From positions 1 to 38,172 of the IMG/VR virus record IMGVR_UViG_3300020045_003149: a stretch of DNA of 38,172 nucleotides; one strand, written 5' to 3'. Positions 1 to 38,172 of the stretch are shown here, in pieces. Each line of letters begins with the position of its first letter. Positions within the stretch are counted from its first letter, which is position 1. The notes below the pieces were generated by a model that was not told the origin of the DNA, made no database searches, and worked only from the letters and a program-made list of their open reading frames with translations. This stretch comes from a virus. Its lineage: Duplodnaviria; Caudoviricetes. Position numbers and translations under genes: made by a program.

Positions 1-121
1 CTTTTCATTTCTCGGGTTTCTTAGATTTATGGGTTTTAGTAGTGTCCTTTGATTCCCGAGCCTTTGATAGTGCTATGGCAACCGATTGCTTCTCTGGACG
101 TCCAGAATGTCGCAGCTCAGA
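1..121. repeat. Terminal direct repeat, left copy (circular assembly overlap)
   Basis: Bases 1-121 are identical to 38052-38172. Confidence 0.95.
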
Positions 122-169
122 TATATTTTCTGAGACAATTTTTTGACTTTTTCCATATTTCAATGGCAT
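5..169 (-). CDS. Small basic phage protein (54 aa), not in the ORF track
   Basis: Translated by hand: MPLKYGKSQKIVSENISELRHSGRPEKQSVAIALSKARESKDTTKTHKSKKPEK. It starts 11 nt after the tail fibre stop and resembles the common small phage MPLKKGKS...AVAIALS proteins. Confidence 0.8.
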   Translation of the reverse strand: MPLKYGKSQKIVSENISELRHSGRPEKQSVAIALSKARESKDTTKTHKSKKPEK

Positions 170-180
170 TTTACAACCCT

Positions 181-2463
181 TTAGTTAACAAGAACGATGC
201 TTAACCATGTAGCGTATGCACCACCACCTATGATTGTGTTATTCAATGCTCCCCCGTTACCCTGAGCGACTATTGTTATCGTAGTCCCAGAGGTTAGTCG
301 CAAAATAGAGCTGAATGGGCACCAAATATTACCTAAAGCCCCCACGTTTGCCACAGCTTGACTAGAGTTATATGTCTGATACAATGGCACAGCTGTAACA
401 TAAGAAATAAATGAGGTAGAAGTTCCAAAGGCAGTGAATCCCACATTTCCAGTAATCATGTAGTTACCAGTTACAGGGCACGTAAATACTCCAGTTGCGT
501 TGTTGTAGTTACCGCCTTGATCATAGGTTTCAGTGTCAAAAATCACCGTGTAGAGTGTGCCATCGCCTGTGGTGTTTGTGGTGTTTGCTGACTTATATGC
601 AAGCATCGAAGGCTGTGTACTTGTGAAAGCAACTATAGGCGAAAAGTTAATAGTAGGGTTGCCAGCAGAGCCGTTACCATTGGTTATAGCTATAGCGTTA
701 GTAGTGCCTGTTATGGTCCGACCGTTATAAGCCGATCCAGTTCCTGCAACTATACCTGTGATACCTGTTGATGCAAGCCCACCATTAGCTACTGGCAACG
801 TTCCTGTAACTCCACTAGCTAAGTTAACTAAAGCCCACGAAGGACTAACACCAGCACCACCGCTTATGAAAGATTGCCCTGAAGTGCCGAATCCTAGGCT
901 ACTGAGCTGGTCGTTTGTGTCTACACCAATAGGAGCCGATGCAGAAACCGTTACGCCGCTTATTCCATCTATAAAGGCTGTGGTGTGTGTGCCTCCTATG
1001 CGAATAGAGTTGCTTATTGTTCCTGAACCTGTAACTCCACTACCAATATAAATGTTGTTGCTACAAGTACCGCTTAAACTTGACCCTGTGTTGTACCCTA
1101 AGAAGACGTTATTGGAACCATTGATCGGAGATCCCGCATTCCCCCCCATCATCAAGTTTTGTCCACCAGCCACTATTGCAGCGCCAGAGTTTCTTCCGTA
1201 GCAGTTATTATCGCTGCCACCTGCTATTAAACCACCTGAGTTGACTCCAAAACAGTTGTTCGATGTGCCGCTAGTAATCGCATCAAGAGCTGTAGACCCC
1301 ATGCTGACGTTGTTATTGCCGCTTGTTATAGTAGAGCCGTTATGTCCTATGAAAGTGTTACTGCTAGCGCCAGGGTTGAAATCCAACGTTAAAGTGCTGC
1401 CTGCCCCTGTGAAAGTAATATTCGAGTCAGCTGTAACAAGGCCTATGTTTCCAGCCGTAGGACTGACAGCAACAGCGTCATTACCTGTAATCGTAGTTAC
1501 CGCTCCTGAAGCTGATGCTGCTTGCCACGTTGGACTGCTACCTGCTCCATTGCTAGTGAAGACCTGGTTAGCCGTCCCAAATCCTAAGCTACTTAGCTGT
1601 CCGTTGGTATCCACGCCTGTAGGTGCCGAAGCAGCAACAGTAACTCCGGTGATGCCAGCAACAAAAGTCTTGTTCTGCTGACCTGTTCCTGAGCCTGCTG
1701 TACCGATGTGAATGGCATTAGACTCACCGGTTGTTCCAAGGGCTCCTATGGCGATGTTATTACTGTCTGTTAAAGTATATGAATTACCAGAGTTCACTCC
1801 AATTGCAATGTTGTTGTTGCCTGACTGAAGGTTTAACAAGCTAGATAAACCTATAGCCGTGTTTCCACCAAGACCTGAGGTTAAAATAGCTAAAGCTTCT
1901 TGCCCTAAACCCGTGTTACTTGACGAAGAAGTGTTAAGAGCTAAGGATAAATGTCCAACAGTTGTGTTAGAGCCACCCGTTATTGTATCTCTAGCTGCAT
2001 GGTAACCAATAGCTGTGTTTGCACTTCCTGATGTGACGTCTTCTAGAGCTCGGAAACCTAAACTTACGTTGAAAGTTCCACTTGTTATAGCAGCACCTTC
2101 AGACCCAATTAAAAGGTTGCCTAAACCAAAGTCCTGCGTTAAGGTGTCTCCAGACCCTAAAAACTCTACCGTGGTGTTGGCTGTCTGCACGTTAATGTTA
2201 CCAGCTACAGGGCTCGCTACTCCGGCATTACCGGTTAACGTCTGAGCAACTCCAGTCCCACTAGCAACCAAGTCAATCGTCCCAGAGCCATTTGTGATTG
2301 TGATGGTTCCATTACTGCTGGCTAGAGTGCCGACTTTTATGTTTGGTGTGGCTGTAGATCCAATTAACAGCTGACCATCAGCAACAACTTTTCCTGTGAC
2401 TGGAAAACCTCCGCTAAAATCTACGTTATTTGCATATAAGACTTCGTTATCAAAACCAGCCAT
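181..2463 (-). CDS. Tail fibre / receptor-binding protein with C-terminal C1q-like domain
   Basis: 760 aa, rich in G/T/S/N, with NTAIG-type beta-solenoid repeats in two tandem modules. The C-terminus (VIFDTETYDQGGNYNNATGVFTCPVTGNYMIT) matches the C1q/TNF-like pattern. Confidence 0.75.
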   Translation of the reverse strand: MAGFDNEVLYANNVDFSGGFPVTGKVVADGQLLIGSTATPNIKVGTLASSNGTITITNGSGTIDLVASGTGVAQTLTGNAGVASPVAGNINVQTANTTVEFLGSGDTLTQDFGLGNLLIGSEGAAITSGTFNVSLGFRALEDVTSGSANTAIGYHAARDTITGGSNTTVGHLSLALNTSSSSNTGLGQEALAILTSGLGGNTAIGLSSLLNLQSGNNNIAIGVNSGNSYTLTDSNNIAIGALGTTGESNAIHIGTAGSGTGQQNKTFVAGITGVTVAASAPTGVDTNGQLSSLGFGTANQVFTSNGAGSSPTWQAASASGAVTTITGNDAVAVSPTAGNIGLVTADSNITFTGAGSTLTLDFNPGASSNTFIGHNGSTITSGNNNVSMGSTALDAITSGTSNNCFGVNSGGLIAGGSDNNCYGRNSGAAIVAGGQNLMMGGNAGSPINGSNNVFLGYNTGSSLSGTCSNNIYIGSGVTGSGTISNSIRIGGTHTTAFIDGISGVTVSASAPIGVDTNDQLSSLGFGTSGQSFISGGAGVSPSWALVNLASGVTGTLPVANGGLASTGITGIVAGTGSAYNGRTITGTTNAIAITNGNGSAGNPTINFSPIVAFTSTQPSMLAYKSANTTNTTGDGTLYTVIFDTETYDQGGNYNNATGVFTCPVTGNYMITGNVGFTAFGTSTSFISYVTAVPLYQTYNSSQAVANVGALGNIWCPFSSILRLTSGTTITIVAQGNGGALNNTIIGGGAYATWLSIVLVN

Positions 2464-2465
2464 TA

Positions 2466-3008
2466 TTAAACTCCTTGAACATAATAACCGACTACTGTCC
2501 AGGTAATGTTCAAAAGAGCCACACCTGTGACTTCTACTTCGACGTTATTCCCAGAGGTGACTATATCGGCGTCTGCCACAGCCAAAGCTGCTTGTGCGTT
2601 TTTAATTTTGTCTGTCACACCTATTTTAGTGGCTGTTGCACCATCAGATATGACAGCAGCAAATAAAGAAAAACCAATCCCAGCTGGAGTGGTTGGCTCA
2701 TAACCAGCTACTTTAATTTCAAAAGTGTATACGTTTGCAACAGCTGGCAACGTAAAACTTACAGCTGTATTGGTTGCACCTTCTATTGTCGTAGTTCCAC
2801 CAAAGATTCTGTTTGTAAGAAGGATGGTGACGGTATCACCCGATCCTTCTGTTGTAATGCCATCTTCGTCGTTTTCACTAGTAGATCCACCTTCGATGTT
2901 TAGATTGTTTGCAACTGGTATTGCAACACCCATATCATCTGTAGTGAACTGTAAAGGAACAGCAGGTGGAAGAGATCCTGCTGTTGTGCCTTGATAAAAT
3001 TGGCTCAT
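2466..3008 (-). CDS. Putative virion / tail fibre-associated protein
   Basis: 180 aa, beta-rich and Thr/Gly/Ala-rich, tightly coupled to the fibre gene. Confidence 0.55.
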   Translation of the reverse strand: MSQFYQGTTAGSLPPAVPLQFTTDDMGVAIPVANNLNIEGGSTSENDEDGITTEGSGDTVTILLTNRIFGGTTTIEGATNTAVSFTLPAVANVYTFEIKVAGYEPTTPAGIGFSLFAAVISDGATATKIGVTDKIKNAQAALAVADADIVTSGNNVEVEVTGVALLNITWTVVGYYVQGV

Positions 3009-3009
3009 T

Positions 3010-3381
3010 CTAACGATACCCCACGATCTGAAGATAGGTAGGTTGTGCAGCCTCTTTACCCCAAAGTATTTGGCCTACAGCTACATTTAAAGTTCCTGAT
3101 CCGTAGATAGGTCCGTCGTAATGGTTAGTTTGAAAGTCTACTATGAGCGTGCCTAGTGGTGGGATAAAGTCATGATCGTTGACCCCATCAAGGCTGATGT
3201 CAATAGACACCGTTGTGCTTGGATTGTAGATCTTTAAGATCTTGACAGTGTCGCTAAATCCAACCTGTGCCGCATCAGACTGGGAACCAGCCCCATTAAG
3301 AGGCTGGTATGATCCTGTCAAAGATGCGGGGTTAGCTTGAGCTTTAAGTACGCACTGAACTCTGCTTAATTCGTCTGACAT
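3010..3381 (-). CDS. Putative small virion protein
   Basis: 123 aa, beta-rich, with a GGAG RBS, inside the fibre operon. Confidence 0.55.
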   Translation of the reverse strand: MSDELSRVQCVLKAQANPASLTGSYQPLNGAGSQSDAAQVGFSDTVKILKIYNPSTTVSIDISLDGVNDHDFIPPLGTLIVDFQTNHYDGPIYGSGTLNVAVGQILWGKEAAQPTYLQIVGYR

Positions 3382-3395
3382 CTAATTACTCCAGC

Positions 3396-5810
3396 TTAAA
3401 CAGGGCGAACGATGAAATATGCGACACTACTCACATCGGCCGTTTGGACCGAAGCAGGTGTGCCAATAATCAAACTATTGATCGTAAAGCTAGCACCGTT
3501 ACTTATGGTGTAACTTAGTACACCTAAAGTTACCGAACCGTTAGATGCTACACGGCTCAAAAAGATCAAGTCTCCCGTAGCTATGTTTGTGTTTAAAATT
3601 GTTGCAGTTCCCAGCACCAAAGTAGCTGTTCCAGCCATGTCAGTCGCTGCGCCAGATTTAATTTGTAGGCCTTTTCCTGTAGTGGCTATCTTTAAGTGTC
3701 CGCCTGTGGCGTTAATGTTCCCAGATCCAGAGTTGATTGTTGTTGTTGATGTTGTGTTTGTTGAGCCTAAGCTAACTGTGTTAGCACCGGCACCTGTTGC
3801 AATGGCTACCGTCTTACCACCAGTTGAGTTGGCTATGTTGATGGTCTGAGCGCCTGTACCACCTGCTACCGTAATCGTGCCCGTATTGGCACCTGTTCCA
3901 CCAAAGTTTATAGTCCCTGATGTAGTGGAAGGTGCAAAAGTATAGGCTGTTGTTGCTGCTCCATCTAAACTGAAGTTGCCAGTTCCTGCTAACAAACTTA
4001 AAGCTGCCGCACCTGAAGCAGAGCCTATTGTAACAATGTTAGCAACTGCACCCGTAGCTATGTTTACAGCTTTAGGGTTAGTCGTACCGCCAGCTATATT
4101 TACAGTGGTAGCCCCCTCTCCTGCACCTATGGCAACGATGTTGGTACCTGAAGAACTACCAAGAGTCATCGTGCCAGTTTGAGCGGTTCCTCCTATAGTG
4201 ATGGTGCCTGTTGTAGTTGCAGCACCAATTGCATAAGTAGAACCTGCAGCACCATTCAAAGAGAAATTACCAGTACCCACTAGCATTGAAAGGCTCGATG
4301 CTCCAGTAACTGAACCAATAGTGATAAGGTTAGCACCAGCACCGTCACCTACGTTGATTGTTTTACCACCTGTAGAATGGCCAATGTTGATGGTTTGTGC
4401 GCCTGTGCCTGGTCCTATTGCAATAATTCCAGTATGAGCACCAGTGCCACCTAATGTGATAGTGCCCGTCGTCATTGCAGTGCCCGCATTGATAGCGCCT
4501 GCTGTTTGAACAACGCCAAGGCTTAAGGTGCCAGCACCTGATCCATTCATGATCTTCACAGCATTAATGCCAGAAGAAGACCCTAAGACTATGTCCCCAG
4601 TTTGAGCAGTTCCACCAACAGTGATCGTACCCGTTGTCGTGGAAGAACCAACGCTGTAAGTAGATGTGGCTGCACCGTCTAAATCAAAGTTACCAGTTCC
4701 TACTCTTAGCTGTAATTTAGAAGCTCCTGTCGTGTTACCAATTTCAATAATCTTGGCAACGTTTCGACCTATCTTGATATCTCCTGTACCCGATTCTATG
4801 GTAACAGCCGTCGCACCTGTCACGTTACCAATAGTAATGACGTGCGCAATGGCGTTTGTGCCGATATCAATGTTTCCAGTTCCTGAATTAAGAGCAAGTG
4901 CTGTAGCACCAGTAGAGTTACCCACTGTTATGGTCCTAGCCGCACTACCTGTACCTATGTTAATAGCTTGAGCATCAGCATCATTACCAATGTTGATAGC
5001 TCCAGCTGATGAGTTTAACTCTAAAACACCATCCGCATCTAAAAGAAGGGTGTCATCAGAGTTGATGATAATGTCGCCTGTACCAGTAGAAGCTAAGTTA
5101 AGAGAACCAGTCCCTGACTGAATAGTGACGGCTGCAGCACCAGTGGTTGAACCTATTGTGATCAAGTTAGCTGAAGCTGAATCACCTATATGAATAGTCC
5201 TAGCTACGGTACCAAGGCCTAGATTAACGTCATCACCTGAGTTATCGGTAGCTAAGTTTAATGCTGTCCCAGCTGTGTCTATGGTAGCGCTAGCATCACC
5301 CGTTATTAGGCCTGTAGCATGTAAAGTAGTGAATGTCCCTGCTGCTGGAGTAGTACCACCTTGGGCAGGAGGATTAGCAAAAACAGCTGCCAAATTAGAA
5401 GGCGTAACAAAAAGAGCGAGTGCTGGAGTTGATGCCGTACCTGCTACAGCTTCTGCATCCGTAGCTAACTGACCAATACCAGCAACCGTTTCAGTGGAAA
5501 CAGGAGCACCAGCAATAGCTAGGTTGTCTGCATATAGTTTTGTGGCTACAGGTTCGCTATTGTCTGTTAGGATTACAGTACCATATGTCGTTGTCGTTGC
5601 TGGCTGAACTCCGCCCGTGTCCCAATCACCACCACCAACCGTTTCATAAATTAAAGCTGGGTTAACAGATTGATCTAACCATCGAGTACCAGGAGGGTAT
5701 ATATCCTGTGAGGTAGGGGCGCGCTGCGCTGTAATGAACTGAGGATAGACATAACCGTCTATCACGTTAGCGAAATTTCCGCCCTGTGAGTTATATAAAG
5801 CTGCCGTCAT
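3396..5810 (-). CDS. Long Gly/Thr-rich repeat fibre or spike protein
   Basis: 804 aa with many TINIG-T-G-type repeats (beta-helix-like). First gene after a putative late promoter. Confidence 0.7.
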   Translation of the reverse strand: MTAALYNSQGGNFANVIDGYVYPQFITAQRAPTSQDIYPPGTRWLDQSVNPALIYETVGGGDWDTGGVQPATTTTYGTVILTDNSEPVATKLYADNLAIAGAPVSTETVAGIGQLATDAEAVAGTASTPALALFVTPSNLAAVFANPPAQGGTTPAAGTFTTLHATGLITGDASATIDTAGTALNLATDNSGDDVNLGLGTVARTIHIGDSASANLITIGSTTGAAAVTIQSGTGSLNLASTGTGDIIINSDDTLLLDADGVLELNSSAGAINIGNDADAQAINIGTGSAARTITVGNSTGATALALNSGTGNIDIGTNAIAHVITIGNVTGATAVTIESGTGDIKIGRNVAKIIEIGNTTGASKLQLRVGTGNFDLDGAATSTYSVGSSTTTGTITVGGTAQTGDIVLGSSSGINAVKIMNGSGAGTLSLGVVQTAGAINAGTAMTTGTITLGGTGAHTGIIAIGPGTGAQTINIGHSTGGKTINVGDGAGANLITIGSVTGASSLSMLVGTGNFSLNGAAGSTYAIGAATTTGTITIGGTAQTGTMTLGSSSGTNIVAIGAGEGATTVNIAGGTTNPKAVNIATGAVANIVTIGSASGAAALSLLAGTGNFSLDGAATTAYTFAPSTTSGTINFGGTGANTGTITVAGGTGAQTINIANSTGGKTVAIATGAGANTVSLGSTNTTSTTTINSGSGNINATGGHLKIATTGKGLQIKSGAATDMAGTATLVLGTATILNTNIATGDLIFLSRVASNGSVTLGVLSYTISNGASFTINSLIIGTPASVQTADVSSVAYFIVRPV

Positions 5811-5844
5811 GATTTTATCACCGATTTAATGTGCACACTATCTC

Positions 5845-5890
5845 GGTTGGCGAAGCCTATACAGCCGTGGAGAGCGACTCCATTCACGCT
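5845..5890 (-). promoter_or_regulatory. Structured RNA leader with two tandem UCGY-loop pseudoknot units
   Basis: Minus strand: AGC-GTGAA-TGGAG-TC-GCT-CTCCA and GGC-TGTATA-GGCT-TC-GCC-AACC. Same unit as in the capsid leader. Confidence 0.65.
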
Positions 5891-5925
5891 AACTATAGAT
5901 TATCAACATTTTTTTTTAATTTCAC
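5886..5925 (-). promoter_or_regulatory. Putative late promoter of the fibre operon
   Basis: GTGAAAT, A-tract, TTGATA-N9-TAGCGT; the same layout lies upstream of the capsid gene. Confidence 0.5.
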
Positions 5926-5926
5926 C

Positions 5927-6616
5927 TTATCTAATTTTTCTATATGTGAATCCAGATGCTTTAATATATTGGTTTAGGGCCGCGCCTAGGCTGGGGTTTT
6001 TCCCCCTCCACCAAGCTCCATATTGATTATGCCCCTCTGTTTTGGCTGCTGCGTTTCCTCTAACGAATGCCCTAAAAATGTTTGCTGGAACACCATTGTA
6101 TTCATAAATTGATCCTCCCTGAAATCTAACCTTCAATCTAGAGGATTTTTGATCATAAGAAACACCCCAAACATTTGAGCTTTGAAGATCAGCATGAGGT
6201 ATCCCATCCAAAACTTGAGGAGGCTGGCCCGATGGCATCAACTGCTCAAGTTGCTCCATTACACGGCTAAGTTCTAATGGATTATTTAAGAGTGCTGTCG
6301 ATGCAGGGCTTCCGAAAGTTCTTAAATATGAGATGAACGCCTGTTCTTGCTGTCCTGAAAGAATCCATAGTAGCTGAGCCTCATCAGAAGGTATTGCCAT
6401 TGTCTGAACTTCAGGAGTAATGACTTCAGGGCGTTCTCTTACCTGAATTTCATTTTGAAGATAATTTATTCTTTCAAGAGATTGATCTATTTCATTAGCA
6501 ATTTCACCCTGTAAGTCATCATCGATTTCTTCACCGGACTGTAATGCGTCTGCCAATCTGTCTAATAGTTCATCAAGAGCAGCATTTATGCGTCTTATCT
6601 CCTCCTCATGGTCCAC
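5927..6616 (-). CDS. KTSC-domain protein with acidic helical N-terminus
   Basis: C-terminus SSNVWGVSYD...LKVRFQGGSIYEYNGVP..IFRAF...S.G...NQYIK matches the KTSC pattern. Confidence 0.8.
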   Translation of the reverse strand: MDHEEEIRRINAALDELLDRLADALQSGEEIDDDLQGEIANEIDQSLERINYLQNEIQVRERPEVITPEVQTMAIPSDEAQLLWILSGQQEQAFISYLRTFGSPASTALLNNPLELSRVMEQLEQLMPSGQPPQVLDGIPHADLQSSNVWGVSYDQKSSRLKVRFQGGSIYEYNGVPANIFRAFVRGNAAAKTEGHNQYGAWWRGKNPSLGAALNQYIKASGFTYRKIR

Positions 6617-7356
6617 TAAACACCTCTGCTTTTTCTTAGAGCCATCACGCTTTGAATTAGAGCTTGCCTATTTTTACTTTGATCACCTTGTTGAGGTTGG
6701 TATACAGCTGGAACATTTGATTGAGGTTGTTGAGCAATCTGTTGCTGTTGTTGCTGTGGTTGAGAAGGAGCCTGTTGTCCTGCACCGTAAACGCTTTGAA
6801 TAATCGAAGACCATGATGTTTTGTGATCTTTCACCATTTTGTCTATTATTTTCTTAAATTTATTATCTTTGCTGTCAAGAGTAGCTAAAGCAGCAGCTTC
6901 AAGAGGAGAACGTCCTCCTGCTATTTCCTTCTCAAGAAAGTTATGTAGTTCAGGAGAATATTGCTCTATGATGTTTCGTTTGTCAGGTTCTGGTTGTTGA
7001 GAAGGTTCAGTTTCCTGTTGAGGTTCTTGTTGTGGTTGAGATTGTTGTTCCATTCTACCTTTTACAAAATCCAATCCTTCTTTAACGTCTAGACCTAATT
7101 GTTGACCTTTCTTCAATATATTGCCTATCTTAGGGCTCACCTTGCTAATCCCTTTAATGGCAAGGTCAATGGGGATATATTCACTAAGAAAAGGAAGAAT
7201 CTTTGACGACATACCAACAGCACCTAAAGAAGCCCCTAAACCAGCCGCAGTTCCAAGACCTGCTACAGTTCCTGCGGCTCCTTTGTACATTCCTCGCAAT
7301 TTACGATCTCTTTCTTGCTCAGATAAATTTGCTAGTTCATCAGGTCTTAGAGACAT
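6616..7356 (-). CDS. Putative internal virion (ejection) protein
   Basis: 246 aa with a Gly/Ala hydrophobic stretch and Gln-rich linkers; third gene of a coupled trio after the tail genes. Confidence 0.5.
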   Translation of the reverse strand: MSLRPDELANLSEQERDRKLRGMYKGAAGTVAGLGTAAGLGASLGAVGMSSKILPFLSEYIPIDLAIKGISKVSPKIGNILKKGQQLGLDVKEGLDFVKGRMEQQSQPQQEPQQETEPSQQPEPDKRNIIEQYSPELHNFLEKEIAGGRSPLEAAALATLDSKDNKFKKIIDKMVKDHKTSWSSIIQSVYGAGQQAPSQPQQQQQQIAQQPQSNVPAVYQPQQGDQSKNRQALIQSVMALRKSRGV

Positions 7357-7357
7357 C

Positions 7358-8773
7358 TTATTTACTCCTAAGGAAAGGTAAAATCATTATATCACCCCAG
7401 TTAAACATACGTGAGGGAACACCTTCTGCAATCTCAGCTCTTTGCCTTCCTGTTAAAGGAAGCTCATCCATTTCTTCAGTTAGGGCATTAAAGAAGTCTC
7501 TCTCTGAAAAACCCTGGTACTTATGTTTGTTGCTAAAGTGTGCTGCTATTGCCTGTATGCTATCATCGGGTTTAAGTTGACTAGCTATGCCAGAGTATAT
7601 TTTGTTCCATATGTCTTTTGAATCTTTGCTGGTCACTAATCTTTTGGATTTTTTCGCTTCGGTATAAAGATCATCGAATGTTGAATTTACGTACTTCCCT
7701 ATTTCAGGTCTCATTGGCATCGCTATAGAAGCAGCTCCCTGCTCACTCATTCCTAATGAATCCTTCAACATGTCTTTAAATTCTTCTGGAGCACCTGCTT
7801 TCCTATAAATTTTTGAATAGGTTTTAAGTTTGTCATATACTTCAGTGTTAGTTAAACCTTCAATCCCTGTTGTCTTTGCTAGGTTTTGGAATTTTTCATG
7901 TGCTTTTGCCATGTCAAGGGCCCTGCCTGCCCAATCATTGACAACGTCATCCTCTGTAGCTTTCTTGTTTAGTCTAAGATCCCTGGAAGCACCACGAACA
8001 AAGTTATCTGACATATCTCCAGTAAACTGAGAATACTTTTCATCTCCCGTTTTCTGTAGTTTTCTTTCTATAGCCGCATCCAAGTCTTTTTTAAGAGTTT
8101 CCTTAACACCTTTAAGGTAGTCACGTCTTTCCCTATATGCTGCTGGTTCAGCCATATATCTTTGAGAATCTTCTAAAGCTAGTTGCCTGGCTTCCTCAGG
8201 AGTGAATCCCATGGAAATATATTCTGATGTTCTATCATTTATTTTTTCAGAGTTCCAAGGAATTCTTGGTTGATTTTGCTCTGCCAAAGGATTGTCTTCT
8301 TGAATTTGAGGTGGACTATATTCAGTTCCAGGGATAGAAGGTGTTTGGGAAGTCTGTTGAGGTGATTGTTGCTGAGCATAACCCTGTTGCATCATAGCTC
8401 TTTGTTGAGAAGGAACCGATCCTCTCATTGCATCAGATTGACCGAACTGGACATCTTGAGGTGAAGATTGTTGTTGTTGCATTCCATAATTAGGCATGCC
8501 ACCCCTTCCAGCTGCTCTCCCATAAGCATTAGTCAAGTTTTGCCTTTTTGCTAGTTCTGAGAAAGCTTGAACCGTTTGAGGTGGAGCTCCTGTAGCTGTC
8601 AGTCTAGCAAGTTGCTGCATTTGTGTAAGGTTTTGATAATCCTTTTCAAACTGAGCAAGACCAGAAGCTAACCTATTACGTTCAACCTCTTTAGGTATCT
8701 GTTCTGCAAGACCTTGACCTATGCCACTCCCAAGGCGACCGAAGATGTTACCCTGCTTAATTGTCTGTGCCAT
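7358..8773 (-). CDS. Putative internal virion (ejection) protein
   Basis: 471 aa, helical and Gln-rich, with an N-terminal GRLGSGIGQGLA stretch; podovirus synteny. Confidence 0.55.
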   Translation of the reverse strand: MAQTIKQGNIFGRLGSGIGQGLAEQIPKEVERNRLASGLAQFEKDYQNLTQMQQLARLTATGAPPQTVQAFSELAKRQNLTNAYGRAAGRGGMPNYGMQQQQSSPQDVQFGQSDAMRGSVPSQQRAMMQQGYAQQQSPQQTSQTPSIPGTEYSPPQIQEDNPLAEQNQPRIPWNSEKINDRTSEYISMGFTPEEARQLALEDSQRYMAEPAAYRERRDYLKGVKETLKKDLDAAIERKLQKTGDEKYSQFTGDMSDNFVRGASRDLRLNKKATEDDVVNDWAGRALDMAKAHEKFQNLAKTTGIEGLTNTEVYDKLKTYSKIYRKAGAPEEFKDMLKDSLGMSEQGAASIAMPMRPEIGKYVNSTFDDLYTEAKKSKRLVTSKDSKDIWNKIYSGIASQLKPDDSIQAIAAHFSNKHKYQGFSERDFFNALTEEMDELPLTGRQRAEIAEGVPSRMFNWGDIMILPFLRSK

Positions 8774-9502
8774 TTATCTATACCCCTGGCCGAATGTTGG
8801 AAGTTGTTGCCTTTGAAAGTTTCCCATTTGAGGACTTGCCATAGGCCCACCCTGTCCATAAGGACCAGTCTTTGCACCTACCTTATTTTGACTAGTAGAA
8901 CTGCCGAATAAAGATCCTAAAGCACCTCCTGCTGCACCCAATGCAGGTCCACCTAAAGCCGTACCCAATGCAGTGCCAAATGCTGGAGCCACATTAGACA
9001 AAAACCCTGGTGTTCCCTGTTCAGTTACCATATTTTGGCTGTAAGGCTGTAGCCCTTGCTGACCTAGACCCATTAAACCTTGAGCTGCTGAATGCCGCAT
9101 CCCAGACCTAAACTGTGATAGGTTAGCTCTAAGTTGGCCGAGCCTTTCTGATAAGTCCGTAGCCCCTTGAACTTGTGCATTACGGAAACCAGAGCTGGAT
9201 AGACTACCACCGCCTCCAAATCCAGCAAACTGCTCAGATAAACCAGGGACTATGTCTTCTTGGTACTGCCTCATTATGGGAGCAGACAAGTCATTATATT
9301 GGCTTTCGTCGTCTTGGCCCTCCAAAAGGTTACGATAGTAATCTCCTGCAGAACCAAAAGCTCCACCTGCACCTTTACCTAATCCAGCTTTAACGAGTTG
9401 CCTGTAAAGAGGTTCCTGTTCTCCTCTCAAAGTCGATACATTATCTCTAACTTCAGGGGTCCCACCGAAAAACGAACCTATATTTCCTAAAAACCCACTC
9501 AT
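8774..9502 (-). CDS. Putative DNA ejection / pilot protein
   Basis: 242 aa, Gly/Ala/Gln-rich, with a glycine-zipper-like segment (GTALGTALGGPALGAAGGALG), as in P22 gp7-type proteins. Confidence 0.6.
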   Translation of the reverse strand: MSGFLGNIGSFFGGTPEVRDNVSTLRGEQEPLYRQLVKAGLGKGAGGAFGSAGDYYRNLLEGQDDESQYNDLSAPIMRQYQEDIVPGLSEQFAGFGGGGSLSSSGFRNAQVQGATDLSERLGQLRANLSQFRSGMRHSAAQGLMGLGQQGLQPYSQNMVTEQGTPGFLSNVAPAFGTALGTALGGPALGAAGGALGSLFGSSTSQNKVGAKTGPYGQGGPMASPQMGNFQRQQLPTFGQGYR

Positions 9503-9503
9503 T

Positions 9504-9980
9504 TCATAGCTCCTGTATGTACTCTATTATAGCCCACGCCCTAGTATAAGCGGCAGCAACTGTGATGATGATGTTTGTTGAATCATAACTGATTGTGTCC
9601 GCCCCATTTGGTATAGGCTCCCCTGTAAAAGCTACTGAGTCCGTTGCAGCACCAAAAAGTTGGATAAGGCTAAAGTTACCATCTACAACTATCCCGTGAG
9701 GTTGAGTATTTACACCAACTGATAAGCCTGGGAACTCAATCACTTTCCTTAGTATAGACCTAAAAGTTTGAGATGTGTAACCTGTTACACTTGCAGGGAT
9801 AAAAGCTTTACCGCTCAATAGCTCCTCATCCAAGAACCATCCTATTTCCCTGATGTTGACGGCATTAGCCAAGCGCTTAAACTGCTCGACAATGAAAGGC
9901 TTAGCTTCTTGCCAATCCTCTGGGATAGCATCATAAACTGGAACGTAGCTCTCAAGAATCTGGCTATCTGAAGGATTCAT
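9504..9980 (-). CDS. Putative tail protein
   Basis: 158 aa, translationally coupled within the tail operon. Confidence 0.5.
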   Translation of the reverse strand: MNPSDSQILESYVPVYDAIPEDWQEAKPFIVEQFKRLANAVNIREIGWFLDEELLSGKAFIPASVTGYTSQTFRSILRKVIEFPGLSVGVNTQPHGIVVDGNFSLIQLFGAATDSVAFTGEPIPNGADTISYDSTNIIITVAAAYTRAWAIIEYIQEL

Positions 9981-10573
9981 TAGTTACCTATTGCTACCCA
10001 GTAAACTTGTTTAACGTTAGTGCTTGTATTTAAAATAAAGTCAAAACCTGTTATTGTTGGAGGTATTCCACTATTTATGCTTACCGTTGAAACGTTTCCT
10101 GTTCTTGCTGTCGTCAGCTGTAAGCTGAAAATGTTGGTTGGAAAATCTATGTTGTCTGTTACAAAATCTACATGATTATCTAAAGGTAGAAACCCACCAT
10201 TATCAACAACACCCCATTGAAATAGAATGCCACCTGGTAAAAAAGAATAACCATTAGCGGCAGCTACAGGCTCAATGTTCATCGTCATCTGCATTATTCT
10301 GTTAGCACCGCTTTTGTAAAACAAAGTTTCATCGGTGTTTTTGACGCTTGTGGTTGTGGTGTAAAGAGATCCCACTCCAGACACTGCGGCAGGTGCAACT
10401 TGTTGCACTAAGTGAACGGCTTTGTGGTATCCATTGGAAGGGGTATTATCTGTCAGGGGGATGTGATCAACGCCGTAGGTAGTATTGATCTTCTGAAAGT
10501 TATCCCTGATGTTTATGTAGTCTTGATTAAGTTTTGTTGATCCATTGGGGATATTGGGATTATATGAGCTCAT
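9980..10573 (-). CDS. Short tail fibre protein (gp53-like C-terminal domain)
   Basis: Motif NGYSFLPGGILFQWG...FP....F......YWVAIG is typical of tail-fibre C-terminal domains. Confidence 0.7.
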   Translation of the reverse strand: MSSYNPNIPNGSTKLNQDYINIRDNFQKINTTYGVDHIPLTDNTPSNGYHKAVHLVQQVAPAAVSGVGSLYTTTTSVKNTDETLFYKSGANRIMQMTMNIEPVAAANGYSFLPGGILFQWGVVDNGGFLPLDNHVDFVTDNIDFPTNIFSLQLTTARTGNVSTVSINSGIPPTITGFDFILNTSTNVKQVYWVAIGN

Positions 10574-10580
10574 TTTTTAC

Positions 10581-12989
10581 CTATAATTGTGAAAGCCTTC
10601 CAGCCTTACGAATCCATAAAACTTGCGCATCGATTTGCACGTCTAGTTCTTGTTCTTGGCCTGCCATCTGAGAATTTGAAAATGTGTACTCTAGTGTCAA
10701 AAAGTTGCTTCTTGTCGCACAAAAAACCCTTTGCCAGAACTTTGTACCACCAACACCGTTAAGCGTTGATGCTGTTGTTGGAATAGTTATGTTAAAGAAT
10801 CCGTCTGTTGTGCCGGGTATATCGTTGTTAACCTGGTTCTTTGGCAATGTATTGGATGGTTCGCTATCGTTGTAATCTAGGTAAATTCTAAGAGAAATTG
10901 CACCAGGATTAGGTTCATATGTAGCTTCCATTAGAATGTCGATGAAACCTATTTGAATAGATTGCCCTTCGTCCAGGAAGTTGAATTTTTTGCTAACGAT
11001 AGAGAAGTTATCTCTAATGGAAATTAGACCACCTCCGACGTAAGGATCACCAGCAGGATCCAATTGAGGGTCGCTAAACTCACCTGTAGTAACATCGTAT
11101 TTTAATATCTTGAACTTGTTAGGACGATCCGCATTAGACGTGTCTCCAGTCACAATTGCAAATATTTGATCGTTCAAGTTGTCAAATGGTGACCCTTCAG
11201 GAATTCCAGTTATTTTAATTACGGTTCCCGTAGCCATGTTATGATTCGGGCTAGTGATAACGGTAGCCGTTGTTACGTTCGGCTGAATGTCTTGAATGAA
11301 AAGGCTTGGGTCATTAGTCGTTAGTTCATCTAAACGTTCGACGAATCCTTGCTGATTGCCTCCCACGATAGTCGGGTCACCCTGGAAATTATCCACCCAT
11401 GGAAAATCGGCCTCAATCCAAGGTATTGGCGTGTTGTCCCATGTTCTACCTGTTTGTTCTTGATAAGTGCCTAAAGCTGTGAGGCTATCAGTAAAAGTAG
11501 CCCAGCTATCGTTCTCGTAGTTGTAAACCAACCTTATATTGGGGAAAATCTTTTGATCTGATGTTAGGTAACCATCATAAACACCTTCTAATGGTACTGT
11601 CCAAAATGCTAGGCGATTTATGAAGTCTCTTATGCCTTGCACTCGAGTCAATCCGTTATTTGAAACGTTGAAGTCAAAGACAAAGTTAGGGATCTTGATA
11701 TCGATTCTTTCAGACTTGTAGCTATCACACTCTACAATACCCTTATCGCCCACACCTATAAGAGAAGTGTCAAACTGAATAGCAGAGAATGTGCTTTCCG
11801 TTCCAAGCTCTGAATTAACACGTTCTATTTGGAAGGGAGCAATTGACCTTCCTGTGTAGCGAAGCTGCCATGTGCTTCTTTCACAGTAGACTACTAAGTT
11901 GTCTCGAACAAAACCAATAGAGACAATGTCCTCACTTGTTGGAATGTCAAGGAATCCACCTTGTCCCCTTATGTCATCTCTCCATGATCCTGTAGCTGGT
12001 GGTCCTGCTGCGTAAGGGATGAAGGGGTTTCCTATGGTTGACCAACGAATTCTCTGACGATAGTTAAGGGCATTACCTGCATCTATGCCTTCCCATGTGT
12101 TAAACACCACCATCCTGCCCCTGTAAGGCAACATGACCAGCCAGTTGACTAGGAAGTTTGTGGCATCTATCTGGCTCCAAGCAGATGGGTAAAAGTCTAA
12201 CCAAGTAGTACCGTCTGTAATTCGAGGAGGGTCGGCCTGAACGCCAAATTGTCCTGTGTTGTTCGTAACCCAAAAAAGTTTTTCATTTAACGTGGTGAAG
12301 TTGACTAGATCACTTACCCAGTAGTTGGTAGACCAAAAGAAGCTAACACCTTCAACACCTTCACCTCGAGCATTCCACGTTGTTCCTGGTATAAATTCCT
12401 CGAATGCATCATTGACGAACTTATAAGCATATCTCTGATCAAAAAAGACAGTCTGCTCGGTTGAACTACGAGCAAGCTCTCTTGTCCTAATTCCCATCAC
12501 TGGCAAAGCTGGATAGTAAGACAAGTCTGCCTCTACTGCTGTGCCTCCAGCTGGGGATACCGTGAAGTTTAAGGTGACCACTCCCGTAGTGTAATTGATT
12601 GTCCCCGACGAGATTGTGTAGGTCCCTGAGATCATCGTTAAGACGCCATCACCGTCCGCATCTTCATAGACTGTTTCCCCTGGATTACCTGCATCAATGG
12701 TTATCTCAATAGTCCCTGGAACTAAAGAAGAATTAGGCTCAAGAGTGAACGAAACGAGGAGGTCTGTTGTGTAAACAGCTGTTCCATCAGCGGCAGGTAG
12801 AGAAAAAGCAACTAAGTTTCGTTTAAGACGACCCAGAAGCTGGTAACCATTTTTGCGAACAAGCTTTTCCCTCCACACGTAGGCATTCACAAGGGAAGGG
12901 TATCCATCATTTGGAAGTAGGAAGTTTTCACGCTGTTGGACTAAACCAGTCGTCGGTCCAACAATTTTCATCGGTTGATAACCTGCCAT
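10581..12989 (-). CDS. Tail tubular / nozzle (stabilisation) protein
   Basis: 802 aa, beta-propeller-like (RIRWSTIG, LVYNYENDSWA); size and position as P22 gp10 or T7 gp12. Confidence 0.7.
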   Translation of the reverse strand: MAGYQPMKIVGPTTGLVQQRENFLLPNDGYPSLVNAYVWREKLVRKNGYQLLGRLKRNLVAFSLPAADGTAVYTTDLLVSFTLEPNSSLVPGTIEITIDAGNPGETVYEDADGDGVLTMISGTYTISSGTINYTTGVVTLNFTVSPAGGTAVEADLSYYPALPVMGIRTRELARSSTEQTVFFDQRYAYKFVNDAFEEFIPGTTWNARGEGVEGVSFFWSTNYWVSDLVNFTTLNEKLFWVTNNTGQFGVQADPPRITDGTTWLDFYPSAWSQIDATNFLVNWLVMLPYRGRMVVFNTWEGIDAGNALNYRQRIRWSTIGNPFIPYAAGPPATGSWRDDIRGQGGFLDIPTSEDIVSIGFVRDNLVVYCERSTWQLRYTGRSIAPFQIERVNSELGTESTFSAIQFDTSLIGVGDKGIVECDSYKSERIDIKIPNFVFDFNVSNNGLTRVQGIRDFINRLAFWTVPLEGVYDGYLTSDQKIFPNIRLVYNYENDSWATFTDSLTALGTYQEQTGRTWDNTPIPWIEADFPWVDNFQGDPTIVGGNQQGFVERLDELTTNDPSLFIQDIQPNVTTATVITSPNHNMATGTVIKITGIPEGSPFDNLNDQIFAIVTGDTSNADRPNKFKILKYDVTTGEFSDPQLDPAGDPYVGGGLISIRDNFSIVSKKFNFLDEGQSIQIGFIDILMEATYEPNPGAISLRIYLDYNDSEPSNTLPKNQVNNDIPGTTDGFFNITIPTTASTLNGVGGTKFWQRVFCATRSNFLTLEYTFSNSQMAGQEQELDVQIDAQVLWIRKAGRLSQL

Positions 12990-14429
12990 CTAATACCCAG
13001 CTCCCCAACCAATGCCATAGCCATAGCCGCCTTGAGTTGAGTTAAAGAGTGTGATGTTTGGCTGCTGAATCTCCTCGTTAGCTTGACGCTCCAGTACAAG
13101 GGCTTCTTGACGCATAAAACCTTCTCTAAGATTTTCTACGCCCTCCATGTCTTGACGGTCTCTTAGAATCTCCATAGCAGCACCGTAAGCTATGTACTGA
13201 GACCACTGAGTAAGCACAGGGCTTGAGGTAGTCATTAAGAATTGAGCTGGTGTTTGAAAGCACTCTACCTCGACCAAGTACACGTTATCTGGAACAGGCC
13301 GAATGGTTATCTCGTTATTCCAGAGCAGTAGGTTGTAGGGGCGACCTACCTGATAAGTGGCCGCCCATATATTCAATAAACTGCCTTCTTGTAGAGGGAC
13401 AGGAATAACTAGGCTTATCTCAGTTGTGACATAGTTCACCGTTCCGCAGTATTGTGGGGTGAGTGGACTAGGAGGGTAAGCTTGGTATGCAGAAGGAGGA
13501 GCAGGAGGATCAGACAAAGCATTAACTTGACCGCCAAGAGGAGAAAGATTAGGGATTGCAGGCATTTGTTGGATAAGTGCAGGATCAGAATCCTGTGTTA
13601 AATAAACGTTGTTACCTACTGAATTTTGCTGGATGAATAACAATTTTCCTATAGTGGTGTTAGATCCGATTCCGTGAGAATTAACAACAGCGCCACCATC
13701 ATCAATAATGCGTATAGGATCGCCATTAGTATCTATGCCTCCTATGACAACCTGCGTGCTAAGTATCCCAAAGTTAGGCTGAGGGAAAGGATTCTGGTTA
13801 GAGCCAAAAAGTGTAAAATTAAATGTATTAGTGCTAGTCCACGTGCCACCTGAAACATATGGAGTGAACGCTGTCGAATCCACATCTATGTTTATTGTAT
13901 CATCATTGATAACAGTGACAACGGTGTAGGTGTTTCCATTCAACTCCGTCATCCCGACCACATCTTCAATAGTTATGATCGAACCTACGACTAGTTCATG
14001 TCCTACGCTTGTAATTTTAGTGTAATCGAATACCCCGACAATCACTGGAACTGCGTTGGTGATTGTTCCTGTTAAGGTAGTAGGCCCTTTTTTAAACTGC
14101 GTAGGCGTACGTGGATACAGGTTGAATAGTTGATCTCTGTTCTTAAAAAAGTTACCTTGTACACCTTCAAAATAGATAGGAGATCTCAACGACTGGACAG
14201 TATTAACGTCAACAGGGTACCTGTCAACGTTTGGAATCGTTAAAAACTTATAGACCGATCTTTGTTGGTCGATCTTAATCGCATAAGGAAAGTCTTCCGA
14301 ATAGAATCGATTGACATACTCCTGAATGTCTGCGCTAGACAGAGCAGCCTCACTAGCAGAAGCTGTAAGCCTTCTTACTTTCTTCTCGATGTAAGTGTAC
14401 GTGTTACTTGCTGGTATGACTGCTGGCAT
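12990..14429 (-). CDS. Tail adaptor / tubular protein A with inserted beta domains
   Basis: Helical N-terminus (IEKKVRRLT), ITIRPVPDNVY and YIAYGAA motifs at the C-terminus, and an inserted FCCH-like module. Confidence 0.65.
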   Translation of the reverse strand: MPAVIPASNTYTYIEKKVRRLTASASEAALSSADIQEYVNRFYSEDFPYAIKIDQQRSVYKFLTIPNVDRYPVDVNTVQSLRSPIYFEGVQGNFFKNRDQLFNLYPRTPTQFKKGPTTLTGTITNAVPVIVGVFDYTKITSVGHELVVGSIITIEDVVGMTELNGNTYTVVTVINDDTINIDVDSTAFTPYVSGGTWTSTNTFNFTLFGSNQNPFPQPNFGILSTQVVIGGIDTNGDPIRIIDDGGAVVNSHGIGSNTTIGKLLFIQQNSVGNNVYLTQDSDPALIQQMPAIPNLSPLGGQVNALSDPPAPPSAYQAYPPSPLTPQYCGTVNYVTTEISLVIPVPLQEGSLLNIWAATYQVGRPYNLLLWNNEITIRPVPDNVYLVEVECFQTPAQFLMTTSSPVLTQWSQYIAYGAAMEILRDRQDMEGVENLREGFMRQEALVLERQANEEIQQPNITLFNSTQGGYGYGIGWGAGY

Positions 14430-14437
14430 TGAATTAC

Positions 14438-14869
14438 CTAAAACGCTGCTGGTGTAAATCTATGAAGCCACTCGCCTTCATAATCTTTATCTAATGGCGA
14501 CTCATCTTTTTTGATAGGCTCGCCATCAACACTTACAAGACCCTCGCGCTTTTTCATTACCTTTGTTTTGTCGTTTACCTCATTAACAAGGCCTAGAGGA
14601 ACCTCATATACTTTACCTGGGATAAAGTGCCATATCTGAATAGGATCACCTGCGTACTTGCAATAAGGCTTAGTCAGCCTCTCATGCATGCCTCTTGAGT
14701 TCATATACTCAGCCTTAACTAGGCGAGAATCCTCTTTCTTTTGGCGTTCCATTTCCTTTTTATGCTCTGGCTTCATGTGCTTGAATTCATCAAACACTAC
14801 GCTGTTTGTCAGCACGTTAATCATGCCGTGTTCTTCACCGCTTGCTGTTGCCATTCTTACTGTTGCCAT
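14438..14869 (-). CDS. Hypothetical protein in the head-tail region
   Basis: 143 aa ORF coupled to its neighbours. Confidence 0.6.
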   Translation of the reverse strand: MATVRMATASGEEHGMINVLTNSVVFDEFKHMKPEHKKEMERQKKEDSRLVKAEYMNSRGMHERLTKPYCKYAGDPIQIWHFIPGKVYEVPLGLVNEVNDKTKVMKKREGLVSVDGEPIKKDESPLDKDYEGEWLHRFTPAAF

Positions 14870-15258
14870 TAGTTACCTATGTTGTTGAGTGATTGAAATG
14901 GGACTTTGTTGGTTAAATTGCTGTATTCCAGATTCCTCGAACCGTTGGGAGACAGACTTGCTGGAATCTCAACATTTCCAGATGGGACTACGAACGTATC
15001 GAAATAAGTGGAATCTAAGTTTAAGTAAAAATTTGAATCCACAATCGCGATGATAGTGCCAGTCAGTCCGTTAGCTTGAAACATGCCATAAGTCCTTGGT
15101 ATGTAAAGCTTTACGCACATGCCTGGTATGTAAGTGTTGGCCTCTGTGGTGTCATTACCAACTTCAACAGAGACAACCATAGGGAAAGACTGAGTGATGC
15201 CCGTGATGAGAAGTGTGCTGGGGATGGTTATAACCCCTGGCAAAAACATATTTGGCAC
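14869..15258 (-). CDS. E1-FCCH-like beta-domain virion protein
   Basis: ITGITQSFPMVV...YGMFQANGLTGTIIAI...LDSTYFDTF; paralogous to the second half of the 332-aa protein. Confidence 0.6.
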   Translation of the reverse strand: MPNMFLPGVITIPSTLLITGITQSFPMVVSVEVGNDTTEANTYIPGMCVKLYIPRTYGMFQANGLTGTIIAIVDSNFYLNLDSTYFDTFVVPSGNVEIPASLSPNGSRNLEYSNLTNKVPFQSLNNIGN

Positions 15259-15280
15259 TTTTCACCCCTGTTAAACGACC

Positions 15281-15314
15281 AAAAAGAGTGAGGACATTTT
15301 ATCCCCACTCTTTT
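15281..15314 (-). terminator. Intrinsic terminator after the capsid and decoration genes
   Basis: Minus-strand AAAAGAGTGGGGA...TCCTCACTCTTTTT hairpin ending in a U-tract. Confidence 0.75.
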
Positions 15315-15345
15315 ACAGGCTACAATTTCCTGTAACTGTCACCTT

Positions 15346-16344
15346 CTAGTTTTCAAACTTGTAGGCAATCCAATTGATGATGTCGCTAGAAGCACCTGCA
15401 GGAGACTGAGCTCCACCTGTTAGGTACATGTAAGGAGTGAATTCACCAGCCCTGAAAGGCTGATACTGGAAGTTGTACCCAGTTTGGACTAGTGTCACTG
15501 GATCGAACTTCGTAGAGGCACCAGCAGGAGAAATTGTTGCGAACAGTTGAGCTGTTGGCGATGCAGTTGTTAAAGGGAAAGCAAACGCATCAAATGCTGT
15601 GCTATCAATGTCAACTGTGATCGTGTAGTTAGCCGCAGAAACTGCAACGATAGTGCCTGTCAGTTGATTCATCTGGTACATGCCGAAGCTGTAAGGGATA
15701 CTGAAATGAACTTTCATGCCAATGACGTAGTGCTGAGTTGGATCTACAGAGGTCCTAACAACAGCCTGTGTAGCCTGTGTGATCTCAGTCACGTAGAGGA
15801 ATGAAGGTTCGACAGCAGCATATTTTGAAATGCGTCTAGTAAAACCAGCGGTGCCAGCTGTTAAACCAGCAGCTCTTAGACCTATCAGAGTGTAGGCAGA
15901 ACCAGAGGCTGAACTGATCTGGAAGTTCATACCAGCAATCTGCAGCATACCCGTGGTATCGTAGAATTGAAGGATGTCACCGTTTGAATAGGTGTTTGTC
16001 TGCGAAACTACAGCTGGCGATGCTGCTGTGATAGCAGTGATAGCATTAGCTGACTGAGCTTCTACAACAGGTGCAACGGTCACATAAGTGAAACCTGTTC
16101 CTGCTGCAAAAGCAGAAGATAGGTCAGCCGTTGTCTTTACCACTTTAATCCCAGATCCAGCAGCTGATGCACCTGCACCAAACTTAGAACCAAACCAACG
16201 ACCTTCGACGACGGTGTTGGGGTTGGCTGCCGCTAACTGAGTCACGTTAAACGTCTCAAAGTAGTCGGCTGAGCTAGGTAGTGGAATCTTAACGCCTGCC
16301 CCAGTGGAGGTAAAAGAACCGCCTGTAATGATAGTAAAAGGCAT
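15346..16344 (-). CDS. Putative capsid decoration protein with two FCCH-like modules
   Basis: 332 aa directly after the major capsid gene, AGGAG RBS; modules begin ITAITAASPAVV and VTEITQATQAVV. Confidence 0.6.
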   Translation of the reverse strand: MPFTIITGGSFTSTGAGVKIPLPSSADYFETFNVTQLAAANPNTVVEGRWFGSKFGAGASAAGSGIKVVKTTADLSSAFAAGTGFTYVTVAPVVEAQSANAITAITAASPAVVSQTNTYSNGDILQFYDTTGMLQIAGMNFQISSASGSAYTLIGLRAAGLTAGTAGFTRRISKYAAVEPSFLYVTEITQATQAVVRTSVDPTQHYVIGMKVHFSIPYSFGMYQMNQLTGTIVAVSAANYTITVDIDSTAFDAFAFPLTTASPTAQLFATISPAGASTKFDPVTLVQTGYNFQYQPFRAGEFTPYMYLTGGAQSPAGASSDIINWIAYKFEN

Positions 16345-16357
16345 TTTTCAATTCTCC

Positions 16358-17326
16358 TTATGATGGGTTTGAAGTGGTGACGTTAAGCCCAGAAATCCAG
16401 TTCTGGTTAGTGATAGCCCTGGCTATGGCGAATTTTGCGTAAAGCTGGCTGTTCTGGGCGACTGAAGAAACAACCCATGCAGGGCGATAACCTATAACTG
16501 CTGTGTAGTTGTTTTGTTCTATCTTCGCTGCCGCCTCTAGGCCATACATAGGAATCGTGTAGACCGTATTGCCTCGTAAAGAAATTCCTGGAGTCTTTGC
16601 ACCTTTAGACGAGACAAAGAAACGGAATCGGCTTATTGAGCAGTACTCTTCTGGCCTGATACCTTCTTGGGTTGGGTAAGCAGACTTAAGCAACACACCC
16701 TGCACACGCTGTAAGTCAGCCGATAGGTTAGTGTTAGCCAAAGCTAGGAACGCATCACGAACGCCAGCTGTACCGATGCGGACACTAGCTTCAAGGTCAG
16801 TCAGCATTGAGCGAGCGTCGTTACCAAGAAGAATGTTCTCGATGTTGTTGACGTCGTTCAGGGATATGTTAGAGGGCTGATCGCCGTTAATACCTCCAGT
16901 GGCATTTATATAACTAACTGAGCTAGAGAACAGATCTCTCATTAGTAGATCTTCTTTCTCTCTAAGCCACTGACCTAGAAGTGCAGTAAACTTAGTTAGC
17001 GTTTTGCTGTTCTCATATAAAACAACTTGCTCGTTGACGGCGACGGACTTAGCATAAATTTCCATAGTCGCATCGATATCTGTCCTGACGGGCACTTCTG
17101 ATGCTGGATCGATACCCGAGCCATCAAGTTGACCGCCATCCGTAGACAGACGCTCAAATCGAGACATTCTAGTTGTTTTACCGATGTAGGCTTCCGCGTG
17201 GTGTAAGTCAACCCCGAAGCTGTGAATCAGGTTGAACATTGGAGTGCTGAGTAGGTCTTCAGATGCCTGAACAGGAAGTTCTGGGGCGAAGTTCTGAATG
17301 CCTGTTATACCTGTAGAAAAAGACAT
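16358..17326 (-). CDS. Major capsid protein (N4-gp56-like family)
   Basis: 322 aa after the scaffold; GKTTRMSRFERL, LGQWLREKEDLLMRD and EYCSISRFRF resemble N4-gp56-type capsid proteins. Confidence 0.8.
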   Translation of the reverse strand: MSFSTGITGIQNFAPELPVQASEDLLSTPMFNLIHSFGVDLHHAEAYIGKTTRMSRFERLSTDGGQLDGSGIDPASEVPVRTDIDATMEIYAKSVAVNEQVVLYENSKTLTKFTALLGQWLREKEDLLMRDLFSSSVSYINATGGINGDQPSNISLNDVNNIENILLGNDARSMLTDLEASVRIGTAGVRDAFLALANTNLSADLQRVQGVLLKSAYPTQEGIRPEEYCSISRFRFFVSSKGAKTPGISLRGNTVYTIPMYGLEAAAKIEQNNYTAVIGYRPAWVVSSVAQNSQLYAKFAIARAITNQNWISGLNVTTSNPS

Positions 17327-17356
17327 AAGGCCTCTGTAAAATGAATATTTTTCGTT

Positions 17357-17439
17357 GGTTGACGAAACCGATTCAGTCTACGGAGGCGATACCGCTATAC
17401 AGCCAAAAGATGGGGTAGCGAGGCCCTATTGAAACGCTA
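17357..17439 (-). promoter_or_regulatory. Structured RNA leader of the capsid gene with three tandem UCGY-loop pseudoknot units
   Basis: Minus strand: AGC..GGGCC-TC-GCT-ACCC, GGC..CGGTA-TC-GCC-TCCG, GAC..GGTT-TC-GTC-AACC. Confidence 0.7.
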
Positions 17440-17472
17440 TCATCATACTATCAATTAAAGTTTTTATTTCAC
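17434..17472 (-). promoter_or_regulatory. Putative late promoter of the capsid gene
   Basis: GTGAAATAAAAACTTTAATTGATAGTATGATGATAGCGT; includes a TATGAT -10-like hexamer and matches the fibre operon element. Confidence 0.55.
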
Positions 17473-17482
17473 AACATCCTTA

Positions 17483-18244
17483 TTATGCAATACCCTTGAG
17501 TGATCTTTGCATTCTTTCCCAATTAGCTCTTTTTCTGTCTTCGGTTAGAATAGGTTTTATCTCTTGGGATTGCGTTAGTCCAACGGCAGAAGTTGATTTA
17601 GGCTTAACAAAGTTAGACTCTGCCTTAGCTGCATCCCTCTTTGATGATTGACCACCTGGCACAAAACGTCTTAAGGCATGGTATATGTCAGCCCACTTAT
17701 CGTAACCTTCAGCCTGACGCTTTAAAGGCCTAGCTATTTCAGGGTAGTGGTATTCAAGATAGTCTAGGTTATCCTCATTAACAATCGAATGAAAGTCTGG
17801 ATAAGACTGTGTAAGCCTTTGAGGGTATTCTTGTTGCTCTCTTTGAGCTTGTTGTTGTCTGTTTTGTTCCTCCCTTATAGCCAAGGCAGACTGAACTTTT
17901 CGTTCGATTCGTTGATCTTCTGACTCATCATCGTCAAAACCCCCGTTGAAAGAACTGCTCTCCCTTTGCGGTATCTTACGATCTTCCTTTGCAAAAGCAG
18001 CTTCCATCGCAGCTTTAAGAGCTGCAACCTCTGCTTCTTTCTCAGAAGCTCGTCGCTCGGCAGCTTCTTTCTCAAGTCTATCTCGCTTTCTAGCCTCTCT
18101 AAAGGCTTTCCAGTTGGCATCCGCAGGATCTGTAGAAGTATCTTGTACTTGTTCCGCATTTGAAGGTGTCTGCCCCCCCGTCACTTCCGCCACTTCTGGC
18201 TTTTCAACTTTATTCTGTTCTATGCTGGGATCTTGAACTGTCAT
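17483..18244 (-). CDS. Putative capsid scaffolding protein
   Basis: 253 aa charged coiled coil immediately upstream of the capsid gene; AGGAGG RBS. Confidence 0.7.
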   Translation of the reverse strand: MTVQDPSIEQNKVEKPEVAEVTGGQTPSNAEQVQDTSTDPADANWKAFREARKRDRLEKEAAERRASEKEAEVAALKAAMEAAFAKEDRKIPQRESSSFNGGFDDDESEDQRIERKVQSALAIREEQNRQQQAQREQQEYPQRLTQSYPDFHSIVNEDNLDYLEYHYPEIARPLKRQAEGYDKWADIYHALRRFVPGGQSSKRDAAKAESNFVKPKSTSAVGLTQSQEIKPILTEDRKRANWERMQRSLKGIA

Positions 18245-18255
18245 GAGGACCTCCT

Positions 18256-18573
18256 ATGGATCATATAAAAAATTTAATTGATAATACGCAAGATGTAAAT
18301 GCAAATTTTGAAAAAAACATGGAATTTAGCAAACTAAAGGTTGAAGTGCTAAGTCGTTTTTCTGAATACAGGAAAACAGTGCAATATATGGCTGCCGATC
18401 TGCCAATTAGTGCACTTTGTCTACCCAAGAAGTTGGAAAAGAAGTTGTTAAACGGCGACTTCTTGCGTGTCTTCGAACTTTTTGGCTTGGATCTTGCTAA
18501 AATCGAATTCCTCGACAGCACTGACGTGAGGGATTTGACATCCCGCTTGAATGAGTTCCTCGCGATGCTTTAG
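18256..18573 (+). CDS. RNA polymerase alpha-CTD-like (helix-hairpin-helix) small protein
   Basis: DLPISALCLPKKLEKKLLNGDFLRVFEL...DLAKIEFLD resembles the alpha-CTD pattern PIEELELS.R..N.L...GI.TV.DL...DLLKI..LG; GAGGA RBS. Confidence 0.5.
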   Translation: MDHIKNLIDNTQDVNANFEKNMEFSKLKVEVLSRFSEYRKTVQYMAADLPISALCLPKKLEKKLLNGDFLRVFELFGLDLAKIEFLDSTDVRDLTSRLNEFLAML

Positions 18574-19050
18574 GAAATATTCACGTTCAGATAGCATGTC
18601 AATCTTGTGCTCATATCTGATATACTCCCAAAAAGTTCCTTTAAAAAAGGCCACGCTCCATGCCTGCATCGTTTGGTACTGTGGGTGCACATATGCTAGT
18701 GATGACAATTCAGCCATCACCAGATCACTTGGAAGCACCCATAATCGTTTTAAGATTTTGTCTGCTTGTCTATTGTATAGAAACACACTTTGATTGGGAC
18801 GAGGCTTAGGCAAATAGGGCCAACAATAAAACTTACGGCGGATCAGATTGGTAAGTAGTGGGTCCTTAGCTATTACCATTACCACACACAATTCATCTTC
18901 ATCGATAATGTCTTTGTGTAGCCTTACAGATTCGTAAAGCTCTTTCTCTATGTCATCACACATAGCATGACCTACCTCGCGAGCGTCATACTTTGTGGTG
19001 TCAGATAGGGCTTTCTTGGATAGTTCGCCTGCTGTAAAATGTTCAACCAT
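18448..19050 (-). CDS. Hypothetical protein
   Basis: 200 aa ORF coupled to the upstream gene. Confidence 0.7.
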   Translation of the reverse strand: MVEHFTAGELSKKALSDTTKYDAREVGHAMCDDIEKELYESVRLHKDIIDEDELCVVMVIAKDPLLTNLIRRKFYCWPYLPKPRPNQSVFLYNRQADKILKRLWVLPSDLVMAELSSLAYVHPQYQTMQAWSVAFFKGTFWEYIRYEHKIDMLSEREYFLKHREELIQAGCQIPHVSAVEEFDFSKIQAKKFEDTQEVAV

Positions 19051-19405
19051 TACTCACCACAGATCTATTGTGATTATTAACAGAAGCGCCCCTTATTCCT
19101 AAATGAGAAGCCACATCATGTGTTCGTACACCATACTTTTTTGAAGCTAAGTGGCACGCTAATGGAACTTTCTTTCCATCCTTCACCATCTGGGATGCAA
19201 GAGAAACAGCATTACGCAATTCATCAGACATTTCTGTTTCTTCTTTTTTTTCTAAGTTACCAATCTCAGAATAAACCTGTTCAACAGGACATTTGTAATA
19301 GTTTGCTGAACGATTGCACGCTTGATGAACATCTTTTCCTTCTTGCATCATCTTTTCAGCAAATTTTACTGCTTTAAACATGATAGGGTCTTTAATCCAA
19401 GCCAT
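19043..19405 (-). CDS. Hypothetical protein with two tandem ~45-aa helical repeats
   Basis: AVKFAEKMMQEGKDVHQAC..SA.YY aligns with AVSLASQMVKDGKKVPLAC..ASKKY. Confidence 0.65.
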   Translation of the reverse strand: MAWIKDPIMFKAVKFAEKMMQEGKDVHQACNRSANYYKCPVEQVYSEIGNLEKKEETEMSDELRNAVSLASQMVKDGKKVPLACHLASKKYGVRTHDVASHLGIRGASVNNHNRSVVSNG

Positions 19406-19620
19406 TAATGATCACACTCGTTTGTTTTGGTATGTGGAGTAGGTCTCTCGTTACCTGGCCTAGGAAGGAAAGCCCCCCAGCCACTATTGTCACCTTTAGG
19501 TGTTAGATCTCTGTTTACTTCCCAATGATCCTTTGGCACTGCTGGACCGCTACCATGCTTGATAACATCCGCAGTCGTATTCTTTAGGTAGTCAGGATTG
19601 TGATTAACTTTCTTAGCCAT
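19405..19620 (-). CDS. Small hypothetical protein
   Basis: Probable start is the ATG at 19620 (MAKKVNH...); the stop overlaps the next start. Confidence 0.6.
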   Translation of the reverse strand: MAKKVNHNPDYLKNTTADVIKHGSGPAVPKDHWEVNRDLTPKGDNSGWGAFLPRPGNERPTPHTKTNECDH

Positions 19621-19635
19621 ATAATCTCTCAAAGT

Positions 19636-19757
19636 TAAAGATACGTCCCCCTTCGATTTAGTCTAGGTTGATGGGGGATAGACCTATCTTACAGACTGCG
19701 ATCAACCAGCCATTCAGCACTTTATCGCAAGTGACTAGCTAGCCCGTAAGGTGGGCC
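19636..19757 (-). ncRNA. Candidate structured RNA (several hairpins with loop-loop pairings)
   Basis: ORF-free gap with short stems and complementary loops; G-U wobbles favour the minus strand. Confidence 0.45.
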
Positions 19758-19763
19758 TTCCTA

Positions 19764-19964
19764 CTAATGCTCAGCTTTGTGCTTCTTGACGTAGTTGGCT
19801 AGTTTGTCAACACTTTCTTTGTACTCAGCAGCTTGATTCATTTCAGACGAGTACTTAAGATCTGCACATTCGACGTCTGCTACGTCTTTCTCCCAATGAC
19901 CTTGCCTAAACTCACCCAGGCCGCCACCTTTAGCATTGCCTTCTTTGTTGTTTTCGTATGCCAT
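19764..19964 (-). CDS. Small hypothetical protein downstream of the portal
   Basis: 66 aa with a GGGG RBS, 8 nt after the portal stop. Confidence 0.65.
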   Translation of the reverse strand: MAYENNKEGNAKGGGLGEFRQGHWEKDVADVECADLKYSSEMNQAAEYKESVDKLANYVKKHKAEH

Positions 19965-19972
19965 ATTTCCCC

Positions 19973-22009
19973 CTAGGCTGGTACAGCCGTGGTTTGTTGT
20001 GTTTGTTGATTGCTTAACTTGATATACTCAGCGAGCTCTAAATTTGCCCTAAGATTCTGTAAGTCCATATCCTCAAGCTCGATGAGTGTCTTGACCATCT
20101 CCATGTCAGCCTTAGATGATTTATACTCAGCATCTGCTTGAATGTCTTGAATAGATGCTATCCTTTCGCTAGCAGATGCCATCAGATCCTGTTCTCTAGC
20201 TATGTCAACTTTAGCCTTAGCGAACATAGACATTATTTTAGCGTTGTCCATCTTCTCTTGTTTCTGAGCTTCGGCTTGTTGCTGTTGCTGTTGCTGTTGA
20301 GCTTCCTCTTCCATGTCCTTAAGAACTTCATCTTTACCCGTAAGGAATGCCTTTTTGATGATCGTTTTGTTAGCGATCGGCATCCCAAGCTCTTTAAAGT
20401 GAAGTAGCTGCTGAAGCTCAAGTTGTCTTTGTGTTGTGGAATAGTTACCCTCTTCAACAGCGATAGAGTACTTAAGAGAATGTGAGCTAAAGAATCTCGG
20501 ATCGGCTTCGCGTCCAAGGATATTGCGCACTTTACCTTTGCTGAAGTTCTTCCTAATAGCTTGTAGCTGTATCTTCCCGAACAACCTTTGTGAATAGTCG
20601 AGTTTGTCAAACATAGTCTGTAACGTAGTAAGTCCAGCTCCCTGTCGTAACATGCTGAGAATACCAGACTTGTCATCTGTCGCTGAGCCCAGTAGCTCTT
20701 CATTAACACCTGATATCTTTGTTATGTCTTCTGCCAAGCTATTAGATAGCTCTATGAGAGATTGAGGTAAGGCGACAGGCTCAATGCGTTGGATCTCGTT
20801 AGGTAGGTGGCCAGCCTTTAAAGGTATAAGGAAGCCATCCCCTCCGCTTGTTTGCCTAAAAGCTTTCGGGTCTGTCACAGTATCTACAGGATAAATCCAG
20901 CCTGCGTTAAGAGAAGATTGCAAGAGCTGAAGCTCAATAACTTTGCGCATGTTGTAAAGAAATTGGCTGTCTCGAAGATTACGAATGACACCCTGCTTTC
21001 TCCATGCATAAGCTTGAATGTCTGGCTCGTAGTAGCACTGCACTGGCACAAATGGGTACTCGTCGATATTTAGCAGATTAGCACCGCTATAAACGATCTT
21101 ACCTGACAAAGCTATAGCCATCTTAACCGTGGGAACTTCCGATTTCTTAACGATCAACCATGGCTGCTGCTGCATTACCATCTGCATCATCTCTGGATCT
21201 TCATTCTCATCATCCTCCCATTCAGCGGCTTCACCTGAAATAGGGTCTAATATTATCTTGGCAGTCCTAGTAGTTCGATAGTAAAATTCATCGTATGTAA
21301 ATAAATTGTTGATAGCCACGTTCTGCAATTCAGCTTGAACAGGGAATCGTCCGTCCTTCATTCCCCCTGGCTTCATCCTATCTATTTCTTCTGCGTAGCC
21401 AGGTAGAAGAACCTTCGCCATCTCCTTGCTTGTCCAACGTCTTCGCCATATCCCATTGCAGTCGCTTAGGTCTTGCTTACGTGTGTATTGGTCTATCAAA
21501 TAATTATTATATGCAACGCAATCAGTAAAGAGATCGCCTGAAATTGGATCGAAAGTGTAATCGGGATAAAGATGAAGTAATGTTTCACCTGTGTCAACAC
21601 AACCCTCGAATGCTTGGGACAAGTACTCCTGAAATCCACTCCTATCATCAACCCACCTAAGAACCTTGTTATAGTCATCTGCCAATGGATCTGTGCCATC
21701 AGACACAGGCATTGTGATAGTGCTTTTGCGGTTCTTACGTTGAAAACCCACGATCATGTTGACATGTCGACGGATCAGGTTAAAGAAGAACTTTTGAACG
21801 TTAGATGAGTTTTGTCCATAGAATTGGCTGTAAAGCTGTTGGTCTCCAACTTTAAAACGCTTATCTATACTGCCCTGTAACCAGTATGTGGAGTTAAGGG
21901 TGTAATTGGAAGCGTAGAAGGCGTCCATCATCTGCTTTAAATCTTTAGCTTTAACATCCGAAGGATCCATATATCCCAGAGAGTATCCGCCAGATTCATA
22001 ACTTGCCAC
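19973..22009 (-). CDS. Portal protein (P22-like)
   Basis: 678 aa with FNLIRRHVNMIVGFQRKNR, YPFVP, GVIRNLRDSQ and ISGVNEELLG motifs and a C-terminal Gln-rich barrel helix. Confidence 0.88.
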   Translation of the reverse strand: MASYESGGYSLGYMDPSDVKAKDLKQMMDAFYASNYTLNSTYWLQGSIDKRFKVGDQQLYSQFYGQNSSNVQKFFFNLIRRHVNMIVGFQRKNRKSTITMPVSDGTDPLADDYNKVLRWVDDRSGFQEYLSQAFEGCVDTGETLLHLYPDYTFDPISGDLFTDCVAYNNYLIDQYTRKQDLSDCNGIWRRRWTSKEMAKVLLPGYAEEIDRMKPGGMKDGRFPVQAELQNVAINNLFTYDEFYYRTTRTAKIILDPISGEAAEWEDDENEDPEMMQMVMQQQPWLIVKKSEVPTVKMAIALSGKIVYSGANLLNIDEYPFVPVQCYYEPDIQAYAWRKQGVIRNLRDSQFLYNMRKVIELQLLQSSLNAGWIYPVDTVTDPKAFRQTSGGDGFLIPLKAGHLPNEIQRIEPVALPQSLIELSNSLAEDITKISGVNEELLGSATDDKSGILSMLRQGAGLTTLQTMFDKLDYSQRLFGKIQLQAIRKNFSKGKVRNILGREADPRFFSSHSLKYSIAVEEGNYSTTQRQLELQQLLHFKELGMPIANKTIIKKAFLTGKDEVLKDMEEEAQQQQQQQQAEAQKQEKMDNAKIMSMFAKAKVDIAREQDLMASASERIASIQDIQADAEYKSSKADMEMVKTLIELEDMDLQNLRANLELAEYIKLSNQQTQQTTAVPA

Positions 22010-22016
22010 AGAAGCC

Positions 22017-22697
22017 TCAGGGTTCTATAATTTTATAACCATACTCTTCAAGAAATCTCTTACACCATATTATCTTTTCTTCAAGTCTTTGTCCAGGGCA
22101 TTGACCTCTGTGCCAAAGTTCTAAGTTTTCTATCCTATTATCATCTCTTATTCCGTTGATATGATGGACGTTTTCTTTATCCTTTAGAGGTCTTCCAATG
22201 TGTTGGCTCATAATAAAGACATGCTCAGTCATGCAACCATTTTTATACGCATTTGGATGATCCTTTTTATGGATAACAATGTACCCCTGAGCATTTTTCC
22301 ACCTTCCAGTAGGTCTTCTTACTGGAGCATCTAGATCTGATCCTCTTTTCTTTCTAGAGTAATTCCTACTAGAAACTCTTCTCTTTTCTACAAGACTCTC
22401 ATTTTCTTTTTCTTTTTCCAATCTATTGCATTTTATACAAAGTTTTTTTGATTTATTTGTTATTATCAAACCAATCCTACCACATCCACAGCATGGAATT
22501 TCTCTACTCTTTTTATTTCTTTCATTACTTAAACAAGAATGGCATTTACTTCCACACCCTTTAAAAGATAATCCACATGATAAACAATTCTTTTCATTTA
22601 TTGTCTTAACCCACTGTTTTTGGTAACAATTTCTACAATAATCTTTATATGGAGTTTTTGAAACTTTAAGGCACTCTATACACTGACGATCCATCAC
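22017..22697 (-). CDS. HNH homing endonuclease with N-terminal CxxC repeats
   Basis: EHVFIMSQHIGRPL...ENVHHINGIRDDNRIENLELW; six N-terminal CxxC pairs; visibly AT-rich. Confidence 0.9.
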   Translation of the reverse strand: MMDRQCIECLKVSKTPYKDYCRNCYQKQWVKTINEKNCLSCGLSFKGCGSKCHSCLSNERNKKSREIPCCGCGRIGLIITNKSKKLCIKCNRLEKEKENESLVEKRRVSSRNYSRKKRGSDLDAPVRRPTGRWKNAQGYIVIHKKDHPNAYKNGCMTEHVFIMSQHIGRPLKDKENVHHINGIRDDNRIENLELWHRGQCPGQRLEEKIIWCKRFLEEYGYKIIEP

Positions 22698-22714
22698 ACC
22701 TCCAATTTCACTAG

Positions 22715-22744
22715 ATTATAACATTTTATCTATATAACCGTAAA
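22715..22744 (-). promoter_or_regulatory. Sigma70-type promoter of the HNH gene
   Basis: TTTACG-N18-TATAAT with an extended TGn motif, followed by a GGAGG RBS. Confidence 0.6.
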
Positions 22745-22779
22745 GGAAATAAATAGTTAAATTAATTTGTTGTCAGCTT

Positions 22780-24054
22780 TCAAAAGAAAGTTCCACCAGG
22801 ACCTAAAACATTTTCATCGTAACCGAACACCTGTCTCCTTAGCTGATCGTAACTGATATTCTCATCAGGGTGGCCAAACTCACCCCTAGGAAAGGCACTA
22901 CAGACAGCATAACGCAAGGCGTCGCATATATGGTCGTTCTTCTTCACAGGCTTGTCTTCACCCCTATCAGCTGCCTTCGAGTCCCAAGCATAGGATTGGA
23001 TCTGCTCGCGAAGTGTGGTGCAACTCTTATGGATCACGATGTTTTTTCCACCTATGAACTTAGAGCAGATCTTTATTCCTAAAAGAACGTCATTGTTCGC
23101 ATCTAAAACTGGTAGATCTGCCTGCCGAAGGGCAATCTTAAAAGAAGCTGCTGCGGGGTCGACATAGATTGCAGATACATTTTTGTAACCGATAAAGTCT
23201 TTGATATCTCTGACCAGTTCTTGATCCGTCTTTGAGCGCCCTTTCTTTGCAGAATCATAGTAATACTCTGCCTCAACCCTGATCTGTGGCCATGTGCGGG
23301 GGGACACAGCACATAGTACTGCAGCAGTTGCGTTCGTAGTGCCGTAGTCAATACCGCATATATAATAGTTGGGATTAGAATGCGGATTTTGGTACTCGTT
23401 ATCCTTGTCATAGCAGTCATAGATGGCACCGTGGGCAAGTGCCCATTCTCCGAGGATGTATCGGTTGTACCACATTCCCGTGTAAGAGGCTTTGAGCTGC
23501 TGTTTATAAGCTTCATCAAGAGTGGGGTTGTCCTCCAGGCTGAAGTTCCAGTGAACAAGATCTAGCTCAGGTTTGTCAATATAGTCTTTCTTAAGCCAAT
23601 GGGCTGGACCTTCAGGGTTGCATGTCGCTAGTAGCTTGGCCCCTGGCACTCGTAACCTTGACTCCAACATCTTCCAGAATGGTTCTGGCAAATTGGTAGC
23701 TTCGTCGACGTATGCTAATGCCAAAGTTGATCCCTGGATCGTCGACACCGCCGATACATCTGGAGCACCCACAAACCAAACGTTCCTCCCATATAGTTTG
23801 CTCATCTGTGCTTTTTCTGTAGGACATGGGAAACCTAGGCGATTATAAAGGTGTGTGAGTATGTTTCGTTGAATAGAGGTTCTGTTAACCCCTATGATCA
23901 TTGCCTCGCCCTGTGGGCCATTCTTCAGGTCTTCGATAAAGCGTTCTATGCTTGCAAAAGTCTTTCCGCTTGAAACAGCCCCCACCCAGATGTTAAACCT
24001 GTGGGTAGACTCAACGAATGATCTATTCTGTTTTGGACTTGTTGGCAAGCTCAC
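22780..24054 (-). CDS. terL: Terminase large subunit (PBSX-type)
   Basis: Walker A GAVSSGKT, Walker B YVDEA, TCNP coupling motif, nuclease motifs GIDYG and NDHICDALRY. Confidence 0.95.
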   Translation of the reverse strand: MSLPTSPKQNRSFVESTHRFNIWVGAVSSGKTFASIERFIEDLKNGPQGEAMIIGVNRTSIQRNILTHLYNRLGFPCPTEKAQMSKLYGRNVWFVGAPDVSAVSTIQGSTLALAYVDEATNLPEPFWKMLESRLRVPGAKLLATCNPEGPAHWLKKDYIDKPELDLVHWNFSLEDNPTLDEAYKQQLKASYTGMWYNRYILGEWALAHGAIYDCYDKDNEYQNPHSNPNYYICGIDYGTTNATAAVLCAVSPRTWPQIRVEAEYYYDSAKKGRSKTDQELVRDIKDFIGYKNVSAIYVDPAAASFKIALRQADLPVLDANNDVLLGIKICSKFIGGKNIVIHKSCTTLREQIQSYAWDSKAADRGEDKPVKKNDHICDALRYAVCSAFPRGEFGHPDENISYDQLRRQVFGYDENVLGPGGTFF

Positions 24055-24436
24055 CCTCCAACTCTGTTATCTTATGCTCTAGTCGCATGATTACGTGGCT
24101 CTGGTCAATGTTAGGTTGGTTAGCGGCAACAGTTTGGATGATATCAGGCTCTCTCATGCCTAATCTACAGCGTGCTAAGAAGATCAATAGGTTGCTATTG
24201 CCAGGCGCCTTGTTGTTTAAAGCTTTAGCGTGAATCATGGCTCTTAAATCAGCTAGGCCACCCTCTTTAGCTTCGGTTCGATAATTACGGAAAGCAATGC
24301 CATATTCTTTTTCAAATCTTTCATAGAATGTGGCACTTCTGATTCTAAGTTTAGCTGCAATTTCAACGCCACTACAGTCACACTCAATCAACTTTTCTAC
24401 ATATTCCCAATTTATGTCTTTAAGTTTTCCTGACAT
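24023..24436 (-). CDS. terS: Terminase small subunit
   Basis: N-terminal HTH (EIAAKLRIRSATFY), LLIFLARCRLGM motif, overlaps the terL start. Confidence 0.7.
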   Translation of the reverse strand: MSGKLKDINWEYVEKLIECDCSGVEIAAKLRIRSATFYERFEKEYGIAFRNYRTEAKEGGLADLRAMIHAKALNNKAPGNSNLLIFLARCRLGMREPDIIQTVAANQPNIDQSHVIMRLEHKITELEGELANKSKTE

Positions 24437-24510
24437 AGTGCTTGATTTTCATGGTTTACCTACATTTATGTGACTTTGGTATACCAAATATTTATTTTAA
24501 ACTCAATGTT

Positions 24511-24774
24511 TCACCACTCATGATCTTCGTCCAACTTCCTTACACATAGGGACAAGCCTGTGAAGTTGGCTTTAGATCCCATGTGCATCATAACGTTGTT
24601 ATATGCCCTGCTGGCGGCTTCCTCTGTGGAGTAGACGCCGATGAGTTCGTTGTACGTCTTAGAAAAGTAGAAAAGGACATAGACTTTGACATTTTTATCT
24701 TGGTTGTCCTCCTTGACTTCCCAGCACTTGCAATCAACCGCATGTTCACCACAGAAATAGCACTCACCGCTCAT
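24511..24774 (-). CDS. Hypothetical protein
   Basis: 87 aa with N-terminal C..C...H...C.C and a VYVL...IGVYSTEEAA motif common in small phage proteins. Confidence 0.6.
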   Translation of the reverse strand: MSGECYFCGEHAVDCKCWEVKEDNQDKNVKVYVLFYFSKTYNELIGVYSTEEAASRAYNNVMMHMGSKANFTGLSLCVRKLDEDHEW

Positions 24775-25277
24775 AAGTCAACAAATTTTGACCTTAAAAC
24801 TTTAAGCTTCTTCATGGAAGATTCTTCCGCCTCTCCATGACCACTTGCCTGATGATTATCTAAAGAAGATAAAAGAAAGTTAACCTCTTCGTAGGTGAAC
24901 AACATAAAAACGGTTTCTGGTCTTTGAATTTCTTTTGGTCTTTGAAGCGTTCCAGCCCCTTTTATCATGCTATCAGCCAATTCCTTATACTTTTCAGGGT
25001 GTCTACATTTATATTGAGGCATGTCAAGTATTTCACCGTCAATTGCCACTCTCATCTTTCCATTAAACCCTTCAGGGAAATCTAGTTCCATCCACATTTC
25101 TGGAAAACATAAGTTTAGGGCATGGTAGTGGTCAAAAAAAGGCATGGGAAGATAATGGTCTTCATACCTCACAACTACATATATATCTCCTTTGTGAAAT
25201 GCCAGTACTTTTTGCCCTATATCAGGAGGGTTTTCTTTGCAACTTTTCCATTTAAATGCTTCTGTTTTTTTATTCAT
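24771..25277 (-). CDS. DUF551-like hypothetical protein
   Basis: WKSCKENPPDIGQKVLAF...WMEL; likely start is MNKKTEAF with an AGGAG RBS. Confidence 0.55.
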   Translation of the reverse strand: MNKKTEAFKWKSCKENPPDIGQKVLAFHKGDIYVVVRYEDHYLPMPFFDHYHALNLCFPEMWMELDFPEGFNGKMRVAIDGEILDMPQYKCRHPEKYKELADSMIKGAGTLQRPKEIQRPETVFMLFTYEEVNFLLSSLDNHQASGHGEAEESSMKKLKVLRSKFVDL

Positions 25278-25551
25278 TTTCGTTTTCTCCTGTATTCCAT
25301 TCTTCTTGTGGTGTCTTAATTCTTTCAATAATGAACTTGGCTATGAATTCGTTTAAGTCTTTAACGCTTTTGATAGGAGGCTCTAGGTTATAGGATTGGA
25401 CAAAGAAGTCATGAAGCAATTGAGCTAAGACCTTCTTGTATTCCTCATGCTGTTCTAGTCTGGATTGTGTGGGTGTTTTGTTCATTATTATCTCTGTATC
25501 ATATACCTGGTAATGGATTAGGGTTTCCGTTAAAAGTCCACCATGCACCAC
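25270..25551 (-). CDS. Hypothetical protein
   Basis: ORF in the minus-strand run of small genes; start uncertain. Confidence 0.45.
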   Translation of the reverse strand: MVHGGLLTETLIHYQVYDTEIIMNKTPTQSRLEQHEEYKKVLAQLLHDFFVQSYNLEPPIKSVKDLNEFIAKFIIERIKTPQEEWNTGENENE

Positions 25552-25637
25552 AACAAAACACCCAGTTTGCGGAGCATTTTATGTAAACCTTATGCTGTCG
25601 TGAGCATAGTGGACAAGGCCAATAGAAGGAGGGGAAG

Positions 25638-25868
25638 TCATTCAACTGGAGTAAACTTGCAATCTCTAGTCCAACCTGGAGTTAATTTATCTGTTAACGG
25701 AATCTTTTTCATTGAGATTGAAGTGACTACCTTAATAGGGTCTCTCCAATCCAAATGATCAAAATCCAAAGTCCCATTGGCAAATCTTTCTTCAAAGACC
25801 CCTTGGTTCATGCACTCTATTTCTCTGATGAGAGCCTTTAACTTTGCTAGGAATTCTTTCTTATTCAA
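25638..25868 (-). CDS. Hypothetical protein
   Basis: 76 aa with GAGG upstream. Confidence 0.5.
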   Translation of the reverse strand: MNKKEFLAKLKALIREIECMNQGVFEERFANGTLDFDHLDWRDPIKVVTSISMKKIPLTDKLTPGWTRDCKFTPVE

Positions 25869-25887
25869 CTCTCATTCCTCATTAGTT

Positions 25888-25928
25888 AGTCCCACCACTG
25901 GTGGGACTGGGCAACAGCTTGTTGCCCA
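25888..25928. repeat. Two abutting perfect palindromes
   Basis: AGTCCCACCA-C-TGGTGGGACT (25888-25908) and TGGGCAACA-GCT-TGTTGCCCA (25908-25928). Confidence 0.85.
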
Positions 25929-25933
25929 ATCTA

Positions 25934-26500
25934 CTATTTTGAGTTTATGAGTTCAAGATATCTGTATAGACTAAATCTAGAAATTCCTAGGTCACGAGCT
26001 ATTTGGGATTTTGTAGCCCTAGTGCCCATAAGCTCTATTATCTTTTCCTTGAGTCCCTTGTTAAGCTTAGTTGGCTTACCCTTATACTTGCCAGCCCTTT
26101 GGGCTATTGCTATGCCTTCACGTTGTCGTTCTAAGATGAGCTCTCGTTCGAACTCGGCGACCGCCCCTATGATCACAAGAAGCAGACGAGAGATGGGGCT
26201 GTCGGTTCCAGTGAATGTCAGGTTCTCTTTCATAAACTGGATTTCGACTTTTTTCTTGGATAGTGTTTCAACTATGTCAAGTAAGTCCTTAACGTTTCTT
26301 GCCAAACGGTCCATAGAATGGACAATAATTCGATCATCTTCTCTGACATAGTCAAGCATAGCCTCCAAGTGAGGGCGTTGTGTGTTTTTTCCTGAAGCAT
26401 ACTCAACGAACTTTTTATCTAGTAACATTCCTTCGAGCTGTCGATCAGGATTTTGATCGACAGAGCTCACTCTAATGTAGCCTATTACCTTACCTTTCAC
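25934..26500 (-). CDS. tnpR: Serine resolvase (Tn21 TnpR-like)
   Basis: GYIRVSS.DQ catalytic motif, SMDRLAR, AEFERELILERQREG and a C-terminal HTH; 188 aa, too short for a serine integrase. Confidence 0.92.
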   Translation of the reverse strand: MKGKVIGYIRVSSVDQNPDRQLEGMLLDKKFVEYASGKNTQRPHLEAMLDYVREDDRIIVHSMDRLARNVKDLLDIVETLSKKKVEIQFMKENLTFTGTDSPISRLLLVIIGAVAEFERELILERQREGIAIAQRAGKYKGKPTKLNKGLKEKIIELMGTRATKSQIARDLGISRFSLYRYLELINSK

Positions 26501-26515
26501 TTTTCATCCTTGTAT

Positions 26516-26722
26516 CTACTTTTTAATTTTATTAAAAAAAAAATTAAAAGCCTCCTCCTCACTAAAATCTCCAAGTTTAAAAAAATGAATTAAGCAGTTA
26601 GCTAAACTAGATGTAATAATACTGGTAGGCGCTTCAATTTCTCCCAAAAACAACAACATTTTACTTGTTGTTCTTTTTGTATAATAAAAAATAATATTTT
26701 CATCAACTTCTTCTTTTTTCAT
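26516..26722 (-). CDS. Small hypothetical protein
   Basis: 68 aa, AT-rich, ATGA overlap with the upstream gene. Confidence 0.5.
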   Translation of the reverse strand: MKKEEVDENIIFYYTKRTTSKMLLFLGEIEAPTSIITSSLANCLIHFFKLGDFSEEEAFNFFFNKIKK

Positions 26723-26895
26723 TTCTTATTCCTCTCTTCAAGAGCACATAAACGACCGTGAAAATCCTTCATCTCTTGTTGAATGACTTCCATAAGTTGC
26801 CTGATAGCTCTATAGTCTGCGCGACTTTCTGTTCTAGCCCAAAGGAATAGGACTATGTTCGAACCTACTACCGCTAGAACTTGTGACCAGTCCAT
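26719..26895 (-). CDS. Small membrane-anchored coiled-coil protein (EMKDFHGRLC paralog 2), not in the ORF track
   Basis: Translated by hand: MDWSQVLAVVGSNIVLFLWARTESRADYRAIRQLMEVIQQEMKDFHGRLCALEERNKK (58 aa); AAGGAG RBS. Confidence 0.85.
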   Translation of the reverse strand: MDWSQVLAVVGSNIVLFLWARTESRADYRAIRQLMEVIQQEMKDFHGRLCALEERNKK

Positions 26896-27046
26896 TTTTG
26901 ATCTCCTTGTTTTGTACTTGATTTATTTTTCTCATTATAGAAATAAATTCTTTCATTTGAGATGAATGCTCTTTTTGTTGATCACAGTAAAAGTGTAAAG
27001 ACACTAAAGACAGCATAAACAATACTACAAATTGATAATCTTTCAT
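26834..27046 (-). CDS. Small membrane protein
   Basis: N-terminal hydrophobic helix; ATGA overlap with the upstream gene. Confidence 0.5.
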   Translation of the reverse strand: MKDYQFVVLFMLSLVSLHFYCDQQKEHSSQMKEFISIMRKINQVQNKEIKNGLVTSSSGSRFEHSPIPLG

Positions 27047-27261
27047 CTCTTATTTCTTTCCTCTATGGAGCATAAGCGACCATGGAAGTCTTTCATCTCT
27101 TCTCTGATCTCTCTCATAATTTGAAGTAGGTCTCGTCTGTCTGCAGAAGCTTCTGCTCTATTTAGGTCTATGTCAGACTTAAGCCATGAGAATAGGCCTA
27201 TGTTGCACGCTATTACTGAAATTACAGATCCTGCTGCTGTTAAAATAATTGTTGCATCCAC
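27043..27261 (-). CDS. Small membrane-anchored coiled-coil protein (EMKDFHGRLC paralog 1)
   Basis: Probable GTG start at 27261 (MDATIILTAAG...); transmembrane helix followed by EEMKDFHGRLCSIEERNKR. Confidence 0.8.
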   Translation of the reverse strand: MDATIILTAAGSVISVIACNIGLFSWLKSDIDLNRAEASADRRDLLQIMREIREEMKDFHGRLCSIEERNKR

Positions 27262-27289
27262 GATTACCCTAAGTTTGTTTTTTGTTGCT

Positions 27290-27406
27290 GTGTTGTTAGA
27301 AGAATACAGAAAGCCTGTCATTTTGTCAATATAGTAAAAATTCATTTAAAAGTGACAGTTATTAGAAAGTTGTTAGAGGTGTCGTAGGGAGTACCCTATT
27401 GTGACA
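27290..27406. promoter_or_regulatory. res-like resolvase site with embedded promoter
   Basis: Site I-like TGTCGTAGGGAGTACCCTATTGTGACA (27380-27406), 22-bp spacer, 34-bp TGTCA...TGACA site (27324-27357); minus-strand TTGACA-N17-TATTCT. Confidence 0.65.
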
Positions 27407-27632
27407 TCTGCAAGGTATAGTCCATTTCAAATTTTATGTTTATTATTTTAAGATCTATGTCATTTAGTTTTTGCATAAATCCAGCAGCGTACGCAAAGTC
27501 TGCTGTTCCGTCTTTTACCTTCTTCATAAAGATATCCCACTGGATATCAGCTTCCCTTCTCAGTCCCTCTAATCGATGAAGCTCTTTTTTCTTAGTCTCT
27601 ATTGTGAACTTGAACTTGTGGGATGTGGTCAT
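27396..27632 (-). CDS. Hypothetical protein
   Basis: 78 aa, starts right after the upstream stop. Confidence 0.5.
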   Translation of the reverse strand: MTTSHKFKFTIETKKKELHRLEGLRREADIQWDIFMKKVKDGTADFAYAAGFMQKLNDIDLKIINIKFEMDYTLQMSQ

Positions 27633-27869
27633 TTATTCTTCTTCGAAATAATCGATGTAGCACCATTGGTCTTTTTTAAGAGATTTTCTTTCTATTCTTA
27701 TGTAAGGCTCTGGTCCTTTAAAATTGATATGCATGTGCCATTCTTTATCTGGAGCAAAATATGAAGCCACAAAGTAATTATTCCAACTGTCTCCATGTAA
27801 ATTTGTTTTAACAAGAACAATTACATGTAGCGGTGGTTTTTCTTCCTCAAGGTTTACCCATTCCATCAC
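27633..27869 (-). CDS. DUF551-like protein
   Basis: MEWVNLEEEKPP....VLV...W pattern. Confidence 0.55.
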   Translation of the reverse strand: MMEWVNLEEEKPPLHVIVLVKTNLHGDSWNNYFVASYFAPDKEWHMHINFKGPEPYIRIERKSLKKDQWCYIDYFEEE

Positions 27870-28120
27870 TCAATCTCTATAGTAGGAAGTGGAACGATTG
27901 CCCACAAAAAATCTTCCTCAACACGTCTCCAATCTCGACACTTGTAATCAGGTTCGAAGTACTCATAATAGTCTGGGTTAAACTTTTTATCACTATCGTA
28001 AGGTCTTCTAAATTCAGATACAAACCATCTATGAATAACGCCGTCGTTCCAAAATTTTAAAATCAGCAACTCTTGTCTTAGTGGTGGTTTTGTGTCTTTA
28101 AATTTGTGCCATTCAAACAT
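27866..28120 (-). CDS. DUF551-like protein
   Basis: MFEWHKFKDTKPP...LLI...WAIVPLP; AGGAG RBS. Confidence 0.55.
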   Translation of the reverse strand: MFEWHKFKDTKPPLRQELLILKFWNDGVIHRWFVSEFRRPYDSDKKFNPDYYEYFEPDYKCRDWRRVEEDFLWAIVPLPTIEIE

Positions 28121-28155
28121 TTTACATCTCCTTAATGCTAATCCATTGATTCATG

Positions 28156-28199
28156 TCAGTTGTCCTGTTTTTCCAGACAACTGAACTGTCTGGAAAAAC
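28156..28199. repeat. Overlapping inverted repeats
   Basis: GTTTTTCCAGACA-N7-TGTCTGGAAAAAC (28167-28199) and TCAGTTGTC-N11-GACAACTGA (28156-28184). Confidence 0.8.
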
Positions 28200-28245
28200 C
28201 AGTGAGTTGAGGGGTATGTCATTTAACCTGTAAACCCAATATGCG

Positions 28246-28518
28246 TTACTGGGTTTCGGTGTTAAATTCACCGTCTTGTTTTTTGTCTAGGCTTAAGAAG
28301 TGGGCTTTAGTGGATATGCCCATGAGGATGTCCTCGAATGCCTGTTTGCATGTTTCTTCATCTCCAAAATCACAATTCAAAGCTCTGTCTTCGCTTAAGA
28401 AAGTGATTTGTTGTCCTGTCATCGTAAAACTTAAGAAGTTTGTGATGTTGATAATGTTTTCTTTAAATTTGACAAACATGATGTTCCCCTTATCTTTTGG
28501 ATGTTGAGTCATTGCCAC
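28246..28518 (-). CDS. Hypothetical protein
   Basis: MFVKFKENIINITN-type small beta-rich phage protein; start uncertain. Confidence 0.5.
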   Translation of the reverse strand: MAMTQHPKDKGNIMFVKFKENIINITNFLSFTMTGQQITFLSEDRALNCDFGDEETCKQAFEDILMGISTKAHFLSLDKKQDGEFNTETQ

Positions 28519-28714
28519 ATGGGCAGCTAGGTGAGTGGTCTAGAACTTGGACGACATACTCGTGTTCTTGAAGTTTCATGATAGAGTAAAGGTTAGAGCT
28601 ACATTCGATCAGGATGTTGCCATCACTGAGCTCCATGCAACTAATGGGTGGTTCACCTGCGAAGATAGGGCTGGATGAAAATAGGAAGGCAAAGATGAAG
28701 AGAATGTAAATCAT
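28490..28714 (-). CDS. Small secreted protein
   Basis: Signal-peptide-like N-terminus and a C-terminal HSPSCPC motif. Confidence 0.55.
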   Translation of the reverse strand: MIYILFIFAFLFSSSPIFAGEPPISCMELSDGNILIECSSNLYSIMKLQEHEYVVQVLDHSPSCPCGNDSTSKR

Positions 28715-28938
28715 TGTTTTTGTCCTGTGAGTTGTTGGTCTATCAGTTCGTAAGTCTCTGAAACACGAGATAAGATAAGTGGTTTTTTTATTTTACACAC
28801 CATGCAAACTTCTACCATTGTAGTGCATAAAACAGCTACTACTTCCTGTGTGGTGACATCTTTATAGGATGCCATTAGATCTATAATGTTAGATCGAATC
28901 TGCATGCACCTATCTGTCTGTTTTTCTTGGTCAGTCAC
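28711..28938 (-). CDS. Small helical hypothetical protein
   Basis: 75 aa with 4-nt overlaps on both sides. Confidence 0.55.
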   Translation of the reverse strand: MTDQEKQTDRCMQIRSNIIDLMASYKDVTTQEVVAVLCTTMVEVCMVCKIKKPLILSRVSETYELIDQQLTGQKQ

Positions 28939-29180
28939 TTCTCATCATCCTGTTCATTCTTCAAAGATTCACAAAGCTCATAGGAGGATTTGACTATCTT
29001 AATGGCATCTTCTTCGGTAATTCCTGATAAGACGCAAGTTCGACAGAACAAGCTCGATATAGCTAAAAAAGAAACACCGTAACTGCATTTATGGCAATCG
29101 ATCACATTCTCTAAAATCTTCATCAGATAAGAAGAGTCTTTGGCTAGTGTAGCGAGATTGGTTAGTTCGTCTTCATTCAT
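28935..29180 (-). CDS. Small helical hypothetical protein
   Basis: 81 aa overlapping the methyltransferase stop. Confidence 0.55.
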   Translation of the reverse strand: MNEDELTNLATLAKDSSYLMKILENVIDCHKCSYGVSFLAISSLFCRTCVLSGITEEDAIKIVKSSYELCESLKNEQDDEK

Positions 29181-30420
29181 GGCTAGTCAGCTCTGTCAAA
29201 ACTTCCCCATTGCGTGCGAATTCATAAGGCAGACTGTTCTTGATCCTATACTTGATCCATCTCTCAACGATGATGTCACAGTAAGCTGGATCTATCTCAA
29301 TGGCGTAGCACTTGCGGTTAAGCTTCTCGCAGGCTATGAGTGTGGTGCCACTCCCAACAAAAGGGTCGTAGACTCCTTCGCCTTCAGCACTATTGTTGCG
29401 GATTGGGCGAGCCATGCACTCTAGGGGTTTCTGGGTGCTGTGGTTCGTTCGTTCGTCTTCTTGTTTTGAGTTGCCAAATGCATTTTGATTAGATATTTCC
29501 CATAAAGTGCTTTCTTTTCGAGATCCTTGCCAGTTGTGTTTGTGTCCTTTTTTAACAGCATACCAACATGGCTCGTGTTGCCAGTGATAGTCACCCCTAG
29601 ACAGTGCAAAGTGCTGTTTAGCCCATATAATCTGATTTTTTATTTCAAAATCATTTTCATGTAAAGATTTGGCAACTTCAGTTGAAAACAAAGATGCACA
29701 CCACACATAAGCCGATGAACCAGGGAAAAGATGCCATACAACACCCCAATTTACTCTGTCATCGTTTTGAACTTTACCTTTTGCTCTACATCCTTTACCT
29801 GCTACATCTCTCCAGCTAGCATCATAATTCACCCCATAAGGGGGATCTGTCACCATAAGAATGGGTTCTGCACCATCTAGTACCTTAGCTACATCATCGG
29901 GTAGAGTGCTGTCACCACACAACAATCTGTGATTGCCTAAAACGTAAAGATCGCCCGTTCTTGTCTTTGGCTCTTTAGGTGGTTCAGGTGTTTCTGCATC
30001 TTCCTCACTATCATCACCTTCAATCTTCTCTGCGTCTTTTGTTATGCCCATTAGTGTTTCTTCAGAGAAACCATATTCTAATAAGTCCTGCATGTCCCAT
30101 GAGTTAGCAAGTATGTCATAGTCCCACTGACCCTGATTAAGATTTAGGCTTATGCAAAGTTCATCTATCTCTTTGTCTTCAAGAAGTCTGTCTGGCACCC
30201 AGCATTCAATCTTCTTAGCTTTCTGAGTTTTAAGGATGCGAATGCGTTGATGGCCACCAATAATAGTGTCGTCGCTGTTAACTATAGGTTTGTCGATTAA
30301 CCCAAACTTGTCGATTGTCTTTGAGAGTCTATCTAGCTGTTGTTTGTTGATCTGACGTGGGTTTTTGGGGTGTTGCTTAAGTCGCTTGATTTCAAGTGTT
30401 TCAAGTCTCCAGTGTATCAT
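29173..30420 (-). CDS. ParB/Srx-like domain fused to an N6-adenine/N4-cytosine DNA methyltransferase
   Basis: N-terminal HPKNPR and IIGGHQR motifs; catalytic DPPY, HSTQKP, and SAM-binding DPFVGSGTT. Confidence 0.92.
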   Translation of the reverse strand: MIHWRLETLEIKRLKQHPKNPRQINKQQLDRLSKTIDKFGLIDKPIVNSDDTIIGGHQRIRILKTQKAKKIECWVPDRLLEDKEIDELCISLNLNQGQWDYDILANSWDMQDLLEYGFSEETLMGITKDAEKIEGDDSEEDAETPEPPKEPKTRTGDLYVLGNHRLLCGDSTLPDDVAKVLDGAEPILMVTDPPYGVNYDASWRDVAGKGCRAKGKVQNDDRVNWGVVWHLFPGSSAYVWCASLFSTEVAKSLHENDFEIKNQIIWAKQHFALSRGDYHWQHEPCWYAVKKGHKHNWQGSRKESTLWEISNQNAFGNSKQEDERTNHSTQKPLECMARPIRNNSAEGEGVYDPFVGSGTTLIACEKLNRKCYAIEIDPAYCDIIVERWIKYRIKNSLPYEFARNGEVLTELTSHE

Positions 30421-30515
30421 GGGTAACCTGTGCTGTGTGGTCTATGTTGATTGACCGATAATGTTTGAAAACGTATATTTAGGTCAAACATTTGTTTTTA
30501 AATGTGGAGAAGGTG

Positions 30516-30686
30516 ATGAAGGACGGCAAAGAAGTGGACGAAAAGGGTCGTAAAATGAAAACTTTGTATATCAAGTTTCCTTTTAATGACTGGCTTGACA
30601 TAGCTAAGAAAGCTCTGAATGAGCAGAAGACTAGGGGAGACGTGATCTTACAGATCATAAGGGACCACTTCAAAGCTGAAGTGTAA
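30516..30686 (+). CDS. Ribbon-helix-helix-like small regulator
   Basis: KTLYIKFP beta strand followed by two helices; divergent from the methyltransferase gene. Confidence 0.5.
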   Translation: MKDGKEVDEKGRKMKTLYIKFPFNDWLDIAKKALNEQKTRGDVILQIIRDHFKAEV

Positions 30687-30688
30687 AA

Positions 30689-30714
30689 GAGCCCCGTCCG
30701 TGAATACGGGGCTC
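30689..30714. terminator. Hairpin terminator between convergent genes
   Basis: GAGCCCCGT-N8-ACGGGGCTC with a T-run on the minus strand. Confidence 0.75.
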
Positions 30715-30725
30715 GGTATTATTTA

Positions 30726-31022
30726 TTACTGTTCACCATTATCCCCACTAACTGAGGGTACGGCGCGCCTGTTTTCTTGAATGTGCACCGTATGATTGGT
30801 AACGCACTTTTCACATCCGACCGCTCGAATGCGGATGATGGCGGGATTACCCTCCAGATAAGCTCCGATTGCAGAAAAAACCTTTCCGACTACAGCTATC
30901 ACTTTAGATACAAGAGGCTTAAGAACGACTGCTATAACGATAGCACCTACTGCCACACCCAAAGCTACGGGTGGACTTATGTCATAAGGGAGAGCTGGCA
31001 GAGAGTTTAGAAAATTCATCAT
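30726..31022 (-). CDS. Membrane protein (moron-like)
   Basis: AAGGAGG RBS, long hydrophobic segment, own terminator. Confidence 0.65.
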   Translation of the reverse strand: MMNFLNSLPALPYDISPPVALGVAVGAIVIAVVLKPLVSKVIAVVGKVFSAIGAYLEGNPAIIRIRAVGCEKCVTNHTVHIQENRRAVPSVSGDNGEQ

Positions 31023-31148
31023 ACGGACCTCCTTCGGGTATAACCTTAAACTTCATCTTACACAGAATGATCTATTTTTCAAAATTTATCTGTAGTTGAT
31101 TTGCGTTGTTTACCAATTTATCATAGATGTAATGTTTGTGAGGTAAAT

Positions 31149-31433
31149 ATGAATGCACAGCAATTAGAGTTTGACCTATTCACTGAAGAGTCGATTGATT
31201 GTCGATTAGACACAATCCATAGGCAAGTCAATGAGTTAAGTGATAGCTGTGGAAAGGTAAGGCGTAAGTTGTTTGGTGAATTAGGTTCACTAAAGAAGAT
31301 CTGTAAGTTACTACTTGAAGACAACTTGGCAATGAGAAAAGCCATCGCTGAGCTTGATGGAAAAGTTGGCGAATGGGCATATTGCGACAATGAAGAGTTG
31401 TTTACCTATGTAACCAAGATGCTGGAAGCCTAA
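31149..31433 (+). CDS. Hypothetical coiled-coil protein
   Basis: GAGG RBS before the ATG at 31149 (MNAQQLEFDLF...). Confidence 0.65.
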   Translation: MNAQQLEFDLFTEESIDCRLDTIHRQVNELSDSCGKVRRKLFGELGSLKKICKLLLEDNLAMRKAIAELDGKVGEWAYCDNEELFTYVTKMLEA

Positions 31434-31855
31434 GGCTGTAGCGGTATACCGTCCATGTAGAGAATTACTTCGACTGCTTGATGTAGTGAATCGCTGCGTT
31501 GATCGTAAGACCAAGACAGATCAGGATGAGAATCTTGCCTCCCCTTTAGTGGTATTATTTTACCCTTCTTGTTTACATAGGTGCTTTTTTCAGGAAGGAT
31601 GAGCAGGTCTGATAACTCATCACGCACGTATTTCAATGCCGAACGTAGGTTGTCGTCGTCCATTTTTCTTTGAGAGACACGAACGAGCTTGATATGACAA
31701 GGCAACTTGATCAATGGAACATAGACCCCAAAACAGAATCGAGTGATCTCCTGTTGCTTTTTGTGCCGCTTGCTCTTGACTGTCCAATGTTCGCTGCTGT
31801 TGGCCTCACTTGTGGTGAGCATGTTCATCATGAACTGATAGGTCGGTTTTGTCAT
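31430..31855 (-). CDS. RusA-like Holliday junction resolvase
   Basis: RKMDDDNL..ALKYVRD acidic motif, S.N N-terminal motif, 141 aa. Confidence 0.7.
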   Translation of the reverse strand: MTKPTYQFMMNMLTTSEANSSEHWTVKSKRHKKQQEITRFCFGVYVPLIKLPCHIKLVRVSQRKMDDDNLRSALKYVRDELSDLLILPEKSTYVNKKGKIIPLKGRQDSHPDLSWSYDQRSDSLHQAVEVILYMDGIPLQP

Positions 31856-31997
31856 GGTCTCCGCTAAGAGGGGTCGATTTTGTTTCTTCTTGTTTCTCGG
31901 GTGGTAGTGGTCCGGTCATGTTCCTAGGTGGTACCGGATACACGGGGATGCTAGCCATAGGAAAGCTGAAGAAAGCTATTAAAAATATTAGTATCAT
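31806..31997 (-). CDS. Small secreted or membrane peptide
   Basis: AAGGA RBS, hydrophobic N-terminus, Pro-rich tail. Confidence 0.4.
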   Translation of the reverse strand: MILIFLIAFFSFPMASIPVYPVPPRNMTGPLPPEKQEETKSTPLSGDHDKTDLSVHDEHAHHK

Positions 31998-32041
31998 GTT
32001 AGTCCTTTTGTAAGAAAAAGTGGTGTGTTTTTCTTACAACA

Positions 32042-32281
32042 TTAATCCATTTGAAAGATGTCTGTGTCGTTTTTGCATGCTTTTTCTATCCTATACCGCT
32101 TAAAGCTCTCGATGCAAGAGGTTACAAAGTCTTGATGCATGTGATCGTCCATGCTCGTTTGACCGCACATGGTGCATTTAAACATGACCGCCGTAAATTT
32201 AACGCCTACGCCATCTATTTCAGCCTGTACTGGAAGCTCGTGAATAGCCCATTGGCTTGAACCGCACGATAAACATCTCAT
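32042..32281 (-). CDS. YgiT/MqsA-type zinc-finger protein (stand-alone)
   Basis: MRCLSCG...IDG......MFKCTMCGQ pattern; no C-terminal HTH. Confidence 0.65.
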   Translation of the reverse strand: MRCLSCGSSQWAIHELPVQAEIDGVGVKFTAVMFKCTMCGQTSMDDHMHQDFVTSCIESFKRYRIEKACKNDTDIFQMD

Positions 32282-32377
32282 AATCGCCCTGTGTTGAGTT
32301 TATTATGTTAAAGGCTACCTACGTGCTAGTCTACTGTTTTTTCGCAAGCCAATGGGTGTTTGTGATCAAATTTAAGG

Positions 32378-32950
32378 CTACAAGCCTTGAGCTCTTAAGT
32401 CTGGCATGCCGAAAAGGCTGACGATCACGTTGTCGGCCGAGAAAAGCCTCGATGTGATGCGCTCACCGTAAGTTGCCCTGAAGTCTTGTTTGTTTAGATT
32501 GCTAGTGATCACAGTCTTGCGCTTGTCCTTGTAGCGAAAATCTATGGCCTCCATAAGTATCTCCTCCCTCCAAGCATTGTGACCTGATGAGCCCAAATCG
32601 TCTAGGATGATGAAGTCGTCATCAAGCAGATAGTGCAGGTGAGACATGTAGTCACCTTCTGAATTGCTTATGCCTTGGCGAAGTTTTTCTAGGAGCTTAC
32701 GCTCAGAATAAGCTCTAAAAGATCTTATGCCTAGTGGTATAACCTCTAGCATGGCAGCGCAGATGTAAGTCTTGCCTGTTCCTGGTGGTCCCACTATGAC
32801 GAGGCAGTTTTTTGGCTCGACAGAGAATTTTGCAATTGCTTCCGCAACTCCGCTATCGACATTTGTGACTTTTGAAAAGGTGGCGCCGACGAATCGCTCT
32901 CCGAAGAACCTGCGCTGGAGGTCCTCTGTGTTTGGGTTTCTTTCTGACAT
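32378..32950 (-). CDS. DnaC/IstB-like AAA+ helicase loader
   Basis: GPPGTGKT, IILDDLG, TVITSNL and RITSRL motifs; AGGAG RBS. Confidence 0.9.
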   Translation of the reverse strand: MSERNPNTEDLQRRFFGERFVGATFSKVTNVDSGVAEAIAKFSVEPKNCLVIVGPPGTGKTYICAAMLEVIPLGIRSFRAYSERKLLEKLRQGISNSEGDYMSHLHYLLDDDFIILDDLGSSGHNAWREEILMEAIDFRYKDKRKTVITSNLNKQDFRATYGERITSRLFSADNVIVSLFGMPDLRAQGL

Positions 32951-33771
32951 CTTCTGTCTCCTTGGTGCTGTTGTTTTATGGTTTTAGACTTCTTGAGTCT
33001 GACATAGTTGGTAGCTGTTCCTGAAAAAAAGCGCCACCAGTCGCCGATTGGGCCAGTATAGTCGCAGAGCACTTTCCACGCGTAGCGAATTGCATCGGCG
33101 TGGAAGTCGCATTTGTTGCGAATAATGAGCTCGTAGAGCTGAGTCTGTGTGATCTCCTGCCGCTGGCCTCGATGGTTAGCGATCGAGATCACCTTAGGTA
33201 ACTCACAACCCTCATTTTTCAGGCTTTCCTTTTCTTCATCTTCTTCATTTTCTTCTTCTTGCAAAGGAGCGGCAACTGCCGCGACAACAGACAGTTGTTG
33301 TTTATCCGTCTTGTTTTTTTCCGTATTGGTTTCTTCCGTATTAGTAGTGCCCCCATTATCGGCGTCCCGTTTAACGGCGTCCCGTTTAACGGCGTCCCGA
33401 AAACCGGCGTGCGGTGAACATTTTTTGAATTCAGGTATAGATTCAATTTCTTTCTTTATCTCAGCTATCTCTTCTTTAGAGTCTGAAACAGCCAATTCCC
33501 ACCCTAAGAATGTTCCTCCATCAGCCCTAGGTTGATATCGATAAGCATACCCATTTTCGACGCATTCTTGGATTACGCTGTAGATTGCTTTTTCACCTTC
33601 TTTAAGAACACCGCACATCTGAATGACACTAAACCTCCAATCTGATGGTTTAGTGAGGCAGAAGCCTATGAAACCCTTAGATTTAAGGCTGAGATTTTCA
33701 TCATCAAACATTGAGTTGAGAAGCTGAACGAACTGAAATCGTCTATCTTTAACGCCTCGGATGGTTGTCAT
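32794..33771 (-). CDS. Replication initiator (replisome organiser)
   Basis: N-terminal winged HTH (LSLKSKG...LTKPSDW), internal iterons, directly upstream of the DnaC-like gene. Confidence 0.8.
   Translation of the reverse strand: MTTIRGVKDRRFQFVQLLNSMFDDENLSLKSKGFIGFCLTKPSDWRFSVIQMCGVLKEGEKAIYSVIQECVENGYAYRYQPRADGGTFLGWELAVSDSKEEIAEIKKEIESIPEFKKCSPHAGFRDAVKRDAVKRDADNGGTTNTEETNTEKNKTDKQQLSVVAAVAAPLQEEENEEDEEKESLKNEGCELPKVISIANHRGQRQEITQTQLYELIIRNKCDFHADAIRYAWKVLCDYTGPIGDWWRFFSGTATNYVRLKKSKTIKQQHQGDRRCQKETQTQRTSSAGSSESDSSAPPFQKSQMSIAELRKQLQNSLSSQKTASS
33361..33414. repeat. 15-bp iterons (putative replication origin)
   Basis: GGCGTCCCGTTTAAC twice, then GGCGTCCCGAAAACC and a partial GGCGTGCGG. 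Confidence 0.8.
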
Positions 33772-34027
33772 GTGACTTACCTCCTACACATGTTTCATAT
33801 TTTCCTTTACAAGGAAGCTCTGAAATGTATCCAAAAGATTCAAGTTCGTTTAGAGCTGATTTAATTAGATCTTCTGAGTCGCTTGACATTTCGATAAGAT
33901 CTTGTATGTAGAATAGGTGTCCTTTTGGAAAACCACATACATAAAGACCTATGCCTTTAGCTGTGAATGACAGACTTGAGTTGTCTAAAATGTCTGTGTT
34001 TACTGATCGAATGAAATAAGACTGCAT
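33749..34027 (-). CDS. Stand-alone winged-HTH protein paralogous to the initiator N-terminus
   Basis: LSFTAKG...SALNELESFGY aligns with LSLKSKG...SVIQECVENGY. Confidence 0.75.
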   Translation of the reverse strand: MQSYFIRSVNTDILDNSSLSFTAKGIGLYVCGFPKGHLFYIQDLIEMSSDSEDLIKSALNELESFGYISELPCKGKYETCVGGKSHDNHPRR

Positions 34028-34065
34028 GTCTATCTCCTAAAAGTGTTTATCGACAACCTTAGGGA

Positions 34066-34094
34066 TAGACCAAAAAACCAAGAACTGGTATGAT
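34066..34094 (+). promoter_or_regulatory. Antisense promoter
   Basis: TAGACC-N17-TATGAT with an extended TGn motif. Confidence 0.6.
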
Positions 34095-34099
34095 GGAGA

Positions 34100-34206
34100 C
34101 ATCCCTGGAAAGTGTATTTATGTTCTTGAGTAGGTCGTCGAAAATCCGTGCTCAAAGAACTTATGGGTAACAGCCTGTAAGGTTAATCCTTACGGGCTTT
34201 TTTTTT
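34100..34206 (+). ncRNA. Putative ~105-nt antisense RNA upstream of the rep genes
   Basis: Bounded by a promoter and a strong terminator; internal GTTCTTGAGTA/TGCTCAAAGAAC stem. Confidence 0.55.
34172..34206 (+). terminator. Intrinsic terminator
   Basis: AGCCTGTAAGG-TTAAT-CCTTACGGGCT followed by a T-run. Confidence 0.85.
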
Positions 34207-34494
34207 CTACTCTTCATCTGAGTCATCGAGCTCCGTATCCCAGCCCACTAGCTCAATCGAGATCCCTTTCGGTGTCTCTTTGTAGCTCAGCAGACCTTCG
34301 TTGTTGAGCTTCCTCAAGCTACTTTTGAACATAGCCTTATGGAAATACGGAGTAAGTTGATCCCACTTCATCTTGACTTTGTCCTGTTCGTCCTTGGTAT
34401 CCCAAAGAAAAACATACACTTTTGCTGTATTGTCTAGGACGTGCATTAAGTAACCCTTTGGGGGCAACGATCTAAAGTCTTGGCGAACTATCAT
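34207..34494 (-). CDS. Winged-helix-like hypothetical protein
   Basis: 95 aa, FKSSLRKLNNEGLLSY helix followed by a wing; GAGG RBS. Confidence 0.55.
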   Translation of the reverse strand: MIVRQDFRSLPPKGYLMHVLDNTAKVYVFLWDTKDEQDKVKMKWDQLTPYFHKAMFKSSLRKLNNEGLLSYKETPKGISIELVGWDTELDDSDEE

Positions 34495-34586
34495 GGACTT
34501 GTCCTCACGGTAAAGTCATGATGTTCTTGGTAATGTTTTATTTCAACAACTTTAGACCGTTAGTGCAACTTTTTGCCTAAAAAACT

Positions 34587-34802
34587 CTATGATGGGTTTT
34601 TAGGTGTTCTTTTCTTGGTGCTCAAAGTTAAGTTAACGTCTACCTGCCCACCTGAAAGGTCAGCTATAACCTTCCTTAGCTTAGGACCTGGTATTGAGTG
34701 ACCGTGAATAACACGTGATAGGTAGCGAGAACTTACACCTACTAGGCTACCAAAGTCTTTGATTGTCATGTCTTGTGATGCTAAATATGTCTTAAGGTTC
34801 AT
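34587..34802 (-). CDS. Cro-like HTH regulator
   Basis: MNLKTYL...MTIKDFGSLVGVSSRYLSRVIHG..IPG; first gene of the leftward early operon. Confidence 0.8.
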   Translation of the reverse strand: MNLKTYLASQDMTIKDFGSLVGVSSRYLSRVIHGHSIPGPKLRKVIADLSGGQVDVNLTLSTKKRTPKNPS

Positions 34803-34991
34803 ACATCCCCCTTTTGCGTTTGAGGTTGTTAAGGTGGCTTAGATCATAAAGGCAAACTGATTTACTTGCAAAGGTTGAAAAGGTTACGTTTTGGTTTTTT
34901 TGTGTTGACCTTAATCTTGTTAAAGGTTACATTTGTGGCGTTGGAGGACGCAAACCAAGCCAACAAAGTAACCAAAAACAGGAGAGTACAT

Positions 34992-35987
34992 ATGCATGCA
35001 ATGAAAGATGCAGCGACAGGTCTTTTGAGTTCGCCAAGACATGATAGCCGCTGCGTGGTGAATAATAATCATGACCGCCCTTTTAATCAAACGAAAAACC
35101 AAAACATTGAAAATTCCAAAAGTAAAGGTGTAAGTGTGAATAAGCTTATAGAGATTTCACCTGATCATCAGGTATGCCATCCAAGTGGTTTTACTCATCA
35201 ACAAGTCGATATACTAAAGAACTCTATTTGCAAAGGCGCAAGTGATGATGAATTTCAGATGTTCTTAATGGCATGTAAAAAGACTCAGTTAGATCCTTTT
35301 TCAAAACAGATATATGCAGTCAAAAGATGGGATAGTCGTCTTAAAAGAGAGACAATGACTATTCAGACTGGGATTGATGGTTATCGTCTTATTGCCGAAA
35401 GAACAGAGCGTTATGCTCCAGGAGCTAAGCCTACGTTTACGACTGATGAACGAAGTAACATCGTAGCAGCTACCGCTTACGTTAAGAAAATGACTAAAGA
35501 CGGCACATGGCACATCATTGAGGCAGAAGCTTACATGGATGAGTACTGCCAGAAAGATAAAGAAGGAAAGAGCACTGGACTGTGGAGGACAATGCCACGT
35601 AACCAACTGGCTAAGTGCGCTGAAGCCTTGGCTTTACGTAAGTCATTTCCTGCTGAAATGTCAGGTGTCTATACCAAGGAAGAAATGTCACAGGCAGATG
35701 TTGAAGTTTATCCTTCTAAATCCCCAGCTCCTGTGATTGTTTCTAAGATCACTCAAGACCAAGCAGAGAATCTTAAGATGGTTCTTGATGAGTGCGATGA
35801 CAAGTATAAGCAGTGGGTTTTTGACTGTCTTAAAAAACAATATAATATCTCAGACATTAAAGATGTGCCTGTAGACATATACGATCGCATGAAGGCCGCT
35901 GCGATGAAGAACATGCAAGAGAACTTCAACCAACAGAAACAAGAACTAGCCCAACAAATCAACGATGAGCAATCCAGTGACTCCTAA
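34992..35987 (+). CDS. bet: Single-strand annealing protein (Bet/RecT family)
   Basis: LDPFSKQIY, QTGIDGYRLIAERT, W..MPRNQLAKCAEALALRKSFP; start is the ATG at 34992 or the GTG at 35136. Confidence 0.9.
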   Translation: MHAMKDAATGLLSSPRHDSRCVVNNNHDRPFNQTKNQNIENSKSKGVSVNKLIEISPDHQVCHPSGFTHQQVDILKNSICKGASDDEFQMFLMACKKTQLDPFSKQIYAVKRWDSRLKRETMTIQTGIDGYRLIAERTERYAPGAKPTFTTDERSNIVAATAYVKKMTKDGTWHIIEAEAYMDEYCQKDKEGKSTGLWRTMPRNQLAKCAEALALRKSFPAEMSGVYTKEEMSQADVEVYPSKSPAPVIVSKITQDQAENLKMVLDECDDKYKQWVFDCLKKQYNISDIKDVPVDIYDRMKAAAMKNMQENFNQQKQELAQQINDEQSSDS

Positions 35988-36186
35988 CTCTATAATCGAA
36001 AACACGAAACAAGAACTAGCCGAATGGCTAGATATGACAGACGACCCTTATAAGGTCGTCTGTCATTGCCTGGCTAAGAAAATAAGCCAGATGGAGGAAT
36101 ATATTGTTTATCTTGAGAGACGAGTTAAAGCATATGATGCAGCATCTTCATATAACGAATTCCGAGCACACAGCTGGGAACACTAG
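35965..36186 (+). CDS. Hypothetical protein
   Basis: 73 aa overlapping both bet and the exonuclease gene. Confidence 0.55.
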   Translation: MSNPVTPNSIIENTKQELAEWLDMTDDPYKVVCHCLAKKISQMEEYIVYLERRVKAYDAASSYNEFRAHSWEH

Positions 36187-37030
36187 ATATAAGCTGATCC
36201 AGTTAGAGCAGGGCAGTCAAGAGTGGTTAGACTACAGGAGATCACACATAACGGCTACTGATGCCTGTGTGATCATGGGATCACCGTGGAAGAGTCCTTA
36301 TAAACTTTATCAAGAAAAGTCAGATCCTGCATTTAAGCAGGAGACTAATGAACGGATGAAGCGCGGCACAGATTTAGAACCCATAGCTAGGCATTTGTGT
36401 TGCATCAAGACGGGCTTAGACTTTAAGCCTGCTGTTGCTGTTAAAGATTGGGCAATGGCATCTTTAGATGGCATTACCTCGGACGGCAAAGAGATCCTTG
36501 AAGTTAAGTGTCCTGGGGCTAAAGATCATGCTTTAGCTTCCATGGGTAGGATACCAGATCATTACTTTGCTCAACTTCAGCATCAAATGTATGTCTGTGA
36601 TGTTGAAAAGGTGCATTACTTTAGCTTCGATGGCATTGATGGAGAGCTAGTGATCGTTCACAGGTCCCCTGATTACATCGAGACTATGCTAAGAAAAGAA
36701 AAAGAATTCTACGAGTGTTTGTTAAATAAGACACCACCAGAAGGAGCAGAGCTATGCATCTATAGGTCTGATGAAGAATGGTCAGATTGCGCCTCAAGAT
36801 GGAAATACCTAAACGAGCAGATAAAGATGCTACAGAAGGAAGAGGAAGAGGTGAGAGAGAAACTCATCGCGTTAGCTGGAGAATCAAACACGAAGGGGGA
36901 AGGTATACAACTGTCTCAGGTGACGAGAAAGGGCAATGTGGATTACACTCGAATCCCTGAACTTACAGGGATTAATTTAGATGTATATCGCAAACCAGAT
37001 AGCTTTTTTTGGAAATTGTCTTGTGCATAA
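36134..37030 (+). CDS. YqaJ / lambda-type exonuclease
   Basis: QGSQEWLDYRR..ITATD, GTDLEP, ASLDG, LEVKCP, Y.AQLQHQM; start uncertain. Confidence 0.92.
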   Translation: MMQHLHITNSEHTAGNTRYKLIQLEQGSQEWLDYRRSHITATDACVIMGSPWKSPYKLYQEKSDPAFKQETNERMKRGTDLEPIARHLCCIKTGLDFKPAVAVKDWAMASLDGITSDGKEILEVKCPGAKDHALASMGRIPDHYFAQLQHQMYVCDVEKVHYFSFDGIDGELVIVHRSPDYIETMLRKEKEFYECLLNKTPPEGAELCIYRSDEEWSDCASRWKYLNEQIKMLQKEEEEVREKLIALAGESNTKGEGIQLSQVTRKGNVDYTRIPELTGINLDVYRKPDSFFWKLSCA

Positions 37031-37034
37031 AAAA

Positions 37035-37066
37035 TAAGGGAGAGGTGGAATGAAACCTCTCCCTTA
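37035..37066. terminator. Hairpin terminator between convergent genes
   Basis: Perfect 12-bp stem TAAGGGAGAGGT/ACCTCTCCCTTA with a T-run on the minus strand. Confidence 0.75.
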
Positions 37067-37193
37067 CACTGGATCAGTGAGACAACGCAAAACTCACTGA
37101 TCCCCCCGACCTTAACACCAAACAGAAGACGTACTGTGAACAGTACCACCGAGATCAAGATAACACTCTTATGTTTTAAGTACAATTTTTTTT

Positions 37194-37376
37194 TTAATAC
37201 TCGTGAGCTTTTTCAGCTCTTTTTTTCAGGTCTTTTGAGGCTGATTTTGCTTCCCTCATCTCAACATTTTCCTGTTTCTTTTTAGCAGCTGAAGATGTCT
37301 TTTTCATTTCTTTCTTATAGTGCTTGGCGTCTTTTTCTAAATCTTTAGCCGCTTCTTTCATGATTTTTTTGTGCAT
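37194..37376 (-). CDS. Small Lys-rich basic protein
   Basis: 60 aa, rich in K/A/E, with a GAGG RBS. Confidence 0.7.
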   Translation of the reverse strand: MHKKIMKEAAKDLEKDAKHYKKEMKKTSSAAKKKQENVEMREAKSASKDLKKRAEKAHEY

Positions 37377-37550
37377 TTCGTACCTCTATACGTGCATGTG
37401 AAGGTTCTTGTGTGATAACAGACTATCAAAAAGTTAATTTAACACAAACATAAAGTAATCATGTTGGTGGTGTAAAATTTTAATTTTAGTTGTTATTATT
37501 TTTTAATCTTTGTAGAATTCCGACATCGACACTATAAACATGGAGATGGT

Positions 37551-37736
37551 ATGACTTTTCAAATTATTACTACACAACATCAAAAGATGGTCGAAGAGTT
37601 CGGGGTTGTCGTAAGAAAATACTTTAAGAAAGAAGTAGTCGATCCTGAAGATGCTGCCAGAGCTAGTTTGGAATTCATTCAAATAGCTAAAAAATATAAA
37701 GATAACATTGTGGAGAAAGAAGACGATGAGACTTGA
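37551..37736 (+). CDS. Small hypothetical protein
   Basis: GGAG RBS, with an AT-rich promoter region and TAGAAT upstream. Confidence 0.65.
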   Translation: MTFQIITTQHQKMVEEFGVVVRKYFKKEVVDPEDAARASLEFIQIAKKYKDNIVEKEDDET

Positions 37737-37974
37737 AAGTTCATTTGGTGGAGCTTATCCAATCATACCAAGCGCCGCATCCTTAGCTAAGAGTGCTGCT
37801 GTTATGGCTGTGACTTACCTGGCTATAGAGGCATTTAACCAGCTCACAGTAGAAGCAGGCCCTATTAGTTATGCTGCTTGCGTAGCAGCTTGCGTTCCAA
37901 CTGCTTTGGCTGGTCCTGCAGCAGCTATATGTATAGCAGCATGCGCCCCTTTAGCATTGCCTTGGTGTCCGTAG
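37726..37974 (+). CDS. Secreted Cys/Ala-rich peptide precursor
   Basis: Hydrophobic leader ending VEA, then GPISYAACVAAC...CIAACAPLALPWCP. Confidence 0.7.
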   Translation: MRLESSFGGAYPIIPSAASLAKSAAVMAVTYLAIEAFNQLTVEAGPISYAACVAACVPTALAGPAAAICIAACAPLALPWCP

Positions 37975-38013
37975 TTTAGGTTGCTCACTGGGTGACAGTT
38001 TGTAATAGAGTAA

Positions 38014-38056
38014 GGTGCCCCTCAGTAGGAAACTGGTTGTCAGGGGCGCCCCTTTT
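38014..38056 (+). terminator. Probable terminator
   Basis: GGTGCCCCT...AGGGGCGCC followed by CCTTTT. Confidence 0.5.
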
Positions 38057-38172
38057 CATTTCTCGGGTTTCTTAGATTTATGGGTTTTAGTAGTGTCCTT
38101 TGATTCCCGAGCCTTTGATAGTGCTATGGCAACCGATTGCTTCTCTGGACGTCCAGAATGTCGCAGCTCAGA
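38052..38172. repeat. Terminal direct repeat, right copy
   Basis: Identical to bases 1-121. Confidence 0.95.

What the first reader, a model, noticed from the sequence alone, without database searches (positions are those of the whole stretch)
17357..17439. Tandem covarying mini-pseudoknot RNA motif in two late-operon leaders (5 copies)
Seen in sequence: the capsid leader has three units and the fibre-operon leader (5845-5890) has two. Each unit is triplet X, a 5-9 nt linker, a GG-containing stem arm, UC, X', then the CC-containing arm. The units are AGC-GTTTCAATA-GGGCC-TC-GCT-ACCC, GGC-TGTATAG-CGGTA-TC-GCC-TCCG, GAC-TGAATC-GGTT-TC-GTC-AACC, AGC-GTGAA-TGGAG-TC-GCT-CTCCA and GGC-TGTATA-GGCT-TC-GCC-AACC. 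The upstream triplet is always the reverse complement of the loop triplet (AGC:GCT, GGC:GCC, GAC:GTC), so the copies show compensatory change. Both leaders also share GGCTGTATAG. Inference: this is a repeated H-type pseudoknot, probably a protein-binding or small-ligand cis element that sets expression of capsid and fibre genes. I cannot match it to a family I know. A candidate trans factor is the KTSC protein encoded next to the second array.
Basis: partly seen in the sequence, partly recalled or inferred. Interest (0 to 1): 0.85.

Follow-up and report, generated by a model that had tools for sequence, protein, structure and literature searches.

The report
Pseudoknot arrays gating phage capsid translation
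Two unrelated groups of uncultured bacteriophages carry, in front of their capsid and tail-fibre-region genes, short repeated RNA modules predicted to fold as tiny knots, one of which competes with a predicted helix that hides the ribosome-binding site, so the array likely works as an on-switch for making virion proteins when a still unknown partner, likely a protein, binds it.

Summary
Observation confirmed: five units, minus strand. The module is real and widespread. In 121 capsid leaders from two phage groups whose capsids show no BLASTP similarity, 193 of 309 hairpins have the complementary triplet upstream, against at most 72 in swaps.

The loop and 3' arm of one unit also pair with the Shine-Dalgarno region, and this rival helix is leader-specific in both groups. 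It costs 10.3 and 7.6 kcal/mol to open at the window's two sites. Unit 1 starts at the predicted transcription start.

KTSC is rejected as the general partner: 22 of 23 records in one group, 0 of 22 in the other. No shared candidate phage gene was found. Best reading (0.5): a protein-opened translational ON switch; small-molecule riboswitch 0.2.

Against: one distant clade has units without the rival helix, and nothing was tested at the bench. No Rfam match. An anonymous Fremin 2023 candidate may overlap it; those alignments were unreadable. This scan noted similar arrays on two other genomes.

The parts
17445..17474 (-). sigma-70-like promoter (-35 at 17474-17469, -10 at 17450-17445); predicted +1 at 17438, the first base of unit 1
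   Evidence: same register in relatives (6 nt in 36 of 59 parsed leaders, 6-8 nt in 51 of 59; 12 of 71 not parsed); the simple consensus scanner did not list it
17413..17438 (-). unit 1 (AGC:GCT), at the predicted 5' end; outside the OFF helix
17381..17404 (-). unit 2 (GGC:GCC), the switch unit: its loop and 3' arm are the anti-SD strand
17357..17378 (-). unit 3 (GAC:GTC), nested in the loop of the OFF helix; its first two bases also join that helix
17377..17387 (-). 5' strand of the predicted OFF (SD-hiding) helix
17330..17340 (-). 3' strand of the OFF helix, containing the Shine-Dalgarno GAGG (17334-17331)
   Evidence: predicted unpaired probability 0.0, opening cost 10.3 kcal/mol
16358..17326 (-). 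major capsid protein, N4-gp56 family (regulated gene, inferred)
17483..18244 (-). 253-aa ORF in scaffold position upstream of the leader (label from position only)
   Evidence: present in 11 of 11 group-1 genomes; no family match over cut-off
5897..5925 (-). second promoter-like site (extended -10 at 5902-5897); predicted +1 at 5890
   Evidence: by register; relatives show the same layout; the scanner listed a different, overlapping -10
5868..5890 (-). unit 4 (AGC:GCT), at the predicted 5' end
5845..5866 (-). unit 5 (GGC:GCC), switch unit of the second leader; its 3' arm overlaps the anti-SD strand 5847-5843
5819..5824 (-). SD side of the second OFF helix (SD-like GGTG 5822-5819)
   Evidence: opening cost 7.6 kcal/mol
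3396..5810 (-). 804-aa ORF heading the tail-fibre/spike region (regulated gene, inferred; fibre label weak)
5927..6616 (-). KTSC-domain gene upstream of the second leader: context only, rejected as the general partner

Best explanation
The arrays are conserved mRNA-leader elements made of 2-5 small units predicted to fold as pseudoknots, and they likely act as a translational ON switch that an RNA-binding protein would open. Shown from sequence: each unit has two interleaved, covarying helices. In most leaders the loop and 3' arm of one unit are also complementary to the Shine-Dalgarno region, so that unit and the SD-hiding helix cannot both form. Inferred: the SD-hiding helix is the resting state. 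A protein that binds the repeated units gains avidity on the flanking copies, holds the switch unit folded and frees the SD, so that capsid and fibre-region proteins are made in bulk only when it is available. The partner is not identified. A conserved host factor (ribosomal protein S1 on the 30S subunit is the named candidate, about 0.3) is somewhat more likely than a diverged phage late protein (about 0.2), because the two phage groups share the RNA but no detectable candidate gene.
For: Unit covariation: 193 of 309 hairpins against swap mean 55.5, maximum 72 of 300. At least eight triplet pair types occur, and the fourth pair has a G:C to C:G variant in 8 first units, probably one clade. 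OFF helix: cognate mean -16.2 against permuted -12.2+-0.3 (62 leaders) and -18.3 against -13.75+-0.4 (41 leaders), no permutation of 200 reaching the observed value. It overlaps a parsed unit in 41 of 48 and 31 of 41 leaders, and its part outside the SD changes on both sides in many forms. Median SD opening cost is 8.8 (n=60) and 6.7 (n=41) kcal/mol against 2.8 for 16 other window genes, more than a small ligand easily pays at equilibrium (inference). Flanking units have no expression platform of their own, which suits multivalent binding (inference). Few unpaired bases are conserved: U of UC, with an optional bulge and a variable linker of 2-13 nt. All convincing arrays lie before virion genes or an HNH gene inserted there. 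Precedents: pseudoknot plus S1 for tisB (PMC7708055, passages), pseudoknot-driven SD release in timP (PMC13000454, abstract), Mu Com activation (PMC6483171, abstract and passages).
Against: No experiment and no partner. A distant N4-gp56 clade (4 of 6 loci inspected) has three clean units but no strong anti-SD helix from a unit, with a best duplex of about -8 kcal/mol, so switching is not universal. In 7 of 48 and 10 of 41 leaders the best SD partner did not overlap a parsed unit. Folded alone, units 2 and 3 give a plain hairpin that extends the triplet helix, so the two helices might alternate. Permutation controls do not remove relatedness between leaders. Profile searches found no shared candidate gene, which counts against a phage activator. 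S1 binds diverse pseudoknots (PMC7708055), which does not explain the conserved GGC/GAC and UC identity. The direction of control (ON) is inferred from folding energies only.
Confidence: 0.5

Rival explanations
1. A new small-molecule riboswitch class used by phages: each unit is a minimal aptamer, and ligand binding to the switch unit frees the SD, tying virion production to a metabolite or signal.
For: Aptamer plus anti-SD layout. Unit size is like the smallest known pseudoknot aptamers (recalled). The U is near-invariant and a pyrimidine is often bulged. No shared phage protein was found.
Against: Few conserved unpaired bases, with bulge optional and linker variable. Flanking copies have no platform. 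Opening cost is 7-10 kcal/mol. No array was seen before a host metabolic gene in 61 of 74 metagenome loci classified or in 151 genomes, though that model search was insensitive.
Confidence: 0.2
2. A ligand-free kinetic switch: the units fold first during transcription and keep the SD open for a short time, then the more stable OFF helix takes over, limiting translation to fresh transcripts.
For: Units precede the SD and are local. In nested folding of growing transcripts the OFF helix appears only at about 108 nt, once the SD is made. timP is described as switching by structure alone (PMC13000454 abstract; PMC11295053 part 1 of 2).
Against: It does not explain flanking units, the conserved sequence identity across unrelated phages, or arrays without an OFF helix.
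Confidence: 0.12
3. The units mainly stabilise the mRNA: the first triplet is the transcript's 5' end and is tucked into a loop, shielding it from 5'-end-dependent decay; further copies are road-blocks.
For: Unit 1 starts at predicted +1 at both window sites and 6-8 nt after the -10 in 51 of 59 parsed leaders. Arrays persist without an OFF helix.
Against: It does not account for the leader-specific SD helix. The 5'-most pair is often mismatched in unit 1. Many group-2 arrays follow the upstream stop codon directly, with no evident promoter (by eye).
Confidence: 0.1
4. Feedback repression: a protein such as unassembled capsid binds the array or the OFF form and shuts translation down, as T4 gp32 does from its pseudoknot.
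For: Phage precedent (PMC3014915, passages); arrays sit at structural genes.
Against: Stabilising the switch unit would expose, not hide, the SD. The two groups' capsids show no BLASTP similarity, and the same units precede fibre-region genes.
Confidence: 0.05

Closest known systems
E. coli tisB +42 mRNA 5' pseudoknot / S1 standby site (PMC7708055, passages read)
   Same: Small H-type pseudoknot near the 5' end of a leader whose RBS is sequestered; proposed to promote translation.
   Different: tisB has one pseudoknot (stems 9 and 5 nt) separate from the sequestering stem, plus a single-stranded standby region and an antitoxin RNA. Here 2-5 repeated units occur, one is itself the anti-SD strand, and the genes are phage virion genes.
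Salmonella timP structural switch (PMC13000454 abstract; PMC11295053 commentary, part 1 of 2)
   Same: Pseudoknot formation in a 5' UTR is linked to release of a sequestered SD.
   Different: A single pseudoknot plus a separate long-range pairing, controlled by the sRNA TimR. No repeated module and no phage context.
Phage T4/T2/RB69 gene 32 operator (PMC3014915, passages read)
   Same: Phage mRNA-leader pseudoknot that nucleates protein binding.
   Different: One pseudoknot, an unstructured A+U-rich tract over the RBS, repression by the gene's own product. Here tandem units, a structured RBS and predicted activation.
Phage Mu Com / mom translational activation (PMC6483171, abstract and passages read)
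   Same: Phage translational activation by a protein binding near an inhibitory structure.
   Different: A hairpin motif read by a zinc-finger protein encoded beside its target. No such shared gene was found here.
Small pseudoknot riboswitches (fluoride/crcB, preQ1-I, guanidine-III; features recalled)
   Same: Size, pseudoknot fold and SD control. The fluoride aptamer also pairs a 5' GGCG with a UCGCC stretch (recalled).
   Different: No Rfam match. The third loop is 0-2 nt instead of a long conserved strand, the units are tandem, and the downstream genes are capsids.
Fremin et al. 2023 anonymous candidates DNAVirus_3698, _5613, _865 (PMC10690425, supplementary tables searched)
   Same: Listed within 25 bp upstream of capsid_maj_N4 (37 and 4 cases) or capsid_maj_Podo (52 cases) genes, the two capsid families found here.
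   Different: Sequences and structures could not be read, so identity is open. The main-text passages name no tandem unit and mention a pseudoknot only for gene 32.

Membership tests
H-type pseudoknot (structural class) | two interleaved helices, each supported by compensatory change | tested here: met
   unselected hairpins against swaps; 56 selected segments, 15 of 17 pairs change on both sides; descriptive only, since segments were chosen for complementarity
H-type pseudoknot (structural class) | both helices form at the same time | not testable with these tools
   nested folding cannot model it; units 2 and 3 alone give an alternative hairpin
Any Rfam 15 family (incl. crcB, preQ1, ykkC-III, GP20, Mu-gpT-DE; names recalled) | covariance-model score at or above gathering threshold | tested here: not met
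   0 in window; best E 1.5 in the capsid leader; 0 in 20 related loci
Translational riboswitch (class of mechanism) | structured element mutually exclusive with an SD-sequestering helix | tested here: met
   absent in one clade
Translational riboswitch (class of mechanism) | direct, selective small-molecule binding | not testable with these tools
   needs in-line probing
Translational riboswitch (class of mechanism) | association with genes for a ligand's metabolism or transport | tested here: not met
   only virion-gene or inserted-HNH contexts found; pattern- and model-limited
T4 gene 32-type operator | single pseudoknot upstream of an unstructured RBS region, before an ssDNA-binding protein gene | tested here: not met
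   tandem units, sequestered SD, capsid gene; definition from PMC3014915
tisB-type standby site | pseudoknot at the 5' end and sequestered RBS | tested here: met
   predicted only:
tisB-type standby site | pseudoknot separate from the sequestering stem | tested here: not met
   true for unit 1, false for the switch unit
tisB-type standby site | S1/30S binding depends on the pseudoknot | not testable with these tools
   needs toeprint or binding assay
Mu Com-type activator system | phage-encoded RNA-binding activator that co-occurs with the element | tested here: inconclusive
   KTSC 22 of 23 against 0 of 22; no shared small core family in 11 against 7 genomes or 45 profile pairs; highly diverged proteins would be missed
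Fremin 2023 candidates DNAVirus_3698/5613/865 | same sequences | not testable with these tools
   alignment archives unreadable

The most novel reading that the evidence does not exclude
A phage-specific riboswitch class built from tandem ~25-nt pseudoknot aptamers, shared by unrelated podovirus-like groups, that senses a host metabolite or defence signal and licenses capsid and fibre synthesis directly at the mRNA.
Probability: 0.2. Interest if true: 0.93.

Novelty: new variant of a known kind. Interest (0 to 1): 0.76.

Why it matters
Late-gene control in tailed phages is usually described at transcription (own knowledge). Here an RNA module absent from Rfam is kept in front of capsid genes from two families with no pairwise similarity, and again before fibre-region genes, with a built-in helix over the ribosome-binding site. 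That points to a shared post-transcriptional checkpoint for virion production. In group 1 it would explain how a host-type promoter directly before the capsid gene stays harmless until needed. The unit is tiny, has many natural compensatory variants, and can be tested at once in reporters. Its partner would be either a new riboswitch ligand, a new phage activator, or a sequence-defined natural S1/30S recruiting element, and pseudoknots that activate initiation are described as rare (PMC11295053).

Tried and rejected
KTSC as general partner: rejected; a search with it found only 3 close loci.

Shared phage activator: BLASTP and profile searches between 11 group-1 and 7 group-2 genomes share only terminase, YqaJ/RecE exonuclease, DnaB, HTH repressor, HNH, ParB/methylase and single small hits. 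Best hhalign probability was 4.8 in 45 pairs; the larger run timed out.

Host: unresolved. Seven MAG contigs from unrelated taxa hold the capsid, 1 of 203 scored genomes of the order around one of them matched (3 not scored), and the Atlas lists viruses only. Group-2 arrays occur in 2 Gammaproteobacteria-class genomes; 12 of 15 capsid loci inspected there show no array.

Cultured model phage: none found. The window capsid has one 27% hit. Mx9, Mae-Yong1326-1, RHph_N65, StenR_269, vB_Pun_Y3 and Pascal show short gaps or no clear array. A blastn with a group-2 leader gave 4 chance-level hits, one inspected.

Chromosomal contexts: a two-unit model gave 10 hits in 8 of 151 genomes, all inside long open frames. 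It scored 38 candidates per genome and missed a known leader in G353, so the blank is weak. Pattern scans: 120, 61, 119 viral and 74 metagenome loci, mostly chance; 13 of the 74 were not classified by my script.

RNA reads: no RNA holder listed. Terminator or antiterminator role: no terminator-like site on the minus strand at either leader. Ribozyme, ANTAR, T-loop and fluoride-aptamer likenesses were considered from memory and dropped for layout and lack of Rfam hits.

Full report
Setting. The window is a complete IMG/VR phage record with direct terminal repeats. It has a repressor, RecT/RecE, replication genes, terminase, portal and a podovirus-like structural block on the minus strand. The gene at 16358-17326 is an N4-gp56 family major capsid protein. 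The host could not be assigned.

The observation. The five units are in the sequence as described, on the minus strand. A descriptor written after seeing them finds one two-unit array in the window and none in 100 shuffles. Rfam gives nothing for the window, for the capsid leader at relaxed threshold, or for 20 related loci.

Spread. A capsid search found 292 relatives and kept 80 loci at 87-94% identity; these give 70 distinct leaders, called group 1. A pattern scan turned up L167, a GC-rich phage with the same units between a scaffold-position gene and a capsid of another family, NF033394. That capsid shows no BLASTP similarity to the window's. Its 55 relatives, group 2, mostly carry two to four units. 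Further scans added a clade at 30% capsid identity and arrays in two Gammaproteobacteria-class genomes, one with about five units. Twelve of 15 capsid loci inspected there lack an array, so it is patchy. In 17 whole records plus the window, arrays lie at the capsid leader and, in group 1, at the leader of the ~800-aa gene, apart from one chance-looking case. That second site is present in 8 of 11 group-1 genomes, absent at that position in one and not found in two. Group 2 also has a second site in three loci, before a 112-aa ORF upstream of a gene that resembles a group-2 core protein near the tail genes (likeness by eye).

The unit. The consensus is triplet, optional bulged base, G, a linker, a 4-7 bp stem, a loop with UC and the complementary triplet, and 0-2 bases before the stem closes. 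To test covariation without selecting for it, I defined hairpins only by stem and UC. Of 309 such hairpins in the last 170 nt of 121 leaders (71 group 1, 50 group 2), 193 have the exact complement plus G upstream; swapping loop triplets gives mean 55.5 and maximum 72 in 300 swaps. Pair types include GAC:GTC 72, GGC:GCC 59, AGC:GCT 23, GAT:ATC 8, GGT:ACC 5, CGC:GCG 4, and CAC:GTG in L568. Fourteen group-1 and 7 group-2 leaders had no strictly parsed unit in that stretch. Anchoring the first unit on the promoter alone, pairs 2 and 3 and the fourth pair beat 2000 permutations, but the 5'-most pair does not (40 of 71 parsed). On 56 two-unit segments (55 of the 74 listed, plus the window), 15 of 17 pairs change on both sides; these were chosen for complementarity, so the count is descriptive. 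Whether both helices form together is inferred. Nested folding of units 2 and 3 alone gives an alternative hairpin.

The switch. The loop and 3' arm of one unit pair with the SD and the bases just before it. I tested 103 of the 121 leaders. Dropped were 10 that did not end in a start codon, 5 with an HNH gene inserted, 1 too short, 1 with a misplaced start and 1 with no array. Cognate duplexes average -16.2 kcal/mol against -12.2+-0.3 permuted in group 1 and -18.3 against -13.75+-0.4 in group 2, with no permutation of 200 reaching the observed mean. The partner overlaps a parsed unit in 41 of 48 and 31 of 41 leaders. Relatedness is not removed by this control, but the helix outside the SD takes many different complementary forms in both groups. 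In the window, 17387-17377 pairs with 17340-17330, removing unit 2 and the start of unit 3. Opening the SD costs 10.3 kcal/mol there and 7.6 at the second site, against a median of 2.8 for 16 other window genes. Against universality, the distant N4-gp56 clade has three clean units and no such helix (4 of 6 loci read).

Promoter. In 59 of 71 group-1 leaders a TTG...TANNNT pattern precedes the array, and the first triplet follows the -10 by 6 nt in 36 and by 6-8 nt in 51. The units are therefore predicted to start at +1. The simple scanner did not list the capsid-leader site, and no RNA run was listed.

Partner. KTSC is in 22 of 23 group-1 and 0 of 22 group-2 records. No candidate RNA-binding gene is shared. 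No convincing array lay before a host metabolic gene, though those searches were narrow.

Mechanism. Shown: repeated units, two covarying helices, a leader-specific SD helix that overlaps one unit, and virion-gene context. Inferred: knot formation, OFF as resting state, ON direction, and a protein partner. I commit to a protein-opened ON switch (0.5), with a host factor such as S1 (0.3) ahead of a diverged phage protein (0.2). Rivals are a small-molecule riboswitch (0.2), a kinetic switch (0.12), 5'-end protection (0.1) and feedback repression (0.05).

Known systems and novelty. It works most like tisB and timP leaders and Mu mom, and is a member of none (see Closest known systems and Membership tests). 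Ten full-text searches listed no paper describing tandem pseudoknots in capsid leaders; I saw most hits only as listings, and subscription journals are largely missing. Papers opened: PMC10690425 (passages, supplementary tables 3-5 searched by term, alignment archives unreadable), PMC7708055, PMC3014915 and PMC6483171 (passages), PMC13000454 (abstract), PMC11295053 (part 1 of 2), and PMC5737381 (listing only; supplement unreadable). Fremin 2023 lists three anonymous candidates upstream of the same two capsid families, so the leader may already be catalogued without this reading; unseen supplements bear on novelty. This scan holds two unreviewed notes of similar arrays on other genomes. I had noted the anti-SD helix before reading them, and they are not independent evidence.

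Verdict. Real, more widespread and better organised than first described. A new RNA family of a known broad kind, partner unknown; interest 0.76.

Noticed in passing
window 18256-18573 (+): A 105-aa ORF facing away from the scaffold-position gene is conserved in 11 of 11 group-1 genomes. By eye it resembles an RNA polymerase alpha C-terminal or helix-hairpin-helix domain (recalled); Pfam gave nothing over cut-off and PDB gave no match. Possible late regulator.
   Followed up: partly
L213, L224, L227, L232, L233 (group-2 capsid leaders): An HNH endonuclease-like ORF is inserted between the array's SD and the capsid start, so it takes over the gated ribosome-binding site and often begins with TTG or GTG.
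   Followed up: partly
L004, L009, L015, L029, L030, L034, L048, L072 capsid leaders: A short leader type with two units: the first swaps the fourth pair to C:G, and the second uses an A-rich 5-6 bp knot helix that is itself the anti-SD.
   Followed up: partly
group-2 units, e.g. L227 and L233 leaders: Stem plus 7-nt loop beginning UUCG looks like a tRNA T-arm (recalled likeness). Possible origin or mimicry; not tested.
   Followed up: no
window 32794-34027 (-): Two adjacent ORFs (92 aa and 325 aa) match the same replication-initiator N-terminal PHROGs, suggesting a duplicated winged-helix start.
   Followed up: no
window 12990-14429 (-): A 479-aa structural-region protein carries a ubiquitin-activating E1 FCCH-like domain above Pfam cut-off; a weak hit to the same family appears in a group-2 protein.
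   Followed up: no
window 5-169 (-), 19405-19632 (-), 19764-19964 (-): Small conserved ORFs of no known family (9, 11 and 11 of 11 group-1 genomes); the first is strongly basic.
   Followed up: partly
L085:10001-11259: A capsid match spans 1259 bases for 322 residues, implying an insertion of about 290 bases inside the capsid gene.
   Followed up: no
group-1 promoters, window 17451-17468 (-): The spacer often begins with a conserved ATTAAA-like stretch after the -35, possibly a site for a late transcription factor (by eye).
   Followed up: no
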